Assembly: GCA_048937405.1 (NCBI GenBank)
Contig: JBHLNF010000007.1
Span: forward strand, 64,001 to 128,000
Origin: Promethearchaeota archaeon
GTDB taxonomy: Archaea; Asgardarchaeota; Lokiarchaeia; Sigyniarchaeales; SOKP01
Direction: 5' to 3'
DNA: 64,000 nucleotides
Part shown: in pieces, positions 1 through 64,000 of the stretch
How positions within the stretch are numbered: the first letter of the stretch is position 1
Layout of the letters: the number at the start of each line of letters is the position of its first letter
Position numbers and translations under genes: made by a program
Notes under the pieces: generated by a model
The model's input: the letters and a program-made list of their open reading frames with translations, nothing else
Database searches by the model: none
Told to the model about the DNA's origin: nothing

Positions 1-976
1 CTTCTAAAGGGAGTATCTGGCGAGGTTCATGTACAACAAGACCTTGAGCATATTTTCTTAAGATAGAAATTATACTTAAAAACTCTGATTTTTTTATGAT
101 AGTATTTATAGCAAACCATCCTTCAGAATCTGCCCCAGCTAATTTAGAAATTGTAGGACGCTTTAATGCGGGGAGGGATTTTAAAATTATATCTAAGTTC
201 TCTTCTCTAACATTTAAAAATACATGGAGAGATTTTGAAGCTTTTATAACGCCTTTTAACAGAACCAAAATATCTTTAATTTTTTCTCTTTTCCATTCAT
301 CTTTTAAGGCATTTTTATTTGCTATTAGAACAGCAGTAGAGGTATCAACAACCTCAATAATTTTTAGATTATTAGCTTTAATAGTTGATCCTGTAGCGGT
401 GTTATCAATAATAACATCCACTTCTTCTGGAGGTTTGGCTTCAGTTGCTCCAAATGATAAAAATATCTTAATTTTATCATTTTTTCCCCATTTTCTCCAA
501 GGAGTAATTATGAGAGGATTAATATCACCATAAAGTTTTTTATATGTTTTATTATTTTTAATGTAATCTAAAGAAAGAGTTAGATATTCAGTAGAGATTC
601 TTAGAACCTTCTTATCATTATAGAATTTTAAGAGCACATCATCTAAAGAATTGATGTGTTCCCAATCATTAGGAATACAAAAAACAATTGAAACGCCACC
701 TATTTCTAAATCTAATAATACTTCCACATCTGCATTAGTTTCTTTAACCCAATCTTTCCCTGATATTCCTAAATCAAATTCATTTTCGCCAATTAAATAA
801 TTAGGAATTTCTTGAGGACGTAATAATTTAACATAAATTTCTGAATCTTTTACAGATGGTCTATAATCTCTTTTTGAAGAAAATGTAAGCTTTAATCCAG
901 CTCTTTCAAAAAAGGAGGCAACTTCATCATGAAGGCTTCCTTTAGGAAGTGTAATTTTTAATTTTTTATTATTCAT
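1..976 (-). CDS. hisG: ATP phosphoribosyltransferase (long form), 3' end runs off the window
   Basis: Not in ORF track. Manual translation from ATG at 976: MNNKKLKITLPKGSLHDEVASFFERAG...LLRPQEIPNYL...FDLGISGKDWVKE...; HisG PKG, RPQEIP and DLGISGxD motifs. Confidence 0.93.
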   Translation of the reverse strand, partial: MNNKKLKITLPKGSLHDEVASFFERAGLKLTFSSKRDYRPSVKDSEIYVKLLRPQEIPNYLIGENEFDLGISGKDWVKETNADVEVLLDLEIGGVSIVFCIPNDWEHINSLDDVLLKFYNDKKVLRISTEYLTLSLDYIKNNKTYKKLYGDINPLIITPWRKWGKNDKIKIFLSFGATEAKPPEEVDVIIDNTATGSTIKANNLKIIEVVDTSTAVLIANKNALKDEWKREKIKDILVLLKGVIKASKSLHVFLNVREENLDIILKSLPALKRPTISKLAGADSEGWFAINTIIKKSEFLSIISILRKYAQGLVVHEPRQILPLE

Positions 977-1220
977 TTAACGTCACTAAATTTTTGAAAT
1001 ATAATAATTTATTTATGAAAAAATTTGCAAATTCTATTTTTAATCAGACTTTTTAAGATTGTTTACATTATCTAAATGCTTTATAGATAATCTTAAAATA
1101 TGAGTAAACAAGTATTATTGAATGTTTATAGAAATTATTGTTAAGATTACTTTAATCTTAATTATATTTCTAATAATCCTTTTAAATTTTTAGGGGATAT
1201 AGAACCTACAACTTTCAGGT

Positions 1221-1265
1221 AAGGTAAATTCAGCGACTGATTTCAATGAAAATTTCATGTAAAAA
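1221..1265. repeat. Direct repeat copy 1 (core CTGATTTCAATGAAAATTTC at 1237-1256)
   Basis: 20-bp core identical to 1876-1895; imperfect similarity extends over about 45 bp. Confidence 0.85.
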
Positions 1266-1382
1266 ATGAGATGAAAAAAACTGAGAGTGTTCTTTGATAT
1301 TTTACTTTTTTTCGTAATTAAATCATAAGAATTATGAAATATAAGATTAAAACAATATAATTTTCTTATAAAGATAACCTGA

Positions 1383-1760
1383 TTATTGCTTTCTCAATGC
1401 CTTTTCAATACTATCTAATTCTTTTTCTAATTCCTTTTTCCTTTCTTCAAGTAAGTTCTCTCGTTCTATCAGTTCTTCCTTACTTGGTGTCGTCAAATAT
1501 TTTCCTTTTTCATGATTGGATTGCGAATTTTTCAGTTCTTTTAAAACTTCACGTCTATTTAACTTTTTAAATGATGGATCTGATTTATTAGGATAGATTG
1601 ATCGATTAATTTCAGCAATCCTTTTCCTTACTGCAGATCTAATAAATTCAGACTTAGTTTGTAGTTGTAAGTGTGAATATCTGTCTATTTTTTTGTATAG
1701 CCTTTCGGATACCATAACTTTAATAAATTTCTCTTTTTTTTCATCCTTCATTTTAAACAT
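1383..1760 (-). CDS. Ribbon-helix-helix (CopG-like) transcription regulator with C-terminal coiled coil
   Basis: FIKVMVSERLYKKIDRYS...TKSEFIRSAVRKRI is an RHH pattern. Confidence 0.75.
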   Translation of the reverse strand: MFKMKDEKKEKFIKVMVSERLYKKIDRYSHLQLQTKSEFIRSAVRKRIAEINRSIYPNKSDPSFKKLNRREVLKELKNSQSNHEKGKYLTTPSKEELIERENLLEERKKELEKELDSIEKALRKQ

Positions 1761-1777
1761 CTACTATTGATATAATT

Positions 1778-1803
1778 ATGATCATTATGATCATCATGAT
1801 CAT
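1778..1803. promoter_or_regulatory. Three tandem ATGATCAT palindromes (9-bp period), putative operator of the RHH gene
   Basis: ATGATCAT at 1778-1785, 1787-1794 and 1796-1803, between a TATA-like element (minus-strand TTTAAATATAAA, about 1805-1816) and the RHH start at 1760. Confidence 0.6.
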
Positions 1804-1859
1804 CTTTATATTTAAATTTAATTAAAATCAAAAGTATATTTTTTGTGAAAATAAAGGGA

Positions 1860-1904
1860 AAGTTAAATTTTGCATCTGATTTCAATGAAAATTTCTTTGA
1901 AAAA
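1860..1904. repeat. Direct repeat copy 2 (core at 1876-1895)
   Basis: Matches copy at 1221-1265; the pair brackets the RHH gene. Confidence 0.85.
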
Positions 1905-2024
1905 CTTTTCTCATCTAATAAATTATACCTAGATCAATTGAACAATGAATTTTCAAGAGTTATAAAGGTATATATCTTCAAATTACAGCGGCTTTACTAT
2001 TTTGATTTAAGAAACTAAAAAAAA

Positions 2025-2351
2025 TTAATTAATAATTTTTTGAATCATTTCATAATTTCCGGTACATTGAATTTTTTCTTCTCCTTCTTTTATATAGAAT
2101 TGAACATCGTAGTATGGCCAAAAAATTCTTTGCTTACCAACTAAGCCTCTTGTTACCACAATATTCAATTGATTTTTCATCGATTCAACCACATTCATAT
2201 ATTTTTTATATTGTGTCTCAGTATCCTTCATTACTTCCACATTAAGCACCAATATTTCTTGACCTTCTTGTGCAATTAACTCTTTGAGACGCTCTATTAA
2301 ATAGATCCATTTAAATTCCCATGAAGTATTTTGTTCGGTCATAATTCCCAA
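2025..2351 (-). CDS. Hypothetical protein
   Basis: 108-aa ORF co-oriented just downstream of the TPR gene. Confidence 0.55.
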   Translation of the reverse strand: MGIMTEQNTSWEFKWIYLIERLKELIAQEGQEILVLNVEVMKDTETQYKKYMNVVESMKNQLNIVVTRGLVGKQRIFWPYYDVQFYIKEGEEKIQCTGNYEMIQKIIN

Positions 2352-2396
2352 TCATATTGAGATTATATAAAAAAAAAATTAAAGAGTTTCTCAATA

Positions 2397-4091
2397 TTAT
2401 TTATGAATATTCGGATATATTATCTTATTTGGGTAAATTTTACGTGCTTTTTTTATTATTTCAAGAGCTGCTTCATTTTTCTTCATATTAAATAATATTC
2501 CTGCTTGTTCTGAGTAAATTTCAAATAATAAGTCTTTTTCCAATTCTGGATTGAGAATATCTTCCAAGATTTTTAATGCATCTCTATTTTTTTTTAAATA
2601 GAAAGCAAGATATCGTGCTTTTTGTAAATATAACTGTGTTGATGTTGGGGCGATATTGATAGCAGTATTTAATACTTCTAAAGCCTTTTCATACATATCC
2701 AAGAAACAATAGACCGAGGCTAAATTTGAATAGTATTGTGGAACGGAAGGATCTATTTCGATAGCTCGATTTATTGCTTCTATAGCTTTTTCATATTTAT
2801 TCTTCCACATTAAAATATTTGCTAAATTTATATGATAATTTGCAACTTCTGGATTTATTTCAATGGCTTTTTTAATATTTTTCAAGGCTTTATTATATTC
2901 ACCATTAAATTGTAATATTTGCGTTTTAATAGCATAATTTAATGAATTTTTAGTATTTAAGTCAATTGCTTTATCAACGTATTCTAAACTATTATTAACC
3001 ATTGTATCATGTTTGAAATGTGGAATTTCTTTATTAGCTTCTTTAAGACATGTTATTGCTTTTTTTTGCAAATAATCCAGACGTTCAAAAATATATATAT
3101 CAGAAGTTAAAATTAAGGCAGGAATTTCTTTTAGATTTAGGTAATTAAAAAAGTATTTTTTCTTAAAGTCTTTAAACATTTTTATTAAATAATTCCTTAT
3201 TACGTAAAAAAGAGGAATTTCTAAACTCTCGTGAAAAAGATTGTACTTTTTAATTAACTCAAATAAGATTTCTTCACATAAATCATTTATAATGATTTCT
3301 TTAAAATTATTAGAGTCTACAATTCCTAAATAATAATGGCTTCTCAGGATAGATTGAATTATAGCTTTAAAAATCGTTCCATATTCATCTGTGGATCTAA
3401 AATATAGAATAATATTTTCTTTTGATAATTTTACTTCATAAAACGTAATAAAACAAGCTTCTTTCACAACAACTTGATGTAAGAACCATTTTAATTCCAT
3501 CTTAGTTAACTTATTCTTTCCATATTTTTTGATAAAATCCTCTAATGAAATTGATATTTTTTTAGCTTCATCAAAAAATTTTACGTGATTTAAAGTTAAA
3601 TATAAAATTGAAATATTTAACTTATCTTCAGAAAACGACTTTAAATTTTCTGTTGGTAATTCATTTCTAATTTTGAGAAACTCAATGACAATATTTATAT
3701 CTTTTATATTAAATAAATTTAAGAACTGATTAATTTGATCAAGATTTTTAGTGGAAACTTTTTGTTCCAAATTTAAAATAGTCTTAATATCTAACCTATA
3801 GGATTTAAGTCTTTTAATCAATTCTTTCACTCCCAAACTAGTGACTGAATAAATACTATTCTTTTGATCCCGTGTAACGTTGATAAAATTTTTGCTTTTT
3901 AATTTTCTCGCCCATTTATGAAAAGTATTTTTATTCATTCTATTTGATATCCCCTTTTCAGAACTGTTTATAAATTCTTCACGTCTCATTGGGCCATAGA
4001 CACCTAATATATAGAGAATAGCATCTTCATACTTTTTATTCTCCCAAATTTGAACAGGAATTTTATAAGGAATGATATTCATTTCAGCCAT
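2397..4091 (-). CDS. Winged-helix plus tetratricopeptide-repeat protein
   Basis: N-terminal wHTH (MNKNTFHKWARKL...YSVTSLG); C-terminal TPRs (KAIEINPEVANYHINLA, RAIEIDPSVPQYYSNLA). Confidence 0.8.
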   Translation of the reverse strand: MAEMNIIPYKIPVQIWENKKYEDAILYILGVYGPMRREEFINSSEKGISNRMNKNTFHKWARKLKSKNFINVTRDQKNSIYSVTSLGVKELIKRLKSYRLDIKTILNLEQKVSTKNLDQINQFLNLFNIKDINIVIEFLKIRNELPTENLKSFSEDKLNISILYLTLNHVKFFDEAKKISISLEDFIKKYGKNKLTKMELKWFLHQVVVKEACFITFYEVKLSKENIILYFRSTDEYGTIFKAIIQSILRSHYYLGIVDSNNFKEIIINDLCEEILFELIKKYNLFHESLEIPLFYVIRNYLIKMFKDFKKKYFFNYLNLKEIPALILTSDIYIFERLDYLQKKAITCLKEANKEIPHFKHDTMVNNSLEYVDKAIDLNTKNSLNYAIKTQILQFNGEYNKALKNIKKAIEINPEVANYHINLANILMWKNKYEKAIEAINRAIEIDPSVPQYYSNLASVYCFLDMYEKALEVLNTAINIAPTSTQLYLQKARYLAFYLKKNRDALKILEDILNPELEKDLLFEIYSEQAGILFNMKKNEAALEIIKKARKIYPNKIIYPNIHK

Positions 4092-4291
4092 ATTACTACA
4101 ACTTATTTTTAAAAATTTAAAATTAACTGATTAGGACAAGTATTAGGACAAAAGACATAAATCTCAATAAATTCAATTACTTTTTAATAAAATAGAAATA
4201 AATCTTCTTAGTTTAAGATTAAAAAAACTTTAATCAATAAGTCTATACATTTTAGTTATTTCACTTAATTTTAAAGAATAAAGGTGAAAAT

Positions 4292-4495
4292 TTGTATAAG
4301 AAGGTAAACAAAAAGAAGTATAAATGTCCTCGCTGTAAAAGTGAAAACATTTTAGAATTTGATACTTTCATCACATGTAATAAATGTCATTTAGATTTTG
4401 ATAAATATCATCTAGGGATAATTGATGATGAAAATATTTTAGCACATGAGGAATTAAAGGGCTTTTTTGACGCTTTTAATAAAAAAGATATATAA
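4292..4495 (+). CDS. Small zinc-ribbon protein
   Basis: CPRC...CNKC; GGTGA Shine-Dalgarno upstream of TTG. Confidence 0.7.
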   Translation: MYKKVNKKKYKCPRCKSENILEFDTFITCNKCHLDFDKYHLGIIDDENILAHEELKGFFDAFNKKDI

Positions 4496-4820
4496 TTTTA
4501 TGATTTTCATTAAATTAACTAAATAAAGAAAGGAAAGGGTTAATAAATAAAGATAATCACTTTATTTGGAACATATATAAAATAAAAATAGTTGATTAAG
4601 TGAAATGAATGATTAAACTCAAACATAATGGGATTTATTAGCAATTTCTAATTGAATATTTTAATACTTATCCTTTATCAAAGACTTTCTTTACAAATCT
4701 TAAATTTTAATTTTACGTGTAATTATTTGGAAATAGATTCTATTAAAATTCTATAAAAATTGTTGATATCAGTAATATGGACCTATAAAGCCTCTAGAAA
4801 TTAGAAAACCTTTAAAAAAA

Positions 4821-5189
4821 TTGATATTGAGTATTAAATTAGACAGAATTACTAATAATAAAAAAATGAGTATTATGAATTACTATATTTTTTTTGTAAC
4901 TGTGCCGAATATTGAAGAAGGGCAAAAAATAGCTAAGATATTAGTAGAAAACAAACTTGCTGCATGTGTAAATATAATTCAAAATGTTTTTTCAATTTAC
5001 AGATGGAAAGGGAATATAGAAGAAGATAATGAACAATTATTAATAATCAAAACCACAGAGCATAACAGTACTAAGATAATTAAAAAAGTAAAAGAAATTC
5101 ATTCTTATACAGAACCAGAGTGTATTGGTGTGAAGATTGAAAAGGGATCTGAAACCTATCTAAATTGGATTAAAGAAATGATAGAATAA
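4821..5189 (+). CDS. cutA: Divalent-cation tolerance protein CutA (true start probably 4867 or 4876)
   Basis: LVENKLAACVNII, SIYRWKG, HSYTEPEC, YLNW motifs. Confidence 0.92.
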   Translation: MILSIKLDRITNNKKMSIMNYYIFFVTVPNIEEGQKIAKILVENKLAACVNIIQNVFSIYRWKGNIEEDNEQLLIIKTTEHNSTKIIKKVKEIHSYTEPECIGVKIEKGSETYLNWIKEMIE

Positions 5190-5214
5190 AAAGAGAATAA
5201 AACATTCTAGAACT

Positions 5215-6051
5215 ATGCTATATGATATTTTTCAAATCGATTGGATCTTTGTCGATACAATTATAATAATTTTATTGATTTTACTCTTAATTTGCGTTAA
5301 GATTTTTAAATCAACACAACGATGGCGATCATCATTTTCTAATATAGCTTTAAATACTTTTTTCATTTCTGATATCCCTAATCTTAATACAAATGAAAAT
5401 CTTCTTGTAAAAAAGGTAGTTTTGATTAAAAATACTTCTTTAGTAGATAAATGCAATAAAAATCCAATTATTCTAATTTTAAGAACACATCCTAGAAGAA
5501 GATTATCAAGAATTTTAGCTGAGGGTATAGGAAGTAATGGTTACAATGTTATTTTAGCAAAAATTAAGATCAAGTATTATTCAAAAAAAAAAAATTCCCC
5601 TGAAATTATAATTAATGAGTTAAAATCTTTTCTTTCTATTATCTTAGATTCGTATAAAGAAAAAGGACTAATAATTAACCAGCATTATATAATATTAAAT
5701 AATTCAAGATTGTTAATTCCTCTTAAAGCGATTTTAACAGATAATAAAAACAGTGGTTTAATTTTAATCAATCCGAAAATAAATTCAGGAATTTTATATA
5801 ATAAAATAACAGCTAGTAGCGAAAAAAACACAAAAATGCCAATATATGCAATTTTCAGTAAAAATAACTTCTTTCTTTTCCCAAATAAAAACTTAAAAGT
5901 TCTACAATCTAATAATTTCTCTCAAAAATTGGATGAACTAAAAATTATCACTCTTGAAAAGGCAAAAAAATCATTTAAATACTATGAAACAATTATATTG
6001 GGAATTATTATTGATATTATTGAAAATAAATTAGTTAAAATAAATAATTAA
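5215..6051 (+). CDS. Hypothetical protein with N-terminal membrane anchor
   Basis: Hydrophobic N-terminus; operonic spacing with neighbours. Confidence 0.6.
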   Translation: MLYDIFQIDWIFVDTIIIILLILLLICVKIFKSTQRWRSSFSNIALNTFFISDIPNLNTNENLLVKKVVLIKNTSLVDKCNKNPIILILRTHPRRRLSRILAEGIGSNGYNVILAKIKIKYYSKKKNSPEIIINELKSFLSIILDSYKEKGLIINQHYIILNNSRLLIPLKAILTDNKNSGLILINPKINSGILYNKITASSEKNTKMPIYAIFSKNNFFLFPNKNLKVLQSNNFSQKLDELKIITLEKAKKSFKYYETIILGIIIDIIENKLVKINN

Positions 6052-6061
6052 TATTTAACTG

Positions 6062-6769
6062 ATGAAAAAAGAGAATATTTTAAGAGATCATAATGAATCG
6101 ATAATATATTCTGAAAAAGATTGGAATCTCTTAAAGGACAAAAGAGCGAATGCAATAAAACTATTAAAAATATTCACTATAGAAGGCTTTAATCCATTTA
6201 TTTATGGAAGTATTGCACGTGGCAATGTTCATGAAAATAGTGATATTGATATTATATTTCTTGACCAAGTTCCCTCATTTCAAATTGAATTCATATTAAA
6301 TAAAAATGGTTATAAAAATTATTTTAGAGAAATTATAATGGCAACTCCCTTAGATTCAATAAAACTTTACATTTACTTAAGTGAATTAGAGAGTATAACA
6401 ATACCATTATCAAAATTAGATAAAAATATTTTAGAATTTTATGATTTTGGTGGAAAAATCAACTATAATCAACTTGATTCAGATTTAAGAGTAGCGGGTA
6501 TTGATAAAAGACTAGTTCTAATCAACCCTACACCTGAAGGACACGAAGAAATCTCAATTATTGGAAATGAAGTAAGAGCTGCAAAAGAGGTAGGGATTAG
6601 TATTGAGACTTTAAATGAACGCAAAAAAGTGTTTTTAAGAAGGGAAAAACATGGAAGAACTGGTGTATTTTTAAAAAGACAACTTCAAATTAATGAAACC
6701 ACTGAAGAAGCTTTAAAAAATTTAGCAAATAAGAAATCTATTGTGAGAAAAAAATTATTTAAAATATGA
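6062..6769 (+). CDS. Archaeal Pol-beta-type nucleotidyltransferase (COG2413-like)
   Basis: YGSIARGNVHENSDIDI, RVAGIDKRL, GRTGVF. Confidence 0.85.
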   Translation: MKKENILRDHNESIIYSEKDWNLLKDKRANAIKLLKIFTIEGFNPFIYGSIARGNVHENSDIDIIFLDQVPSFQIEFILNKNGYKNYFREIIMATPLDSIKLYIYLSELESITIPLSKLDKNILEFYDFGGKINYNQLDSDLRVAGIDKRLVLINPTPEGHEEISIIGNEVRAAKEVGISIETLNERKKVFLRREKHGRTGVFLKRQLQINETTEEALKNLANKKSIVRKKLFKI

Positions 6770-7917
6770 GAAAGAAAATTTTAACCAAATCAGAAGGAGA
6801 AACTTATTTTATAAAAGTTAGGAGCATACCAAAAGGGTGTAAGTATTGTCTAGAAGGAAGTAAGGTTGTGTTATTTCTAAATGGTATTTGTCAAAAACCT
6901 AATCATTGTTCATGGTATTGCCCTATTTCGGAAGAAAGGAGAAATAAAAATCAAACTTATGCAAATGAAATTGAGATTACATCTAAAGAAGAACTAATTA
7001 AAGAAATAAATATGATAGACGCTCATGGAATGAGTATTACTGGAGGAGAACCACTTTCAGAGCTAAATTTTGGAAAAACCCTTGATTATATTAAATACAC
7101 TAAAAATAAAAAAGGAAAAAAATTTCATATTCACCTGTATACTAATGGTATTAATTTTAGTGAAGAAAAAGCTGAAAAACTATCTAGAGCAGGTTTGGAT
7201 GAGATAAGATTTCATCCTTCTAAAGAAAACTGGATTAATATAGAGAATGCTCTCAATAAACATATGACAGTGGGAGTAGAAGTACCCGTTATCCCTGAAA
7301 ATGAGAAGATAAAAGAACTCAAACAACTAATCCTTTATTTAAATACAATTGGAGTAGATTTTATTAATTTAAATGAATTTGAGTATTGTTTTCCTAATAG
7401 TCAATCATTAAAGGAACGAGGTTTTCAATTGAAAAAAGGATCAATTGCTTCAGTTGTCAATAGTCATGAAACTGGACTTAATTTAATAAGAACCATCGGT
7501 CCTAAAGTATCTTTTATGATGCATTTTTGCACTATAAAAGCTAAAGACTATTTTCAATTAAAAAACAGATATATTAGGAGAGCTAAAAATATCAGGCTAC
7601 CTTATGAAGTAATTAATGAAGAAGGGCTTATAATTTATGGACAAATAGAGGGAAGCAAAAAGGAATTAGATGAATTTTACAAAATTCTCTTGAATAAGCT
7701 AAAAATTCAAGATGAATTGATATCTTATAATAGGGTTAATATTAAACTTCCCTTTTATATCTCAATTAGGGATGAATTTTTATCACTTCTGGAAAATTAT
7801 GACTTAAAAGGTTACATTGTAGAGATTACACCTTTTAGACTTTTAAAATATCAACAAATAACTGAAAAGACCCCTATTAAATTATTTAAGGAAGAATATG
7901 GTTTTAATGGAAGTTAA
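6766..7917 (+). CDS. Radical SAM protein (archaeal COG2108-like)
   Basis: GCKYC, C-x5-CWYC cluster motif, SITGGEP, GLDEIRFHP, NLNEFE. Confidence 0.85.
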   Translation: MRKKILTKSEGETYFIKVRSIPKGCKYCLEGSKVVLFLNGICQKPNHCSWYCPISEERRNKNQTYANEIEITSKEELIKEINMIDAHGMSITGGEPLSELNFGKTLDYIKYTKNKKGKKFHIHLYTNGINFSEEKAEKLSRAGLDEIRFHPSKENWINIENALNKHMTVGVEVPVIPENEKIKELKQLILYLNTIGVDFINLNEFEYCFPNSQSLKERGFQLKKGSIASVVNSHETGLNLIRTIGPKVSFMMHFCTIKAKDYFQLKNRYIRRAKNIRLPYEVINEEGLIIYGQIEGSKKELDEFYKILLNKLKIQDELISYNRVNIKLPFYISIRDEFLSLLENYDLKGYIVEITPFRLLKYQQITEKTPIKLFKEEYGFNGS

Positions 7918-8383
7918 AAAGGTTAATATCAAGGACTTAAACAAAATATTAAATCTCGAAAAGAGAATTTTTAAAGAGAATGCATTTTCCAAGAAATTAA
8001 TAGAGAAATTAATTTCAAATAATTTGGTTTTTTTAAAACTAGAAATTTCTAAAATAAATAAAAAATTAATCGGATTTATCATTGTTATAAAAGATCGAGA
8101 GGAGAGTGTTAGTATTATTAATTTTCTCATTGATCCCAAATATCAAAATAAGGGATATGGATCATATCTTCTACAGTATACAATAGAAAAGATAAAAAAT
8201 CTAAAGAACATTAAAAAAATAAGCTTAAATGTTCAATTGAGTAATTCCCCCGCTATTAATCTGTATGAAAAATTCAATTTCAAAAGAAATCCAACAATTT
8301 TAGAGAATTATTATCAATCCGGAGAAAGTGCTTATTTAATGGAACTTGAAATTAACTCTCGATTAACTAAAACTTATAAATAA
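7898..8383 (+). CDS. rimI: RimI/Ard1-like GNAT N-acetyltransferase
   Basis: YQNKGYGS acetyl-CoA motif, NSPAINLYEKFNF, NYYQSGESAYLM. Confidence 0.82.
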   Translation: MVLMEVKKVNIKDLNKILNLEKRIFKENAFSKKLIEKLISNNLVFLKLEISKINKKLIGFIIVIKDREESVSIINFLIDPKYQNKGYGSYLLQYTIEKIKNLKNIKKISLNVQLSNSPAINLYEKFNFKRNPTILENYYQSGESAYLMELEINSRLTKTYK

Positions 8384-8456
8384 ATTCTATTACAATATGT
8401 GTAAATATCAATTTAATTATTTTTAATGAATTTAAAATAGAAGGTGTTTATTAAAA

Positions 8457-8609
8457 TTGGCTCCAGTAGATAAAGAACTTCAAGAAGAAATTAAAAAAGG
8501 TGTAACTCTTCAAAAAGTTGATGAAGCAGAATTAAAGAGACGTGAAGAAGAAAAAAAGAAACGTATGGAAGAATTAGAAAAAGTAAAAGCAGCTCTAGGT
8601 GAAAAATAA
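8457..8609 (+). CDS. Uncalled 50-aa mini-protein with WH2-like motif and charged single helix
   Basis: TTG start with AGGTG SD about 10 nt upstream; MAPVDKELQEEIKKGVTLQKVDEAELKRREEEKKKRMEELEKVKAALGEK; T-rich tract downstream. Confidence 0.75.
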   Translation: MAPVDKELQEEIKKGVTLQKVDEAELKRREEEKKKRMEELEKVKAALGEK

Positions 8610-8743
8610 GAAAAATACTATCTTTAAATGAGTTAATTTTTATCTTTTTTATTTATTTTATTTTCGCAAATATTTTTACTAACGCAGATTAAATTAAGCT
8701 TTTCTTTAATTTTAGATTAGTTTTATTTAATGTATAAATTTTT

Positions 8744-9835
8744 TTGATAAAACATAAGGATTTGAAAATTCTAAATCTCGACCTAAAACTTGGAGAAGTT
8801 ACAGTACAAACTGAAAATCTCTACGATTTATGGTCTCTGTATAATGTTATTGATAAAAATGATGAAGTAAGTGCTTTAACTCAGAGAAGAGTAGTTCTTA
8901 GAGAAGGTACAAAAGGTGAACGAAAACGAATGAGATTAAAATTAAAAGTCGAGGATGTCTCCTTTCATGAATTTTCAAATCGATTGAGAATTAAGGGTAA
9001 AATTCTTGAAGGTCCAGAGGATTTTGTCAGCTTTGGATCATACCATACTTTTAATATCGAAATACCCCAAAAAGTAACAATTATTAAGGAAAATTGGTTA
9101 AATCATGAAATTAATCGACTAAAAGAGACCTCAAGATTCAAATCTAATTTCATAATTTTAGTATGTGCAATTGAAACAGGATTAGCAACATTAGCACTTA
9201 TTACGAATTTTAGTCATAATCGAATTGCTACTATCAAAAAAAACATCCCTGGTAAAAGATATAAACAGACATACCGCAATAAGGCTTTAGAGGAATTTTT
9301 TAATGAAATAAAGAAAGTTATGATTGAAAATATTAAAAATTCAGAAATTGATTTAATTATCTTATGTGGACCAGGTAATACTAAAGATTATTTCAAGAAA
9401 TATTTTCAAAATATTCCTGATTTGGACTTTAGGGGAACAATAGAAACTTGTCATGCAAGTTCTGGGACAGAGAGTGCTATTAGAGAAACTTTAAAATCAA
9501 ATAAGTTAGAAAAGCTAAAAGACAAAATTAAAGTTCTGCAAGAAACTGAGAAAATTGAAAATATTATGGAACAATTTGCAAAGGATGCCGATCTCATAGT
9601 TATTGGAATTGAAGAAGTGTCTGAAGCCTCTGAAAAGGGTGCAATTAAACAATTAATGATAGCAGACATATTAATTAGAGGTTCTTCTAAAAAAGAAAAA
9701 TTAAAAATAGAAGAGATTATAAAAAATGTTGAAAATGGTGGGGGCGAAATTAATATAATGAGTACTGATAATATAACTGGGGAGCAATTAGTAAATCTAG
9801 GTTCAATAATAGGTATTTTACGATATAAACTTTAA
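8744..9835 (+). CDS. pelA: mRNA surveillance protein pelota
   Basis: DLWSLYNVI, RLRIKGKI, GSYHTFNI, IPGKR, CGPG, GILRY. Confidence 0.95.
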   Translation: MIKHKDLKILNLDLKLGEVTVQTENLYDLWSLYNVIDKNDEVSALTQRRVVLREGTKGERKRMRLKLKVEDVSFHEFSNRLRIKGKILEGPEDFVSFGSYHTFNIEIPQKVTIIKENWLNHEINRLKETSRFKSNFIILVCAIETGLATLALITNFSHNRIATIKKNIPGKRYKQTYRNKALEEFFNEIKKVMIENIKNSEIDLIILCGPGNTKDYFKKYFQNIPDLDFRGTIETCHASSGTESAIRETLKSNKLEKLKDKIKVLQETEKIENIMEQFAKDADLIVIGIEEVSEASEKGAIKQLMIADILIRGSSKKEKLKIEEIIKNVENGGGEINIMSTDNITGEQLVNLGSIIGILRYKL

Positions 9836-9844
9836 TTTAAAAAA

Positions 9845-10879
9845 ATGACCTCTAAAATAATCTATGTGGATGAAAAATCAGAAATACCATTATTTGGAGT
9901 AGATTTCATTGGTGTAATTGATAGGGGTACTAATGTTATTGAAGTGAAACCATTAACTTTATGCAACTTAAATTGTAAGTATTGTTTTGTAAGTGCTGGA
10001 GATTATAATACTGATTTTATTGTAGATCCAAACTTCTTACTTAAGAAAATAAAAGATATTATTAATATAAAAGGAAACCACAATATTGAAATTCATTTTG
10101 CTCCATATGGGGAAATATTGCTATATTCAGGATTATATGATTTATTAAAAGAACTATGGAATATCGAAGGAGTAGAAGTTATCTCCTTACAGACTAATGG
10201 ATTATTACTTAATAAAGAACTAATAAAAAAATTAGAAAAATATAATGTTACAAGAATTAACATTAGCTTAAATTCGCTAAATCAAGAAAAAGCTAAGTTT
10301 TTAAGTAACTGTGAGACATATAACGTAGAGAATCTTTTGAAAAGCATCCTATTGTTATTAAAAACACAAATAGACGTATTAATTGCCCCTGTTTGGTTTC
10401 CAGGCGAAAATGATAGTGATATTGAAGATATTATTAAATTTGTTCTTAATCTAAGAAATAAAGGATTCTCTCAAAAGAAAATTCAAATTGGAATTCAAAA
10501 ATATTTGATTTATAAAACTGGACGTAAATTAAAAAAAATAAGACCAAAAAGTTGGGATTATTTCTACAAACAATTATCCATAATGGAGAAAAAGTTTGGA
10601 ATTAAGTTAAAATTGGGTCCACAAGATTTCGGGATCCATAAACGGAAAATAGGTGCCAGATTGAATATACAGAAAAATGATCGTATCAGATTAAAAATCA
10701 TCTCTATAGGTCGATATGATAGAGAATATATTGGAAAATTAAATGATAATTTTGGTATAAAAGTACTCTTAAATAAGCCAATTCAGCAACCTAAACAACT
10801 TATCGGTAATTATATTGAAACCAAAATTATTAAAGCCAACTATAAAGACAATATTCTAACAGCATCTTTTTCAATATAA
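9845..10879 (+). CDS. Radical SAM protein (archaeal COG2100-like)
   Basis: IPLFG..FIGVIDRGTNVIEVKP, CNLNCKYC, LQTNG. Confidence 0.85.
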   Translation: MTSKIIYVDEKSEIPLFGVDFIGVIDRGTNVIEVKPLTLCNLNCKYCFVSAGDYNTDFIVDPNFLLKKIKDIINIKGNHNIEIHFAPYGEILLYSGLYDLLKELWNIEGVEVISLQTNGLLLNKELIKKLEKYNVTRINISLNSLNQEKAKFLSNCETYNVENLLKSILLLLKTQIDVLIAPVWFPGENDSDIEDIIKFVLNLRNKGFSQKKIQIGIQKYLIYKTGRKLKKIRPKSWDYFYKQLSIMEKKFGIKLKLGPQDFGIHKRKIGARLNIQKNDRIRLKIISIGRYDREYIGKLNDNFGIKVLLNKPIQQPKQLIGNYIETKIIKANYKDNILTASFSI

Positions 10880-10939
10880 AATTAAATAATAAAAATATTA
10901 TATTGATCAAAATAGGTGTCACATTTTTAATCATAAGCA

Positions 10940-11200
10940 ATGATCCCTCAAGCCCATAAAAATGTGTCTCTAAATCACCATATTGAAAATCGCGTTTCCT
11001 CTTGATTTGGATTGTGGTAAACAATTCACTCTCGATCCTGAAGAACTTAACTATTTAAAGAACCAAGAACACCGAAATGTCTTATTTTTCAACGGTCTTA
11101 TTTTTCATCGAATCAGAAATTATCAAACATTCCAGAAATTGATTACAACAAATTTTACAGTTCTGAAAATGATCAGAAAAAGATGGATAATTATTTATAA
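10940..11200 (+). pseudogene. Possible frameshifted zinc-ribbon gene
   Basis: With one +1 and one -1 shift reads MIPQ...SS(C)LDCGKQFTLDPEELNYLKN-RTPKCLI...DQKKMDNYL*, ending in a PIP-box-like tail. Confidence 0.35.
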
Positions 11201-11289
11201 CTAGAATCTCTATTATTCTTTTATTAGAATGAAAAATATTATACTATAGATTTTATTCAAATTACATTACAATGGAGATGTAGAAAATT

Positions 11290-11913
11290 ATGAGTCCGAT
11301 AATTACACATCAGGATGAATTAATCTTAGCGAAGACTGAGAAGGAATTAGTCTCCCAATTTAAAAAACTAGCTAAATTACAAAGCACTCTTATAGATTCC
11401 CAGAAAAAGTATGCAGAAAATCTAACTAGAGCAAATATTTTTAGAGATATGCTAAATCGAACTTTTAGAGATGTATTAAAACAAATGGAAACTCTTGCTC
11501 GAGAACATAGATCAAATATTAAGGATGAAGAGGTTAAGTTATATAGAGAAATAATCCAAAAAAATGACGATTTCATAAAAGATAATAATGCATACCTAAA
11601 TGCAATTAAAGATGTTACGATACAAAAAGAATACTTAGTTCAAAAAAAAATAGAATTTGCCGATGCCTTAGCTAGTGTTGCAAGTAGAAGATCAACTGTA
11701 ATTAGAAAAGCTTTGAATGTTGAAAAAGCGAAAAACAAATTAATCGATGGTGATAAATTAAACATTCTCGACCAACAACTTAATGATGTTCAAAGAGATT
11801 TTGATAGAGCACGAGATATATTATTAAAAAAAATATATCAGTTTGTTGAAGTAAGAGATGAGATTAATACCTTGTGGATCAAATTAAAAGATACTATAAC
11901 CGAATTAAGTTAG
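11290..11913 (+). CDS. All-helical coiled-coil protein, BAR-domain-like
   Basis: 207 aa of long helices; C-terminal DKLNILDQQLNDVQRDFDRARDILLKKIYQF recalls helix 3 of SNX/Vps5-type BAR domains (by eye). Confidence 0.5.
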   Translation: MSPIITHQDELILAKTEKELVSQFKKLAKLQSTLIDSQKKYAENLTRANIFRDMLNRTFRDVLKQMETLAREHRSNIKDEEVKLYREIIQKNDDFIKDNNAYLNAIKDVTIQKEYLVQKKIEFADALASVASRRSTVIRKALNVEKAKNKLIDGDKLNILDQQLNDVQRDFDRARDILLKKIYQFVEVRDEINTLWIKLKDTITELS

Positions 11914-12039
11914 AAAAAAAACTTTCCCTATCTTCTATTTTTTTTTAATAAAAAATATTAGGCTTAAACTTAAATTTATTAAATTAAAATCCATTAAATT
12001 AATAGTAAAAATAAAAAATACTTGATATAAAGAATTAAA

Positions 12040-12501
12040 ATGTGTGCCGAAGAATTTGCAAGCTTCTTAGATAGTACTCGAAAAGCGCCATTGGAAGAAA
12101 AACTGAATGCATTTGGCGATATCATTGAAAAAATTATGTCAATTGTTTTACGCATACCAGATTTAGTAGATCAGTCTCTTGGTTCTGTAAATGATAAAGT
12201 ATCAAATTTACAAAATCAAATAAATTCTTTAAATAGCCAAATAACATCTCTACAGTCTAGATCAGGGGTAACTCCAACGGCATCCGCTCCAGCGGCACGT
12301 ACCCCAGGCGGTCCTCCAGGAGGCCCTCCAGGATCTCCACCACCAACACCAGGTGGTCCACCAGGTGGTCCACCAGGCGGTTCAAGAGGACCTGGTGCTC
12401 CACCCGGTCCTAGTCGTCCTGCAAGTCCAGTTTCGCTTAGAGGTGCTATAATGGGAGAACTTAAACAGTTGTTTGCAAAGAGAAAGAGCCAATCTGGCTA
12501 A
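12040..12501 (+). CDS. Coiled-coil / Pro-Gly-rich / C-terminal basic amphipathic helix protein (NPF- or VASP-like architecture)
   Basis: Heptads VNDKVSNLQNQINSLNSQITSL; PGGPPGGPPGSPPPTPGGPPGGPPGG; tail SLRGAIMGELKQLFAKRK. Confidence 0.6.
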   Translation: MCAEEFASFLDSTRKAPLEEKLNAFGDIIEKIMSIVLRIPDLVDQSLGSVNDKVSNLQNQINSLNSQITSLQSRSGVTPTASAPAARTPGGPPGGPPGSPPPTPGGPPGGPPGGSRGPGAPPGPSRPASPVSLRGAIMGELKQLFAKRKSQSG

Positions 12502-12697
12502 TCAATATTACCAAACAACAAATTCAATTATTCTTTTTTCTAAGGATAATCAATCTTATGTATGATTACTAAATTAATTAAAAATTTGATTGCAGCTGAT
12601 TTTAATCTAAGATTTTTTGAAATAATTTAATTAAAATTAAAAATTTTCTTAACTTATCATACTAAATTCCAACTTTAAAGTTTAGTGGTTAAGGGAA

Positions 12698-14449
12698 TTG
12701 GAACCAACAAAAGAGAGATCCGTTAAAAGTGCTAATGTTAGAGTCGCCCATGACTTGCAAAGACAGATATTAGAAATGACTTCCTTTTTAAGAGTCATGA
12801 ATAATTACTATAAAAAAAAAATAGAGCTTCAAAATCGAGTAAAACCATTTATTCAAAGAATGTACAAAGGGGAATTAAAAGAAATTAATGAAAATGAATA
12901 TTGGCTTTATACGATACCACTTGCTTTAAATGTGCTGAGTAAAGCTTTTTTAAATAAAGAAGATTCGTTTAAATTTCCTGATAGCATTATTTTATTTGAA
13001 GCATGGATGCATTTAGGTATTAATGCACTGTATCCTCGAATTGCGCTTCAATTTCAATTTCCAGGATTATTTAGAGGTGAAAAAGTAAGGAATATTTTTC
13101 AATTTATTTATTCTACTTCCCGTGGATTTGGCTTTCCAATGAATTTTGGACCAGAATTCTATACTTATAAACCCAAGCTGGCTCGTATTCTGGATCCATT
13201 ATTAAGATGGAGTTACACCGTATGTCATCGAGCTAATCAAGCAATTTTATTAGGAAATAAACTTTTAAAATCTAAAAGACATCATCCAGGTGATTTTGAA
13301 TCAGTTATAATATCCGAATTTACTAATCATATATTTAAAGGAATTGATACAATCTTACATGGATATTTTAAAAATGAAGCAAAAGATTTAGATAAATTTT
13401 CTTCCTTAAACGATCTCCTTTCAAATTCTACTTTTTATTATTCTATTGGAGATCATGCAATGAGAATTGAAAGTGATAATTTAAACAAAGTTTTATCTAT
13501 TCCTTTAGTGACTCATGAATTTATAGTAAAAAAGTATGCGGTTGACTTCAAATTTTACGTTAAAACCCTCTTAGAAGTAAATAAAATGTTAATAAAGAAA
13601 ATAAACTATTACAGAGAACTGAGGAATAATCTTATCAGAAAATTAAATAAGAAAGACAAAGTTAAATTAAGGACTGAACAATCAAAGCATTTTGCGAAAA
13701 AAATTGCTAGAATGTCCCGAAAACTTTCGAAGAAATATCCAATTATTGATATTTATAGCCACAATAAAACATTATTAGAAAAAATTAGGGAACTTTTATT
13801 TACTACACCAATCTATATGCACGCAAGTCAATTTCCTGAAAATTCTCAAACAAATTCTAATAAATTATCTAAAAGTAGAGAAAAAATTGATAGAATTAAA
13901 AATAAATCAGTAGACTCAATTTTATTATTATATATTAAAAAATTTGAAAAGAATCATAATTTTAAATTTGAGGAAGAAGAAGTTTTAGATGAACTGGAGG
14001 GATTACATAATATTATCACTAAAATGTGGATAGCATTTAAAGAAAATCATTTTAGATTTGCAATGAATAAATTAAATGCATTATCAACGCTTGGTATATA
14101 TGAAAAGAATTATAAAATTAAAATTAATGAACTTTTAGATGAACTTCTTCCTATTTTAGCCATTTATGAGATGTTTAACAGACCATTATTTGAATCAGTA
14201 TATCCAGAGTCGATTCCACAAACTAAAAGACTTGGAACATATTTTGCTCGTTTTTTAGCATCAAAATATAACCTTTTTGGTACTAATTTAATGAAAATAA
14301 TCAATAGATTAGCTTTTCATAATTGGAGTTACCTCATAATTAAGAAACAAATGAATAGGAGAGAATTTTTTAACTATCTTCTGAAATTGCCAATCTGGAA
14401 ATATATTCCCTCAAAAATAAAAACACGAATAATTGAACAAAATAATTAA
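12698..14449 (+). CDS. Hypothetical helical protein
   Basis: 583-aa ORF, no recognised motif. Confidence 0.7.
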   Translation: MEPTKERSVKSANVRVAHDLQRQILEMTSFLRVMNNYYKKKIELQNRVKPFIQRMYKGELKEINENEYWLYTIPLALNVLSKAFLNKEDSFKFPDSIILFEAWMHLGINALYPRIALQFQFPGLFRGEKVRNIFQFIYSTSRGFGFPMNFGPEFYTYKPKLARILDPLLRWSYTVCHRANQAILLGNKLLKSKRHHPGDFESVIISEFTNHIFKGIDTILHGYFKNEAKDLDKFSSLNDLLSNSTFYYSIGDHAMRIESDNLNKVLSIPLVTHEFIVKKYAVDFKFYVKTLLEVNKMLIKKINYYRELRNNLIRKLNKKDKVKLRTEQSKHFAKKIARMSRKLSKKYPIIDIYSHNKTLLEKIRELLFTTPIYMHASQFPENSQTNSNKLSKSREKIDRIKNKSVDSILLLYIKKFEKNHNFKFEEEEVLDELEGLHNIITKMWIAFKENHFRFAMNKLNALSTLGIYEKNYKIKINELLDELLPILAIYEMFNRPLFESVYPESIPQTKRLGTYFARFLASKYNLFGTNLMKIINRLAFHNWSYLIIKKQMNRREFFNYLLKLPIWKYIPSKIKTRIIEQNN

Positions 14450-14466
14450 ATACACTTTAATACGTA

Positions 14467-15054
14467 TTAAAATTCCAAAAATCCAGGATCATCAAAAATA
14501 TCATCGATTTTACGCTCTTTTTTTATCTTGGTCTCACTTTCAGCAAATAAGGATTCTTCATCAGTACGAACTCCACGTTCTAATTCTTCGGTATCTAATT
14601 TTAAGATTGTATCCTTTTCTAATTTCTTGTATTCTTCGCCTTTCATTTTCCAGTTATTAACTTCATCTAAATTAACATCTTCTTCTTCTAATAATACAGC
14701 AGCTTTAGTTTTACAAAGATCCGATAAAATAGAATAAGCTAAAGCTAATTCACCCCATTCGTGATCTTCTTTTAATCTTTTTATTCTTTTCTCTAATCTT
14801 TGTAATTCTTGATCAGCATAGTAAATATCAATAAAATCTCCGAATGCATCTACAGGTTCTGAAATTGAATTAACTAATACTTCTTTAGTTAAATCGCAAT
14901 TTCCGCATTTCACCGTAGCAAAAGCACCTTTCTTCTTAATATCAGTTACCTTGACGCTCTTTTCACCACATTCTGGACAGGTAAAGATTTTTGGCACTCG
15001 CTTTACACGTTTAGGAGAAACTTGTTTACGTTTTCTTCTTCCCATTATTATCAC
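14467..15054 (-). CDS. elf1: Transcription elongation factor Elf1 with C-terminal extension
   Basis: MGRRKRK...KIFTCPECG...CGNC...EPVDAFGDFID, followed by about 110 extra helical/acidic residues. Confidence 0.85.
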   Translation of the reverse strand: MIIMGRRKRKQVSPKRVKRVPKIFTCPECGEKSVKVTDIKKKGAFATVKCGNCDLTKEVLVNSISEPVDAFGDFIDIYYADQELQRLEKRIKRLKEDHEWGELALAYSILSDLCKTKAAVLLEEEDVNLDEVNNWKMKGEEYKKLEKDTILKLDTEELERGVRTDEESLFAESETKIKKERKIDDIFDDPGFLEF

Positions 15055-15167
15055 TACTAATGTCTAAAAAAATAGATCTTTATTCCATTAGAATATAGAT
15101 AAGGAAAACTAAAATATTTTTGCTTTTATGTTAAAAACTTCGAAGGAATTAGTAAAATTTTTTAGGA

Positions 15168-16343
15168 ATGTTTTATTATTTTACTTACTCTTTTTTACTG
15201 AAATGTTTTAGCAGTTTTAATTATAAGGAGTGGATTTTAGGCTTGGAACACAAAAATTTAACATTAGAATTTGATAAAAACTTAATTGATAACATTCTTG
15301 ATAATTTAGACATGAGATATATCATTCTATTTTTGTATATCATTAGAAATGATTTATTTAAAGATTTAACTGACGAGAGTATCAAAGAGTCTTATGAGAG
15401 AGTGTTGATATTAGATGAAATATTTAAAAACAATGTTGTAAATTTTTGGGATAAAGAATTTATTGAAAATTATATTGATTTAGGTTTAATTAAAAACATT
15501 CGAAGTATGAGAGAGTTTCAACAAAAGGATAATGATTTTCTTCTAAAATTAGGAGAAGAAACCATAACTATAGAAAATGATACAATTTCAGTACCAGATG
15601 ACACACTTTTTTTAATAATAAATAAAAAATTTAAATCCTTAACAAGAAGGAATTTTAATTTAGCACTCACTAGATTAAAAGGTGTTCGATGTGAGAAAAG
15701 TAGTATAATTCATCCATTAATTTTCGAAATTGGTGAGCATGATTATACATTATCTAATGATTTATACAACATATTAGATCAATATGGAAATATTTATCAA
15801 ACAATTAAAATTGAAGTCACAATTGAAGGATTTTATCAAAGGTTTAATGAGATCCAAGAGAAAATTAATAAATTCATTAAAATTTATGACCCTATATTAA
15901 ATACGATACCATTAAAGAAAAAGATTGCGAAGGCGATGGAAGAAAATAAAGATATTATTCAATACCTTAAGGATGAGAAATTAGAACTCCCAGAAAAGTT
16001 TAATTTTGAGAAATTAGATAAGGATAATAAGATATTTCAAACATGGAATTCTCAATTAATATCATTACTGACAATTAGAAACAAAATTGAACAATTAGAA
16101 AAGGAAATAATAGAATTGAAAAATATTTATTCAGGTACAAGCAAAAAATATAGATATTTAGAGTTCATTGAAAAAGTATCTTTTAATGAAGATGAAATTG
16201 TTGATAATATTCAAAATTCATTGATAGAACATCGAAAAGAATTAGTAGCAATAAATGAAGAAATTTCTGAAATAACTGAAAAGGAAATAAAGTTATTAAA
16301 TTTAGATTATGAAAGATTTCTAGTAATGAGTAGTGAGGAATAA
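15168..16343 (+). CDS. Hypothetical protein, winged-helix-like middle plus C-terminal coiled coil (start probably TTG near 15243)
   Basis: LTRRNFNLALTRLKG...YTLS; stop lies 2 nt before the relic ATG at 16346. Confidence 0.7.
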   Translation: MFYYFTYSFLLKCFSSFNYKEWILGLEHKNLTLEFDKNLIDNILDNLDMRYIILFLYIIRNDLFKDLTDESIKESYERVLILDEIFKNNVVNFWDKEFIENYIDLGLIKNIRSMREFQQKDNDFLLKLGEETITIENDTISVPDDTLFLIINKKFKSLTRRNFNLALTRLKGVRCEKSSIIHPLIFEIGEHDYTLSNDLYNILDQYGNIYQTIKIEVTIEGFYQRFNEIQEKINKFIKIYDPILNTIPLKKKIAKAMEENKDIIQYLKDEKLELPEKFNFEKLDKDNKIFQTWNSQLISLLTIRNKIEQLEKEIIELKNIYSGTSKKYRYLEFIEKVSFNEDEIVDNIQNSLIEHRKELVAINEEISEITEKEIKLLNLDYERFLVMSSEE

Positions 16344-16345
16344 AA

Positions 16346-16540
16346 ATGAAATGCCCCGCATGTGATATACAAATGCAACTTTTAGTAGAAGGTATTTTCC
16401 AGTGCCCCCAATGCAAAAAAATAATTAAGCAAAAGGATTAGAAGGCAGAAGCAAAGGAGAAAAAAGCAACTGAAGAGGGTGTTTTTCAAGATGACGAATA
16501 TTTTCATAAAAAAGCGAGTTTGAATAATAAATATAAAATT
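16346..16540 (+). pseudogene. Relic 5' end (65 codons) of the zinc-ribbon gene at 21343
   Basis: Gap-free alignment to 21343-21537 with 26 mismatches in 195 nt by hand count; in-frame TAG at 16439-16441. Confidence 0.95.
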
Positions 16541-16643
16541 AAAATCTCTCGACCAGCCCTTAAACCTTCAGAAGTTCGTTCGAAAAACAGATTATTTTAA
16601 AGCTTTTAATCAATTTTTTTTCTATAAAAAATAGTTATTATCA

Positions 16644-17789
16644 TCAATTAATCAAAAATTGGAAATTCTTTTTATTATATCCATTTATCACAGTACCAGG
16701 AGATATATTTTCAAATGGCAAGATATTAGTATTTTCTCCAATAATACTATTAACTATTATAGCATGATCCCCAATTACTGCCCCATCTAAAACTATTGAA
16801 TTCATTATTTTAACTTCTTTACCTATGAAAACATCATTTCCTATAATTGAACTACTAATAATGCAATAATCACATAATTTAGAATTATTTCCAATTAAAA
16901 TTGGAATATTCATTTTAATAGATGATCCTAAATTTAAATCCTTTCCAATCCATAGTTGATCTCTTATTAATGAATAATGAATATCAAAATCAATCTTCTT
17001 TTTTATAATATCCATTTGAATATTGTAATAATTTGATATTGTTCCAATATCGTATCGATATCCATTTTCAATATTGAAACCATAACATGGAATATTTCTA
17101 TTTAATATTTGAGGAAATACGTCTAGAGCAAAATCAATCCCATCCATATCTGAAATAAAATCTGTTATCCTTTTGTCAAGGAGATATACAGCAGCATTAG
17201 CCACAGGACTTTTAAATAATTTTATATTTGATAATAATGGTTTTTCTTCTATTCTAATCACCTGATTGCTCTCTGCTATATCCAATACACCATAATTTGT
17301 TCTTGGTCCTTGATTAGGTAATTTCATGTTTTTATCATGGTATTCATATTGAAAGTGTTCAAAATTTGGTTGATGATACAAAATTGTACAAAAAGATTTT
17401 TTTTCTTTATGAAATTCAATCATTTTGTTATAATCTACTTTTAATAGACTATCACCGTATATAACTATGAAAGGATCACTAATAGTATTTTCTATACTTG
17501 TTATAATTGATTTTACAATACTTGCGGTTCCAAACACTCCTATGTTAGTAAAATATTCCATTTTGATATCAATTTCTTTTTTGTTAGAAAAATAATTTTT
17601 GACTTCTCCATTAAATCCCTCTGAAGTACAGATAAAATTAGAAAATCCATTAGACTTTAATTCACGTATTAAATAAAATAAAAGTGGTTTTCCTAAGAAA
17701 GAAATCATACATTTATTTTTATTTAATGATAGAGGATTCATTCTTAATGCAGGTCCTCCTATTAGAATAATTATGGATATGTCTTTCAT
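16644..17789 (-). CDS. NDP-sugar pyrophosphorylase-family nucleotidyltransferase with left-handed beta-helix
   Basis: IILIGGPALRMNPLS (variant of GGxGTRL), VIYGD, EEKP, YDIGT, C-terminal hexapeptide repeats. Confidence 0.85.
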   Translation of the reverse strand: MKDISIIILIGGPALRMNPLSLNKNKCMISFLGKPLLFYLIRELKSNGFSNFICTSEGFNGEVKNYFSNKKEIDIKMEYFTNIGVFGTASIVKSIITSIENTISDPFIVIYGDSLLKVDYNKMIEFHKEKKSFCTILYHQPNFEHFQYEYHDKNMKLPNQGPRTNYGVLDIAESNQVIRIEEKPLLSNIKLFKSPVANAAVYLLDKRITDFISDMDGIDFALDVFPQILNRNIPCYGFNIENGYRYDIGTISNYYNIQMDIIKKKIDFDIHYSLIRDQLWIGKDLNLGSSIKMNIPILIGNNSKLCDYCIISSSIIGNDVFIGKEVKIMNSIVLDGAVIGDHAIIVNSIIGENTNILPFENISPGTVINGYNKKNFQFLIN

Positions 17790-17877
17790 AAGAATATAGC
17801 TATTTATCTCGTATAAATTAAATCTATTTTTTTATTTAAATTTGTAATTATTATGGAATTTCACTCCTTTTTTATAT

Positions 17878-20784
17878 TTAAAACCATATTGGTGTTGGTT
17901 TTGTATTATCAATAAAATAGCTTTTAAAATCATTTTGGGAACTTGGACATAATGTTTTATAAAAATCATATAATTTAGTAAGAAAATAATTATGATAAAA
18001 AAATCTTGTACAATCAGCACATTGTTCATATAATTCTTGTAAAGTAATCTTTTCTAAGTCTTTTCTGATCTTATTATACTTCTCCGATTCCCAAATTTTT
18101 TCAAAATTGAATCCATTTTTTCTTAGATTCCCGCATGATATAGCATTACGCTTGATATTATAGTATGGATCAAATGTATTATTATTATCATAATAAAGAT
18201 GACAACAAGGATATATTTCTCCATTAGTATCAATTATTGAGAAAATGTATGTTGCAAAACATCTAAAATATTCATTTTCAGAATTATATAAATTCTTACA
18301 CGGTTTTCCTGAACTGATTCCATCAAAACCTAATTTATCAATAAACCAACTTAGGTATTTTAAATTAGTGTATCTTTTTATATTTGCGTTTGAATGATAT
18401 CGATCAATTATGGTTCTAATTTTTTCAATAGAATCTGAACTGCAAAGAAATTTAGAATCTATACTATCGTTTTTACCATGTGCGAATTTGAAAGAAAAAT
18501 GAGAAAATAAACTAAAATCAATCGAACTGTTTTCTGAATTATTCTGTTGATTACTAATTATACTTAGCATTTTTTCAAAATCATCAATATTCTCTTTTTG
18601 AATTGTGTAACACATTCCAATATTACAACTATCATTTCTATTGCTTTTTAAATTACATAGAGACTTTATTAAATTATTATATATTTCTCCTCCTCTTATC
18701 TTATTTATGATTTCTTTATTAGTACCATCTACCGAGATCCTTATCCAATCAGAAAATTTACACATATTTTTAGCTAAATTTTCATCAATATCCAAACCAT
18801 TTGAGAGAATACCAATATTTAAATTAAAACTTTCTTTGGCTAATCTCAATATATCACTAAACTGGCTATGTAATGTTGGTTCTCCGCCAGAAAAAATAAT
18901 ATTTTTCACATTATAATTGGATATTGATTGAAGTATTCTACTAAGATCATCCAATTTCATATAATTAGCACTACTATCAAGATGTCTTTCACACATTAAA
19001 CATTTTGAATTACATTGATTTGTTATTTCAATCTGAATGCATAAGGGTGGAAGAATGTGTTGATTTTTTTCTAAAATATCAAATATTTTTGGAATATTAT
19101 AATTATAGGATTTTAAATTATTTTGTCTTAATTGGTCTGGATTAAAAATTTCATCGGATTGTATTTCTAAAATTCTAGATTGAATATCATTTTTTTTTAA
19201 AAATTCTTTCGATTTTTCAAAAATATTAATTATACGGTTATCCAAGTAATTAACTAATTTAAAATTACTTTTTATTTCTAATCTTAATTTCTTGACATAA
19301 TCCCCTGTATGAATATCATAAATTGCAATTTTTTGTTCATTTTCTTCTTTTGGAAATACTACTATACTTTCCCAAAATAGTTTATTAGATAATCTGAAAT
19401 TAAAGTTTTCTTTATATTTTTCTCTTAGTGTATAGAAACAATCCAAAGATAAAGCAATATCTCTTTCTAATTGATATCTTTCTCTTTTATCTAATATTGA
19501 TAAATTAGTTTTTGGATCAAGTAATACCATTTTAAATTTGATCTTTTTGTCCTCTATTGTCTTACTAATATCAGCTTTATTATTAGCCCAATGCAATAAA
19601 GATCTCCCGGATATATGAATATTACCATTCTCTTTTACCATTGAAAGGATTTTGTTAATTTGATAATATTTTTCAAAATCTTCATCATTTTCAAAATATT
19701 TAAGTGTAATTTTTGGTGTTTCATAGAATTCTTGATTTTTTTCTTCACTATGTTCAACAAAATAATCTCTTTTGACATCATTATAAAAATAAAGACTTAC
19801 ATGTAATTCTCTATTATCTTTAATATCTATTAGCACAAAACCATTTTTTTGGGTCTTTCCACTTAGTGAGGGGGCACCAACTAAAATCAGTTTTTCCTGA
19901 TCTTTTGTACGAGTTAAAACATCAAAATTAAATTGATGACTATGTCCATAAGTGATTATTTGATATCCCCTATGACGAGCAATTGTAGTAAATTCGGCAC
20001 CATATCTAATTGTGGAATAGGGTCTTAAATTTTCTTGTTGTATAGGAATAAATGAATGATGGCACAATATTATCTTTGTGAATTTATTTTTATCACTTCC
20101 ATATTCTCTTTCAAAATCATCATCACATTTTATAAATTGATCATATTGTTCATTTGTTATTGCAGGAATATCAGGAAATAATCGTTTTTTTAAATTTTCC
20201 CTAATTTCCTTAAATTCTGAATTTTGTTTTAATTTTATCTTGCTTGTGAAATCTAATAATTTTCTAATAATTGGATCCTCTCTTCCTGCAATTTCGACGG
20301 TAGATAAACAAAAGATTGCTATTTTTAAATCATTATAAATGTATAACGGTGCAAATTTCTTTTTGGTATATGGAGTTAAATAATCTTTAAATTTTGTTTT
20401 AAAAATTTTTAAAGGTAGTTTTTCTCCTCTTTTAATATCATGATTTCCTGGTACAATTAATACCCTATCCATAAAATTGATAAATTTTTCTTTTGTATTT
20501 TCTTTTAGGTCTTTTAAAAATGTAAGCATTTCATTGAATCTAGGGGATTTTTTTAGATTATCTATATTATCTTTTCCAGTAGCATAATCACCACAAAAAA
20601 ATAGAAAGTCTGGATTAAGTTTATTAACTTGCCTGTAGAGATACTTACTAGGATCAGAGACATTTTTTTTATAACCATTTTTAATAGATTTTATATTTTT
20701 ATGAAATGAGCCAAAATGTATATCGGAAATCTGTATAATTCTAACTATTTTTTTATATTCTTCATTATTAACGAGATCAACCAT
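17878..20784 (-). CDS. Fusion of calcineurin-like metallophosphoesterase, a DUF5919/PLD-like middle domain and radical SAM/SPASM-twitch
   Basis: SDIHFG, GD, VPGNHD, CHH, GHSH; HISGRSL...FKMVLLDP; CNSKCLMC, SGGEP, C..IDTNGEIYPCC...CADC. Confidence 0.82.
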   Translation of the reverse strand: MVDLVNNEEYKKIVRIIQISDIHFGSFHKNIKSIKNGYKKNVSDPSKYLYRQVNKLNPDFLFFCGDYATGKDNIDNLKKSPRFNEMLTFLKDLKENTKEKFINFMDRVLIVPGNHDIKRGEKLPLKIFKTKFKDYLTPYTKKKFAPLYIYNDLKIAIFCLSTVEIAGREDPIIRKLLDFTSKIKLKQNSEFKEIRENLKKRLFPDIPAITNEQYDQFIKCDDDFEREYGSDKNKFTKIILCHHSFIPIQQENLRPYSTIRYGAEFTTIARHRGYQIITYGHSHQFNFDVLTRTKDQEKLILVGAPSLSGKTQKNGFVLIDIKDNRELHVSLYFYNDVKRDYFVEHSEEKNQEFYETPKITLKYFENDEDFEKYYQINKILSMVKENGNIHISGRSLLHWANNKADISKTIEDKKIKFKMVLLDPKTNLSILDKRERYQLERDIALSLDCFYTLREKYKENFNFRLSNKLFWESIVVFPKEENEQKIAIYDIHTGDYVKKLRLEIKSNFKLVNYLDNRIINIFEKSKEFLKKNDIQSRILEIQSDEIFNPDQLRQNNLKSYNYNIPKIFDILEKNQHILPPLCIQIEITNQCNSKCLMCERHLDSSANYMKLDDLSRILQSISNYNVKNIIFSGGEPTLHSQFSDILRLAKESFNLNIGILSNGLDIDENLAKNMCKFSDWIRISVDGTNKEIINKIRGGEIYNNLIKSLCNLKSNRNDSCNIGMCYTIQKENIDDFEKMLSIISNQQNNSENSSIDFSLFSHFSFKFAHGKNDSIDSKFLCSSDSIEKIRTIIDRYHSNANIKRYTNLKYLSWFIDKLGFDGISSGKPCKNLYNSENEYFRCFATYIFSIIDTNGEIYPCCHLYYDNNNTFDPYYNIKRNAISCGNLRKNGFNFEKIWESEKYNKIRKDLEKITLQELYEQCADCTRFFYHNYFLTKLYDFYKTLCPSSQNDFKSYFIDNTKPTPIWF

Positions 20785-21342
20785 TTTATTTCGCTCTTTT
20801 TTATCAAATAAATCATACTTAAATCTTTACAATAACCTATTTTTTCTTTAATTTAAAAATATTACTAAAATATCAATTTATAGCCTTATTGGAATCAGTA
20901 GATTATAAAAGAGAAAATTACAGAATTTTCTATCCAATCCTCTTTTTTTGTTGAAATATGATCATTCGATCTTTATACTAATATAACGATTTTAAGTAAA
21001 TATCACTTTAATTTAAGTTAAAATGCGTTATTTTGGCACTTATATGAAAAAATGGTGTTATAAAAAATGAGAGATTAATTAGATTATTAGATATCCTGCA
21101 TATCTTTTAAGAATTATTAAAAGACTCCTTTGTTTTAAATATGGCTTCTACTATTGTAAAATGTTGTTTAACATTTATATTACATAAATTAATCTGAATA
21201 GAATGATTTGTAAACATAAAATTTATTTGAAATGTTAAATTATGTTTTTTAACTTTTTTTAAAGAAAACTAAATAATTTTTACATGATAAGCTAGTGGAT
21301 TTTAGGATAAATTGTAATTAAGTTATAGTGAAGTAAATAAAG

Positions 21343-22308
21343 ATGAAATGTCCTGCATGCGATATACCAATGCAACCTTTAGTAGAAGGTATTTTCCAGT
21401 GCCCTCAATGCAAAAAAATAATAAAACAAAAAGATAAAGAGGCAGAAGCAAAGGAAAAAAAAGCTATTGAGGAGGGCAATTTTCAAGATGGGGAATATTT
21501 TCATAAAAATGCGAGCTTGAATAAACAATATGAAATTGCGGAATCTGGGATTATCATAAATAAAACCAATAATCGACTATTCGCAGTACTAATTTGTCAT
21601 AGTGCCTATTTAAAGGATGAGAAATATGTGAGATTATCTTGGTGGAAAAATTATCAACATGCAGGCATGTTAAAAATCTATGATAAATATGTTTTAAACA
21701 ATCTTATTATTGCTTTAGAAAAGGTAGATGAAGCATTTGATGATATTTGGGGTTGGAAAGGAAAATTTGGCAAACAAAAATCCAAAACAGAAGAAGATTT
21801 ACAGAAAGAAAAAAATTTGGATATTATAAAGTATAGAATTCTCGAAAATAAAACGTGTCCCAAATGTCAGAAAAAGATGGATAAAATGAAATCTCACTAT
21901 GAATGTCAGCACTGTGGAGAAATCGTCATTTTAGAAGGTTATAATCAACCTATATTCAATATTGCTCCAGAAGATATCGATCTACGATTTCACGCTAATT
22001 TTCCGATAAATTATTATTTACCCGTAAGTGGAATAACACTAAAATGGTTAATGGGTGAATGGAAAGCATTAGCAGTAATTTATTCTAAAGACAATCCCAA
22101 TAAAAAATGGTTAAGATTTTATTGGTGGATAAGAGATTTAAGTAATATTTTAAAATTTGGACAGAGAGAAATGGGAAATGGCACTCAGATGGGGTGGAAA
22201 ACTCAAAAGGGTGTTTCATCTCCAAATCTATATGAGAAAAATTTAGTTAAGCCTCTAATTAACGCACTAAAAAATATAGCAATCAAATTAAATTGGCAAA
22301 TTAATTAA
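21343..22308 (+). CDS. Protein with two repeats of zinc ribbon plus PC4-like domain
   Basis: CPAC/CPQC and CPKC/CQHC, each followed by a beta-rich unit (YVRLSWWK; WLRFYWW...WKTQKGVS) ending in a helix. Confidence 0.6.
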   Translation: MKCPACDIPMQPLVEGIFQCPQCKKIIKQKDKEAEAKEKKAIEEGNFQDGEYFHKNASLNKQYEIAESGIIINKTNNRLFAVLICHSAYLKDEKYVRLSWWKNYQHAGMLKIYDKYVLNNLIIALEKVDEAFDDIWGWKGKFGKQKSKTEEDLQKEKNLDIIKYRILENKTCPKCQKKMDKMKSHYECQHCGEIVILEGYNQPIFNIAPEDIDLRFHANFPINYYLPVSGITLKWLMGEWKALAVIYSKDNPNKKWLRFYWWIRDLSNILKFGQREMGNGTQMGWKTQKGVSSPNLYEKNLVKPLINALKNIAIKLNWQIN

Positions 22309-22335
22309 GAATAATTTAGAAGCTAAGGGAAGAAA

Positions 22336-23475
22336 TTGTCAGAAATTCAAGACACTACATGGAAAGAGTTATTAAAAAACTTTCAAGATGGGCTTGAAAA
22401 AGCAATTGAGGAATTACAAAAAAGAGATGTAGAGAATATTCCAGGGGCAAAGGAAGCCTTGATTCAAAGATTAAATAATATGAAGCTTCATTTTCCAAAA
22501 AATAATGGAGAAATTTTTTTAAAATCAATTAATGATAAAATTCAAAATGCTTTTTTTCCTAATACCACTAATTTCTCAGAAGCTTTTGAAAAAATATTAA
22601 AATCTAGAACTCACGAACAGGATTTCATAATTAATGAACTATTAAATGGTTTTGTAGCTTCTAAAGCAAAAGCAATAGCTTCAGGAACTCAAGGACCGAT
22701 AATAGATAGAATAGTTGAGGCCTTTAGTAAGAGAAATGACTTCCATATTGTTGATCATCAGTTTTTTGCTATGTTTGGAGACCCAAATAAACCTCGTCAA
22801 TATGTAAAAAAACAACTTGAAGAACTTGTAACCATGTTTGGTCTCATATCCAAAGAACTTGTAATTGAAAAGGATGTAAGAAGAAGTGAAGAGAAAATCT
22901 ATACATTTTATACATTTCCAGATGATATCATAAAAATTCTTGAAGAGAAATATTTAATTATTGATGAAGAACTAGGGTATGCCTATGTTTCTGAAAATTT
23001 TGATAGAAATGTTTTTATATGTATGTTTTTAGCAAATGTTACCATAAATAGAGATAATATTGAAAAAATTGGAGGTTCTTATACAATTAATGGAATATCC
23101 GCAATTTTTGCCTTAGTTTTATTACTGAGTTTCATGCCAAAATTGAGTGTGGATGAAACTAATCCTGTTTTAAACGATCCAAGTTTTAGTGAGAAAAATA
23201 TGAGTGTAATTCCGAAATCTTGGATGATGAAACAAGTTTTAGAACCTTTATTTGAACCCCTCATAAAAATCATCGCATATCGAATAGGGGGAGGATTATG
23301 GTTATCTAAAATCATTGATTCAGAAATTAATAAGAAGATCCATACCCAAATTAGATTTCTTCTCAAAGATGTAAATAAATGGATACTTGGGAATTTATGT
23401 AGAGTTGAAATTCCTATATTTGTTGAAATATCTAATATATTTACCGAAATTTTAGTAGGTTATGATGAGCAATAA
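22336..23475 (+). CDS. Hypothetical protein
   Basis: 379-aa ORF in a tight operon. Confidence 0.7.
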   Translation: MSEIQDTTWKELLKNFQDGLEKAIEELQKRDVENIPGAKEALIQRLNNMKLHFPKNNGEIFLKSINDKIQNAFFPNTTNFSEAFEKILKSRTHEQDFIINELLNGFVASKAKAIASGTQGPIIDRIVEAFSKRNDFHIVDHQFFAMFGDPNKPRQYVKKQLEELVTMFGLISKELVIEKDVRRSEEKIYTFYTFPDDIIKILEEKYLIIDEELGYAYVSENFDRNVFICMFLANVTINRDNIEKIGGSYTINGISAIFALVLLLSFMPKLSVDETNPVLNDPSFSEKNMSVIPKSWMMKQVLEPLFEPLIKIIAYRIGGGLWLSKIIDSEINKKIHTQIRFLLKDVNKWILGNLCRVEIPIFVEISNIFTEILVGYDEQ

Positions 23476-23500
23476 ATACAAAATAAATTAATAATAAAAA

Positions 23501-24808
23501 ATGAGTTATAAAAAAAAATCTACAAGAACTATAAAACCAGGAAGGAAAAGAGAAAAATGGACAGACATATTACCTAGATATCTGACTTTTATTAGTCATA
23601 TGCGTCCTATCCTTAGAGAAACAAGAAGAATTATTATAAATTTAGATGCCGATTTATTATTAGATACAGAAGTTTTAGATAAAATTCGTCAAGAGGAAGA
23701 AAAAAGAAATATTCGTAAAGTTAGAGCACTTTCAGAATTTTCTGCTATGTATAGATCAAATGTTTATGATATTGTTAAAGATTTTATCGTCAAGTATAGA
23801 GATAATATTCCGATAATAGATATTAAAGATTACATTTTAGATTTTCTTCATGAATCTGTTGATGCTTTAAATGTTTTACGGCATATTACTAATCCTGATG
23901 AACTTAACCTAGAGAATACTTACTTATATCAACTTGTAAAGTTTATTGAAAGTAAATTATTTCCAAGAGGAGCAAATCTTAAAATTATCTATGAGAAATT
24001 AATACAAGAATCAGTAGATTTTTATGAATGTCAACGACATATACTACAACCTCATACATTTTATCGGGAGAAATTAGAAAGTCCCGATTATTTTGAAATT
24101 CCTGGAATATCTCCGAAAATATATCAAATAATTAACAACATTACATCCCTTTATAACTTAGATCCTAATTTTGGAGAATTTCCCGAAAGAGAGAATTGTG
24201 AACTCCCAATAATTTTAAAGAATGATATATTTCTTCCTTATGTAGATTCTATAGCAAATCCAGAAGAAGAGGCTATAGAAAAAATTGCCGAACGTATTGG
24301 ATTACGCTTATTAGATGAAATATTTTTAGCTCCAGAGGAAGATTTTGTTGAATTGCTCTTAGAAAACAATTTTTTACGTGAAAATAAACAATCCGATGGA
24401 AAATTAAGATACTATCCACAATTTAGTAATGAAACACTAATATTATACTATTTAGCTTTTGCTTCTCAAAGACGAGGTTTTCTCTCAAAAGAATTGGTTA
24501 ATTGGATTTCAATGAATTTCGCATTCTTAATTTATATGAGTATCTTAAAATGGAAATTATCTGATGAAAATATATTCTATGCAATTTTCAAAGATTTACA
24601 GACAAATGAAAAAGTACTTCCTTATTTAATGAAACTTATTTGTTTTTCGAATTATTTGGGTCTAGATAAGATGAAGATTCGAGATTCTGTCCAATATCGG
24701 AAAGAAATTTTTAATTTTATTGGATCTCAAATTGATAATCTAAAAGATTTAATTAATGAGACAGCTAATTATTGTAAGAGTATTAGTGAAAATAATAAAA
24801 GAAATTAA
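23501..24808 (+). CDS. Hypothetical protein
   Basis: 435-aa ORF in a tight operon. Confidence 0.7.
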   Translation: MSYKKKSTRTIKPGRKREKWTDILPRYLTFISHMRPILRETRRIIINLDADLLLDTEVLDKIRQEEEKRNIRKVRALSEFSAMYRSNVYDIVKDFIVKYRDNIPIIDIKDYILDFLHESVDALNVLRHITNPDELNLENTYLYQLVKFIESKLFPRGANLKIIYEKLIQESVDFYECQRHILQPHTFYREKLESPDYFEIPGISPKIYQIINNITSLYNLDPNFGEFPERENCELPIILKNDIFLPYVDSIANPEEEAIEKIAERIGLRLLDEIFLAPEEDFVELLLENNFLRENKQSDGKLRYYPQFSNETLILYYLAFASQRRGFLSKELVNWISMNFAFLIYMSILKWKLSDENIFYAIFKDLQTNEKVLPYLMKLICFSNYLGLDKMKIRDSVQYRKEIFNFIGSQIDNLKDLINETANYCKSISENNKRN

Positions 24809-24829
24809 TAAAAAAATAATTAAAGTATT

Positions 24830-25939
24830 ATGAGCAAACAAAAAACTGAAAAAGAAGAAAAAATAGTATTTTCCGATGATATTGTAAAAGAAAGACTTGG
24901 AAAATATGGTGCAGTCTATTTCCCTTCAGATATTAAAGAAACAGTAGAGGATATTTTAGGAAATGAAACTAAAAAAGAGATTTTAAATGATTTTTTTAAA
25001 GCATTAAGGAAATATGATGAATTTACTGAACAATTGAAAAATACTAAATTAACTCCTAATTTAACTGTGCTTTTATACGGACCTCCAGGAACAGGAAAAA
25101 CTTCTTTAACAAGAGGTTTTGCTAAGGAATATAACATTCCCATATGTGTTGTAGAATCTGATAGGCTTGTATCACCTTTGCTTGGAGATACAATTAAAAA
25201 TATTCGCGGAGTTGTTGAACTCGCAGCAGAAATTGCTAAAGAACGAGGGGCTTTTATATTATTTTTTGATGAGATCGACGCAATTGGTTCTGAAAGATCA
25301 AATATCCACGAAGTTGGAGAAATTAAACGAGCAGTAATTTCTTTTCTACAAGTTATAGATAAAACTAATTATGAAGGAGTTCCACTAGCTGTTTTTGGTG
25401 CTACTAATCATCAACATCAACTTGACTCTGCGATATGGCGACGCTTTACATTTCATTTTAAGTTTGATTTCCCAGATTTTCATTTAAGAAAAAAAATTAT
25501 TGAATCATTTATGAATAAATTAAAAAAGGCAAAAATTGGAATTGATCAGACTATATTTTCTAATTTAGATAGCGAATACAAAGAAATTCTTAAAATTTCA
25601 AAAGATTTAGATTCCAAATTAGGATATTCAGTTTCGGAATTTGATAATAATCTTATATGGACAGAATTCAATATAAAAAATAAAGTAAGAGGTCTTTTAG
25701 CAATAACTTCTGGTTATTCTGGGTCTGATATTGAAAGAGGAACTCGAGTTGCGATTTTAAAAGCAATTAATACAGAGCTGCTAACATATGATCTTTTTTA
25801 TAATTCTTTGCAATTAGTTGGTGGAACCGCTATACATGTTGAGAGACAAAATGTGCTAAGTGATTCAAGAATAAAATCAGATCAGATAAATAGATCTAAG
25901 GGGAATAAGAGGAGTTTATCTGGACCTCCTGAAATTTAA
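24830..25939 (+). CDS. Classical-clade AAA ATPase
   Basis: GPPGTGKT, FFDEIDAIG, GATN, LDSAIWRRF, GYSGSDIE. Confidence 0.92.
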   Translation: MSKQKTEKEEKIVFSDDIVKERLGKYGAVYFPSDIKETVEDILGNETKKEILNDFFKALRKYDEFTEQLKNTKLTPNLTVLLYGPPGTGKTSLTRGFAKEYNIPICVVESDRLVSPLLGDTIKNIRGVVELAAEIAKERGAFILFFDEIDAIGSERSNIHEVGEIKRAVISFLQVIDKTNYEGVPLAVFGATNHQHQLDSAIWRRFTFHFKFDFPDFHLRKKIIESFMNKLKKAKIGIDQTIFSNLDSEYKEILKISKDLDSKLGYSVSEFDNNLIWTEFNIKNKVRGLLAITSGYSGSDIERGTRVAILKAINTELLTYDLFYNSLQLVGGTAIHVERQNVLSDSRIKSDQINRSKGNKRSLSGPPEI

Positions 25940-25987
25940 AGCAAAAAAATATTTAATAATTCTATAACGATTTTAATTATCACTACA

Positions 25988-27028
25988 ATGACCAATAAAC
26001 AAATATTTGATTTGGATAAAATTAAAGAATTAACTTTCCCAATTGAAGAACTTCAGATAAAAGTTAATCAATTGAATGAATCCTCTAGAAATTCTATAAA
26101 AAATATCCACAATATTGAAGATGAATTAAGGGATGAGAAATTAATATCTCAAATTGAAATTGTGCAAGAATTATTGGATAATATTAATGGTAAATTGAAT
26201 CTTGTTTCAAAATCAAATCTAAATAAATTCTTGGATTTACAAGATCATCTAATTAAAAAATACAAGGAAATTTTTAAAAAAAATTTAAAAAAAGTAACTC
26301 TAAATGAAAATAATATAAAATCTATTGGATTATCTTTTATTGAAGATAAAAGCATTTGTAAAATCATCGATGATGTCTCTTTTATTCCTTCAATTGAAAT
26401 TCCAAAATGGTTACAACTTTTAGATTCATTGAAGTATAATAATCTTTTTCTGAAATCAGTAGAACAGATGAAATGTTATTTTCAAGAACTATTACAAGAA
26501 AGACTTGACATAGAAGTAAGTAGAATCCCTGATCATACAGATCCAGTACTAATTAATGAATATAAAAAATATTTCATGAAGAATTCCAATTCAACATTTG
26601 AGGACTATATACAGATTATCAAAAATGAACTTACCCAAAAAGAAATTGAATCTAAAAGTGAGATCAGAAAAAAAATTAAAGAAAAAGAAGAACTGGAAAA
26701 ATTAAAAAAAAAACAAGAAGAACAAAATAAAACCTATCAGGATTACTTACACCTCTCAGAAAGTGAATTTGAAAGAATAAGGCGGAAAAAGAGCAGAGAA
26801 AAACTAACAGAAGTGTCTAAAGGAACAAATCAGGAAAAAGAAATAGAACTTAGTGATGAAATCTCAGAAAAAATTAAAAAATTTAAATCTCAATTTGAAA
26901 AAAATTTTGATGAAAAATATATGATTCAAAAAGATGATGAAACGGATCCAATTGATATAATAAGAGAAAGAAAGAAGAAAAAAGAAAAAGAATATAAGGA
27001 ATTCAAAAATCATTTTGAAAACAATTAA
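25988..27028 (+). CDS. Coiled-coil-rich hypothetical protein
   Basis: 346-aa charged helical ORF. Confidence 0.7.
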   Translation: MTNKQIFDLDKIKELTFPIEELQIKVNQLNESSRNSIKNIHNIEDELRDEKLISQIEIVQELLDNINGKLNLVSKSNLNKFLDLQDHLIKKYKEIFKKNLKKVTLNENNIKSIGLSFIEDKSICKIIDDVSFIPSIEIPKWLQLLDSLKYNNLFLKSVEQMKCYFQELLQERLDIEVSRIPDHTDPVLINEYKKYFMKNSNSTFEDYIQIIKNELTQKEIESKSEIRKKIKEKEELEKLKKKQEEQNKTYQDYLHLSESEFERIRRKKSREKLTEVSKGTNQEKEIELSDEISEKIKKFKSQFEKNFDEKYMIQKDDETDPIDIIRERKKKKEKEYKEFKNHFENN

Positions 27029-27117
27029 GCACAAATAAAAAGGTATTACAAATTCTAAAAAATAATTTAAAGATCTCTATTGGTTCATCCGAAATTCCAA
27101 TTCTAGATCGATTCACT

Positions 27118-28665
27118 TTGATTCATGGAAAAATTAAAAAAGATTTGTTGAATGAATTTAAAAATGATTTGTTTATTGAGATTACAGAAGATATGAATAT
27201 AATATCCATTGTAAAATTTATTCAATTATTACAAGAGCAAACTCAAGAATTATATGAATTGGACAAATCTTTAAATTTATTAGATTATATAAGTGAATAT
27301 AGTAAAATTGCATCTAAAAATATAACCATCTCTTCTCAATTCATTGAAATTATAGGAACTTTAAGTGTAATTTTAAAATATTATAAATTATCAAAAAGAA
27401 GGGAGTTATTATTAAAAGAGTTAGAATTGTCAGAGTATTATGAAAAATCAAGGAATAAAACAACCCTCACAGATTTATTGAATAAATTGAATGAATCCTT
27501 ACTAAAAAATAAAAATAAGTTAAAATTCCTTGAAGAGGACTATCTCAAACAAAAAAACCAAATTACTCAGACTAAAAATAAAATTGAAGAGATAAATCAA
27601 AAAATTCAAGAATTAACTAATCAAAAAAAACAATGTTTTAATCAGATTAATAGAATCACAAGATCAATGAGTGAAAATATCCATAAAGTAAAACAAGAAT
27701 CAAATTCAATTGATACAGACGCTAATAAAAATTTAACAAACGCAGAAAAAATAAGGAATATTCAAAAGAAAGCAAAAGAAATTCAATATGAAATTAACAA
27801 GAATAAAGAAAAGAAAAACCAAATTGAATTAAAATTCAACGATCTGAATCCCATTTTTGAAAGTTATAAGAATGATTATGAAAAGATCTCAGAAATAATT
27901 AATAATGATGAAAATAGAATAAAAGAAATTCAAATAGAAATAAAAAAAGAAATTAGAAATGAAGAAGATAAAAATATTAAAGATCTTTCTTTAGTTGATT
28001 TGCAAACCCTAAAGCCTTTACAAGTAATTAAAGATGATATAGAAAAAGTAGAAAAAGAGTTAGATAAAATTTTAATTCCGAAAGAATTCTTAAATCCTCA
28101 TAATTTTTCCGACATATCCAAAATCATTCAAAAATTAAAAGAATTGGATGAATTCATTGAAAACCATAAATCTGAAGTTACGATTCAGGTAAATGAAGAG
28201 GAAATAGTCAGATGTCTCGAACAATTCGCAAAATTGGAAGATGCACTTGACAGTATAGAATCTATTACTAATATATTCCTGTCAGAAGTTAGTCTAATAG
28301 CCCAATTTAGATTTATTTTAAATGATAATAACCAACTATTTTTTCTTGAAATAAATTTCATCAGAACTGATGAAAACCTAGTTAGTTTTGATGAATTGAC
28401 TACTCCAGAAAAAATTTTTGTCATAATTGTTTTTTATATCTCAATAAAACTATATGTTAAGAGTAAAAATATTATTTTTTCAAATGTTTCAATTTTAAGT
28501 AAATATAATAAAGCAGGTTCTATATATAGAACAATTAGAAAAATTTTACCACTTTTTGAAAAGGATACTCTTCTTTCTGGATTTAATTTAATCTTTATTT
28601 TATCAAACTTAGAATTAAAAAAAGAAATTAAAAATTTAAAAATAAAAACAATACAAGAGACTTGA
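27118..28665 (+). CDS. SMC-like long coiled-coil protein with degenerate C-terminal head
   Basis: About 300-aa coiled coil; FDELTTPEKIFVIIVFYISI at the position of the LSGGEK signature; no Walker A; frame is open upstream to 27019. Confidence 0.55.
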   Translation: MIHGKIKKDLLNEFKNDLFIEITEDMNIISIVKFIQLLQEQTQELYELDKSLNLLDYISEYSKIASKNITISSQFIEIIGTLSVILKYYKLSKRRELLLKELELSEYYEKSRNKTTLTDLLNKLNESLLKNKNKLKFLEEDYLKQKNQITQTKNKIEEINQKIQELTNQKKQCFNQINRITRSMSENIHKVKQESNSIDTDANKNLTNAEKIRNIQKKAKEIQYEINKNKEKKNQIELKFNDLNPIFESYKNDYEKISEIINNDENRIKEIQIEIKKEIRNEEDKNIKDLSLVDLQTLKPLQVIKDDIEKVEKELDKILIPKEFLNPHNFSDISKIIQKLKELDEFIENHKSEVTIQVNEEEIVRCLEQFAKLEDALDSIESITNIFLSEVSLIAQFRFILNDNNQLFFLEINFIRTDENLVSFDELTTPEKIFVIIVFYISIKLYVKSKNIIFSNVSILSKYNKAGSIYRTIRKILPLFEKDTLLSGFNLIFILSNLELKKEIKNLKIKTIQET

Positions 28666-29171
28666 TTTTAATGTCAGCAGAAATGAAAAATATTGAAGAA
28701 ATTGTAAAAAACATTACTAAAATTATTTTAACAAATCCTCAAAAAGTCATTAGAGAAGAAGATCTTCGAAATTTAAGTAAAGAACTTGACTTTGAACAGA
28801 TTATGAGTGAAGTTTATTTAAATTTGAGAAATGTTGGTTTTGAACTGATTAAAACAAAATTCCTTGAACAGCAATATTACGTTTTAACCACAGATGGTAA
28901 AGATGATAATATTACGCCTTCACAATATGGCATTTTAGCCCTAATAATAGCCTTAAGTAAGGAAGTTGATGAAAATATTAAAATAAAGGATTTAAAGGAG
29001 ATTTTTAGTGATTTATGGGCTTCTGATATTCAACATTTAATTGATAACGATTATTTGCGGATGTTTGAAGAGTTAGGAATAATTAAAGTCACTCCATTGG
29101 GAAAAGCAATAATGAAAAATGTCATTAAGGATCTAAGATTACAAAATTTACTTAATTTATTTGAAAATTGA
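28662..29171 (+). CDS. Tandem winged-helix protein, KITE (ScpB/Nse1/Nse3/JetB)-like
   Basis: FEQIMSEVYLNLRNVGFELIK..YYVL..ITPSQYGILALII..LIDNDYL..IKVTPLG; overlaps the stop of the SMC-like gene. Confidence 0.55.
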   Translation: MILMSAEMKNIEEIVKNITKIILTNPQKVIREEDLRNLSKELDFEQIMSEVYLNLRNVGFELIKTKFLEQQYYVLTTDGKDDNITPSQYGILALIIALSKEVDENIKIKDLKEIFSDLWASDIQHLIDNDYLRMFEELGIIKVTPLGKAIMKNVIKDLRLQNLLNLFEN

Positions 29172-29205
29172 TGAAAACTTATAATTTAAAAAAAATAAAA
29201 AGAAA

Positions 29206-29634
29206 TTATTCTTCTATTGGGTTTTCTAAATCCATTTTAAATTGGTCAACAATCTTTTTTACGCGATCTGCTGAAGGGCCTGTCCCTCTTACTTCATTCT
29301 CATCAACAATTATTTTTCCATTCAAAATTGATATAATATTTTGATCTTCAATATAATTAACATGCCCTTTTGAAAATATAGTTGCAATTCTGTCGGCTAA
29401 AGCTTTCATTGGAAATGGTTCTTCTTCTAAACTCACATAGTTGTAGAATGAACTTTTGATAAGAAGTTTTGGAAATGATTTATTTTTCTCATTTTTTGCA
29501 TTAATTAAAATCAGATTTGAATCTTCGGATACTCCCTTTAATTGACCAACAAAGAATTTATCCTTATCAAGATAAACCTTGACAATCTTATCAATTAATA
29601 AACCTAACTCAGTATTATATTGTCTTAATGACAT
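29206..29634 (-). CDS. Lsm/Sm-like protein with C-terminal domain (SmAP3 type)
   Basis: VKVYL..FFVGQLKGV...NLILINA Sm fold; C-terminal GTGPSADRVKKI. Confidence 0.8.
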   Translation of the reverse strand: MSLRQYNTELGLLIDKIVKVYLDKDKFFVGQLKGVSEDSNLILINAKNEKNKSFPKLLIKSSFYNYVSLEEEPFPMKALADRIATIFSKGHVNYIEDQNIISILNGKIIVDENEVRGTGPSADRVKKIVDQFKMDLENPIEE

Positions 29635-29812
29635 GATCCATCAGATAATTCCTTTGTAATTGATTTAATTTATTTTTGCTTTTATACTTATTATAGTGAG
29701 TATTTTTTATAAAAACTATATCTTTTATATTCATTTGATATTATTATTGGAAAGATTAGTTATTTTAAACTCTGTATTTTATTAAATAGGAATATTTTTT
29801 AATAATATTAAC

Positions 29813-31021
29813 GTGAAACTAATTGAAGTTATCCAAGTAGACTATTCATCAGAATTATCAAATTTATGTCATTTAGCAAAGAATCTTTACAATTTAGCCA
29901 ATTGGTATGTGAGACAACAGTTCTTTAATCTCAATAATTTTTTAACTTATTATGATTTAGATTTCATTCTAAAAAATAAAGATGCATATCGAATTTTACC
30001 CTCTCAAACATCACAACAAATTCTCAAATATATAACTCGAAATTGGAAGTCCTATTTTAGAGGATTAGAAGAGTATAAAAGAAATTTTAAGAAATTTAAA
30101 AAAGGGCCCAAAATTCCACGATATAAGAAGAAAAATGGAGAATCTATAATAATTTTTACTAATCAGCAGTGTAAAATCAAGAATGGATATTTATATTTTC
30201 CAAAAAGGGTAGATCTTGAACCAATTAAAACAAGAATCACCGAAAGATTAAAAGAAGTGAGGATAGTCTCCTTAGGAGTAAAGTATAAAATTGAACTTGT
30301 ATATGAAAAAGAAGTGAAGGATTTAAGATTAGATAAAAATCACATATTAAGCATTGATTTAGGATTGACTAATCTCATAACTGCAGTAAATAATAATGGG
30401 TGCAAACCATTTATTATTAAAGGTGGGATGATAAAATCTATAAATCAATATTATAACAAGCAATTAGCATATTATAGAAGTATAGAAAATAAGAAAGGTA
30501 ATTTCACCGATACAAAAAGGATTCAAAAACTCCATTTAACTCGAAACAATAAACTTACTACCTTTTTTCATCGAATCTCTAAGAATATAATTGATTATTG
30601 TGTTCAAAATAACATTGGGGCAATAATAATAGGATACAATCATGGCTGGAAGCAAAAAATCAACATAGGAAAAAGAAATAATCAGAAATTTGTACAAATC
30701 CCTTTCCTGAAATTAATAAAACAACTCGAATATAAAGCGAAATTGAAACGAATTCATGTTTTAACTGTCAATGAGAATCATACTTCTAAATGTACTTTCT
30801 TAGATAATGAACCAATTGGAAAACATACAACCTATACAGGAGAAAGAATTTCAAGAGGGCTGTTCAAAACCTCCACAGGTGTTCTACTTAATGCCGATGT
30901 AAATGGGGCATATAATATTATGAGAAAAGCATTCCCAAATGCCATTTCGGTAGATGGGATAGAGGCATTCGGACTAATACCGCAAATACTACAACAAAAT
31001 ATTGTTGATATCAGTATTTGA
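29813..31021 (+). CDS. tnpB: RNA-guided endonuclease TnpB (IS200/IS605 group, no tnpA nearby)
   Basis: AKNLYN, SIDLG (RuvC-I), IIIGYN, VNENHTSK, NADVNGAYNI (RuvC-III). Confidence 0.93.
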   Translation: MKLIEVIQVDYSSELSNLCHLAKNLYNLANWYVRQQFFNLNNFLTYYDLDFILKNKDAYRILPSQTSQQILKYITRNWKSYFRGLEEYKRNFKKFKKGPKIPRYKKKNGESIIIFTNQQCKIKNGYLYFPKRVDLEPIKTRITERLKEVRIVSLGVKYKIELVYEKEVKDLRLDKNHILSIDLGLTNLITAVNNNGCKPFIIKGGMIKSINQYYNKQLAYYRSIENKKGNFTDTKRIQKLHLTRNNKLTTFFHRISKNIIDYCVQNNIGAIIIGYNHGWKQKINIGKRNNQKFVQIPFLKLIKQLEYKAKLKRIHVLTVNENHTSKCTFLDNEPIGKHTTYTGERISRGLFKTSTGVLLNADVNGAYNIMRKAFPNAISVDGIEAFGLIPQILQQNIVDISI

Positions 31022-31055
31022 AATAAAATGAGCATAATTTTACTTGTTTTAATGG
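30950..31055 (+). ncRNA. Putative omega-RNA scaffold / element right end
   Basis: Nested hairpin CAAATACT(30983-90)/AGTATTTG(31013-20) enclosing CAACAA/TTGTTG, overlapping the tnpB 3' end where omega-RNAs are normally encoded; boundaries approximate. Confidence 0.45.
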
Positions 31056-31060
31056 TCTAA

Positions 31061-31717
31061 CTAATCCAAAATATAATTTATAAGTTTGGAGATATTTTCT
31101 CCAGATGTAGCACTGGTTTTAACAATCTTAAGGTTTGGATTAATTTTTTTTGCATCTTTAACCATTTTATCAATATTTATATCCATTACATCAATTAAAT
31201 CAAGTTTATTGATCACAGCTATATCTGACATTTTAAAGAGCATTGGATGTTTTTCTATTACCCATTCACCCTCTGTTATGGATACGATTACTATTCTTTT
31301 CTCAGTACCCAAAATAAAATCGGAAGGACATATCATGTTTCCCACATTTTCAATGAAAAGAATATCAACCTCCTCTAAATCATAGTTTTTTAATACTTGA
31401 GAGATATGATATGAATTTAAGGCACATTCTCGACCAGTATTTATCTGAATTGTTTTAACTCCATGCTGTTCAATTCTATCAGAATCTATTCGAGTAGCAA
31501 CATCACCATTTATAACTAAAATTCTGTATTTTTTAGCAATTTCTTGAACTATCGATTCAATTATCGCTGTTTTACCTGCTCCTATCGCTCCAACAAAATC
31601 AAAAGCTCTTATATTTTTCTCTTTTAATATTTGAATATTTTGTTCTGCCAATTTATCATTATTTCCTATTAAATCTTCATTTAATTCAATTATCCGAGAA
31701 ATTTTCTTTTCAGACAT
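31061..31717 (-). CDS. hypB: Hydrogenase nickel-incorporation GTPase HypB
   Basis: GAIGAGKT, QINTGREC, ENVGNMICP, KHP.LF, INKLD. Confidence 0.92.
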   Translation of the reverse strand: MSEKKISRIIELNEDLIGNNDKLAEQNIQILKEKNIRAFDFVGAIGAGKTAIIESIVQEIAKKYRILVINGDVATRIDSDRIEQHGVKTIQINTGRECALNSYHISQVLKNYDLEEVDILFIENVGNMICPSDFILGTEKRIVIVSITEGEWVIEKHPMLFKMSDIAVINKLDLIDVMDINIDKMVKDAKKINPNLKIVKTSATSGENISKLINYILD

Positions 31718-31818
31718 CTTAATTTTTCAATTACTCTTTTAACTTTGATAGAATATAAAAATAAAGATTTACTCCTTGATAATTCTTGTGAATTTGAATG
31801 AAATTTGTGAATCAAGTT

Positions 31819-32760
31819 CTATCTTATGGGAAATTGATACTTATAAATTATATAAGCGCCTAAAATTCCTCCCAATTCAGGTAGGTAAACTATAATATAA
31901 GAAAGATCATACCAAATAAATAATAAAACGGGAAGTACCCTAAGCAATATGATAATTAATAGCAAAGATCTTCCATTCATTCTAACTGGAAGAAAATACA
32001 TAAGAGCGGTTACTTTTTTATTCATAATTGGAAATAGTGAATAGGATATTAATCCTAAAACTCCTCCCCACGCCAATCCGGTATAGATGGAAAAACTATC
32101 TAATGGATATATTGATATTAGAGAGAGTCTCAATAAAACATAGAATAAAGCTGTAAATAAACAGCAAGTTATGTATAATTTTATCAAAAAATTTGTTCCA
32201 AGGCTCATTTCAATATTTCTAGCCATAAAGTACAAAATAAATAACATGATAAATAAGAAGAATATGCTAATTACATCATATGAACTAACAAAAAGACTAG
32301 TAAAAATTGTATAGTATGTAAATTTGTATATTAATCCATGTAAACTTAAATAAAAATATTCTGGAATCTGATAAGCAGCAAAAACTAAAGCGGTAATGGA
32401 AAATATTATAATCACAGCAAATAAGATTTTCGACCCTTGATATTGGGAAGGCTTTCCATAAGACTTCTGATAGCTCCTTAATGTTCTTTCTCTTTGTTTT
32501 TCTTGTCTTCTCAAATATTTCCTTAAGGTTTTAGGGCCTCTATCCAAATATAGTCTTGATTCTTGATTTTTTGCTATACTTTTCTGATATCTCTGTCGTG
32601 GTTCTCTTGGAGAGGTAGGAACAACAGGTACATGCTTTAATTCAAATGTGCATTCATGATTTTCTGGTAAACGATGTTTTTTACAATATGTACCTCCGCA
32701 GTATTTACACGTAAATGGTAAATAACTAATCTGATCTCCGCAAAATTCACAATATGTCAG
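31819..32760 (-). CDS. AN1 zinc finger plus rhomboid-superfamily pseudoprotease
   Basis: Frame extends 71 codons upstream of the called start to CTG at 32760 (GGTGA upstream): LTYCEFCGDQISYLPFTCKYCGGTYCKKHRLPENHEC; membrane part has GLAWGG and PELGG in place of GxSG and AHxxG. Confidence 0.75.
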   Translation of the reverse strand: MTYCEFCGDQISYLPFTCKYCGGTYCKKHRLPENHECTFELKHVPVVPTSPREPRQRYQKSIAKNQESRLYLDRGPKTLRKYLRRQEKQRERTLRSYQKSYGKPSQYQGSKILFAVIIIFSITALVFAAYQIPEYFYLSLHGLIYKFTYYTIFTSLFVSSYDVISIFFLFIMLFILYFMARNIEMSLGTNFLIKLYITCCLFTALFYVLLRLSLISIYPLDSFSIYTGLAWGGVLGLISYSLFPIMNKKVTALMYFLPVRMNGRSLLLIIILLRVLPVLLFIWYDLSYIIVYLPELGGILGAYIIYKYQFPIR

Positions 32761-32942
32761 TCCTATTCACCAAGAAAGCAATAAAATATTTCAATACTAT
32801 GATCAAAGAATTAAAAAGTATAATAATGAATAATCATAATCCTTGATAATTTTTACTTTTTATTTTTTTAAATACCTTTTAATCTTACTTAAAAATTTTA
32901 AAAGTGAGTATTTAAAATAGAATGTCCTCCTAAAACATACGA

Positions 32943-33956
32943 TTAATCTGCTGCAATTGTCCAATATAGGTTCGTAGGAGGTGGAGTAAAGATCAGAACA
33001 TACGTTGTTATTAAAAATATCAGTAATGATCCACATAGAGCAATATATATTTTTTTATTCCATCTCCAGATGTTTTGTCCATCTAAAATGCCAATAGGAA
33101 TCATATTAAACGTACCAAGCATGAAATTTAAATTTGCTGCTAAACAAAATAATTGATTGAGGGGATAAATTGGAATTATAAATGAAATTATAAAGAGTAT
33201 ACTACCATATACAAGATTAACTGTTGGTCCTGCGGCTTTACATAATCCTGTGGTTCTGTCAATCGTACTTAATCCTAAGACAACAACAGCACCAGGTAAT
33301 GCCAAAGTAGGGAAATTTGTACCACCAGATATTAATGAGTAAATATTCATACCTATACCAATTACAGTTAACATCATCCCATAGGTCAATAATCTAAATT
33401 TTGTTTGAAGATTAAAATGACGTGCTACTTGTCTATGTCCTAACTCATGAAAAAGAAAAGCTGTGGCATAGAAACCAGCTAACATAAAAATTGCCCACTG
33501 ATATCCCTTAAGAGTTATTAAATTTGGTGTGAAGGTTATAATACCAATGAGATAAATTAATGATACACCTACTACAAAATGAAATAATTCCGATTTATGA
33601 GGTAATAAAATTCCCTTAAAATCGATTCCTGAATCAGGATCAAATGCATCTACTGGAATTTGACTCTCTTGGCGATACCAGGTATATGTTCCATCTGTGG
33701 TTCCTCGAACTACTCCTGGAGTAGTTGATTGTTGAGATCTGTATTCTTGAGAAATAGGCGCTACTTGTGTTGGCTGACTATAAGAAGGGGTTATAGTTGG
33801 AGCTTGTTGGAAACTACTAGATCCTCTTACAATACTACAATCGTGATTTTCTGGTTCTTTATGTCGTAAACAATAACCATACCCACACTCATTACAATAA
33901 AAGGGATCTCCAATTATTTCATCACCACAATGGGCACAATTTGTAATTATAAACAC
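32943..33956 (-). CDS. AN1 zinc finger plus site-2 (M50) intramembrane metalloprotease
   Basis: CAHC...CNECGYGYCLRHKEPENHDC; HELGH, AAGP..N, FNMIPIGILDG. Confidence 0.88.
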   Translation of the reverse strand: MFIITNCAHCGDEIIGDPFYCNECGYGYCLRHKEPENHDCSIVRGSSSFQQAPTITPSYSQPTQVAPISQEYRSQQSTTPGVVRGTTDGTYTWYRQESQIPVDAFDPDSGIDFKGILLPHKSELFHFVVGVSLIYLIGIITFTPNLITLKGYQWAIFMLAGFYATAFLFHELGHRQVARHFNLQTKFRLLTYGMMLTVIGIGMNIYSLISGGTNFPTLALPGAVVVLGLSTIDRTTGLCKAAGPTVNLVYGSILFIISFIIPIYPLNQLFCLAANLNFMLGTFNMIPIGILDGQNIWRWNKKIYIALCGSLLIFLITTYVLIFTPPPTNLYWTIAAD

Positions 33957-34154
33957 CTTTTTTTTCTGAAAGAAATATTTTTTATTAAATTATAATAATG
34001 AAGATTTAAAATTTTATTGAGAATATTATTAATTAATTATTTTCCTAAAGTTCTTAATAATCTTTACTTATACTTATTAACTCTAAATTAAGATAAATAT
34101 ATTAAGCCAAAGTATACTATTTAATTAAAGCTAAAGATTTTATTGGTCTATATT

Positions 34155-34316
34155 ATGAGTGAGAATGAAAATAATGATGACATGTCATTGGATGAGGAGC
34201 GTAAGAAATTAAAAGAAATGGGTGTCAACAGTACTTGGGGTATATTAACATCTGGAGAAAAGAAAAAAAAAAAGTCCGAGGATGAAGAAAAACCTGCTTT
34301 TAGAGGATTTCAATAG
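34155..34316 (+). CDS. Uncalled 53-aa charged small protein
   Basis: MSENENNDDMSLDEERKKLKEMGVNSTWGILTSGEKKKKKSEDEEKPAFRGFQ, coding-like composition in a gap. Confidence 0.6.
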   Translation: MSENENNDDMSLDEERKKLKEMGVNSTWGILTSGEKKKKKSEDEEKPAFRGFQ

Positions 34317-34387
34317 AAAATTAAAAGTTTTCACATATTTAAATCGTAAATGATATAAATTTATTTCATTTATTTTAATACACTTTA

Positions 34388-35995
34388 TTGGCTAAATTAA
34401 TAAACCAATCTGATGACAATTTGTCTATACCAGTTTCAATTCAGGATGGATCGTTTACAACTAACACATTAGCCTCAAAATATTTCCTTATTCATTATAT
34501 TAGCCTTATTTGGTTCTCATCTCTTCCCTTATTATTAGAATCTTATTTATTTTGGAAACTTGTAGATAACAATTTGTTTTTAATCATTTTGCTTTTACCT
34601 CTCCAAATATATATTGGATATGTAACCTTGGTAATAAGTTCTATTTTGTTAGCAAAATGTTTTTTAATTGTAACCTATATCATCCATCAACCTAAAGAAG
34701 GATTTTTTAAGACAGCGAAATTAGATAAAGATTATTATTTTTGGAGTTTAAGAGCCGTAATAAAAAAATGGCCTATATGGATTTCTAAGTTTATAACATT
34801 ACCATTAATTAATAAAATAGTTCTAAGATGGTTTAACAATGATTCAGAGTTTATTCACTTTGGTAAAAACGTCGTTATTGGACAGGGAACTTCTATAAGA
34901 GCTAGTATGATTCTTGGAAATAGCCTTATTATTAAAAAAGTAAAGCTTGAAGATAATGTAACCATAGGTTCAAATTCTTTTATATCCCCAGGAACACATA
35001 TTTCCAAGAATATTACATTAGGAGCAATGTCATTGACAAAATTTAATCAAGAAATTAAATTAGATTCTGATTCAGTTTCACTTGCCATTACTTCGACTCC
35101 AAAATTAAATCAAATTTTATCAAAAAAAAAAGATAATAATATTAATAGTAATTTAAATGAAAATACTATTCCAGTTAAACAGAAATCTGAGAAATTTATT
35201 AAAAATTTAAAATTTAATATCTCTATCTTTGGATTTCTCTACTTTATTTCAAACTCAATTCCTATTTTAGGATTATGGTATTATTTGAGTAGAGTTTTTC
35301 AACCAATTTTTTTACGGAATTCTAATTTTCTAACAATTTTTATAAATACTAACGTTTTTGTAATATTTTTAATAACACCTTTATTTCTTATAATGTTATA
35401 TATTATAAACTTGCTACTTGTAATTCTTTTCACTAAATTACTTTATAAAATACTCCAATATTTAAATCCTATAAAAGAGGGCATATTTAAATGGGATAAT
35501 AAAAATAAAGATTATAAATATTATTTCAAACGCTCATTTATACTAAGATATATGAAATGGAAAATCGTGAAGAGCCCATTTCCTTGGTTAATGAAATTTG
35601 CTTTCAATTACATTGGAAATTGCCAAATTGGAAAAAATTCAGTCATAGAAGATTCTTATTTAGCTAAAGAATTAATGAAAGTTGGAAAAAATTCATATAT
35701 TGGCAAGGCATTATTAGCAAATCACTTATGGGATAAAAATTTGACAATAAAAAAGATTTCTATAGGAGATAATGTATCAATCCTAGATAATTGTTGTATT
35801 TCTCCAGGAACAGAAATTCAGGAAAATGTGTGTCTATTGCCATTGTCAATAACTACCAAAAATGATAAATTAATCACGCATTCAATAAATTTTAATATTC
35901 CTTCAAGTAAAACTTTAAATAATAAATTAATTGACATTTATAATTTGCCTTTTTGTGCTTTATTTAACTCGAAAAAAAAACCCGATGAAAACTAA
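34388..35995 (+). CDS. Membrane protein with two TM-pair plus left-handed beta-helix (acyltransferase-like) repeats
   Basis: HQPKEG..F..YYFWSLR and NPIKEGIF units, each followed by hexapeptide repeats. Confidence 0.75.
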   Translation: MAKLINQSDDNLSIPVSIQDGSFTTNTLASKYFLIHYISLIWFSSLPLLLESYLFWKLVDNNLFLIILLLPLQIYIGYVTLVISSILLAKCFLIVTYIIHQPKEGFFKTAKLDKDYYFWSLRAVIKKWPIWISKFITLPLINKIVLRWFNNDSEFIHFGKNVVIGQGTSIRASMILGNSLIIKKVKLEDNVTIGSNSFISPGTHISKNITLGAMSLTKFNQEIKLDSDSVSLAITSTPKLNQILSKKKDNNINSNLNENTIPVKQKSEKFIKNLKFNISIFGFLYFISNSIPILGLWYYLSRVFQPIFLRNSNFLTIFINTNVFVIFLITPLFLIMLYIINLLLVILFTKLLYKILQYLNPIKEGIFKWDNKNKDYKYYFKRSFILRYMKWKIVKSPFPWLMKFAFNYIGNCQIGKNSVIEDSYLAKELMKVGKNSYIGKALLANHLWDKNLTIKKISIGDNVSILDNCCISPGTEIQENVCLLPLSITTKNDKLITHSINFNIPSSKTLNNKLIDIYNLPFCALFNSKKKPDEN

Positions 35996-36013
35996 TAATT
36001 TAAAAGCATTTTA

Positions 36014-36766
36014 ATGACAAATATAAATTCTCTGATAATTACAAACAATCAATTAAGAGTTAATATTACTCATTGGTTATATCCAATCTTAATTTGGCTT
36101 GCATTTTTCCCTACTAGTCTAATTTTCATATTTTTTTTCAACTTTTTTTCCTTCTGGATTGATCCTATTATTATAATATGTTTTTTACCGCTGTCTATGG
36201 TAATTTACTATTCAATTTTCATTTTGTTTATTCTATTGTTTGCTAAACTATTTTTAGTTCTTATTAATGTAATTCATCAACCAAAAGAAGGTATTTTTCA
36301 TAGAACTTTACAGGATAAAGATTTCTTATTTTATTTGTTAAGAACAAATATAAAATCTTTTGTTCTAAAAATTTTTAATTACTTTCCGTTACCCTGGGCA
36401 AAAATATTAGCCTTGAAAATTTTTGATGTAGTAATTCCGTATAATGTAGGTTTATTGGACAGTTATATTGAATCAGAATTTATAGAAATAGGTAATAATA
36501 CAATAATCGGTGAAGGATCAATCGTTATGAGTTCAATGATATTAGGAGATTTCTTACTAGTAAAAAAAGTAATGTTAAAAGATAATTGTACAATCGGTGC
36601 ATTTAGTGTAGTGGCTCCTGGAACGATTGTAGAGGAAGGAGCGATTTTAGGGATGGGAAGTTATACAAAAATAAATCAATGCTTAGAGAAGTATCATATT
36701 CATTATGGTCGACCAGCGAAAAATTGGGGAGAAATAGATGATAATTTTATCTCAACCCAAAAATAA
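36014..36766 (+). CDS. Membrane left-handed beta-helix acyltransferase-like protein (single repeat)
   Basis: HQPKEGIF, IEIGNNTIIG, VAPGTIVEEGAILG, YGRPAK. Confidence 0.78.
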   Translation: MTNINSLIITNNQLRVNITHWLYPILIWLAFFPTSLIFIFFFNFFSFWIDPIIIICFLPLSMVIYYSIFILFILLFAKLFLVLINVIHQPKEGIFHRTLQDKDFLFYLLRTNIKSFVLKIFNYFPLPWAKILALKIFDVVIPYNVGLLDSYIESEFIEIGNNTIIGEGSIVMSSMILGDFLLVKKVMLKDNCTIGAFSVVAPGTIVEEGAILGMGSYTKINQCLEKYHIHYGRPAKNWGEIDDNFISTQK

Positions 36767-36822
36767 ATAAAGTTCAAAATACTAATTTTAAATATTATAG
36801 ATAGATTTAAGGATAATTTAAC

Positions 36823-37089
36823 ATGGTTCATAAGGTATATTGCCCTACCTGTGAAGAAATTGTCACATTACGCAGGAAAAATTTTGATCATGTTTATCAT
36901 GAAGTTCTATGTTTCATGGTAATCCTAACTCTAGGGTTGGGCTTCATTATTTACTTTATCCTAAAGTATACTAAAAAACCGAATACTTGTCCTAATTGTG
37001 AATCTGAATTTGATTTAAAAAATCTATCAACAGAAACGATTAATATAGAAAAACCTTTTGAGTCGGGTTCTACATTTACTTTACCTTAG
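36823..37089 (+). CDS. LITAF-like zinc ribbon membrane protein
   Basis: CPTC, hydrophobic segment, CPNC. Confidence 0.7.
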   Translation: MVHKVYCPTCEEIVTLRRKNFDHVYHEVLCFMVILTLGLGFIIYFILKYTKKPNTCPNCESEFDLKNLSTETINIEKPFESGSTFTLP

Positions 37090-37342
37090 GATTCATCTTT
37101 TTATTACATCTAGGACAAATGAGATCTTTATCAGTAAGTTCTTTTTTCATTATTCGTTTTTGATATTTGCATTTTGTATTTGAACAAATAAGGATATATT
37201 TAGTTAAGTGAATTAAAGGCTTATCAATAGAACTTTTCTGTTTTTGTTCAATCTGGTTTTCGGATTTTTGATCTATAGTTTCCTTTTTTTTCTTTTGTTT
37301 TTTTTTTTCATCTTCAGATTTGAGCCATTTGTCTAAACTCAT
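37076..37342 (-). CDS. Small zinc-finger protein
   Basis: CSNTKC...CPRC; N-terminal MSLDKWL. Confidence 0.65.
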   Translation of the reverse strand: MSLDKWLKSEDEKKKQKKKKETIDQKSENQIEQKQKSSIDKPLIHLTKYILICSNTKCKYQKRIMKKELTDKDLICPRCNKKMNPKVK

Positions 37343-37474
37343 TTAAACTCACTTAGACAATTTCTAATTTTATAGTGGTCTATGATGTCAAATTATTATA
37401 TTACTTAGTATAAATAAAACCTAATAATTAAAAAAAGAGAAAAAAATAAAAATTTGTTTATCAATATTAATTAA

Positions 37475-38719
37475 TTAAAAGACTTGTACCTCTCCAGCAA
37501 TAAGTCTTTTTCTTAGTTTAAGGAAACTTTCTTTACTTAAGCTATCAGCTGAAACTTCTTCTGCTATTTTCCTTATTGAATCAAAATTAACGTTATCTGC
37601 TGGGATCAATTCAATTGAATTAACCCAAGGGTCAGTTATTGGACGTCCTATTTGAGACAATAATTTAACATGGGCTTCTAATATATCTCCTTGCCCTCTT
37701 TTAATAATAAATCTTGCAATTTCAGTACTTAATACATTATATAATTTTCCTACGTGATTTATTGGATTTTTTCCACATACAGCTTCTAAACTCATCGTTC
37801 TACAAGGTGTGATAAGCCCGTTTGACCTATTTCCACGTCCTACTTCACCATCATCACCAGCTTCGGCAGACGTACCAGTTATAGTCAGATACATTATTCC
37901 TTTTTCTATATTATCACCAACATTTACTTGACATGATACATCTCGTTCTGGGATGATGTCTGCCGCTAAATCTAAAACTGCTTCTTTTATTTGATTTGTA
38001 TAGCTGACATATTCCCCAGCATCATTGATAAATTTACTTACCATCGCAGCAGCAATAGTAATACCCACATCATTTCCAACCCTCTCTACCATTACTTTTA
38101 TGTCTTCCCCTGAAGCTTTACATTTATCCTTGAATTTATCTGAATTAATTAACTTTTCTGCTTCCAATGCTATTTTATCAACATCAGAATATGGAGCATA
38201 TCCTACTCCAAAACTCGTATCATTAGCAAGTGGAACTTCTTCAGTATGATGAGATTCATCAAAAACTCCTGTTAAGTCTATTGATCCTGGTCGAACAGCA
38301 TAATCAAACTGGATATCTTTATTTAAATCAAGGTTTCTAAAAATATTAGAAAGAACTTTTCGCTGTGTTTCTATACAAATGGTTGGAATAGGAATATATT
38401 CAAGTTTACTGGTACCATCGCCACATTCTGTAAGTATCTGATTTATAGCTCGTCCAACAATGAGAAAATATTGTGGTTGGATAATCTGACCTCCACCAAA
38501 TTCCGGTCTCGCAGTACCTCCAACTAAAGCGGCTTTATCAACATTATGGTGATAAACCCTATCAAAATTTTCAAGATAATAATTACATAATGCCCTAGAA
38601 CAAGCATCAGCAACAGCATCACAAACAGTATCTGGATGTCCAATCCCTTTCCTTTCAACTAGCTCTGGGAATTCACTTTTTTCAATTGGTAAAAAGTTAG
38701 CGCGAGTTATTTTCAACAT
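37475..38719 (-). CDS. mat: Archaeal S-adenosylmethionine synthetase
   Basis: [48 protein letters not shown]. Confidence 0.96.
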
Positions 38720-38925
38720 TTCGTGTAACCAACTTATTAATCTTATAAATAGTTCTTTTAAATATATTTCTAAATTTATTATCAGTTAAATTCCTTATTA
38801 AATCAAAAATGCAATCAATACATTTTAATTGATTAAAATAAAGTATCTTTATAAATATTTTATTCTTATAATGCATAAGAATCATTTTATTATGCATAAG
38901 CTTCATAAAAAATTATTGTTATACT

Positions 38926-39495
38926 ATGCAAATCTTACCATCATTGAGTGATATTAAGCGTTTACGCAAAAAATTAAATATTAGTCAAAAAGCTTTAGGA
39001 GAAAAATTAAAAATCTCTCAATCCTTAATCTCCAGAATAGAAAGTGGAGAAGTAGATCCTCCTTATTCTAAATTAAAAAAGATTTATGAATATTTAGAGA
39101 ATGAACGTAAGGTACGGGAAAAATCAAAAAAACATGCTAGTGATATTATGAGTCCAGATCTACATTCAATACAGCTTAATTCTACTATTAGAGATGCTGT
39201 CGATTTAATGAATAAATATGAAATTTCTCAATTGCCTATAATCGAAAAAAATATAAATTTAGGAAGTATAACCTCTAAAAAAGTACAGAAATCCATTACA
39301 GAGAATCCAGAGATTATTAAAATGGATGTGTCTCTCATAAAAGAATTACCTTTTCCTGAAATTGATAGAAATTGGAGTGTAAAAGATATATCTAATCTCC
39401 TTTTACAATATCCGGCTGTTCTAGTAAGAGAAAATAATTCTTATATTGGAATAATTACCGATTCTGATCTTCTTAAAATAAATAATAAAAATTAG
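38926..39495 (+). CDS. XRE HTH plus CBS-domain regulator
   Basis: ISQSLISRIESGEVDP; CBS pair. Confidence 0.88.
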   Translation: MQILPSLSDIKRLRKKLNISQKALGEKLKISQSLISRIESGEVDPPYSKLKKIYEYLENERKVREKSKKHASDIMSPDLHSIQLNSTIRDAVDLMNKYEISQLPIIEKNINLGSITSKKVQKSITENPEIIKMDVSLIKELPFPEIDRNWSVKDISNLLLQYPAVLVRENNSYIGIITDSDLLKINNKN

Positions 39496-39547
39496 GATGA
39501 AAAAAAAAATAATTCTTTTATACAATACTGTGTTTTAATGATTAGAT

Positions 39548-40540
39548 TTGACAATTGAAAAGATACTTCAAAAGCTTAACGTTTTATTCAAACAGGCTAA
39601 TTATGAAACATTGGCATTAGGTAATTTTGCAGAAAAAAAAAATAAATTCTGCTTTGATCTTTTAGTCAAAAAGGAGGATTTGGTATTTAGTGTAAAAATT
39701 TTCCCCAATATTGATAATTTAAATCCCAATATCATTCAGGATATCAAATCTTTATCAGCAATCCTCAAATCAAAACCATTATTAATTGGAATTAGGAATA
39801 GATATCAAAATTTAGAAGACAATACAATATATATAAGAGAAAATTTACCTTTTATTACTATTAATACATTTGAAAATATCCTTAATAGCAATTATCCTCA
39901 TATTTTAGCAAGAAGGGGTGGTAAGGTCGTATTTTTAGAGGGATCATTAATGAAAACATTAAGAGAAGATCACTCTATAACAAGAAAAGAACTTTCGGAT
40001 AAATTAGGGATAACGAAAAGAACTGTATGCGCATATGAAAATGAATCTATGAGACCTTCAGAGAAAATTGCAAAAAAAATATCAGAAATATTAGAAAATG
40101 ATGAACTTTTTAAAAAAATTAACATATTTGGATGGCCAATTAAAGTAGATATCAAAAATTTTGAAGAGGAGGAATTGACTGAATTCGAGATTCATGTTCA
40201 AAATATTGTTAAAGATATTGGATTATCTTCATATTGGTATAGAAAAGGTTCTATCCCATTCAAATTATCTCTATATTCTACTTCTGACAAAAAAGAATCA
40301 GAAGGATTTTATCCTCTCTTCTCTGCTATCTCAGAAGAACAAAATAAAATTAATGAAATGAGTTTTAAATGCCTTAAAATGTTCACAGATTTATTCCACA
40401 AAACCTCATTATTTATTATAAACAATGGAATAAAAATACCTGAAATCTTTCATAAAGATAAAATTCCTATTGTCAAAATTAAAAATTTGGAAAAAGTAGA
40501 TGATGAAGAGGAATTCATTGAACTCATCCAAGATTCATGA
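39548..40540 (+). CDS. Archaeal HTH regulator (COG1395-like)
   Basis: CFDLLVK, NIDN, ARRGG, TKRTVCAYEN HTH. Confidence 0.8.
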   Translation: MTIEKILQKLNVLFKQANYETLALGNFAEKKNKFCFDLLVKKEDLVFSVKIFPNIDNLNPNIIQDIKSLSAILKSKPLLIGIRNRYQNLEDNTIYIRENLPFITINTFENILNSNYPHILARRGGKVVFLEGSLMKTLREDHSITRKELSDKLGITKRTVCAYENESMRPSEKIAKKISEILENDELFKKINIFGWPIKVDIKNFEEEELTEFEIHVQNIVKDIGLSSYWYRKGSIPFKLSLYSTSDKKESEGFYPLFSAISEEQNKINEMSFKCLKMFTDLFHKTSLFIINNGIKIPEIFHKDKIPIVKIKNLEKVDDEEEFIELIQDS

Positions 40541-41245
40541 TGGTAGATCACAATTAATTTGTGGGATAGACGAGGCTGGCAGAATTTAATTCACTTCGAA
40601 TTTATGTTAAAAGGCTCTGTCTTAGGCCCAATGGTTATATGTGGTGTTTGTTTTACTAAATTAAATCTTGACACCCTTTCAGAAATTGGAGTCAAAGATT
40701 CAAAAAAGTTATCTCCTCAAAAAAGAAAAAATTTAGCTGAAATTATCAAAAAGAACTGTAATTCATATAAAATAATTGAGGTAACTGCTCAAGAGATTGA
40801 CGAGAGAGAACAAAAAAAAATTTCTCTGAACCGACTTGAGGAGCTTAAAATGGCTGAAATAGTTAATAACTTAAAACCTGATGTTATTTATATAGATGCT
40901 GCTGATGTCAATGAAAAAAGATTTGGAATATCAATAAAAAAATTATTAAATTATAATCCCAAAAACATCATTTCTAAACATAGAGCAGATGATATTTATC
41001 CTATCGTTTCTGCTGGTTCAATAATAGCTAAGGATAGAAGAGATTTCCTAATTGAAGAAATACATAAAAAATATGGAAATTTTGGTTCTGGTTACCCTTC
41101 GGATCCTAGAACGATCAAATTTCTAAGAGATTATATAAAAAAGTATAAAAAAGCTCCTGGAATTGCAAGAAAAACCTGGGATACTACAAAAAAAATAATA
41201 AATGAAGAAGTATCAAATAAGAAAATAACTGAGTTTTTTAGCTAG
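40518..41245 (+). CDS. rnhB: Ribonuclease HII, two exons: join(40518..40582,40612..41245), 232 aa
   Basis: Exon 1 ...LICGIDEAG(R) is in a different frame from exon 2 GSVLGPMV...VKDSKKL...DAAD...VSAGSIIAK...GSGYPSD, PIP box KITEFF; alternative starts at 40500 or 40503. Confidence 0.92.
40583..40611 (+). other. Putative 29-nt BHB-type mRNA intron in rnhB
   Basis: Central helix TGGC/GTTA, bulges AG|A and AA|A, intron stem AATTC/GAATT; removal gives GGC AGA GGC TCT (GRGS). Confidence 0.8.
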
Positions 41246-41937
41246 GTTCTTTTTTTTGCTATGAGAATTAAATGATTAGCGGCATATTTATGAATATCTA
41301 CACTTTCTAAAATATCCAAATTTGCATTTTCAAGGATTTTTTTCTCTTGTGCGTATACACGTTCAGATTTCTTAATACTATCTATAGATTGAGATTTTAT
41401 GATAATAATTAATAATCCATCATCTTTTAGATAATAATCGCAATTTTTTATCGCAATTTGGGCTTGTTGGGGTTGAGCAACATCTTGATATATTAAATCT
41501 ACCCTTGTAAAAATATAATTAGCATAACTTTCTGGATAACGAGCATCTGCTAATATTGGTATGATATTTCCTCTATTAGACGAATTCTGAATCAGTTGTC
41601 TCATACTTCTCTCGGCAAATTCTACACCATAAATAATTCCAGAATCTAAAATATCTGAAAGGTGAGAAATAGTCGTTCCTGAAGACGCGCCCAAATATAA
41701 ACAATTAATATTATCGGTAAAAAAATTTGTTAAAGGTTTTTCTAAAATTAGGGCTGCCAATTTACTTCTAAAAGGATCCCATTCTCTATATTCATTTCCC
41801 TTATGGGTTATTAATCTCTCTCCATATACTCTTTTTCCTTCAATTAAATTTTTTGTATAAAGCTTTAATCTTTCTTGAGGCCCAGAAATAAACACATTAC
41901 TATATTTAGGGTGATTTCTTATCTCTATTTTTGACAT
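41242..41937 (-). CDS. flpA: Fibrillarin rRNA/tRNA 2'-O-methyltransferase
   Basis: VYGE, WDPFRSKLAA, LYLGASSGTT, DVAQP. Confidence 0.96.
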   Translation of the reverse strand: MSKIEIRNHPKYSNVFISGPQERLKLYTKNLIEGKRVYGERLITHKGNEYREWDPFRSKLAALILEKPLTNFFTDNINCLYLGASSGTTISHLSDILDSGIIYGVEFAERSMRQLIQNSSNRGNIIPILADARYPESYANYIFTRVDLIYQDVAQPQQAQIAIKNCDYYLKDDGLLIIIIKSQSIDSIKKSERVYAQEKKILENANLDILESVDIHKYAANHLILIAKKRT

Positions 41938-41954
41938 TTTCGATCTTTTTTATC

Positions 41955-43157
41955 TTATTTTCTTTTTTTTGATTTTTTTTTACTCCTTACTGATTGTCCT
42001 TTTTTAGGGGGATTTGGATATTTTTTTTCAAGTTCTCTTATTTTGTCCTCAATTTCTTTTGAAAAAACATCTGCTATGTATTCTCCAGAAAAAAAATCCA
42101 CTTTTGCTGAAAGTGCAATTTTTCCTGCCACAATACGCGCAATCTTGCCCCGAATCCAAATTTTAGCCGACCTAATTTGATTCCATTGAAATATCAATCC
42201 ATGTTTCGGTCTTTTTTCACCAGTTTTAAGGAATCTATATAATGCTTTTTCAGCTCCTAATAATTGAATTCTTGACGCTGGCATATATGCCAATTTCTGC
42301 AATCCTCCTGCTTTAGCTATTAATTTAGCCCCGATCAAAGAACCAATGAGAAAATTGACGTTTGGAGCTGTATTCTCCATTAATTCTTCTAAATAATTCT
42401 CTAATTGCTGACGATAAGTATCTAGAGAAATTATTTGTTCTGCGTAGCTCTGTAGAATGTTTAAATCAATATCTGCTCCCATCGATTCTATAGCATATTG
42501 TTCCAATCTTTTAACTTTACCTTCATCGAAATCAAAGATTTCTTCAATATTTTTAGAAGTATAATTTTTTCTAGGACCTATTTTTGAAACCATTTCTGCT
42601 AAAATGATATTATCATCAATTATTTTATCAGTTAATTCTGGGAAATGTAAACCATACCATTCCCTAAGATGACTTGAAAATAAACTAATTGATTTTTTAA
42701 TAACATCTAAAACAGTGATAATTTGAGTAATAATATTATCAGAATGTCCGCTTACCTGACTAACTTTTATCCTTGTTAATTCTTCACTAACTATTTTATA
42801 TTGATTAAGAATTTCTTCCCTTGTTTTACTAATTCCAATTTTTTTTAGATTTTCTTCTAAATTTAAGCGGAATTCTTTAAGTTCCATTGATTTAGGCTCA
42901 AGAATGGTCTTAATTTCAAACTTTTTTGAAGATAATGATTCCAATTTTGCATTATCAAATATAAATTCATTAAAACCTGAATTTTTTAATTCTAATATAA
43001 AATTATCAAATGCATTCTGAATTACATCGTTTTCTAATGCACTATAAAATTCAACAATTTTCACATGGTCATCATCAAAATCAATAAAATCTAAGATATT
43101 TCCAGTTTCATCAAATGCAAAAATTCCAATTAACGTATCTGCTATGAAAGACTTCAT
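41955..43157 (-). CDS. nop5: C/D-box RNP protein Nop5 (Nop56/58)
   Basis: EWYGLHFPEL, APN, PASRIQLLGAEKAL, PKHG, RGKIAR. Confidence 0.95.
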   Translation of the reverse strand: MKSFIADTLIGIFAFDETGNILDFIDFDDDHVKIVEFYSALENDVIQNAFDNFILELKNSGFNEFIFDNAKLESLSSKKFEIKTILEPKSMELKEFRLNLEENLKKIGISKTREEILNQYKIVSEELTRIKVSQVSGHSDNIITQIITVLDVIKKSISLFSSHLREWYGLHFPELTDKIIDDNIILAEMVSKIGPRKNYTSKNIEEIFDFDEGKVKRLEQYAIESMGADIDLNILQSYAEQIISLDTYRQQLENYLEELMENTAPNVNFLIGSLIGAKLIAKAGGLQKLAYMPASRIQLLGAEKALYRFLKTGEKRPKHGLIFQWNQIRSAKIWIRGKIARIVAGKIALSAKVDFFSGEYIADVFSKEIEDKIRELEKKYPNPPKKGQSVRSKKKSKKRK

Positions 43158-43236
43158 TTTGAAAGGGTAATTTCTTGTTTATTTTTCCTTCATTAATAAT
43201 TATTATAAAACTATAATCATTATTGTCTTTTAAAAA

Positions 43237-44163
43237 ATGCTAGAAGTAAATCTATCTGGGTTAAAATTAAAATCTCCTATTATTTTAGCCTCGGGAATTT
43301 TAGGAGTGTCTTTTTCTTCGATGAAAAGGGTGTTTGATGCTGGAGCTGGTGCAGTTACTACTAAATCCATTGGACCAAAACCAAGAAAGGGTTATAAAAA
43401 TCCATCTATAATTGAAATATATCCCGGAACTTTTATGAATAGCGTAGGTCTAGGTAATCCTGGTATCAATGAATTTATCTCAGAAATAAAAGAAATGAAA
43501 AAATTTGACATTCCACTAATCGTGAGTGTCTTTGGAAATACTAATGACGTTTATCTTGATGTAGCAGTTAAAGCAGAAAACGCAGGAGCTGATGCTATTG
43601 AAATTAATATTTCTTGTCCGCATGCAGAAGTATCTTCTATAGGGATTGATAAAGGATTAACTTTTGAAATTGTACAATTTTTAAAAAAAAAGCTTAAAGT
43701 TCCTCTTTTTGTCAAGTTAAACCCAAATGTGACAAATTTAGTAGAAATTGCTTTAGCAGCAGAAAAAGGAGGTGCTGATGGGGTAGTTGCTATAAATACC
43801 TTGTCAGCTTTGAAAATTGATATAAATACGAAAAGACCAATCCTATCACATGGAAGTGGAGGTCTTTCTGGCAAATCAATTCATCCCGTTGCTATAAAAA
43901 AAGTATATGACTTATATAAAGTCTTAAAAATTCCAATTATTGGATGTGGCGGTATAGATTCTTGGCAAGATGTAATAGAATTCTTTTTAGCTGGCGCCTC
44001 TGCAGTGCAAATCGGTACAGCGTTATATAAAACAACTGATATTATTTCTGAGATTAATAGCGGTATTTCTCAATATCTTAAAGATAATAATTATAAATCT
44101 ATTAATGATTTAAAAGGATTAGCTCATCAGTTTAAAACTCAGGAGGTACCAGATTTTGACTGA
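43237..44163 (+). CDS. pyrD: Dihydroorotate dehydrogenase family 1B catalytic subunit
   Basis: LASG, TKS, EINISCPH, VKLNPN, INT, GGLSG, GCGGI. Confidence 0.95.
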   Translation: MLEVNLSGLKLKSPIILASGILGVSFSSMKRVFDAGAGAVTTKSIGPKPRKGYKNPSIIEIYPGTFMNSVGLGNPGINEFISEIKEMKKFDIPLIVSVFGNTNDVYLDVAVKAENAGADAIEINISCPHAEVSSIGIDKGLTFEIVQFLKKKLKVPLFVKLNPNVTNLVEIALAAEKGGADGVVAINTLSALKIDINTKRPILSHGSGGLSGKSIHPVAIKKVYDLYKVLKIPIIGCGGIDSWQDVIEFFLAGASAVQIGTALYKTTDIISEINSGISQYLKDNNYKSINDLKGLAHQFKTQEVPDFD

Positions 44164-45010
44164 AAATACAATTAAGACAGTGAAAGTCCGAAACATTATT
44201 GAGGAATGCAAGGATGTAAAAACCCTTGTTTTTAATATGAAAATTAGAAAAAGTGAAAAATATATTACTCCTAAACCTGGACAATTTGTTATGGTATGGA
44301 TACCTGGCATAGATGAGGTACCTATGTCCCTATCTGGATGTGATAGTAATGGAAATTGGTCAATCACAGTTAAAAATGTAGGAGAATGTACAAATGCCAT
44401 GCATAATCTTAATATTGGAGATTATATTGGCATAAGAGGCCCATTAGGCAATCATTTTAAACTAAAAAATCATAATTTAAAAGAAATCTTCTTAATTGGG
44501 GGTGGAATTGGGATGGCTCCATTAAAATACCTCTCTACCCAACTTACTCAGATGAATATTAAACATAGAATTATAGAAGGAGTAAAAAATGAAGATGATA
44601 TTATGTTTAATAACTATTTTCAAGAAGCTATAAGGAATCATTCTGAAATTCACTATTGTACTGATGATGGAAGTTATGGAATAAAAGGTGTTGCTTCTGA
44701 TGTTTTTAAAGAACTGATAAGTAAATCTAATAAAAAAAAACTGTCTAATCTAGTAGTTTATTCCTGTGGTCCAGAAGTTATGCTATTTAAATTATTTCAA
44801 ATATGTCAAGAACAAAAAATTGAGTTTTATGCGAGTCTTGAAAGAATAATGAGATGTGGGTGTGGATTATGTGGTTTATGCGCATTAGATCCATTAGGAT
44901 TACTTGTTTGTAAAGATGGTCCTATATTTAATTCAAAACAATTAGAAAAAATTAAAGACTTCGGAAAATATCAGCGTGATTTTACAGGAAAAAAAATTTT
45001 AGTTAATTGA
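44156..45010 (+). CDS. pyrK: Dihydroorotate dehydrogenase electron-transfer subunit
   Basis: PGQF, RGPLG, GGGIGMAP, CGPEVM, MRCGCGLCGLC, VCKDGPIF. Confidence 0.95.
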   Translation: MTENTIKTVKVRNIIEECKDVKTLVFNMKIRKSEKYITPKPGQFVMVWIPGIDEVPMSLSGCDSNGNWSITVKNVGECTNAMHNLNIGDYIGIRGPLGNHFKLKNHNLKEIFLIGGGIGMAPLKYLSTQLTQMNIKHRIIEGVKNEDDIMFNNYFQEAIRNHSEIHYCTDDGSYGIKGVASDVFKELISKSNKKKLSNLVVYSCGPEVMLFKLFQICQEQKIEFYASLERIMRCGCGLCGLCALDPLGLLVCKDGPIFNSKQLEKIKDFGKYQRDFTGKKILVN

Positions 45011-45252
45011 TTTAATTTTATTGTTTTTCTCTTTTTGATTTTTTTTTAAATATATTAGATTTCGTGAATATCCTCTCTAATTCTGATATCTCTTTTTTCT
45101 AATTTTTTTCTAAAAGAACAAAATCAAATCTAATCAAAGCTTACCAAAAAATCACATCTTACAGAATATTAATAATTTAAACATTAATTTTATAATATTA
45201 ATAAATTAAATAAAATTGATAGAAATTATAATAGAGTTTAATAAATAATTCC

Positions 45253-45822
45253 ATGTGCTTCTATATTACATCAACGCTTCCAAAAAAGGTTAAATTAGAA
45301 GATTTAGAAGAAGTTTTTAAAAAATATAATATGGCTTTTAAATCGATAAAGAATGTATCAATTCAAGATCAATTAAGACCAGAGGAACTTTATTTTAGAG
45401 CAACTAATGCATATTGTGATTGTAATACTATATTGGGTGCCCTAAACACTTCTGAAGAATATAAAAAATTGCTAGATTCTGAAAAGATAAGGAGTTTAAA
45501 AAAGAAAAAGTGGACATCGGAACAAATTGATATCTGGATCCATGAAAAAATTAAAGGGAAAAACCCAAAATTTGAGAAACTTACTGAGATCGAAAAAGAA
45601 AATGAAATAAAAAGATGGAAAGACTTTATTCAAGAGATATTAGCATCAAAAAAGGTTAAGAGAATTGGAATTTTAAAGCACTGGTATAATTCAAGTCTTT
45701 CTGAGGAAAAATTTAAAATTAGAGAATTTAAACAAATACAAATAGACCGATTAAATAAAAATTTACTTTTAAATTTAGAAGAAGATATTCTTTATGAGTT
45801 TATCCCACTTTACAAATATTAA
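45253..45822 (+). CDS. Hypothetical protein (possible Cys/His metal site)
   Basis: MC...YCDC...HWY; first cargo gene after pyrK. Confidence 0.65.
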   Translation: MCFYITSTLPKKVKLEDLEEVFKKYNMAFKSIKNVSIQDQLRPEELYFRATNAYCDCNTILGALNTSEEYKKLLDSEKIRSLKKKKWTSEQIDIWIHEKIKGKNPKFEKLTEIEKENEIKRWKDFIQEILASKKVKRIGILKHWYNSSLSEEKFKIREFKQIQIDRLNKNLLLNLEEDILYEFIPLYKY

Positions 45823-45986
45823 TGATATATAATCGTATTTAGACCATTTTTTCAAGAGTAATAATTTATTGAATAATAATCTTTTAAACAATTATTAAAA
45901 GCTTTTTTCATTTTATAGACTGAGGAATAACGATTTTCAGGTTTATAGGTCACAGTTTTTCGAAAGAATTAATTAAAACAATCTAA

Positions 45987-46127
45987 CGCGGTTTATGAGC
46001 ATTAGATCAATTATAATTGCTGGACTATAAGGATGGACAGATTTTTAATCTGGAAACTCTCAAAGAAATTCAGGATTTTGGGAAGTATAAAAGAGATTTT
46101 ACTGGTAAAAAGATATCATTAGAATAG
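45987..46127 (+). pseudogene. Relic pyrK 3' end, copy 1
   Basis: GL*ALDQL*LLDYKDGQIFNLETLKEIQDFGKYKRDFTGKKISLE* aligns without gaps to PyrK GLCALDPLGLLVCKDGPIFNSKQLEKIKDFGKYQRDFTGKKILVN*. Confidence 0.93.
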
Positions 46128-46130
46128 TTT

Positions 46131-47414
46131 TTAAGTCTTTTTTGTTGGTCGAAGCCCTAAAATAGCTTCGCTTATTTTATTACCAATCTTAACAATTCCT
46201 AGCATATTAAGCAAGATATCAAAGAATAAATAAGGTTTCACAGGATTTTCATCATTTTTTAGAATCTCAGCTAATTTGGAATGAAACTCAAAGCTTAATG
46301 CCTCAACCTTCTTGTATTGGTCCTCAGATATAAACTGATAGTATATCAAGTTCTTCTCGAGTGCCTCCATAAGTACACTAATTATCTCTATCATTGGTAA
46401 TTCTTCCATAGATACAGATGTCAGGAGATGACTCTCTGTCGCTTCTAAATAACTATTAATGTAGTCTGAAATCATCTTAAGTTTTTTATATTCATAAGAG
46501 AATTTAGGTATATTTGCCAGAAGAGGTTCCCAATTATTCTCTCTTATTGCCTTTTCTAAATCAAATTCCTTTTTTTCCAATAGCAAATCAAAATCTTTAC
46601 TTAGCTTATAATATTTTCTCTTGATATTGCCAGGTTGTACCTCATCTTCTTTTGTGTATGATTGAATTAATCCCAATCGAATTAAATCTCTTGTGCAACG
46701 AGAAAGTTGTGCTTTACTTTTACCTGTATGATAAGACATTTCTTTAAGGCTTAATTCCTTATAAATTTTCAGTAATATGAATATTCTGAAGTCTAATTCA
46801 TTCCGAAAAACATCTACAAACTGCCTTTTAGGATATACCCTTTTAATTATTTTCGCAAAATTATTAAAAAGATCTACTATTTCTTTTTCTTTTTCTGAAG
46901 ATATTTCTATCGCTCCGATTAGATTTCTTGTGGAGGCTAACTTATTACCATGTTCGATAGAGACCTCTCTCTCATCTTGAAGATCTGCTTTAGTTCCAAT
47001 CATTAGAATCGGAATACTCACATTTCTTTTGGTTTTTTTAAATAATTTTAGCCACCATTCTAAATCGGCTAGACTAGATTTATCGGTTATATCATAAACA
47101 AATATAGCCCCCGCAGCACCTACAGTAAAAGGTTCAAAATAAGGTTGTGGTTTTTTTAATTTACCTTCCCTTTTTGTTTTTGTTAATTTAAGATCCTTAA
47201 ATTTTTCTGTACCTGTGAGTTCCCAAACATGCAATATTAAGTCTATATCATCTATTTTTAATGTCTTCTGATAGAATGTTACTCCTAAAGTTAATTTTGG
47301 GGGAGCACCTAAACTTTTATTATCAGCTTCTTTAAAATATTTACTTAATAATGTGGATTTTCCCACTCCACTTTCTCCAAAAACACATATTTTATAGATT
47401 TGTGGTTTTTTCAT
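46131..47414 (-). CDS. Rab/Ras-like small GTPase fused to a winged-helix domain
   Basis: GESGVGKS, WELTG, VYDIT, GTKAD, EISS; then LSLKEMSYHTGKSKAQLSRCTRDLIRLGLI...RKYYKL. Confidence 0.85.
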   Translation of the reverse strand: MKKPQIYKICVFGESGVGKSTLLSKYFKEADNKSLGAPPKLTLGVTFYQKTLKIDDIDLILHVWELTGTEKFKDLKLTKTKREGKLKKPQPYFEPFTVGAAGAIFVYDITDKSSLADLEWWLKLFKKTKRNVSIPILMIGTKADLQDEREVSIEHGNKLASTRNLIGAIEISSEKEKEIVDLFNNFAKIIKRVYPKRQFVDVFRNELDFRIFILLKIYKELSLKEMSYHTGKSKAQLSRCTRDLIRLGLIQSYTKEDEVQPGNIKRKYYKLSKDFDLLLEKKEFDLEKAIRENNWEPLLANIPKFSYEYKKLKMISDYINSYLEATESHLLTSVSMEELPMIEIISVLMEALEKNLIYYQFISEDQYKKVEALSFEFHSKLAEILKNDENPVKPYLFFDILLNMLGIVKIGNKISEAILGLRPTKKT

Positions 47415-47545
47415 TTTTTTATTACCATTTTATTTTTATTTAATTTCATAAAAAATGTAACGTTTCATATATATAAATATTATGCAACGCTGGAAATCAT
47501 CCCTAATCATTACAAAATCAACTTTAAAAATTTTTAAAAATCTTT

Positions 47546-47638
47546 AAAGATGACCCGATTTTCGATTTGGAATCGCTAAAAAAGATTCAAGATTTCGGAA
47601 AATCTCAAAGAGAATTCACAGGTAAAAAAATAAAAATT
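47546..47638 (+). pseudogene. Relic pyrK 3' end, copy 2
   Basis: KDDPIFDLESLKKIQDFGKSQREFTGKKIKI vs PyrK KDGPIFNSKQLEKIKDFGKYQRDFTGKKILV. Confidence 0.9.
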
Positions 47639-47642
47639 TGCT

Positions 47643-49049
47643 TTATTGACTGAGGATACTACCTACATCGTTAATTAATTTTTTATAAAATTGATCTTCT
47701 TCCATCTCATGTTTTAATATTCCTTGTACTCTTCGAATCCGCATCTTTAATCCCGGACTTAAGTCTGTTTCTCTTAAATATATTGCTAAATATGGTTTCT
47801 TTTCATTCATAGCAAGATGAATTTCATCTTGAGTATTATCCGATTCCATCACATAAGGAGATATAAATGAAAGAAATAAACTGCATCCTAATAATTTTTC
47901 TGCAATAGTATTACACCAATCTGTACTTAAGGGAATTCCTTCATCATACCATATTCGAAAACCTTTATTATCTAATTTTTGTAGAATGGGGTATACCTCC
48001 GCTTTATCTTTATGAGTATAACTTACGAAAATAAATTTTTTATCTCCCATATATGCTGAGAAAGGAGGTTCAACTGATAATTCTGCTGTGGTTTGCTTTA
48101 AATTGCTTTTAAGATAAGTTTCCAAATCCTTTTCGTTTTTGGGTAGACTTGGATCATTAAGATCACCAAATTTCTTTAAAATTTTTTGAACATGCTTAGG
48201 ATTGTTCATTATTTTAGAAATAACATCATAATTATCTAATATTAATTTTGTTGGCTTTCCAGATTCTGCTCTTTCTTTTGGGATTTTTACAATTAAGCTT
48301 ACAACCTTTTTTGTTACCCAATTCTCAACACCTGTTTCTTCATTAAACAAATCTTTTGTCGTTTTACCGGCATATTCACCCCCCCACTCTAAAGTAACCA
48401 GCTCATCATTAATAAATATTTTATAATCACCTTCTAGCATAATAGCTGGATCTTCTTTGAACAAACTTTGAGTAGCTACAAGATCTATTCTTTTTTGGAT
48501 TGATTTAAAAAATTCTTTACTAACTTTGAACGGTAAATTATCTGATGTAATGATTTTTTTTCCTATTAGCATGAGATAAATTGCCGTCTGGTGCAAACAT
48601 AATCCTTTTTTTTTTCCAATAATACAAGAACAGCTTCTTTTTACAGCACCGTCGACAATTTGAAGGGAAGCTTTTTGAGATCCATATTTACTTGAAAACC
48701 AGACGTTATATCCTTTTCCACCACCTATAATAACAGCATTTTGAATTTTTTCGACCTTATGCTCTCCGCTAATTAGTGATACTGCATTTAATAATAATTG
48801 TTCTGCAAAATCCTTTTCAAAATCTTTGTATAATCTCTTTTTTTCATTATCTTCTAGTGAGGAGTCGAGAAAAGTCACTAATTCCTCCTTTTTAAGGTTT
48901 GAATATCCTTTCAAATTCTTTTCTTTGCTAATAGCGCCTTGATTATATCCCTTTATTATCTCCTTAATTTTTGGAATGGTTAGTGATTTCAAAAATGTCT
49001 CAAATGTGAAAGGCTCTAATCCTTTTACTTTTGGTTTCTTTTTTCCCAT
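47643..49049 (-). CDS. SAP/HeH-like, SWIM zinc finger and C-terminal TIR domain protein
   Basis: LTIPKIKEII..GYSNLKKEELV; CSC-x8-CLH; FVSYTHKD...WYDEGI...QDEI. Confidence 0.82.
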   Translation of the reverse strand: MGKKKPKVKGLEPFTFETFLKSLTIPKIKEIIKGYNQGAISKEKNLKGYSNLKKEELVTFLDSSLEDNEKKRLYKDFEKDFAEQLLLNAVSLISGEHKVEKIQNAVIIGGGKGYNVWFSSKYGSQKASLQIVDGAVKRSCSCIIGKKKGLCLHQTAIYLMLIGKKIITSDNLPFKVSKEFFKSIQKRIDLVATQSLFKEDPAIMLEGDYKIFINDELVTLEWGGEYAGKTTKDLFNEETGVENWVTKKVVSLIVKIPKERAESGKPTKLILDNYDVISKIMNNPKHVQKILKKFGDLNDPSLPKNEKDLETYLKSNLKQTTAELSVEPPFSAYMGDKKFIFVSYTHKDKAEVYPILQKLDNKGFRIWYDEGIPLSTDWCNTIAEKLLGCSLFLSFISPYVMESDNTQDEIHLAMNEKKPYLAIYLRETDLSPGLKMRIRRVQGILKHEMEEDQFYKKLINDVGSILSQ

Positions 49050-49127
49050 ATTTTATCAAATTCATTTTCCATAAAAAGTATTCCTATTGACTATTAAAGA
49101 ATATTTTTTAGATAAAAATTAAAATAA

Positions 49128-49235
49128 TTTGCCCTATCTCATATTGGAATCTTTTTAATTAGAGACTAATTACTTTATATCTCAGAAGTCCTTAGTAATT
49201 TGGAAGATTTTAGAAAATATTAACATAAATTTCAT
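49128..49235 (+). pseudogene. Relic pyrK 3' end, copy 3 (heavily decayed)
   Basis: FALSHIGIFLIRD*LLYISEVLSNLEDFRKY*HKF stays in register with CALDPLGLLVCKDGPIFNSKQLEKIKDFGKYQRDF. Confidence 0.6.
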
Positions 49236-49370
49236 AAAGAAGGCAATATAAAATCGATTTTGATATCAAAAAGTAAAATTATGAACTTTAATTAATTGAG
49301 TTGTTTCTTGGATATTTAGAATTCTTTTTAAGATTTAAAAAAGATAAAAATTTTTTAAAGTGTTTTTTAG

Positions 49371-50246
49371 CTATACTATTTCGCTATAAAGGGGAGATCC
49401 GGCTTTCATATAACGATTCATTTGACGTAGAGAGGCAACTTCTTTGCCCCCTTCTTTTTCTTTTAAAATAGCATCGTACCAGTAATATTCTGTCTTTCGA
49501 CTAACACCCGCACATATTACTTTTCCAGTTGCTTCATAAGGAATCCCAACCATTACTGGTCCATTAATATTTTGAATTTCAGTAGCCCCATAAAATGGTA
49601 CACCTTGGGTCCTCGCAATGTCTAAGATATTTGAGTTTAGAGACATCGTCCAAAATATAGCTGTCGGTGATAGAATTGATTTTCCCCATGGTGAATTTCC
49701 CTTATAGTAATCAAGATGATCAGTTATCGTTTTTAATCCTTCATTAGCATCCTCTTGGAAGATTAAGACATCTTTCATATTAAGATCGTCTCCTACTTTC
49801 ATTCCTGCTAAAATTCGCAGTTCCTCTGGTTTACTATTTTTAAGTTCTATACTTTGAAGGTAAGATAATTCTTTTGGTTCACCAACTGCTGCTGTACCTG
49901 TTGCAACGACTTGTCCGTTTGGCATCTCAACTCGCGCTTCTACTTGAACATCTTTAGACTCCTCAGAAGGCATCTTAATAATCCCTCTTACCTTTTCTTT
50001 ATGAGTTGTAGCAAATGTGTAATACATACTTAATGATCCTCTTTCAAACCATCGCTGCCCAAAAATTTCAAGTAATAACGGAGCGAATAAACTCAAATGG
50101 ATTGTTCCAGGAATTGTCCCACCTCGCATTCCTACTTTTTTTGCAGTAGCATCATCATGAATTGATGTTTTTAAATTGCTCCAAAGGTTTTCTGGGGCTC
50201 TCCAAGCGCCATACATAAATCCATCTTTAATAGTAATTTCAGTCAT
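49371..50246 (-). CDS. Double hot-dog-fold (MaoC-like) protein
   Basis: SIHDDATAKKVGMRGGTIPGTIH resembles the MaoC hydratase motif. Confidence 0.7.
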   Translation of the reverse strand: MTEITIKDGFMYGAWRAPENLWSNLKTSIHDDATAKKVGMRGGTIPGTIHLSLFAPLLLEIFGQRWFERGSLSMYYTFATTHKEKVRGIIKMPSEESKDVQVEARVEMPNGQVVATGTAAVGEPKELSYLQSIELKNSKPEELRILAGMKVGDDLNMKDVLIFQEDANEGLKTITDHLDYYKGNSPWGKSILSPTAIFWTMSLNSNILDIARTQGVPFYGATEIQNINGPVMVGIPYEATGKVICAGVSRKTEYYWYDAILKEKEGGKEVASLRQMNRYMKAGSPLYSEIV

Positions 50247-50535
50247 TTAAATAACCTAAAAATTATTTACTGCTATAAGAAAATTATGTCTAATCTATTA
50301 AATCTTTTGATTCAAATTATCGAAATAAAGGATAAAAAATATTCTTAAATGATTATTTCCCTAAATTGCGGAAGATAAATAAAAAAAAGTAAAATCTTCT
50401 TTTTATTGGAGTTCTAATACAAATTAGGTTGATATTCTCTCTATTTTTACTTTAACAATTTTCTAGATAAATTCTATCATTATACAAACCAATACTCCTA
50501 ATTGTGGAGAGGAATTAAGAAAAAAATTGTTTTAG

Positions 50536-51567
50536 TCAATCTGGTTTAAGAAGATCATATACTATCTCTGGTTCAAGTGGCTGATATGGTGTCTTCTTGA
50601 AGTGTTCTTTGCATAATTCATAAAGAATTTTATTAAACGGAGCATCCACTCCAAGTAAATTAGCTAATTTTATAAAATAACCATTAAGGGATTCTAGTTC
50701 TGATCGACCTTTTTGACGAATTATCATATCCTGTATCATACTGTTTGGCCCCCTATCTATGAAAAATCTCGAAAATATTTTATCTGCTATTTCGGTGGGT
50801 AAATTTACAGCATCTTGTAACTCTTTCCAAGGTAAAAAACCTGGTAAACTGTATTCATGATACCCAGCAGCTTGAACTATATTGATACCTTCATTCAATG
50901 TAGTGACAATGATCTCTCTCAGAATTGAGATTGAGTTTGGACTAGGATTTTTATGATTGATTAGTGTTAAAATGGAATTTAAAAGGTTGAAAATCATTTT
51001 ACCATGAATAGCATCCTGTATTTTCTCTGAGATTTGAACTTTCGTAGCTTTACTTAATATTTCACACATTTCTTTTAGTTCTTTTTGTAAACTATTGTCA
51101 AGCGTACCAAGAATGAGGTATCCCCGATTTAAGTATCCAAAAATGCCTGGTTCATCCCTCCATGCCGATATCATTATAACACCGTATATAATTTTAGAAA
51201 AATATTTAGGCAACACTTTTTGGTTTTCAGTACCATTTTGTAATGTGATAATGATTGGGTTATCTCCTAATTTCTCATGAATATCTTTCGCAACTTCCTC
51301 CAAGTCATAATTCTTTACAACTATGATTACGACATTAGTTGAAGGCTTTTCGTTTAAATCTTGAATAATTTTCACAGGAATTGGATTTTTCGGGGGATTT
51401 TCTTTTCTGTATAGAATTATTCCTTTATTCATCATAACTTTGGCGTTTTGACCACGTGCCAACAGATAAACTTTATCATAATAAGGTGATAGCCATGCAC
51501 CAATTGAAGCGCCTATTGCACCCGCGCCATATATCACAATCTCATAATCCTTATTCAAATTTGACAT
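50536..51567 (-). CDS. panE: Ketopantoate reductase family protein
   Basis: GAGAIG, VKNYD, LQNG, K...N, SMIQD, SELESLNG. Confidence 0.85.
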   Translation of the reverse strand: MSNLNKDYEIVIYGAGAIGASIGAWLSPYYDKVYLLARGQNAKVMMNKGIILYRKENPPKNPIPVKIIQDLNEKPSTNVVIIVVKNYDLEEVAKDIHEKLGDNPIIITLQNGTENQKVLPKYFSKIIYGVIMISAWRDEPGIFGYLNRGYLILGTLDNSLQKELKEMCEILSKATKVQISEKIQDAIHGKMIFNLLNSILTLINHKNPSPNSISILREIIVTTLNEGINIVQAAGYHEYSLPGFLPWKELQDAVNLPTEIADKIFSRFFIDRGPNSMIQDMIIRQKGRSELESLNGYFIKLANLLGVDAPFNKILYELCKEHFKKTPYQPLEPEIVYDLLKPD

Positions 51568-51741
51568 GTCAAATATAGTTGTACTTTAACTTTAAATTTT
51601 AATAATTATCTAACTGAAAATAAGAAATTAATAGATTAGAAAGAGAAATCATATTATAAAATCTTTATATTAGAACTTAAATCAAAAAGTATAATTTTCA
51701 TGAATGTTTAAATCATTTTAACAAATTGATTAATTTTAAGA

Positions 51742-53401
51742 ATGGAACAATCAGAGAATATAAACTTAAGTAAAGTAAAGAAAATAGCAAGGGAAATAAT
51801 TGAATATCTGTTAATAAATCCTAATACTTCCCGCAGAAAAATTACAAACCTTAAAGGACAAATTGGCAAAAAATATAATTATGATCGAGTAATAAAAAAT
51901 GCCACAATCTTGTCTCATGCAACAAATGAAGAAAAAGAGATTATCACTAAATTATTGAAGAGAAGAACAACAAGAACTATTTCAGGAGTTTCAGTAATTG
52001 CTATTATGACAAAACCTCTTCCTTGTCCTGGAACATGTATTTATTGTCCAGGTGTAAAATCCCAACCAGGAGAAAAAGTTGCCCAATCATATACAGGAAG
52101 AGAACCCGCAGCTATGAGATCAATATATAATAATTATGATCCCTACAAGCAAGTTCAATCTCGAATTAAAGATTTAGAAGCAATTGGGCATAAAGTGGAC
52201 ATGGTTTACGCTTGGTTGTATTCCACCATAAAAGATTGAACTTATTATAATGGGAGGGACATTTTTATCAATAGATTCAGAATATCAAAAACAATTCGTA
52301 AAAGGAGCATTAGAGGGAATAATAGAACAGAAAACAAATACCATAGAAGAAGCTAAGATATTAGCAGAAAAGGCTAAGCGAAGAGTTATAGGAATTACAG
52401 TTGAAACAAGACCAGACTATTGTAAAGAAACCCATATTGATAATATGTTACACTTTGGAACTACTCGAGTCGAAATTGGTATTCAAACAATTTATAATGA
52501 AATCTATGATTTGATAAAAAGAGGACATACTACTGCTGATAGCATTGAATCGATAAGACTTGCTAAAGATGCTGGGTTAAAGATCAATGCTCATATAATG
52601 CCAAATTTACCGGGTTCCAATTATTCTCTAGATTTAAAACTATTTGCCAATTTGTTCTCTATACCAGATTATCGCCCAGATATGTTAAAGATTTATCCCA
52701 CTCTGGTAATAAATGGAACTGAATTATATGATTGGTGGAAAAGTGGTAAATATATGCCCTATTCTGATAAAGAATTAATAGAACTAATTGTAAAAGCTAA
52801 AATCGATCTCCCTCCTTATGTTAGAATTCAAAGAATTATGCGAGATATCCCTGCTACCTTAATTGAAGCAGGTTGTAAGAATAGTAACTTAAGACAGTTA
52901 GTACAAGAACGATTAAAAGAAACTAATCAAATTTGTAAATGTATTAGGTGCAGAGAATATGGAATCAGTAAAAGAAAAGATATTCTCAATGAAGATTCAT
53001 TTGATGATATAAAACTATATCGTTTGGATTATGATGCCTCGCTAGGAAAAGAAATTTTCTTATCTTATGAAAATAAAAAAGAAGGTTATTTAATTGGATA
53101 TTTACGCTTAAGAAAGCCTTCTGAATTTGCTCATAGACCTGAATTGAATGATGGAAAAACAATGATTGTAAGGGAGATTAAAGTCGTTGGTGAATTAGTT
53201 CCTAAAGACATGAAACCAAATAGATATACTCAAATCCAACATAGAGGATATGGTAAACTTTTAATGGAAAATGCTGAGAAAATATCGTTTAAAGATTTCA
53301 AAATGAGTAAATTAGCTGTAATTAGTGGTCTTGGCGCAAAAGACTGGTTTTATGATTTAGGATATAAACCAGATGGTGTATATGTCTCGAAAATTCTTTA
53401 A
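51742..53401 (+). CDS. elp3: tRNA U34 acetyltransferase Elp3, two exons: join(51742..52200,52232..53401), 542 aa
   Basis: RTISGVSVIAIM, CPGTCIYCPG, QSYTGREPA in exon 1; (K)IELIIMGGTF, ETRPD, LKIYP, RIMRDIP, QHRGYG in exon 2. Confidence 0.95.
52201..52231 (+). other. Putative 31-nt BHB/BHL-type mRNA intron in elp3
   Basis: Central helix GTGG/CCAT, bulges AC|A and AA|A, intron stem TGG/CCA plus TAC/GTA; removal gives GHKVD-KIELIIMGGTF. Confidence 0.82.
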
Positions 53402-54006
53402 TTTTAAAAATCGAATTTGTTAGTAATTTGATTATAATTATTTTATTGAATCCTTTTTAAAACATTTTATTATTTAAAAAAAAGGCATTAAAAATTAATA
53501 AAAATAGAGGAGAATTAAAGGAGGATTTCTCGCTCCTTCAATCTGTTTTTTTTCATTTAAATTGAAATTGTGGCAAGGCTACAGTCAAACTTTGAATCTT
53601 ATCAAGAAAAACTGTACAAAGATAGTTTTTCGAGATCATTTATAAAGATAGTTGTAATAATTTTAATTTAAAGATCACTACTCTAAAGATTCTACAAAAC
53701 AAAAGTAATGAAAAAATAGCATATAACCTATCAATATGGAGAAATCATATTTCTGAAAATTCCCAGACACTAATCAAAACAACAACAAGTAAATTAAATT
53801 ACATAGATTTTAATTTCTCATTTAACAACAATTTATATCATTGAGAAGAATATCATCTTTTCAAGTTCTTTTTTAATTATATTTAAGAATTTACCATTAT
53901 CCTTGTTAATCTTATTATTTTATCATAAACCTTTTTTGAAAATAAGTATAAGATTTATTACTTCACTATTTATAGTATTGGATAATCATTAAAAAATAAA
54001 ATTTGA

Positions 54007-55935
54007 TTGAGTATGACTCAACAATATGATTATAAAAAATTGGGTCTTAAGTGTGGATTAGAGATCCATCAGCAACTTGATACAAAAAAAAAATTGTTTT
54101 GTAGATGTCCAACTAATCTTCAAGGAACTCGAGAACCAGATTTTACAATTAGTAGAGAAATGAGACCCGTATTGGGCGAAATGGGAACTTATGATCAAGC
54201 AATGCTCACAGAATATGAAAAGGGAATGGGAATTATTTATGAAGGTTATAATGACGTGGTATGTACTTATGAACTTGATGATACACCGCCTTTTTCATGT
54301 AATAATGAAGCAAGGAGGATAGCATTACAAATTGCTACGCTCTTAAACGCTAATATAATCGAGGAAATGCATGTATGCCGAAAAAATTATTTAGATGGAA
54401 GTGTTCCAAGTGGATTTCAAAGAACAATGATCTTAGGTACTGAAGGGTATATAACATTAGAAAACGGTAAAAAAATTCGGATAGATATATTAAGTTTGGA
54501 AGAAGAAGCTGCGAGAAAAATTAAAACAGAAAATAAAACAAATTACTTTCGATTAGATCGATTAGGAATTCCATTAATAGAAGTTACTACCAAACCTGAT
54601 ATAGATACTCCCGATGAGTGTCGAGAGTGTGCTGAAAGGATTGGACTACTCTTATGGTCAACAAATGTTAAAAAAGTTCTTGGATCAATTAGACAAGATG
54701 TTAATGTAAGTATTGAAGCAGGAACGAGAATTGAAATTAAAGGAGTTCAAAAATTAGGTTGGATCCCTCTCTTAATTAATCATGAGATTTCACGTCAATT
54801 AAAGCTTCTTGAAATAAAAGATGAACTTCAAAGAAGAAAGTTAAATGCTGAAGGTATTCTAAATAAACCAGTTGATTTATCAAAACTATTAACTAACACA
54901 AAATCATCTTTCATAGCTAAAGGTATTAAATCAGGAAAAAAATTATACGGAATAAATTTCAAGGGATTTAAGGATCTATTTGGGAAAGAATTAATGGAAA
55001 ATTATAGATTTGGAACAGAAGTTAGTAGTAAAGTAAAACTGATCTCAGGACTAAAAGGAATTATTCATTCCGATGAAGAACTAAGTAAATATAATTTAAA
55101 TAACAGAGATATTAGTTTAATTAAAGAGAAATTAAATACAAAAGAAAAAGATTGTTTCGTGTTAGTATTAGGTACAATGAAAGAATGCATTAAAGCCATG
55201 AATGTTATAATAACCAGAGTTAAGTTTGCTTTTAAAGGTGTACCACCGGAGACTAGAAAGGCTTTAGAAAGTGGAGAAACAGAATTTTTGAGAGAACTTC
55301 ATGGAGGTGCAAGATTGTATCCTGACACAGATTCAGAAGCTATTTTTAATTCTGAAGAAGAACTTAACGAAATTAGAAAGAATCTTCCAGAATATCCGTG
55401 GATAACTATAAAACAATATTCTGAAAAATTTAAAACAGAAGATAGAATCATAAAAGACTTAATATTTACTGGGAAAATTGAGTTATTCAATAAATTAATT
55501 GAATTATATCCAAATAATCCCTCGTTAATTTTTACTACTCTATTGGAAACTACAACCGCTTTAAGAAGGGAATCGAAAAATATAGAAAATATAACTGATG
55601 ATGATTATATTAAAATTTTTACTCTCTTAAAAAAAAAAGAAATTAGTAAAGAGGCTATTGAAGAATTAATGAGTCTTAAAGCTGATTCTCCAGAACTTTC
55701 TATTAACCAGATTAAGAAGAAATTGAAAATAGAAAGTATTTCTATTGATGAACTCAAAAACTTAATTTATGAAATTGTTAAGAATAACCTCAATTTAATA
55801 AAAGAAAAAGAAATAAGAGCAAAAGGACCATTAATGGGAGAAGTTATGAAAAAAGTAAGAGGAAAAATTGACGGCGCTATAGTTTCCAAAGAATTAGAGA
55901 ATTCTATAAAAGAAATATTAAAGGAGATGAAATAA
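54007..55935 (+). CDS. gatE: Glu-tRNA(Gln) amidotransferase subunit E
   Basis: GLKCGLEIHQQL, DGSVPSGFQRT, RLDRLGIPLIE, IRQDVNVSI, GARLYPDTD. Confidence 0.96.
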   Translation: MSMTQQYDYKKLGLKCGLEIHQQLDTKKKLFCRCPTNLQGTREPDFTISREMRPVLGEMGTYDQAMLTEYEKGMGIIYEGYNDVVCTYELDDTPPFSCNNEARRIALQIATLLNANIIEEMHVCRKNYLDGSVPSGFQRTMILGTEGYITLENGKKIRIDILSLEEEAARKIKTENKTNYFRLDRLGIPLIEVTTKPDIDTPDECRECAERIGLLLWSTNVKKVLGSIRQDVNVSIEAGTRIEIKGVQKLGWIPLLINHEISRQLKLLEIKDELQRRKLNAEGILNKPVDLSKLLTNTKSSFIAKGIKSGKKLYGINFKGFKDLFGKELMENYRFGTEVSSKVKLISGLKGIIHSDEELSKYNLNNRDISLIKEKLNTKEKDCFVLVLGTMKECIKAMNVIITRVKFAFKGVPPETRKALESGETEFLRELHGGARLYPDTDSEAIFNSEEELNEIRKNLPEYPWITIKQYSEKFKTEDRIIKDLIFTGKIELFNKLIELYPNNPSLIFTTLLETTTALRRESKNIENITDDDYIKIFTLLKKKEISKEAIEELMSLKADSPELSINQIKKKLKIESISIDELKNLIYEIVKNNLNLIKEKEIRAKGPLMGEVMKKVRGKIDGAIVSKELENSIKEILKEMK

Positions 55936-57294
55936 ATGGTTGAAAAACTTAAAGGATATAGAGAAGAAGGTAAAGAACTCCTTAAAAAAAATCAATTAGA
56001 AATTTGGGATATTGTCCAAATAAAAACAAAAAATACTCAATATGAGGGGATTATATTACCAAGAATTGAACATTCAGCCCCGAATTTCATAAATATTAAA
56101 TTAGAAAACAATTACAACATAGGAATAAAGGTTTCTGAAATTTTAGAAATCAATAAAATTGGAAAAAGAGAAGCTTCATATAAAATACCGGAAAAAGATT
56201 TCCCTTATAACAAAATTCTTCCGACTCTAAAATTGTTTGGTACAGGAGGTACTATTGCTTCACGACTAGATTATACTACTGGAGCCGTAATTCCTTCATT
56301 TACCCCAGGAGAATTATTCAGTGCTGTTCCAGAATTAGCAGAAATCTGTAACCTCGAATGTGAAATTCTATTTGAAATTCTTTCAGAAAACATGAAACCT
56401 CATAACTGGCAAAAACTCGCAGAAAAAGTCAAAGATGCCGCAAATTCAGGAATTGATGGTGTTGTAATAGGCCATGGAACCGATACAATGTCATATACTA
56501 GTGCTGCCCTCTCGTTTATGTTAAAAGATTTATCTATTCCAGTAGTTTTAGTAGGAAGCCAAAGAAGTTCTGATAGACCTTCTTCTGATGCTGCTTTAAA
56601 CCTCATTAATGCCGCTGTAGTAGCAAGTTCTGATATTGCAGAAGTAGTAATTACAATGTTAGGATCCCCTTCTCATGATTATGGTTTGATTCATAGAGGA
56701 ACTCTGGTAAGAAAAATGCATTCTTCTGTTAGACATACTTTTAGAACAATTGATAGTATTCCACTAGGATTAGTTCAAAACAGAAAAATAAAGATGTTTA
56801 CCTCAGATTATAAAAAAAGATCAAAAATAAAAACTAAGACTAATACTAATTTTGAAGAAAAAGTCGCTCTTGTGTATTTCTATCCAGGTAGTGATAAGGA
56901 AATCATTGATTTTTACATTGACAAAGGCTATAAGGGAATTGTACTTGTTGGAACGGGATTAGGGCACATATCTACTAATTTATATGAGTCGATAGAAAGA
57001 GCTATTGAAGAAGAGATAACAGTAATAATGACTACTCAAACACTCCATGGATTTGTAGGAATGAATGTTTATTCCACAGGAAGAGAATTATTGAATATGG
57101 GTGTCATTCCTGGTAGAAATTTATTACCAGAAGTAGCATATATTAAACTAGGGTGGGTATTAGGACAAACTAATATTCCTGAAGAAATTAAGCATTTAAT
57201 CTCACAAAATATTGCCGGTGAATTTCTAGAAAGAGAAATTCCTATAGCATTCAATTACAATATCGATGAACTATTGAGAAATAAAAAGCTCTAA
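55936..57294 (+). CDS. gatD: Glu-tRNA(Gln) amidotransferase subunit D
   Basis: TGGTIASRLDY, HGTDT, GSQRSSDRPSSD, RKMHSS, GTGLGH. Confidence 0.96.
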   Translation: MVEKLKGYREEGKELLKKNQLEIWDIVQIKTKNTQYEGIILPRIEHSAPNFINIKLENNYNIGIKVSEILEINKIGKREASYKIPEKDFPYNKILPTLKLFGTGGTIASRLDYTTGAVIPSFTPGELFSAVPELAEICNLECEILFEILSENMKPHNWQKLAEKVKDAANSGIDGVVIGHGTDTMSYTSAALSFMLKDLSIPVVLVGSQRSSDRPSSDAALNLINAAVVASSDIAEVVITMLGSPSHDYGLIHRGTLVRKMHSSVRHTFRTIDSIPLGLVQNRKIKMFTSDYKKRSKIKTKTNTNFEEKVALVYFYPGSDKEIIDFYIDKGYKGIVLVGTGLGHISTNLYESIERAIEEEITVIMTTQTLHGFVGMNVYSTGRELLNMGVIPGRNLLPEVAYIKLGWVLGQTNIPEEIKHLISQNIAGEFLEREIPIAFNYNIDELLRNKKL

Positions 57295-57423
57295 AATATT
57301 AGATTTAGCTCATTTTAATCAAAACTTCTTAATTTTCAAATCTTTATTTAAAATCAATTAAAAAGATAAAAATTTTAAAGTTTGCATAATTCAAGTTCAT
57401 ATTCTGAGAATAATGTGAAGTAA

Positions 57424-58152
57424 ATGGGAAAACGAATTTTAGCTCAAAGGAAAGGCAGAGGTGTCCTAGGATTCAGAAGTCCAAGTCATCGACATATAGG
57501 ACAAGTAAAATATCGTCCATTCAAGAAAAATGAGAAACTTTTTAAATTTAAAGTATTAGATCTCATTCATTCTCCAGGAAGAGGTGCTCCAATAGCCAAA
57601 ATTCAATATGATGATAATACAAAAGGTCTATGGTTACCTCCAGAGGGAGTTTTTGTAGGTCAAGAATTTATCCAATCCAAAACGGGATACGGACAACCAA
57701 TAGAAGTTGGAAATATTTTACCTTTAAAAAAGATGCCTTTAGGAACTCTTGTTTTCAACATTGAATCAACACCTCAAGATGGTGGTAAATTTGCCAGAGC
57801 ATCTGGAGTAGCTGCAATTGTGAGAAACAGATCAGGAAACAAAGTCGAACTGCTCTTTCGATCAAAAAAAACTAAATGGATACATGGGGAGTGTTTAGCT
57901 ACTGTTGGTGTAGTAGCTGGAGGCGGAAGAACAGATAAACCTTTTCTTAAAGCAGGAAATAAGTTCCACTATGTAAAATCTAAGGCTAAAAAATGGCCTG
58001 TCGTTCGTGGTGTCGCTATGGTAGCAGCTTCTCATCCCTATGGTGGAGGGGCCAAACAGAGTCCGCATAAACCCACAACTACCAGTAGAAACGCCCCACC
58101 TGGCAGAAAAGTAGGACAAATAGCTGCGAGAAGAACTGGACACCAAAACTAA
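57424..58152 (+). CDS. rpl2: 50S ribosomal protein uL2
   Basis: MGKRILAQRKGRG, HSPGRGAP, VRGVAM..HPYGGG, PPGRKVG. Confidence 0.98.
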   Translation: MGKRILAQRKGRGVLGFRSPSHRHIGQVKYRPFKKNEKLFKFKVLDLIHSPGRGAPIAKIQYDDNTKGLWLPPEGVFVGQEFIQSKTGYGQPIEVGNILPLKKMPLGTLVFNIESTPQDGGKFARASGVAAIVRNRSGNKVELLFRSKKTKWIHGECLATVGVVAGGGRTDKPFLKAGNKFHYVKSKAKKWPVVRGVAMVAASHPYGGGAKQSPHKPTTTSRNAPPGRKVGQIAARRTGHQN

Positions 58153-58378
58153 TCAATTTCATATATACTATTAATCTTAACATTTTCTATACAATAATTT
58201 TCTTCTTTTTCATTATTTTCGCCTTTATAATGATTATCAACAGATTTAAATATTCTATTCATTTAATATAATAATATATAATTATATATGATATTAATGC
58301 CAAAAATATACAAAGATATAAAAAATTTAAAAATTAATTGAATTATCTTTAAATTAGAAAATAAAAAGGACATCCAAT

Positions 58379-59149
58379 TTGAATATAAAAATTGTTTGCG
58401 GAACTCTAGTTGGTGGAAGCCCTCGACTTAGTGGAAGATATGACTATAAATTGAATTTAGAATTAGTAGGAATTGGAACTATGGACAAACCCTATTTAAT
58501 TACATCTAAACTAGCATACCAAGATAAATTAGACCAGTTATATTTAAAAAAAAAAAAGGATTATAATTATGTTGATTTAAAGAATTATCCTTCTTTTTTA
58601 AAACAGCAGTACACTTTGAAAGGATATAAAATTATATATACATCTACACCTCAAAATAATTCTGATTCTTATAATAATGGGCTTTTTTCTATTTTTTTAT
58701 CTGATTCAAATTCTTTCCTTGAATTTAAATATTTATACTTAAAAAGCTTAGATCTGAGTAATTGCCAAAATATTTCAATTTCAGACAGTATACTAGAAGA
58801 TATAATACTCAAAAATTGTTCTAATATCTCAATTCAGGAAGCAAATATTGGAAACCAAATGAAACTGTTAAATAGCTATGAAGTAAAATTTTCTAATTCT
58901 TATATTTATAAAATAGACGCATTATCATGTGGTAATATAATTATTTCAAACTGCTCTATTGAGAAAATCTCAAAAAAATCAAAAAAAAATGTTCAAATAA
59001 TAACTAAAGATAAAGCACCAATATTAAAAGATAAAACTGAATTCCAAAATAACCAATTAAAACAAAAAACAATGTTTTGTCAGTATTGCAAATCAAAAAT
59101 CAATTTGGATTCATTATTTTGTGATAATTGTGGTGAGAGAATTAATTAA
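58379..59149 (+). CDS. Beta-helix-repeat protein with C-terminal zinc ribbon
   Basis: GIGTMDKPYLI, LSNCQNISI repeats, CQYC...CDNCG. Confidence 0.6.
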   Translation: MNIKIVCGTLVGGSPRLSGRYDYKLNLELVGIGTMDKPYLITSKLAYQDKLDQLYLKKKKDYNYVDLKNYPSFLKQQYTLKGYKIIYTSTPQNNSDSYNNGLFSIFLSDSNSFLEFKYLYLKSLDLSNCQNISISDSILEDIILKNCSNISIQEANIGNQMKLLNSYEVKFSNSYIYKIDALSCGNIIISNCSIEKISKKSKKNVQIITKDKAPILKDKTEFQNNQLKQKTMFCQYCKSKINLDSLFCDNCGERIN

Positions 59150-59215
59150 TATCTAAAATCTCAAATTAAATAGAATATTAAATAAAAAAATAAATTTTAA
59201 TACTGATAATCGAAT

Positions 59216-59521
59216 ATGGTTGAAAAAAAAAATAAAATAATAATTGTACGAATTTCAGCATTTTTAATAATTTTTTTAGCTTTTTTTTCTTCCTTGGCTT
59301 ATTTTTGGATTTTTTCATTACCAATAATATTCGTTATTTTTACCTATAATTATATATTAATAAAGAAAAAATCAGTAAAGATTAATGTCCTATCATTGAA
59401 AGAAAACTTGGATAAGTCAAATAATAAAGGGAAATCTATTAATTTTTATTGCAAATTTTGTTTTTCAAAAAACAAAAAAGGGTCTCTAATTTGTAAGTTT
59501 TGTGGTAGTAAATTCAACTAA
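59216..59521 (+). CDS. Small membrane protein with C-terminal zinc ribbon
   Basis: Hydrophobic N-terminus, CKFC...CKFCG. Confidence 0.6.
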   Translation: MVEKKNKIIIVRISAFLIIFLAFFSSLAYFWIFSLPIIFVIFTYNYILIKKKSVKINVLSLKENLDKSNNKGKSINFYCKFCFSKNKKGSLICKFCGSKFN

Positions 59522-59607
59522 TATTAAAATTAATTATATAATTAAAAAATTGGCCCCCAACCCTGGATAATTTAAAAAAAATGGAAATGGAAAAAAAAAA
59601 CTTTTGC

Positions 59608-60504
59608 TTAATTTAGATTAACATTAAAATTAAATGTTACATTATGTAAAAATTCTTTATATCGAGAGCGAAGTGTTACTTCAGTGACTCCTATTATTTT
59701 AGATATATCTTTCTGACTTACTTTTTGATTTTTTAGTTTCGCTACCAAATATATTGCACCTGCACATAAACCTTTAGGATCTTTTCCACAGATAGAAGTG
59801 TTCTCTATGAAATTCTGTAACACTTTTATAGCTTCCTTCTCTATATTAATCGATAAACCTAAATCAGCACAGTAGCGTGGAATAAGGGATACAGGATCAA
59901 TATGAGGTGATTTTAAGTTCAATTCTCTTACTAAGATCTTATAGCACTTCTTCACAATATTATCATTTATAGAAGCCTCATCTAAGATTTCTTGAAGAGT
60001 AATAGGAACTTTCTCCTGTTTGCATACATAATAAGCACATGCAGCAATCATACCATTTATAGATCTGCCCCTTAAGAGATTCCTTTTAAATACTTCTTTA
60101 TATAATCGAACGGCTGATTTTTTTACACGTTCTGGAAAATTGAGATTACCTCCAATTCTCTTTAATTCAGTTATAGCAATTAACATATTACGTTTTTCCC
60201 AAGATAAGTGAGTATTCCATTTCGCGGCTCTTCTTAAATCGGGATTTTTAATTTTTGTCCGATCAATTATCGTACTCAACCCGATGTCAGGCATTAAAAT
60301 TGAAATCGGACATCCCGTTCGTTCTTTTTTATCTTTCTCTTGCTTAGAATAAGCCCTTATACCACTGTGAGATACATCAACGGCTTTTTCAGATACTACT
60401 AAACCGCAATGTTGACATACTATCTCCCCTCTCTGATGAATATCTATTGTTGATCCACCACATTCAGGACAAAAACCAGTTTGAGGTGAAATTTCTACAA
60501 CCAT
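59608..60504 (-). CDS. tfb: Transcription initiation factor IIB
   Basis: CPECG...GEIVCQHCG, LLRGRS, GKDPKG, VTEVTLRSRYKE. Confidence 0.95.
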   Translation of the reverse strand: MVVEISPQTGFCPECGGSTIDIHQRGEIVCQHCGLVVSEKAVDVSHSGIRAYSKQEKDKKERTGCPISILMPDIGLSTIIDRTKIKNPDLRRAAKWNTHLSWEKRNMLIAITELKRIGGNLNFPERVKKSAVRLYKEVFKRNLLRGRSINGMIAACAYYVCKQEKVPITLQEILDEASINDNIVKKCYKILVRELNLKSPHIDPVSLIPRYCADLGLSINIEKEAIKVLQNFIENTSICGKDPKGLCAGAIYLVAKLKNQKVSQKDISKIIGVTEVTLRSRYKEFLHNVTFNFNVNLN

Positions 60505-61109
60505 TGTTTAAACCCTTATCAAAAAATATTTAATATTAGCTTTTTTTACACACACAATAGAAAAGAATTTTTCTTTTGTTGTAAAAAAGAATATTTGTTA
60601 TTATAAAATATTAATCATTTACTGATATTTAAATGTTATTGTGATAACAAATAATTATTAATACTCTTTATTTGTATAAAAAGATATCTAGATAAATTTT
60701 TTTTTATAATTATTGTTAGTACAAACTATTAATTAATTTGTTTAAAATTATTATAATATACACAATATATTTTTATTCGATTTATTTTATAACAAATAAA
60801 ATAACCTACTCTAATTTTAATGAAATACAAGATAAGTAGGGCAATAATTCTAATTTTTTCATATACAAATACGAATTAATCAAAATTTTTTTTATCTTTT
60901 TGTGTACAAATTAATATTCACAAGAACGATTATCAAATAAAAAAATGTTAAATAATAGTTTTTTTATTAAATGTTCAAGCAAAAACTAGTTAGGATTAGG
61001 TTGTACAAAAATTAACCCCATTAAAAATACTGAGGAAAATGACAGCAATGATGATGAAGAAGAGTATCATATCAATAATAATGACAATTCTTTTGAAAAA
61101 ACAGAAGAA

Positions 61110-61943
61110 ATGAAAAAATATGAGAAGGAAACTGGGCGTTATGCTATTTGGCGGGGTGTAATAACTGAAGGTTTTAGAAGGTGGCAAAAAGGAGAGAAAG
61201 TGTATCATAGAGATAAAGAACGTATCTCTTTGTATGTATCTGAAGATACAAAATTAAAATGGTTAAATTATACTAAAAATAATGGAGAATTAACCATTTC
61301 TAAGTTAATAAGGGAAGCAGTTTCATCATTTATAGAAAGTAAATCTAATGGATCTCAACATAGTTTATCAAAATTAAATCCTCAAACAATTTCAAATATT
61401 TCTCACACCTTAAAAGAACCATTAACTTCAATTAAGGGGTATTCACAATTATTACTTGAGAATTACAGGGAGAAATTGAATAATCAGGTTCTAGATACTG
61501 TAAGAAATATCTTTGAACAGAGCATCCTCCTTGAGAAGAAAATAATAAATATTTTAGATAATATAAAAGTAGAATCTGAGTATGATGTGTTATTAATAGA
61601 AGATGATCTCGCGACTATTAGATTAATATCAAGTTATTTTGAGAGTAAGGGATTCAGATGTAGAGGTGTAGTGAGCGGTTCAAAAGGTTTGGAGGAATTA
61701 GGAAACACAATTCCAAAATTAATTTTATTGGATATAATCTTGCCTGATCTGAGTGGGTATGATATCTGTAAAACGATCAAGTCGGATAAAGAATGGACTA
61801 AAATTCCAATTTTCTTTTTAACAGCTATAGCGGGAAGTGAAGTCGAAAAGAACTTATCTGACACAAAAGCAGATGGCTATATTTTAAAACCTTTTAATTT
61901 CTCTGATTTTGAAATAATTTTTGATATATTAAATAAAAGTTAA
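61110..61943 (+). CDS. RHH plus HisKA-like plus receiver-domain regulator (paralog 1)
   Basis: AIWRG motif; RISLYVS..ISKLIREAV; ISHTLKEPLTSIKG; LLIEDD, LDIILP, KPF; frame open upstream to 60990. Confidence 0.82.
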   Translation: MKKYEKETGRYAIWRGVITEGFRRWQKGEKVYHRDKERISLYVSEDTKLKWLNYTKNNGELTISKLIREAVSSFIESKSNGSQHSLSKLNPQTISNISHTLKEPLTSIKGYSQLLLENYREKLNNQVLDTVRNIFEQSILLEKKIINILDNIKVESEYDVLLIEDDLATIRLISSYFESKGFRCRGVVSGSKGLEELGNTIPKLILLDIILPDLSGYDICKTIKSDKEWTKIPIFFLTAIAGSEVEKNLSDTKADGYILKPFNFSDFEIIFDILNKS

Positions 61944-62218
61944 GACGAAAATAGCTCTTTAACAATTATACTATTCTTAAAGATTGATTAAATTAGATCT
62001 TAAAAATATAAGTATTGGCTTTTATTGTGATAATATTATTAATAGATAATAAAAAAAATATATAAGTGGATAAAAAACTACATTATAGTGAAATTAATTG
62101 TAAATATTAATTGAATCCATCTAGATTGTTATTAAAAAAGAAAAATGGATGGAGTTTGATATAAAAAACGTAAAATGTTTTTGCATATCTTTGCATATCT
62201 ATTCACCAGTACCTATTA

Positions 62219-63229
62219 GTGTTTACAAAAATTGTAAGATATGATAAAAAAAGAGAGATGAGAAAAATTTCAAAAGATTCTAAAACCAAAAAAAATACGA
62301 GTGAAAAACCTACAAGAGATGCATCCGAAAGAAGAAGTATGACTGATAAAGAGATTGCTAATCTTGATTTAGAGAGTAAGGAAGCTAAACAACTCATGGA
62401 AGAATATCAAGAAGAAACCGATAAATATGCTATTTGGCGTGGTTCTATTACAGAAGGATTTAAAAAGTGGTTAAAAGGTGAAAAAATATATGACAGAGAT
62501 AAAGAAAGAATCTCTCTTTACGTATCAGAAGAGACTAAGCAGAATTGGCAAGATTTTAAAGAATTAAATAATTATTCAACAATCTCAGCTTTGATTAGAG
62601 AGAGTGTTGACTATTATATTGAACAAAAATCAGATCTTTTTGGAGAAGGATTGCGTAGGATGGATGATAAGACCATTTCAAACATCTCTCATGCCTTAAA
62701 GGAGCCATTAACAACCATTAAGGGGTTCAGTCAGCTTCTTTTAGAAAATTATAATGATGAATTAAATGAAGAAGTACTGGTTACTATCAAAAATATTTTT
62801 GATCAGAGTTTACTCCTTGAAAATAAGATTATTAATATTTTAGATAATATTGCTATAGAAGAACCACATCCCCAATATGATATATTATTAATTGAAGATG
62901 ATTTAGCAACAATTCGATTACTTACGAGTTACTTCGAAAGCAAAGGATATAAATGTAAAGGAGTGGTGAGCGGAACAAAAGGCTTAGAAGAGTTAAGAGG
63001 AGGTATTCCTAGACTTATTTTATTAGATATCATCCTACCAGATATTTCAGGTTATGAAATCTGCAAAATGATTAAGGATCATAAAAAGTATAAAGATATA
63101 CCTGTGTATTTATTAACAGCAATCCCGGGATCAGAAGTAGAGAAGAAAATGGGTGAAACTCATGCTGATGGATATATTTTAAAACCATTTGATTTTTCGG
63201 ATTTTGAAGTTGTATTTAAATATTTATAA
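62219..63229 (+). CDS. RHH plus HisKA-like plus receiver-domain regulator (paralog 2)
   Basis: Same architecture as 61110..61943; start may be at a later ATG. Confidence 0.82.
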   Translation: MFTKIVRYDKKREMRKISKDSKTKKNTSEKPTRDASERRSMTDKEIANLDLESKEAKQLMEEYQEETDKYAIWRGSITEGFKKWLKGEKIYDRDKERISLYVSEETKQNWQDFKELNNYSTISALIRESVDYYIEQKSDLFGEGLRRMDDKTISNISHALKEPLTTIKGFSQLLLENYNDELNEEVLVTIKNIFDQSLLLENKIINILDNIAIEEPHPQYDILLIEDDLATIRLLTSYFESKGYKCKGVVSGTKGLEELRGGIPRLILLDIILPDISGYEICKMIKDHKKYKDIPVYLLTAIPGSEVEKKMGETHADGYILKPFDFSDFEVVFKYL

Positions 63230-63277
63230 TTTTTTTAGATTAATTCTAAGTTTTATCCTTTTTTCTCAAAAAATTAA

Positions 63278-63381
63278 CGGGCTATGAGGGAATTTCGCGC
63301 TCACCATTCTTTAAAGAGCGATTCGAACCCCCGACCTGCCGGTTAAGAGCCGGTTGCGCTACCTGCCTGCGCCAATAGCCC
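63278..63381 (-). tRNA. tRNA-Lys(CUU) with 30-nt non-canonical intron at 59/60 (63292-63321)
   Basis: GGGCTAT/ATAGCCC acceptor stem, CT-CTT-AA loop; BHB with TTCG/CGAA helix, bulges AA|T and AT|T, intron stem CGCTC/GAGCG. Confidence 0.93.
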
Positions 63382-63420
63382 ATATATTATACCATATATT
63401 ACCGATTGAAAGCTATAATA

Positions 63421-63522
63421 CGCAGATGGAGGGACTCGAACCCCCGAGCGCTCACGCGCACCGGCTCACTCGGTTGTGAAAAACACTCAAGGCCGGCGTC
63501 TTACCAGCTAGGCTACATCTGC
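63421..63522 (-). tRNA. tRNA-Ser(UGA) with 19-nt canonical 37/38 intron (63467-63485)
   Basis: GCAGATG/CATCTGC acceptor stem, long variable arm; BHB with CTTG/CGAG helix, bulges AG|T and TG|A, intron stem GTT/AAC. Confidence 0.93.
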
Positions 63523-63700
63523 AATTATATAACCATAAATAAATTGTTCATAAATCGTAATTAATGGCTATTAAATTAGAGTATATTCTATAAAATAAAT
63601 TTTTTTCATTTTGTACTGCTTTTAAAACTATTTTCTTGCATTAGATAAAGAAAACTATAAATTTTATGCTACATTGACCTCTAATTGAGTTGGGTAAGAA

Positions 63701-64000
63701 ATGAGCGCGGCAAAGGATTTTCGTTATTTAATACCTGAAAGTTTATTCAAAGAGATTACTCAAAAGGCAGCGGAAGAGTACCCTATGATAGTTCATGGGT
63801 GGTTGTTTGCCGATCGTAAAGAAAATTTTGGAATCTGCAAAAAGTTCATTATGAACCCTGATTTACGAAAAAACAAAGTCCATGTCAAACCAAGAAGTTG
63901 GATGCGCTACAAAAAGTCTAAAATCTATAACATGCGCAAGTTTAAAGCCGAACTGGGGGTAGACATTGTATGGATGTGGCATAGTCACCCTTCTGGTAAT
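63701..64000 (+). CDS. JAB/MPN-domain protein, partial
   Basis: Not in ORF track; MSAAKDFRYLIPESLFKEITQKAAEEYPMIVHGWLF...DIVWMWHSHPSGN carries the HSHP motif. Confidence 0.75.
   Translation, partial: MSAAKDFRYLIPESLFKEITQKAAEEYPMIVHGWLFADRKENFGICKKFIMNPDLRKNKVHVKPRSWMRYKKSKIYNMRKFKAELGVDIVWMWHSHPSGN

Follow-up and report, generated by a model that had tools for sequence, protein, structure and literature searches.

Displaced pyrK 3' ends lie beside single-gene cargo between pyrK and elp3 in a Promethearchaeota genome

The window analysed, 64,000 nucleotides of DNA from a Promethearchaeota archaeon, is part of the 234-kb contig on which the pyrK locus of this 4.47-Mb genome lies (G000; other G numbers denote the genomes compared with it). 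On the left, pyrD (43237-44163, + strand; Pfam DHO_dh, E = 1e-70) encodes the catalytic subunit of dihydroorotate dehydrogenase B. The docking gene pyrK (44156-45010, +) encodes the electron-transfer subunit (Pfam FAD_binding_6, NAD_binding_1 and DHODB_Fe-S_bind). Its 3' end, from about codon 240 to the stop codon (the last ~45 codons, about 135 bp), is referred to as F, and the working resident copy, at 44873-45010 (+), as F0. The right flank is the conserved elp3 gene (51742-53401, +), assigned by Pfam ELP3_N, Radical_SAM and Radical_SAM_C and by synteny. Between pyrK and elp3 lie five cargo genes and three further, collinear copies of F at 45990-46127, 47534-47641 and 49131-49232 (relics 1 to 3, or F1 to F3). 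The stack proposed in the initial annotation was recovered as described: pyrK, ORF189, relic 1, a GTPase-winged-helix (GTPase-wHTH) gene, relic 2, a SWIM-TIR gene, relic 3 and a 291-aa ORF.

No family was found for the first cargo gene, ORF189 (45253-45822, +), which gave no match in Pfam or PADLOC and has no paralogue in the G000 genome; in G053 it occupies the same position with 97% aa identity. The second cargo gene (46131-47414, -) encodes a small GTPase of the Ras/Roc type that carries a fused winged-helix domain (Pfam Ras 1e-26, Roc 9e-13, weak HTH_IclR). The protein is 85-89% identical to those encoded by copies adjoining pyrK in G058, G067, G046 and G060, and 64% identical to that of the closest relative, G018. 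The conserved right end of this cassette is the upstream region of the gene (47415-47533), including ATGCAACGCTGGAAATC. It is alignable in G000, G024, G018, G058, G067, G046 and G060, and the DNA beyond it differs in each. The third cargo gene (47643-49049, -) encodes a SAP-like/SWIM/TIR protein with a TIR_2 match (2e-16), a weak ThsB-like match and a visible SWIM motif, C-x-C-x9-C-x-H; by these features it is a candidate defence NADase. Its aa identity is 94% to the copy of G053 and 78% to that of G042, both located behind pyrK. Copies at three other loci (G008, G007 and G065; 74-78%) are accompanied neither by an F fragment nor by a flanking repeat.

The 291-aa product of the fourth cargo gene (49371-50246, -) is 73-79% identical to that of the sole gene in the pyrK-elp3 gap of G004, G064 and G059. 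The product had been labelled a hot-dog protein. Its language-model neighbours include MaoC/FAS1-dehydratase clusters, no Pfam hit was obtained and the fold model, built from a 4-sequence alignment, reached a mean pLDDT of only 37; the label is kept as a lead only, and the protein may possibly adopt a double hot-dog fold. The fifth cargo gene, ketopantoate-reductase-like or panE-like (50536-51567, -; Pfam ApbA 1e-25, ApbA_C 4e-14), is found in the pyrK-elp3 gap of G000 alone and is missing from the other 40 loci. ORF189 is on the + strand and the remaining four cargo genes are on the - strand. The GTPase and SWIM-TIR genes retain their own conserved upstream regions wherever they are found. 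Several of the accessory genes at pyrK are defence-like.

When the window was searched with PyrK by tblastn, relics 1, 2 and 3 were the three top non-self matches. Relic 1 (45990-46127, +) is a hybrid with a degenerate left part and an intact right half; it was matched at 45990-46115 (E = 1e-11, 69% across 42 aa) with 2 stops, both in the left part. Its left boundary is sharp at GGTTTATG. Its stop codon ends at 46127, and the stop codon of the GTPase gene begins at 46131. Relic 2 (47534-47641, +), from which the stop codon is absent, was matched at 47534-47638 (E = 2e-8, 60% across 35 aa, no stops) and by the PyrK-tail profile (E = 1.6e-12). Its homology runs to about 47641; the stop codon of the SWIM-TIR gene begins at 47643. 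Relic 3 (49131-49232, +), the most decayed, is a weak match by itself (E = 0.19 in the window, 32% across 34 aa, 2 stops). It was also detected with a profile of 18 PyrK tails (domain E = 0.012) and through its orthologue in G053 (E = 7e-4). Across the 4.47-Mb genome it is the fifth-best PyrK-tail match (E = 0.85), ranking after pyrK, relics 1 and 2 and one true paralogue. The whole-genome search found no further PyrK-tail fragments elsewhere in G000.

Differences between relic 1 and the resident end are distributed 10/8/22 over the three codon positions (15 of the changed codons are synonymous, 14 non-synonymous), and those between relic 2 and the resident end 10/7/16. When working pyrK-end alleles of different genomes are compared with each other, third positions account for 58% of the differences. 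For relic 3 the distribution (24/15/21) is near random; this relic is thus fully decayed. The most distal relic had been called the most decayed, and it is; decay increases with distance from pyrK.

Direct repeats whose decay rises with distance could also arise by local tandem duplication of the resident pyrK end, with neutral divergence and later insertion of genes between the copies. This explanation is extremely improbable. The third-position bias is of the kind found between working alleles, and the resident end is itself foreign to the pyrK body, as described below. The right half of relic 1 is 95% identical to the working pyrK end of G067 and 94% to that of G024, and relic 1 shows only 72% identity to the resident end in a blastn alignment. 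Local tandem duplication was rejected because relic 1 is far closer to the working alleles of other species than to the resident end. These results agree with the proposal of the initial annotation that the relics are formerly working, displaced pyrK ends which arrived with cargo.

The locus downstream of pyrK was compared among relatives, and its content varies across the 41 loci that could be read in the genus. Ancestrally, the gene order is pyrD-pyrK-elp3. The conserved left flank, pyrD, was found in 41/41 loci, and the gap from pyrK to elp3 is 8-150 nt in most of them and in 9 loci of other genera. Inserted genes, 1-5 per locus, are present between pyrK and elp3 in 14 of the 41, and F relics in 6. 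At the 9 loci outside the genus, no F relic was seen within 1.5 kb of pyrK.

The body of pyrK, up to about 44872, is inherited vertically, its DNA identity being highest (84-85%) to G018, G053 and G051. The end of the gene gives a different picture. F0 is 96% identical to its counterpart in G053, against 84.5% for the pyrK body, and the density of mismatches to G053 collapses between 44834 and 44900. The F0 signature NSKQLEKI occurs also in G004, G059 and G064; the pyrK bodies compared from this group, those of G004 and G059, are just ~64-65% identical to that of G000 in DNA. F0 is thus foreign to the body of the gene that it completes and linked to ORF189, its neighbour.

The same kind of linkage holds at the relics, where each F is coupled through its right half to the cargo gene that follows on the right. 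Working ends that stand beside the GTPase-wHTH gene, or beside a scar of that gene, in G067, G024 and G065 show 92-95% identity to the right half of relic 1. Relic 1 together with the 3' end of the GTPase gene closely matches the pyrK end together with the GTPase 3' end of G024. The right part of relic 2 matches that of Fx, the sole relic of G053, and is coupled to SWIM-TIR; the tail KKINI-stop accompanies SWIM-TIR in both G042 and G053. For a cargo protein of 507/508 aa, a common F end (..FA.KKI..) was found as the working end in G014, as a relic in G024 and as a scar in G041.

Comparison of G000 with G053 gave ~85% identity for pyrD and the pyrK body, 96-100% for F0 and ORF189, and ~95% for SWIM-TIR. 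Across five genomes, identity is 84-91% for the GTPase-wHTH sequences and 55-70% for the pyrK bodies. Judged by the 95-100% identity between G000 and G053, against about 85% for core genes, the cassettes move between species of the genus. The array of G053 equals that of G000 minus exactly one internal F + GTPase unit, and Fx is F1-like on the left and F2-like on the right. Either internal relics can gain and lose units, or the newest cassette entered two arrays, and the strict chronological order claimed for the array is thus unproven. Within a 60-codon tail profile, the breakpoints fall at codon ~2-30 for F0 and at ~36-38 for F1/Fx, two or three events being resolved.

The layout is not confined to pyrK. 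A genome-wide scan for gene-end relics, filtered by simple rules, revealed it at 17 other G000 genes, uvrA among them. At each, a gene with a new end is followed by unrelated cargo and by a relic of its 3' end 0.7-10 kb downstream on the same strand. The repeats at these loci are imperfect (88-328 bp, 74-95% identity) and often extend beyond the stop codon. C-terminal relics lie downstream of 36 parent genes and upstream of 11; N-terminal relics lie upstream of 44 and downstream of 25. Besides pyrK, only the C19 relic locus was compared with relatives, and the site was empty in 5/5 of those checked. No recombinase or transposase common to the cargo of the other relic loci was found. One family of paralogues of 265-298 aa recurs at three of the other relic loci.

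An integrase had been reported absent from view, and this holds more widely: no integrase ORF is present in any of the 41 loci. In a profile search, the 234-kb contig gave no PF00589 match. G000 as a whole has two, on C9 and C28, and one broken resolvase, all away from the contig of the locus. The non-Xer-like enzyme among them, a 391-aa integrase, occurs in four other genomes of the genus, all with empty pyrK sites, and is absent from all other cargo-bearing genomes. No attC-like folding of F was detected, the single-stranded DNA z scores being 0.16 for F0, -0.23 for F1, -1.12 for F2 and 0.82 for the G018 relic. Virus or plasmid genes could not be recognised at any of the 14 cargo-bearing loci, and a 2026 preprint on Asgard viruses and satellites has no bearing on the locus.

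These data bear on an integron-like system, in which a recombinase encoded elsewhere, or a host Xer-type enzyme, would act on a site inside the pyrK end and insert and excise circular single-gene cassettes carrying that site. The cassettes are indeed compact and single-gene with a defined, conserved right end, several relics have one sharp left boundary in common, the same cassette occurs in differing array contexts, and the site is occupied in 14/41 genomes. Such a system is nevertheless doubtful. None of the loci has an integrase, every other cargo-bearing genome lacks the sole tyrosine recombinase of G000 that is not Xer-like, the breakpoints fall at several positions and no hairpin-forming site was found. 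Similarity to pyrK stops at the left boundary of the relics, whereas a two-armed core site would extend it, and the same architecture recurs with variable repeat length at 17 unrelated genes. In its broader form, that the pyrK end is an attachment site and that defence-like and other single-gene units with a spare pyrK end circulate among Loki-type Asgard species, a recombinase encoded elsewhere inserting and excising them, the idea is unlikely; if true, it would describe an archaeal counterpart of integrons in which a coding gene end replaces attC. The integron-like character suggested by the initial annotation stands for the outcome and fails for the machinery: there is no IntI and no attC-like folding, orientation is mixed and the cargo seems to have its own upstream regions. 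Of the two mechanisms it offered, homology-facilitated recombination fits the data well, and the occurrence of the same signature at 17 unrelated genes argues against a trans-acting recombinase specific for pyrK.

The inserts could also be what is left of larger integrative elements (integrase-encoding proviruses or plasmids) that entered the pyrK 3' end serially and were reduced to single genes. It is characteristic of such elements that the insert brings a gene end of its own and displaces the native one, and scars of cargo deletion are present in G008, G065, G056 and G041. This origin is very unlikely, since the 14 cargo-bearing loci lack integrase, virus and plasmid genes. Moreover, in several genomes the cargo mostly abuts or overlaps F, which leaves no space for lost element DNA on that side.

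Sequential displacement arrays are known from type VI secretion (T6SS) effector-immunity, Rhs and CdiA loci, as set out in Kirchberger et al. (2017; PMC5361080) and in Jackson et al. (2009; PMC2935791), cited there. Homology-facilitated illegitimate recombination (HFIR) has been proposed as their mechanism, and the analogy to integrons is explicitly discussed (PMC5361080). As at pyrK, a module enters through conserved upstream homology and pushes the old 3' end and the gene beside it downstream, with no integrase, and orphaned ends accumulate in arrays. In the known arrays the variable 3' end is the toxic cargo, and immunity genes are stored in the array. At pyrK, by contrast, what is displaced is a conserved part of a housekeeping enzyme, which acts as a homology handle only; the cargo genes are single and unrelated, and the host belongs to the Asgard archaea.

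A second parallel is offered by prophage e14 and phage 21 at icd, and by ICESt1/ICESt3 and CIME, which accrete in tandem at the fda 3' end. With e14 at icd and ICESt1 at fda, the last codons of the gene are replaced by differently spelled ones, and a pseudogene fragment at the far junction is what persists of the native end. Where such sites are used repeatedly, tandem arrays arise in which the internal elements have no recombinase. The pyrK inserts resemble these in providing a replacement gene end and displacing the native one. The e14 and ICESt1 insertions need a tyrosine integrase, which the element itself encodes, and a core that is short and fixed, whereas at pyrK an integrase is found in 0/41 loci and the inferred breakpoints vary among the two or three events resolved. 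Integrons, reported in archaeal MAGs too, comprise IntI, attI and attC cassettes that are mostly promoterless, in one orientation and served by a common promoter. Single-gene cassettes stacked at one docking point are common to both, with strict age order by distance unproven at pyrK; there, unlike in integrons, IntI and a folded attC are missing, orientation is mixed and the repeat is a protein-coding gene end. In Prochlorococcus, hypervariable islands reportedly grow by repeated integration at one site, leaving partial copies of the target, and island building is said to occur at tRNA and gene ends through tycheposons that encode their own integrases.

The reading we favour, with a probability of roughly 0.6, is homology-anchored insertion-duplication, either of Campbell type or by HFIR, which is integron-like in outcome only. 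Most likely, units are swapped by homology-guided recombination without a dedicated integrase. The inserts are flanked by imperfect direct repeats of the target, one copy of which completes the gene. Each repeat copy combines donor and recipient sequence, reciprocally to the other and with variable crossover points, and several targets are used (pyrK, uvrA and 16 further unrelated genes).

The pyrK-elp3 gap would accordingly be a recombination hotspot that collects single-gene units. In each unit, a cargo gene with its upstream region would stand behind a replacement pyrK end, in most cases only a few bases from it, the cargo usually being convergent with pyrK. A unit may enter by recombination inside F, as circular DNA through a Campbell-type single crossover, or alternatively as linear DNA that is joined by homology at one end and illegitimately at the other (HFIR). 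With its right part the incoming F would complete pyrK, the former end would be left stranded downstream, and each relic would thus be a hybrid. Its left part, derived from the unit on its left, would never have been selected, and its right part, from the unit on its right, would once have functioned as a pyrK end. Existing F repeats would then provide portable homology by which units are added, lost and exchanged across species of the genus. Insertions would persist at gene ends because only such insertions keep the gene whole. Three points are deduced from the products: the pathway, presumably RadA-type homologous recombination with an illegitimate join now and then, the form in which the DNA arrived, and the order in which the events took place. 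The scheme takes F + cargo units as given; the first placing of cargo between two F copies lies outside it.

Two observations stand against insertion-duplication. F1/Fx, the G018 relic and probably F3 begin sharply at one and the same codon (GLC|ALDP), with unrelated DNA to the left, which is unexpected of independent illegitimate joins; we assume that this boundary was inherited through recombination of F with F. The right end of the GTPase unit is defined and conserved in seven genomes, like that of a true cassette.

The pyrK locus gives a detailed view of the gain and exchange of accessory genes, including those for TIR, macro-domain and small-GTPase proteins, in close archaeal relatives of eukaryotes. 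Genes are gained here without recognisable mobile-element machinery, a short conserved gene end being the reusable handle. The locus is empty in some sister species and filled in others, and offers a concrete test case for the recombination mechanism. Should the 17 other loci prove sound, this lineage would commonly gain genes by insertion-duplication at gene ends, and the displaced ends would record past alleles and successive acquisitions in a form that can be dated.

In the source genome (G000; 4.47 Mb in 29 contigs), nop5 (minus strand) and then pyrD lie to the left of pyrK (44156-45010), within a window of ~30% G+C (contig C25, 64001-128000). Nop5 and Elp3 indicate a Loki-type Asgard archaeon. 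Five cargo (accessory) genes separate pyrK from elp3 on the right flank: ORF189 (45253-45822, plus strand) and, all on the minus strand, a Ras/Roc GTPase gene with a winged-helix tail (GTPase-wHTH, 46131-47414), a TIR protein gene with the SWIM signature C-x-C-x9-C-x-H (SWIM-TIR, 47643-49049), a 291-aa ORF (49371-50246) and a ketopantoate-reductase-like gene (50536-51567). The window was searched with PyrK by tblastn. Next after pyrK itself came three same-strand, collinear matches to its last 35-45 residues: relic 1 (45990-46115; E 1e-11, 69%, two stops), relic 2 (47534-47638; E 2e-8, 60%, open) and relic 3 (49131-49232; E 0.19, 32%, two stops). The whole genome holds no other PyrK-tail fragments, true paralogues excepted, and relic 3, the weakest, still ranked fifth among its PyrK-tail matches. 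A profile built from 18 PyrK tails gave 5e-18, 2e-12 and 0.012 for relics 1-3, and 7e-4 for the orthologue of relic 3 in the relative G053. The shared element, F, was taken to begin at the GLC|ALDP codons (44873) and to end with the stop. Most differences between the resident end and relics 1 and 2 are at third codon positions, as is the case between working alleles; in relic 3 the pattern is almost random. The three copies of the pyrK 3' end described in the initial annotation are thus confirmed, as are the strongest decay in the most distal one and the tight spacing to the stops of the convergent cargo genes (gaps of 1-4 nt).

In its right half, relic 1 shares 95%, 94% and 92% identity with the working pyrK ends of G067, G024 and G065, respectively. 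Its left half, which contains both stops, is at most 75% identical to any working end; the switch lies near codon 36 in the 60-codon tail profile. The working pyrK end of G024, together with the first bases of its truncated GTPase gene, closely matches the G000 sequence made up of relic 1 and the 3' end of the GTPase gene. The F end of the 507/508-aa cargo is common to G014 (working), G024 (relic) and G041 (scar), and the tail KKINI* accompanies SWIM-TIR in both G042 and G053. These comparisons show that each F moves together with the cargo gene to its right. Local duplication of the resident allele was rejected as the source of the relics, because relic 1 matches working ends of other genomes far better than it matches the resident end. 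The relics are former working pyrK ends or parts of them, as initially proposed from their codon usage.

pyrK was present in 41/41 genomes first searched; the search with the PyrK tail alone covered 54 genomes of the genus, from which 41 readable loci were extracted. In most of these, and in nine loci from other genera, elp3 lies 8-150 nt behind pyrK; the ancestral order is thus pyrD-pyrK-elp3, and all DNA between pyrK and elp3 is inserted. The expected variability among relatives was found, with 14 of the 41 loci carrying cargo of differing content. The gap holds the 291-aa gene alone in G004, G064 and G059, SWIM-TIR alone in G042, GTPase-wHTH in G058, G067 and G046, and a GTPase-like gene (507 aa) in G014. 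GTPase-wHTH is followed by an intact relic and a 175-aa gene in G060, and by an intact 44-codon relic and a macro-domain gene (L031:4906-5535, minus strand; Pfam Macro, 7.5e-13) in G018. G024 has a truncated GTPase-wHTH, two partial relics and a 508-aa gene; G041, a partial relic and an HTH-Roadblock/LC7 gene (L059:3006-3581, minus strand; 1.8e-13); G053, ORF189, a relic, SWIM-TIR and a relic; and G000, the five genes and three relics. G008, G065, G056 and G041 have empty or altered sites in which an F end of the cargo type persists beside a short remnant (scar) of a lost cargo gene. No family could be assigned to ORF189 or the 291-aa protein; only a language-model search placed the latter near hot-dog-type proteins. 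The stretch immediately after elp3 is a second variable spot (window 53402-54006 set against L033 4800-7339): ~360- and ~357-aa genes of most relatives are absent there from G000, G018, G024 and G014.

G000 and G053 share ~85% identity over pyrD and the pyrK body. Mismatches nearly disappear between 44834 and 44900, and identity is 96-100% over the resident F and ORF189 to ~45980, and ~95% over SWIM-TIR. The G000 resident end (NSKQLEKI...) is similar to that of the G004/G059/G064 group despite pyrK bodies only ~64-65% identical in DNA; pyrK is therefore a mosaic, broken at F or just within it. Among G000, G058, G067, G046 and G060, GTPase-wHTH identity is 84-91% with pyrK bodies at 55-70%, and G018, nearest to G000 by core genes, has a 64% identical allele. 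Cassettes thus move between species. Across the genus, the pyrK body (44156-44872) diverges far faster than pyrD (55-70% versus 80-87% amino acid identity for the same genome pairs). SWIM-TIR copies, 74-78% identical to that of the window, occur at three mutually different loci (L078, G008:C28; L079, G007:C104; L080, G065:C67), which keep the same ~50-nt upstream region and have no F or pyrK fragment or flanking repeat; this gene is therefore mobile in its own right. Each GTPase-wHTH gene is preceded at ~70 nt by the motif ATGCAACGCTGGA(A/G)ATC, slightly altered in some copies (window 47484-47500; also L031, L037, L057, L062, L063 and L069). This motif may be an operator bound by the encoded winged-helix domain, or else what is left of a decayed left part of F.

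G053 can be aligned to G000 over 43192-46114 and again from 47545 on. An 87-nt stretch of G053 matches relics 1 and 2 alike, and its single relic of this type is like relic 1 in its left part and flank and like relic 2 in its right part; the difference between the two loci is thus precisely one F + GTPase unit, with F repeats at its borders. The G000 line could have gained the unit inside a relic already there, or the G053 line could have lost it by recombination between relics 1 and 2; alternatively, the ORF189 unit could have entered two different arrays. All three histories fit, and in each of them every relic would be a hybrid that joins the left part of the left-hand unit to the right part of the right-hand unit. 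Of the chronological array first proposed, stacking behind pyrK with a gradient of decay stands; strict order is needed by none of these histories.

As stated at the outset, no integrase is in view: none of the 41 loci has an integrase, transposase or virus gene. A site-specific recombination system acting in trans would account for the relic of G053, relic 1, the G018 relic and probably relic 3 all beginning at the same codon with unrelated DNA to the left, and for the right end of the GTPase unit, conserved in seven genomes with divergent sequence beyond. One ancestral boundary inherited through recombination between F copies would also explain both. G000 has two PF00589 matches (on C9 a Xer-like protein of 311 aa, on C28 one of 391 aa) and one broken resolvase on C10; homologues of the 391-aa integrase occur in only four other genomes of the genus, all with empty pyrK sites. 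Against a dedicated enzyme, too, no similarity to pyrK was found left of the relic boundary. No excess single-strand folding of F was found, and the breakpoints appear to differ, lying no further right than codon ~30 for the resident block and at codon ~36-38 for relic 1 and its G053 counterpart. Nothing points to a dedicated recombinase, and such a system is considered unlikely. Homology-anchored recombination is favoured, with a probability of about 0.6. A homologous stretch spanning the gene end would lead to insertion-duplication, and only such events would leave the gene intact.

The last 45 residues of 3495 ORFs were compared with the genome, taking relic-like matches within 15 kb and outside long ORFs. 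Same-strand C-terminal relics lie downstream for 36 parent genes and upstream for 11, a bias expected if only insertion-duplication across the gene end keeps the gene intact; for N-terminal fragments the bias is reversed (44 upstream, 25 downstream). With tandem paralogues removed, 17 further genes have the layout of gene and end, 0.6-10 kb of unrelated cargo and same-strand relic, the latter 0.7-10 kb downstream: uvrA (C7:922094-924964), C22:70715-72052, C25:182444-183532, C19:36408-37223, C13:236195-237334, C13:240002-241273, C18:265434-266015, C27:82983-84704, C7:483683-484951, C2:45388-46530, C28:480461-481822 and six others. These include a convergent pair on C13. The DNA repeats (88-328 bp, 74-95% identical) begin 95-247 nt before the stop and often extend up to 80 nt past it. 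The cargo is diverse, with no shared recombinase, and the C19 site is empty in 5/5 relatives checked. For uvrA, there is in addition an N-terminal relic, 2.8 kb upstream. In the window, 4.9 kb upstream of the gene at 21343-22308 and on the same strand, lies a copy of its first 45 codons (16346-16480; 89% amino acid identity, one stop), which may be a displaced 5' end. A 265-298-aa paralogue family with 10 genome matches (C13:237468-238361, C13:239036-239932, C13:242600-243505, C27:85092-85889, C20:26990-29056) supplies the cargo of three distinct gene-end relic loci and may be mobile.

The logic of a replacement gene end is shared with e14 or phage 21 at icd and with accretion at fda; those systems are integrase-driven, whereas the pyrK loci lack an integrase. 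Among described processes, the sequential displacement known from T6SS effector-immunity and Rhs loci comes nearest; homology-facilitated illegitimate recombination was proposed for it and a parallel with integrons noted (PMC5361080). What is new here is the end of a housekeeping gene serving purely as a handle, single-gene cassettes common to several Asgard species, and the frequency of the gene-end relic signature across one genome.

What the first reader, a model, noticed from the sequence alone, without database searches (positions are those of the whole stretch)
52151..52243. 31-nt intron in elp3 closed by a long-range 11-bp exon-exon helix
Seen: GTG GAC[ATGGTTTACGCTTGGTTGTATTCCACCATAA]AAG ATT GAA; removal yields a 542-aa Elp3 with IGHKVDKIELIIMGGTF. 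The central helix is GUGG/CCAU. The adjacent exon bases do not pair, but AGATTGAACTT (52233-52243), starting right after the 3' bulge, is the perfect complement of AAGTTCAATCT (52151-52161), looping out 33 nt; this is a relaxed BHL-like substrate. Established: Elp3 modifies tRNA U34, so like cbf5 the host gene is a tRNA-modification enzyme. Inference: possible feedback between tRNA splicing and tRNA modification.
Basis: partly seen in the sequence, partly recalled or inferred. Interest (0 to 1): 0.88.

Follow-up and report, generated by a model that had tools for sequence, protein, structure and literature searches.

The report
tRNA-type mini-intron in Asgard elp3
The only elp3 gene of this Loki-type Asgard archaeon is split by a 31-base insert shaped like an archaeal tRNA intron, which comparison with 15 other carriers shows must be cut out of the mRNA, but the striking 11-base-pair long-range exon helix next to it is a lineage-specific extra, not a conserved part of the splice signal.

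Summary
A 31-nt insert (52201-52231) splits elp3. Removing it joins ...IGHKVD to KIELIIMGGTF with no residue lost against solved Elp3 structures. AAGTTCAATCT (52151-52161) is the perfect complement of AGATTGAACTT (52233-52243).

I found the same 31-nt insert at the same site in 15 further alleles from Promethearchaeota genomes and metagenomes. About 43 other orthologs, including 40 of 42 genomes of the same genus, are uninterrupted.

Across the carriers:
- The 4-bp helix GUGG/CCAU and both 3-nt bulges never vary.
- The intron hairpin shows compensatory changes in 7 of 8 pairs.
- Both exons are under purifying selection (dN/dS about 0.12).
- The six codons between the intron and the first downstream ATG stay coding, although a TAA precedes them.

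[quoted passage not shown] The insert is very probably an endonuclease-spliced mRNA intron, but no RNA data exist.

The long-range helix shows no compensatory change and is interrupted or lost in about half the carrier alleles. The conserved substrate is therefore a relaxed HBh' motif. The proposed feedback between tRNA splicing and tRNA modification has no support.

The intron-bearing 5' segment has moved between species by recombination. This scan had already noted the same elp3 intron in another genome, and many similar mini-introns.

The parts
51742..52200 (+). elp3 exon 1 (153 codons: ELP3 N-terminal region and the start of the radical-SAM domain with the CPGTCIYC cluster motif)
   Evidence: aligns to solved Elp3 up to residue 133 of 6ia8. 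dN/dS is 0.118 against the G024 allele.
52201..52231 (+). 31-nt intron, predicted to be excised by EndA and the exons joined by RtcB
   Evidence: Absent from about 43 distinct intron-less orthologs. Present at the identical site and length in 15 other alleles.
52232..53401 (+). elp3 exon 2 (389 codons plus stop: the rest of the radical-SAM domain and the acetyltransferase domain)
   Evidence: aligns from residue 134 of 6ia8 (E 2.6e-112). The first six codons (KIELII) are kept coding in all carriers, although an in-frame TAA precedes them.
52195..52198 (+). central helix H, exon strand GUGG (the Val codon GTG plus the G of the Asp codon)
   Evidence: Pairs with 52226-52229 and is invariant in 16/16 carriers. 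The Val codon is GTG in 16/16 carriers against 1/43 intron-less orthologs.
52226..52229 (+). central helix H, intron strand CCAU
52199..52201 (+). 5' bulge ACA; predicted cut between 52200 and 52201 (after the second bulge base)
   Evidence: The cut rule is from PMC2738675. The cut gives the exact exon 1 end.
52230..52232 (+). 3' bulge AAA; predicted cut between 52231 and 52232
   Evidence: Invariant in all carriers.
52202..52225 (+). intron hairpin h' (in this allele UGG/CCA plus UACG/UGUA around two U-U mismatches)
   Evidence: Seven of 8 pairs show changes on both sides among 16 alleles, and 93% of cells are paired.
52151..52161 (+). 5' arm of the long-range exon-exon helix h (AAGTTCAATCT, codons Q V Q S)
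   Evidence: Perfect complement of 52233-52243, with pair probability 0.8-1.0. No covariation, and lost in several carriers.
52233..52243 (+). 3' arm of helix h (AGATTGAACTT, codons K I E L), starting right after the 3' bulge
52162..52194 (+). 33 coding bases (RIKDLEAIGHK) looped out between h and H on the 5' strand

Best explanation
The 31 nt at 52201-52231 are a bulge-helix-bulge-type intron in the elp3 pre-mRNA.

**Structure.** Exon bases GUGG pair with intron bases CCAU. A 3-nt bulge lies on each strand, and an intron hairpin (h') flanks the 5' bulge.

**Mechanism (inferred, not observed).** The genome's (alpha-beta)2 splicing endonuclease cuts after the second base of each bulge. RtcB then joins GUG GAC to AAG AUU, giving one 542-aa Elp3.

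**Conserved signal.** What is kept across carriers is the relaxed HBh' form. In this genome and its nearest alleles, an 11-bp pairing between exon 1 (52151-61) and the first bases of exon 2 additionally clamps the 3' splice site. That clamp is a lineage-specific accessory built on complementarity that the protein sequence already gives, not a required element.

**Spread.** The intron, together with the 5' part of the gene, has spread among species of one Promethearchaeota genus by homologous recombination.
For: **The insertion is real and exact**
- The insertion sits exactly between adjacent residues of solved Elp3 structures.
- The same site and the same 31-nt length occur in 16 alleles with intact exons.
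- Nineteen protein clusters in public data end right after ..VD with non-conserved tails.

**The RNA structure is conserved**
- H and both bulges are invariant. This includes the 7 alleles found through the protein, which were not selected on these bases.
- h' has 7 of 8 pairs with compensatory changes. The covariation score is 0.177 against 0.098 in shuffles (0 of 500 reach it), and 90.5% of cells are paired against 28-42% when partners are slid.
- The H+B+h' core is the minimum-energy fold in 10 of 16 alleles, equal to or better than the free fold in L072, and within 2 kcal/mol in the other 5.
- The cut rule 'between the 2nd and 3rd bulge residue' (PMC2738675) gives the in-frame junction.

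**The gene is functional**
- dN/dS is 0.12 in both exons between the two genome alleles.
- The six codons before the first ATG of ORF2 vary at all six third positions yet still encode KIEL[IV][IVC], behind an in-frame TAA.
- It is the only elp3 in the genome.

**The machinery is present**
- The EndA alpha subunit has the Tyr/His/Lys triad and the K-P-R of the Crenarchaea-specific loop, aligned to A. pernix K44/R46.
- A beta-like subunit lacks the catalytic His.
- RtcB lies on the same contig.
- Asgard EndAs are reported as (alpha-beta)2 with the L1 loop (PMC5829648).

**The gene is a mosaic**
- Carriers group together in the 5' segment (support 94/90, together with intron-less L053 on a long branch). 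Their monophyly is not rejected there (p 0.30-0.34).
- It is rejected in the 3' segment (p-AU 1e-37 and 6e-30).
- The flanking gatE is 92% identical to intron-less G053 but 80% identical to carrier G024.
Against: - No RNA evidence of the spliced junction: no RNA run holds this DNA.
- In this window's own allele the core is not the predicted optimum. P(H) is 0.05 and the core lies 1.4 kcal/mol above the MFE, because exon bases 52177-52189 can pair with the intron.
- Eight of the 16 alleles were retrieved with a pattern that fixed H, the bulges and the first h' pairs. Their constancy there is by design.
- The carriers share ancestry in the 5' segment, so codon associations (GTG, TCT) are not independent events.
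- The exon-side helix h of a canonical hBHBh' motif is missing locally.
Confidence: 0.85

Rival explanations
1. One reading: the 11-bp long-range exon-exon helix is a necessary part of the substrate. It replaces the missing local exon helix and closes the 3' bulge, so splicing depends on it.
For: - The helix is perfect and starts exactly after the 3' bulge.
- Pair probability is about 1 in this allele and in six others, where h+H+h' together is the MFE.
- P is about 1e-3 under codon usage alone and 2.6e-4 genome-wide.
- The Ser codon TCT that completes the helix is seen only in carriers within the genus.
Against: - No pair has a compensatory change, and 7 of 11 pairs vary only by breaking.
- The helix is gone or cut by internal loops in L065, L069, L071, L074, L077 and L078. 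All of these have intact exons and an intact H/h' core.
- In L065/L069/L071 the 5' arm is taken up by a local 9-bp hairpin.
- L074 and L078 even keep the AGT Ser codon of intron-less genes.
- Third-codon positions in the arms vary about as much as elsewhere in the alignment (read).
Confidence: 0.15
2. A genuinely split gene: two polypeptides (ORF1 165 aa, ORF2 383 aa starting at the ATG at 52250) are made from unspliced mRNA and assemble into Elp3.
For: Both ORFs are intact and conserved. A conserved ATG lies 6 codons after the insert.
Against: - The split would cut a conserved strand (KIELIIMGGTF) of the radical-SAM fold.
- The six codons upstream of that ATG remain under coding constraint, although they are preceded by TAA and have no start codon.
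- The ORF1 tails read from the insert are unrelated in sequence and length: MVYA, IVCT, MACVSKCATIKN and others.
- The Met is conserved in uninterrupted orthologs as well, so it gives no evidence of a start.
- The conserved RNA structure would have no role.
Confidence: 0.05
3. Translational recoding: a +1 frameshift or a ribosomal hop across the 31 nt restores the frame without RNA cutting.
For: The insert is 3n+1 long and contains a conserved hairpin, as hop sites do. In this allele ORF1 stays open until 52239, so a +1 slip at AAA-G (52230-52234) is conceivable.
Against: - In 12 of 16 alleles ORF1 stops inside the insert (for example GCT TAA), upstream of any possible slip site.
- There are no matched take-off and landing codons: GAY before the insert, ATAA-AAR after it.
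- The conserved features are exactly those EndA needs (a 4-bp exon-intron helix and two 3-nt bulges), not those of known hop sites.
Confidence: 0.03
4. A decaying pseudogene or an assembly error.
For: The frame is broken as annotated.
Against: - dN/dS is about 0.12 on both sides.
- Sixteen alleles carry the same insert and no other lesion.
- It is the sole elp3 copy.
- Independent assemblies and runs agree.
Confidence: 0.02

Closest known systems
BHB intron in the cbf5 (pseudouridine synthase) pre-mRNA of Crenarchaeota (Watanabe 2002; Yoshinari 2006; Yokobori 2009, PMC2738675)
   Same: - A short intron inside an archaeal protein-coding sequence.
- An unconventional or relaxed BHB at the exon-intron borders.
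- Cuts predicted between the 2nd and 3rd bulge residues.
- Dependence on a hetero-oligomeric (alpha-beta)2 EndA.
- Patchy distribution, implying gain and loss.
- The host gene is an RNA-modification enzyme.
   Different: - A different phylum (Promethearchaeota/Asgard) and a different host gene (elp3).
- Splicing is not shown experimentally here.
- The intron-flanking exon segment shows recombination between species.
- This allele adds a non-local exon-exon helix with 33 nt looped out.
Non-canonical archaeal tRNA introns with relaxed HBh' / BHL motifs (Marck and Grosjean 2003; Hirata 2011, PMC3241643; PMC5829648)
   Same: - A 4-bp central helix and 3-nt bulges, with an intron-side helix h' but a weak or missing exon-side helix.
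- Requires EndA with the specific loop (K44 in A. pernix). That lysine is present in this genome's alpha subunit.
   Different: The substrate is an mRNA with no tRNA body. The exon context is set by codons.
BHB processing stems of archaeal 16S/23S pre-rRNA
   Same: The helix flanking the cleavage motif is formed by long-range pairing of distant sequences.
   Different: In rRNA the strands opposite the bulges are continuous and the excised part is the rRNA itself. Here 33 coding bases are looped out opposite the 3' bulge, and the long-range helix is not conserved.
HAC1/XBP1 mRNA splicing by Ire1 and RtcB or tRNA ligase in eukaryotes
   Same: Non-spliceosomal, protein-enzyme mRNA splicing that changes the reading frame, with ligation by the tRNA ligase pathway.
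   Different: A different endonuclease and recognition motif, and regulated by stress. No regulation is shown here.

Membership tests
Archaeal BHB (EndA-spliced) introns | [quoted passage not shown] | tested here: met
   GUGG/CCAU with bulges ACA and AAA. Invariant in 16 alleles.
Archaeal BHB (EndA-spliced) introns | Cuts between the 2nd and 3rd bulge residues give the functional junction | tested here: met
   The rule is from PMC2738675. The predicted cuts at 52200/52201 and 52231/52232 remove 31 nt and join residues 133 and 134 of the Elp3 alignment.
Archaeal BHB (EndA-spliced) introns | Intron-side helix h' next to the 5' bulge, maintained by selection | tested here: met
   Seven of 8 pairs have changes on both sides, and 93% of cells are paired.
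Archaeal BHB (EndA-spliced) introns | Exon-side helix h adjacent to the central helix (needed for the strict hBHBh' form) | tested here: not met
   There is no local pairing 5' of GUGG. The only exon helix is displaced by 33 nt, is not conserved and has no covariation. The motif is therefore the relaxed HBh'/BHL form, which is an accepted substrate class for (alpha-beta)2 EndA (PMC5829648).
Archaeal BHB (EndA-spliced) introns | Host encodes a broad-specificity splicing endonuclease and an RtcB ligase | tested here: met
   Alpha subunit with the catalytic triad and the CSL lysine. Beta-like subunit. RtcB matches at 564 bits.
Archaeal BHB (EndA-spliced) introns | Spliced RNA (and a circular or linear free intron) observed | not testable with these tools
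   No RNA run holds this DNA.
Elp3 (tRNA U34 cm5U radical-SAM/acetyltransferase) | Full-length similarity to solved Elp3, including the radical-SAM and KAT domains | tested here: met
   Exon 1 matches 6ia8 at E 6e-30 and exon 2 at E 2.6e-112, and the two matches are contiguous.

The most novel reading that the evidence does not exclude
Loki-type Asgard archaea carry a population of about 30-nt endonuclease-spliced mini-introns in protein-coding genes. These introns move between species as DNA by co-conversion of the flanking exon. Exon-exon clamps such as the 11-bp helix here evolve afterwards from synonymous sites and tune how efficiently a given mRNA is spliced. Elp3 output would then depend on the capacity of the tRNA-splicing machinery.
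Probability: 0.2. Interest if true: 0.85.

Novelty: new member of a known kind. Interest (0 to 1): 0.66.

Why it matters
In the papers I could search, endonuclease-type introns inside archaeal coding sequences are documented only for cbf5 of Crenarchaeota. Here the same mechanism is strongly indicated for a different essential-type gene in the archaeal group closest to eukaryotes.

Sixteen natural alleles already serve as a mutational series:
- They define which parts of the signal are needed: the central helix H, the bulges and h'.
- They define which part is dispensable: the exon helix h.

The mosaic gene trees show an intron travelling with its exon flank between species. That bears on the open question of how archaeal BHB introns are gained.

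In practice, such inserts make annotators call two 'partial' Elp3 genes. At least 19 protein clusters in public data are such artefacts.

Tried and rejected
- **RNA evidence.** No RNA holder was listed for this stretch. Laying reads gave DNA contigs only, which cannot show splicing.
- **Paralogous intron copies.** blastn-short of the intron against the whole genome found nothing beyond chance 11-15-mers, so copying from a tRNA intron is not shown.
- **ARAGORN on the window.** It found no tRNA although Rfam finds one, so ARAGORN is a poor guide in this genome.
- **'Quick' tree of the 5' segment.** It was unreliable: the constrained trees scored better than the free search. I replaced it with the careful search. 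Even there, L003+L053 as a pair is not rejected in the 5' segment. The mosaic claim therefore rests on the 3'-segment AU test, the windowed identities and the gatE flank.
- **Other possible intron sites.** Three truncated N-terminal Elp3 ORFs that end a few codons away from the site (P0020, P0024, P0032) turned out to be gene relics, not introns.
- **Frameshift or hop.** Rejected because most alleles stop inside the insert.
- **Alternative register GUGG/CCAC (52223-26).** Rejected because the G-C to A-U double changes at alignment columns 64/85 and 65/84 pair within the intron while the exon Gs stay fixed.
- **Extra constraint on the helix arms.** I read this by eye from the alignment and saw no depletion of third-position variation. 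No formal test was run.
- **Joined 542-aa protein.** I did not fold or search it, because it has no reference.

Full report
**What is there.** The window encodes one Elp3 homologue broken into ORF1 (51742-52239) and ORF2 (52250-53401), whose frames differ by +1.
- Against solved Elp3 structures, exon 1 aligns up to residue 133 of M. infernus Elp3 (6ia8), ending ..GH(KV/PT)D.
- The translation starting at 52232 aligns from residue 134 (KIELIIMGGTF...) to the end, with E 2.6e-112.
- Exactly 31 nt (52201-52231) are therefore extra, and no codon is lost or gained.

**The organism.** The genome is 4.47 Mb in 29 contigs at 28.9% G+C. ARAGORN finds only 21 tRNA genes, most with introns. Matching public records are titled Promethearchaeota, that is Loki-type Asgard archaea.

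**The insertion is real DNA and recurs.**
- Contigs of four sediment metagenome runs from two studies keep the 31 nt. No contig joins across it, and a second allele co-occurs in two runs.
- In 54 genomes of the same genus, only this genome and G024 carry it. In the other 40 genomes where elp3 was found, the two halves are contiguous in one frame. The same holds for 9 genomes of three other families.
- A pattern scan of metagenome and genome collections found further carriers.
- So did an unbiased search with the ORF1 protein followed by contig look-ups.
- This makes 16 alleles in all (alignment A1). Every one has 31 nt at the same site and intact exons.
- Nineteen 90%-identity protein clusters in public data end right after ..VD with unrelated short tails. 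These are mis-called 'partial' Elp3 proteins.

**Why it must be removed from the RNA.**
- Between the two genome alleles, dN/dS is 0.118 in exon 1 (dS 0.39) and 0.12-0.13 in exon 2. Both halves are therefore under purifying selection.
- The six codons between the insert and the first ATG of ORF2 vary at all six third positions, yet always encode KIEL[IV][IVC]. The in-frame codon just upstream is TAA in every allele. They can be translated only if joined to exon 1.
- The read-through tails of ORF1 are not conserved. In 12 of 16 alleles they stop inside the insert, which excludes a downstream +1 frameshift.
- This is the only elp3 in the genome.

**The RNA motif.** On the 16-allele alignment:
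- The exon-intron helix GUGG/CCAU never varies. This includes the seven alleles that were not selected on those bases.
- The bulges A-C/U-A/U and AAA are kept.
- The intron hairpin h' has changes on both sides in 7 of its 8 pairs, for example G-C to A-U at the two pairs next to the closing U-A pair beside the 5' bulge.
- Overall 90.5% of cells are paired, against 28-42% when partners are slid. The covariation score is reached by 0 of 500 shuffles.
- The Val codon supplying the helix is GTG in 16/16 carriers but in only 1 of 43 intron-less orthologs. GTG is 10% of Val codons in this genome.
- Cutting between the second and third residue of each bulge is the rule established for cbf5 and tRNA introns (PMC2738675). 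It gives exactly 52200|52201 and 52231|52232.
- The H+bulge+h' core is the minimum-energy fold in 10 of 16 alleles, equal to or better than the free fold in L072, and within 2 kcal/mol in the other five.

**The machinery.**
- One EndA paralog (L001) is most similar to the catalytic alpha subunit of the A. pernix (alpha-beta)2 enzyme. It keeps the Tyr/His/Lys triad and aligns INKPR to VEKPR. That segment contains K44 and R46 of the Crenarchaea-specific loop, which gives broad substrate range (PMC3241643).
- The second paralog (L002) lacks the catalytic His and so looks like a structural beta subunit.
- RtcB lies on the same contig.
- Asgard archaea have been reported to have this enzyme type (PMC5829648).

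**The long-range helix: evidence that it is more than chance.**
- It is real. 52151-52161 and 52233-52243 are perfectly complementary, and the 3' arm starts right after the 3' bulge. Pair probabilities are 0.8-1.0.
- In the G024-type alleles the complete h + H + h' structure is the MFE.
- It is unlikely by chance: 2.6e-4 for random genome positions, and 0.0013 with the amino acids fixed and codons drawn from genome usage.

**The long-range helix: why it is not part of the conserved signal.**
- The conserved peptides QVQS and KIEL alone give a mean of 6-7 pairs, and intron-less orthologs show up to 7-8 contiguous pairs.
- Among carriers no pair shows a compensatory change, and 7 of 11 pairs vary only by breaking.
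- In L065/L069/L071 the 5' arm is captured by a local 9-bp hairpin and P(h) is 0. In L074, L077 and L078 the helix next to the bulge is gone.
- All of these alleles keep intact exons and an intact core.
- The conserved substrate is therefore the relaxed HBh' form. The 11-bp helix is best read as an accessory clamp that arose in one lineage through the Ser TCT, Lys AAG and Leu CTT codons. Whether it helps splicing is untested.

**A peculiarity of this window's allele.** It has the weakest h' of all, with two U-U mismatches. A competing pairing between exon 52177-52189 and the intron pushes the core 1.4 kcal/mol above the MFE.

**History.**
- Nucleotide identity between this gene and the G024 allele is 85-93% across exon 1. 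It falls to 78-81% from about 300 nt after the intron (84% in one later window).
- The reverse holds for the intron-less G053, G023 and G015 alleles.
- In a tree of the 3' segment the carriers are scattered, and their monophyly is rejected (p-AU 1e-37 for six alleles, 6e-30 for nine).
- In the 5' segment they fall on one side of a branch with 94/90 support, together with intron-less L053 on a long branch. Monophyly is not rejected there (p 0.30-0.34).
- The downstream gatE is 92% identical to G053 but 80% identical to G024.
- The intron-bearing 5' part of elp3 has therefore been exchanged between species by recombination. The direction and mechanism are not resolved.
- Divergent relics of the elp3 5' part lie beside or replace the gene in other contigs. 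This shows independently that this part of the gene is exchanged.

**Comparison and novelty.**
- The closest known case is the cbf5 pre-mRNA intron of Crenarchaeota.
- I found no paper on BHB-type introns in Asgard protein genes or in elp3. A 2026 preprint treats only Asgard tRNA introns.
- Notes of this scan report the same elp3 intron in another genome, with a weak outer helix, and many similar mini-introns in this and other Asgard genomes.
- I checked only the rnhB case in this window, by reading it.
- Since unrelated genes carry such inserts, a specific feedback between tRNA splicing and tRNA modification has no support.

**Verdict.**
- The intron interpretation is very probably right (0.85), pending RNA evidence.
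- The long-range helix exists but is accessory at most.
- This is a new member of a known kind.

Noticed in passing
window 40583-40611: A 29-nt insert splits rnhB inside DEAGR|G (GGC AG[29 nt]A GGC). By eye it has the same geometry: UGGC/GUUA helix, bulges AGA and AAA, an intron hairpin and an imperfect local exon helix. This is a second mRNA mini-intron candidate in the window.
   Followed up: partly
window 63421-63522 (-) and about 63290-63385 (-): Rfam finds a 102-nt tRNA with a 22-nt insert in the anticodon arm and a 13-nt insert near the variable region. ARAGORN missed it when run on the window. A second tRNA-like gene with an insert follows.
   Followed up: partly
L081:1501-1977 and 2147-3475; L080:231-749; L082:1501-1974: Truncated copies of the elp3 5' part.
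- In L081 a relic ending ..VDKIEFF lies 170 nt upstream of a complete, intron-less elp3 and is only 67.5% identical to it.
- The relics in L080 and L081 end 10-12 nt past the intron site; the one in L082 ends 11 codons before it.
- This looks like 5'-end replacement by incoming DNA.
   Followed up: partly
window about 44870-51742 versus L077, L078, L081: In relatives a pyrK-like gene (DHODB Fe-S binding domain) lies directly upstream of elp3. In this window about 6.5 kb, including an ApbA/PanE-like gene (50536-51567, minus strand), separates them. L072 shares the ApbA arrangement.
   Followed up: no
L053 (G053), intron-less elp3: By gatE and the elp3 3' segment this is the closest relative of this genome. 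It lacks the intron, yet it sits as a long branch among the carriers in the 5' segment and uses a TCA serine codon where other intron-less genes of the genus use AGY. This may be a precise intron loss.
   Followed up: no
window 52177-52189 with 52210-52223: This allele's private intron changes (positions 6, 14, 15, 20 and 22 of the intron) weaken h' and create a 13-bp exon-intron alternative pairing. That pairing outcompetes the splice motif in the predicted ensemble.
   Followed up: partly
G000:C25:60212-61519 (about 2.5 kb before the window start): The RtcB ligase gene lies on the same contig, close to the window.
   Followed up: no
whole genome G000: ARAGORN detects only 21 tRNA genes in 4.47 Mb, and 15 of them have introns. 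Most tRNA genes are probably too interrupted to be recognised.
   Followed up: no
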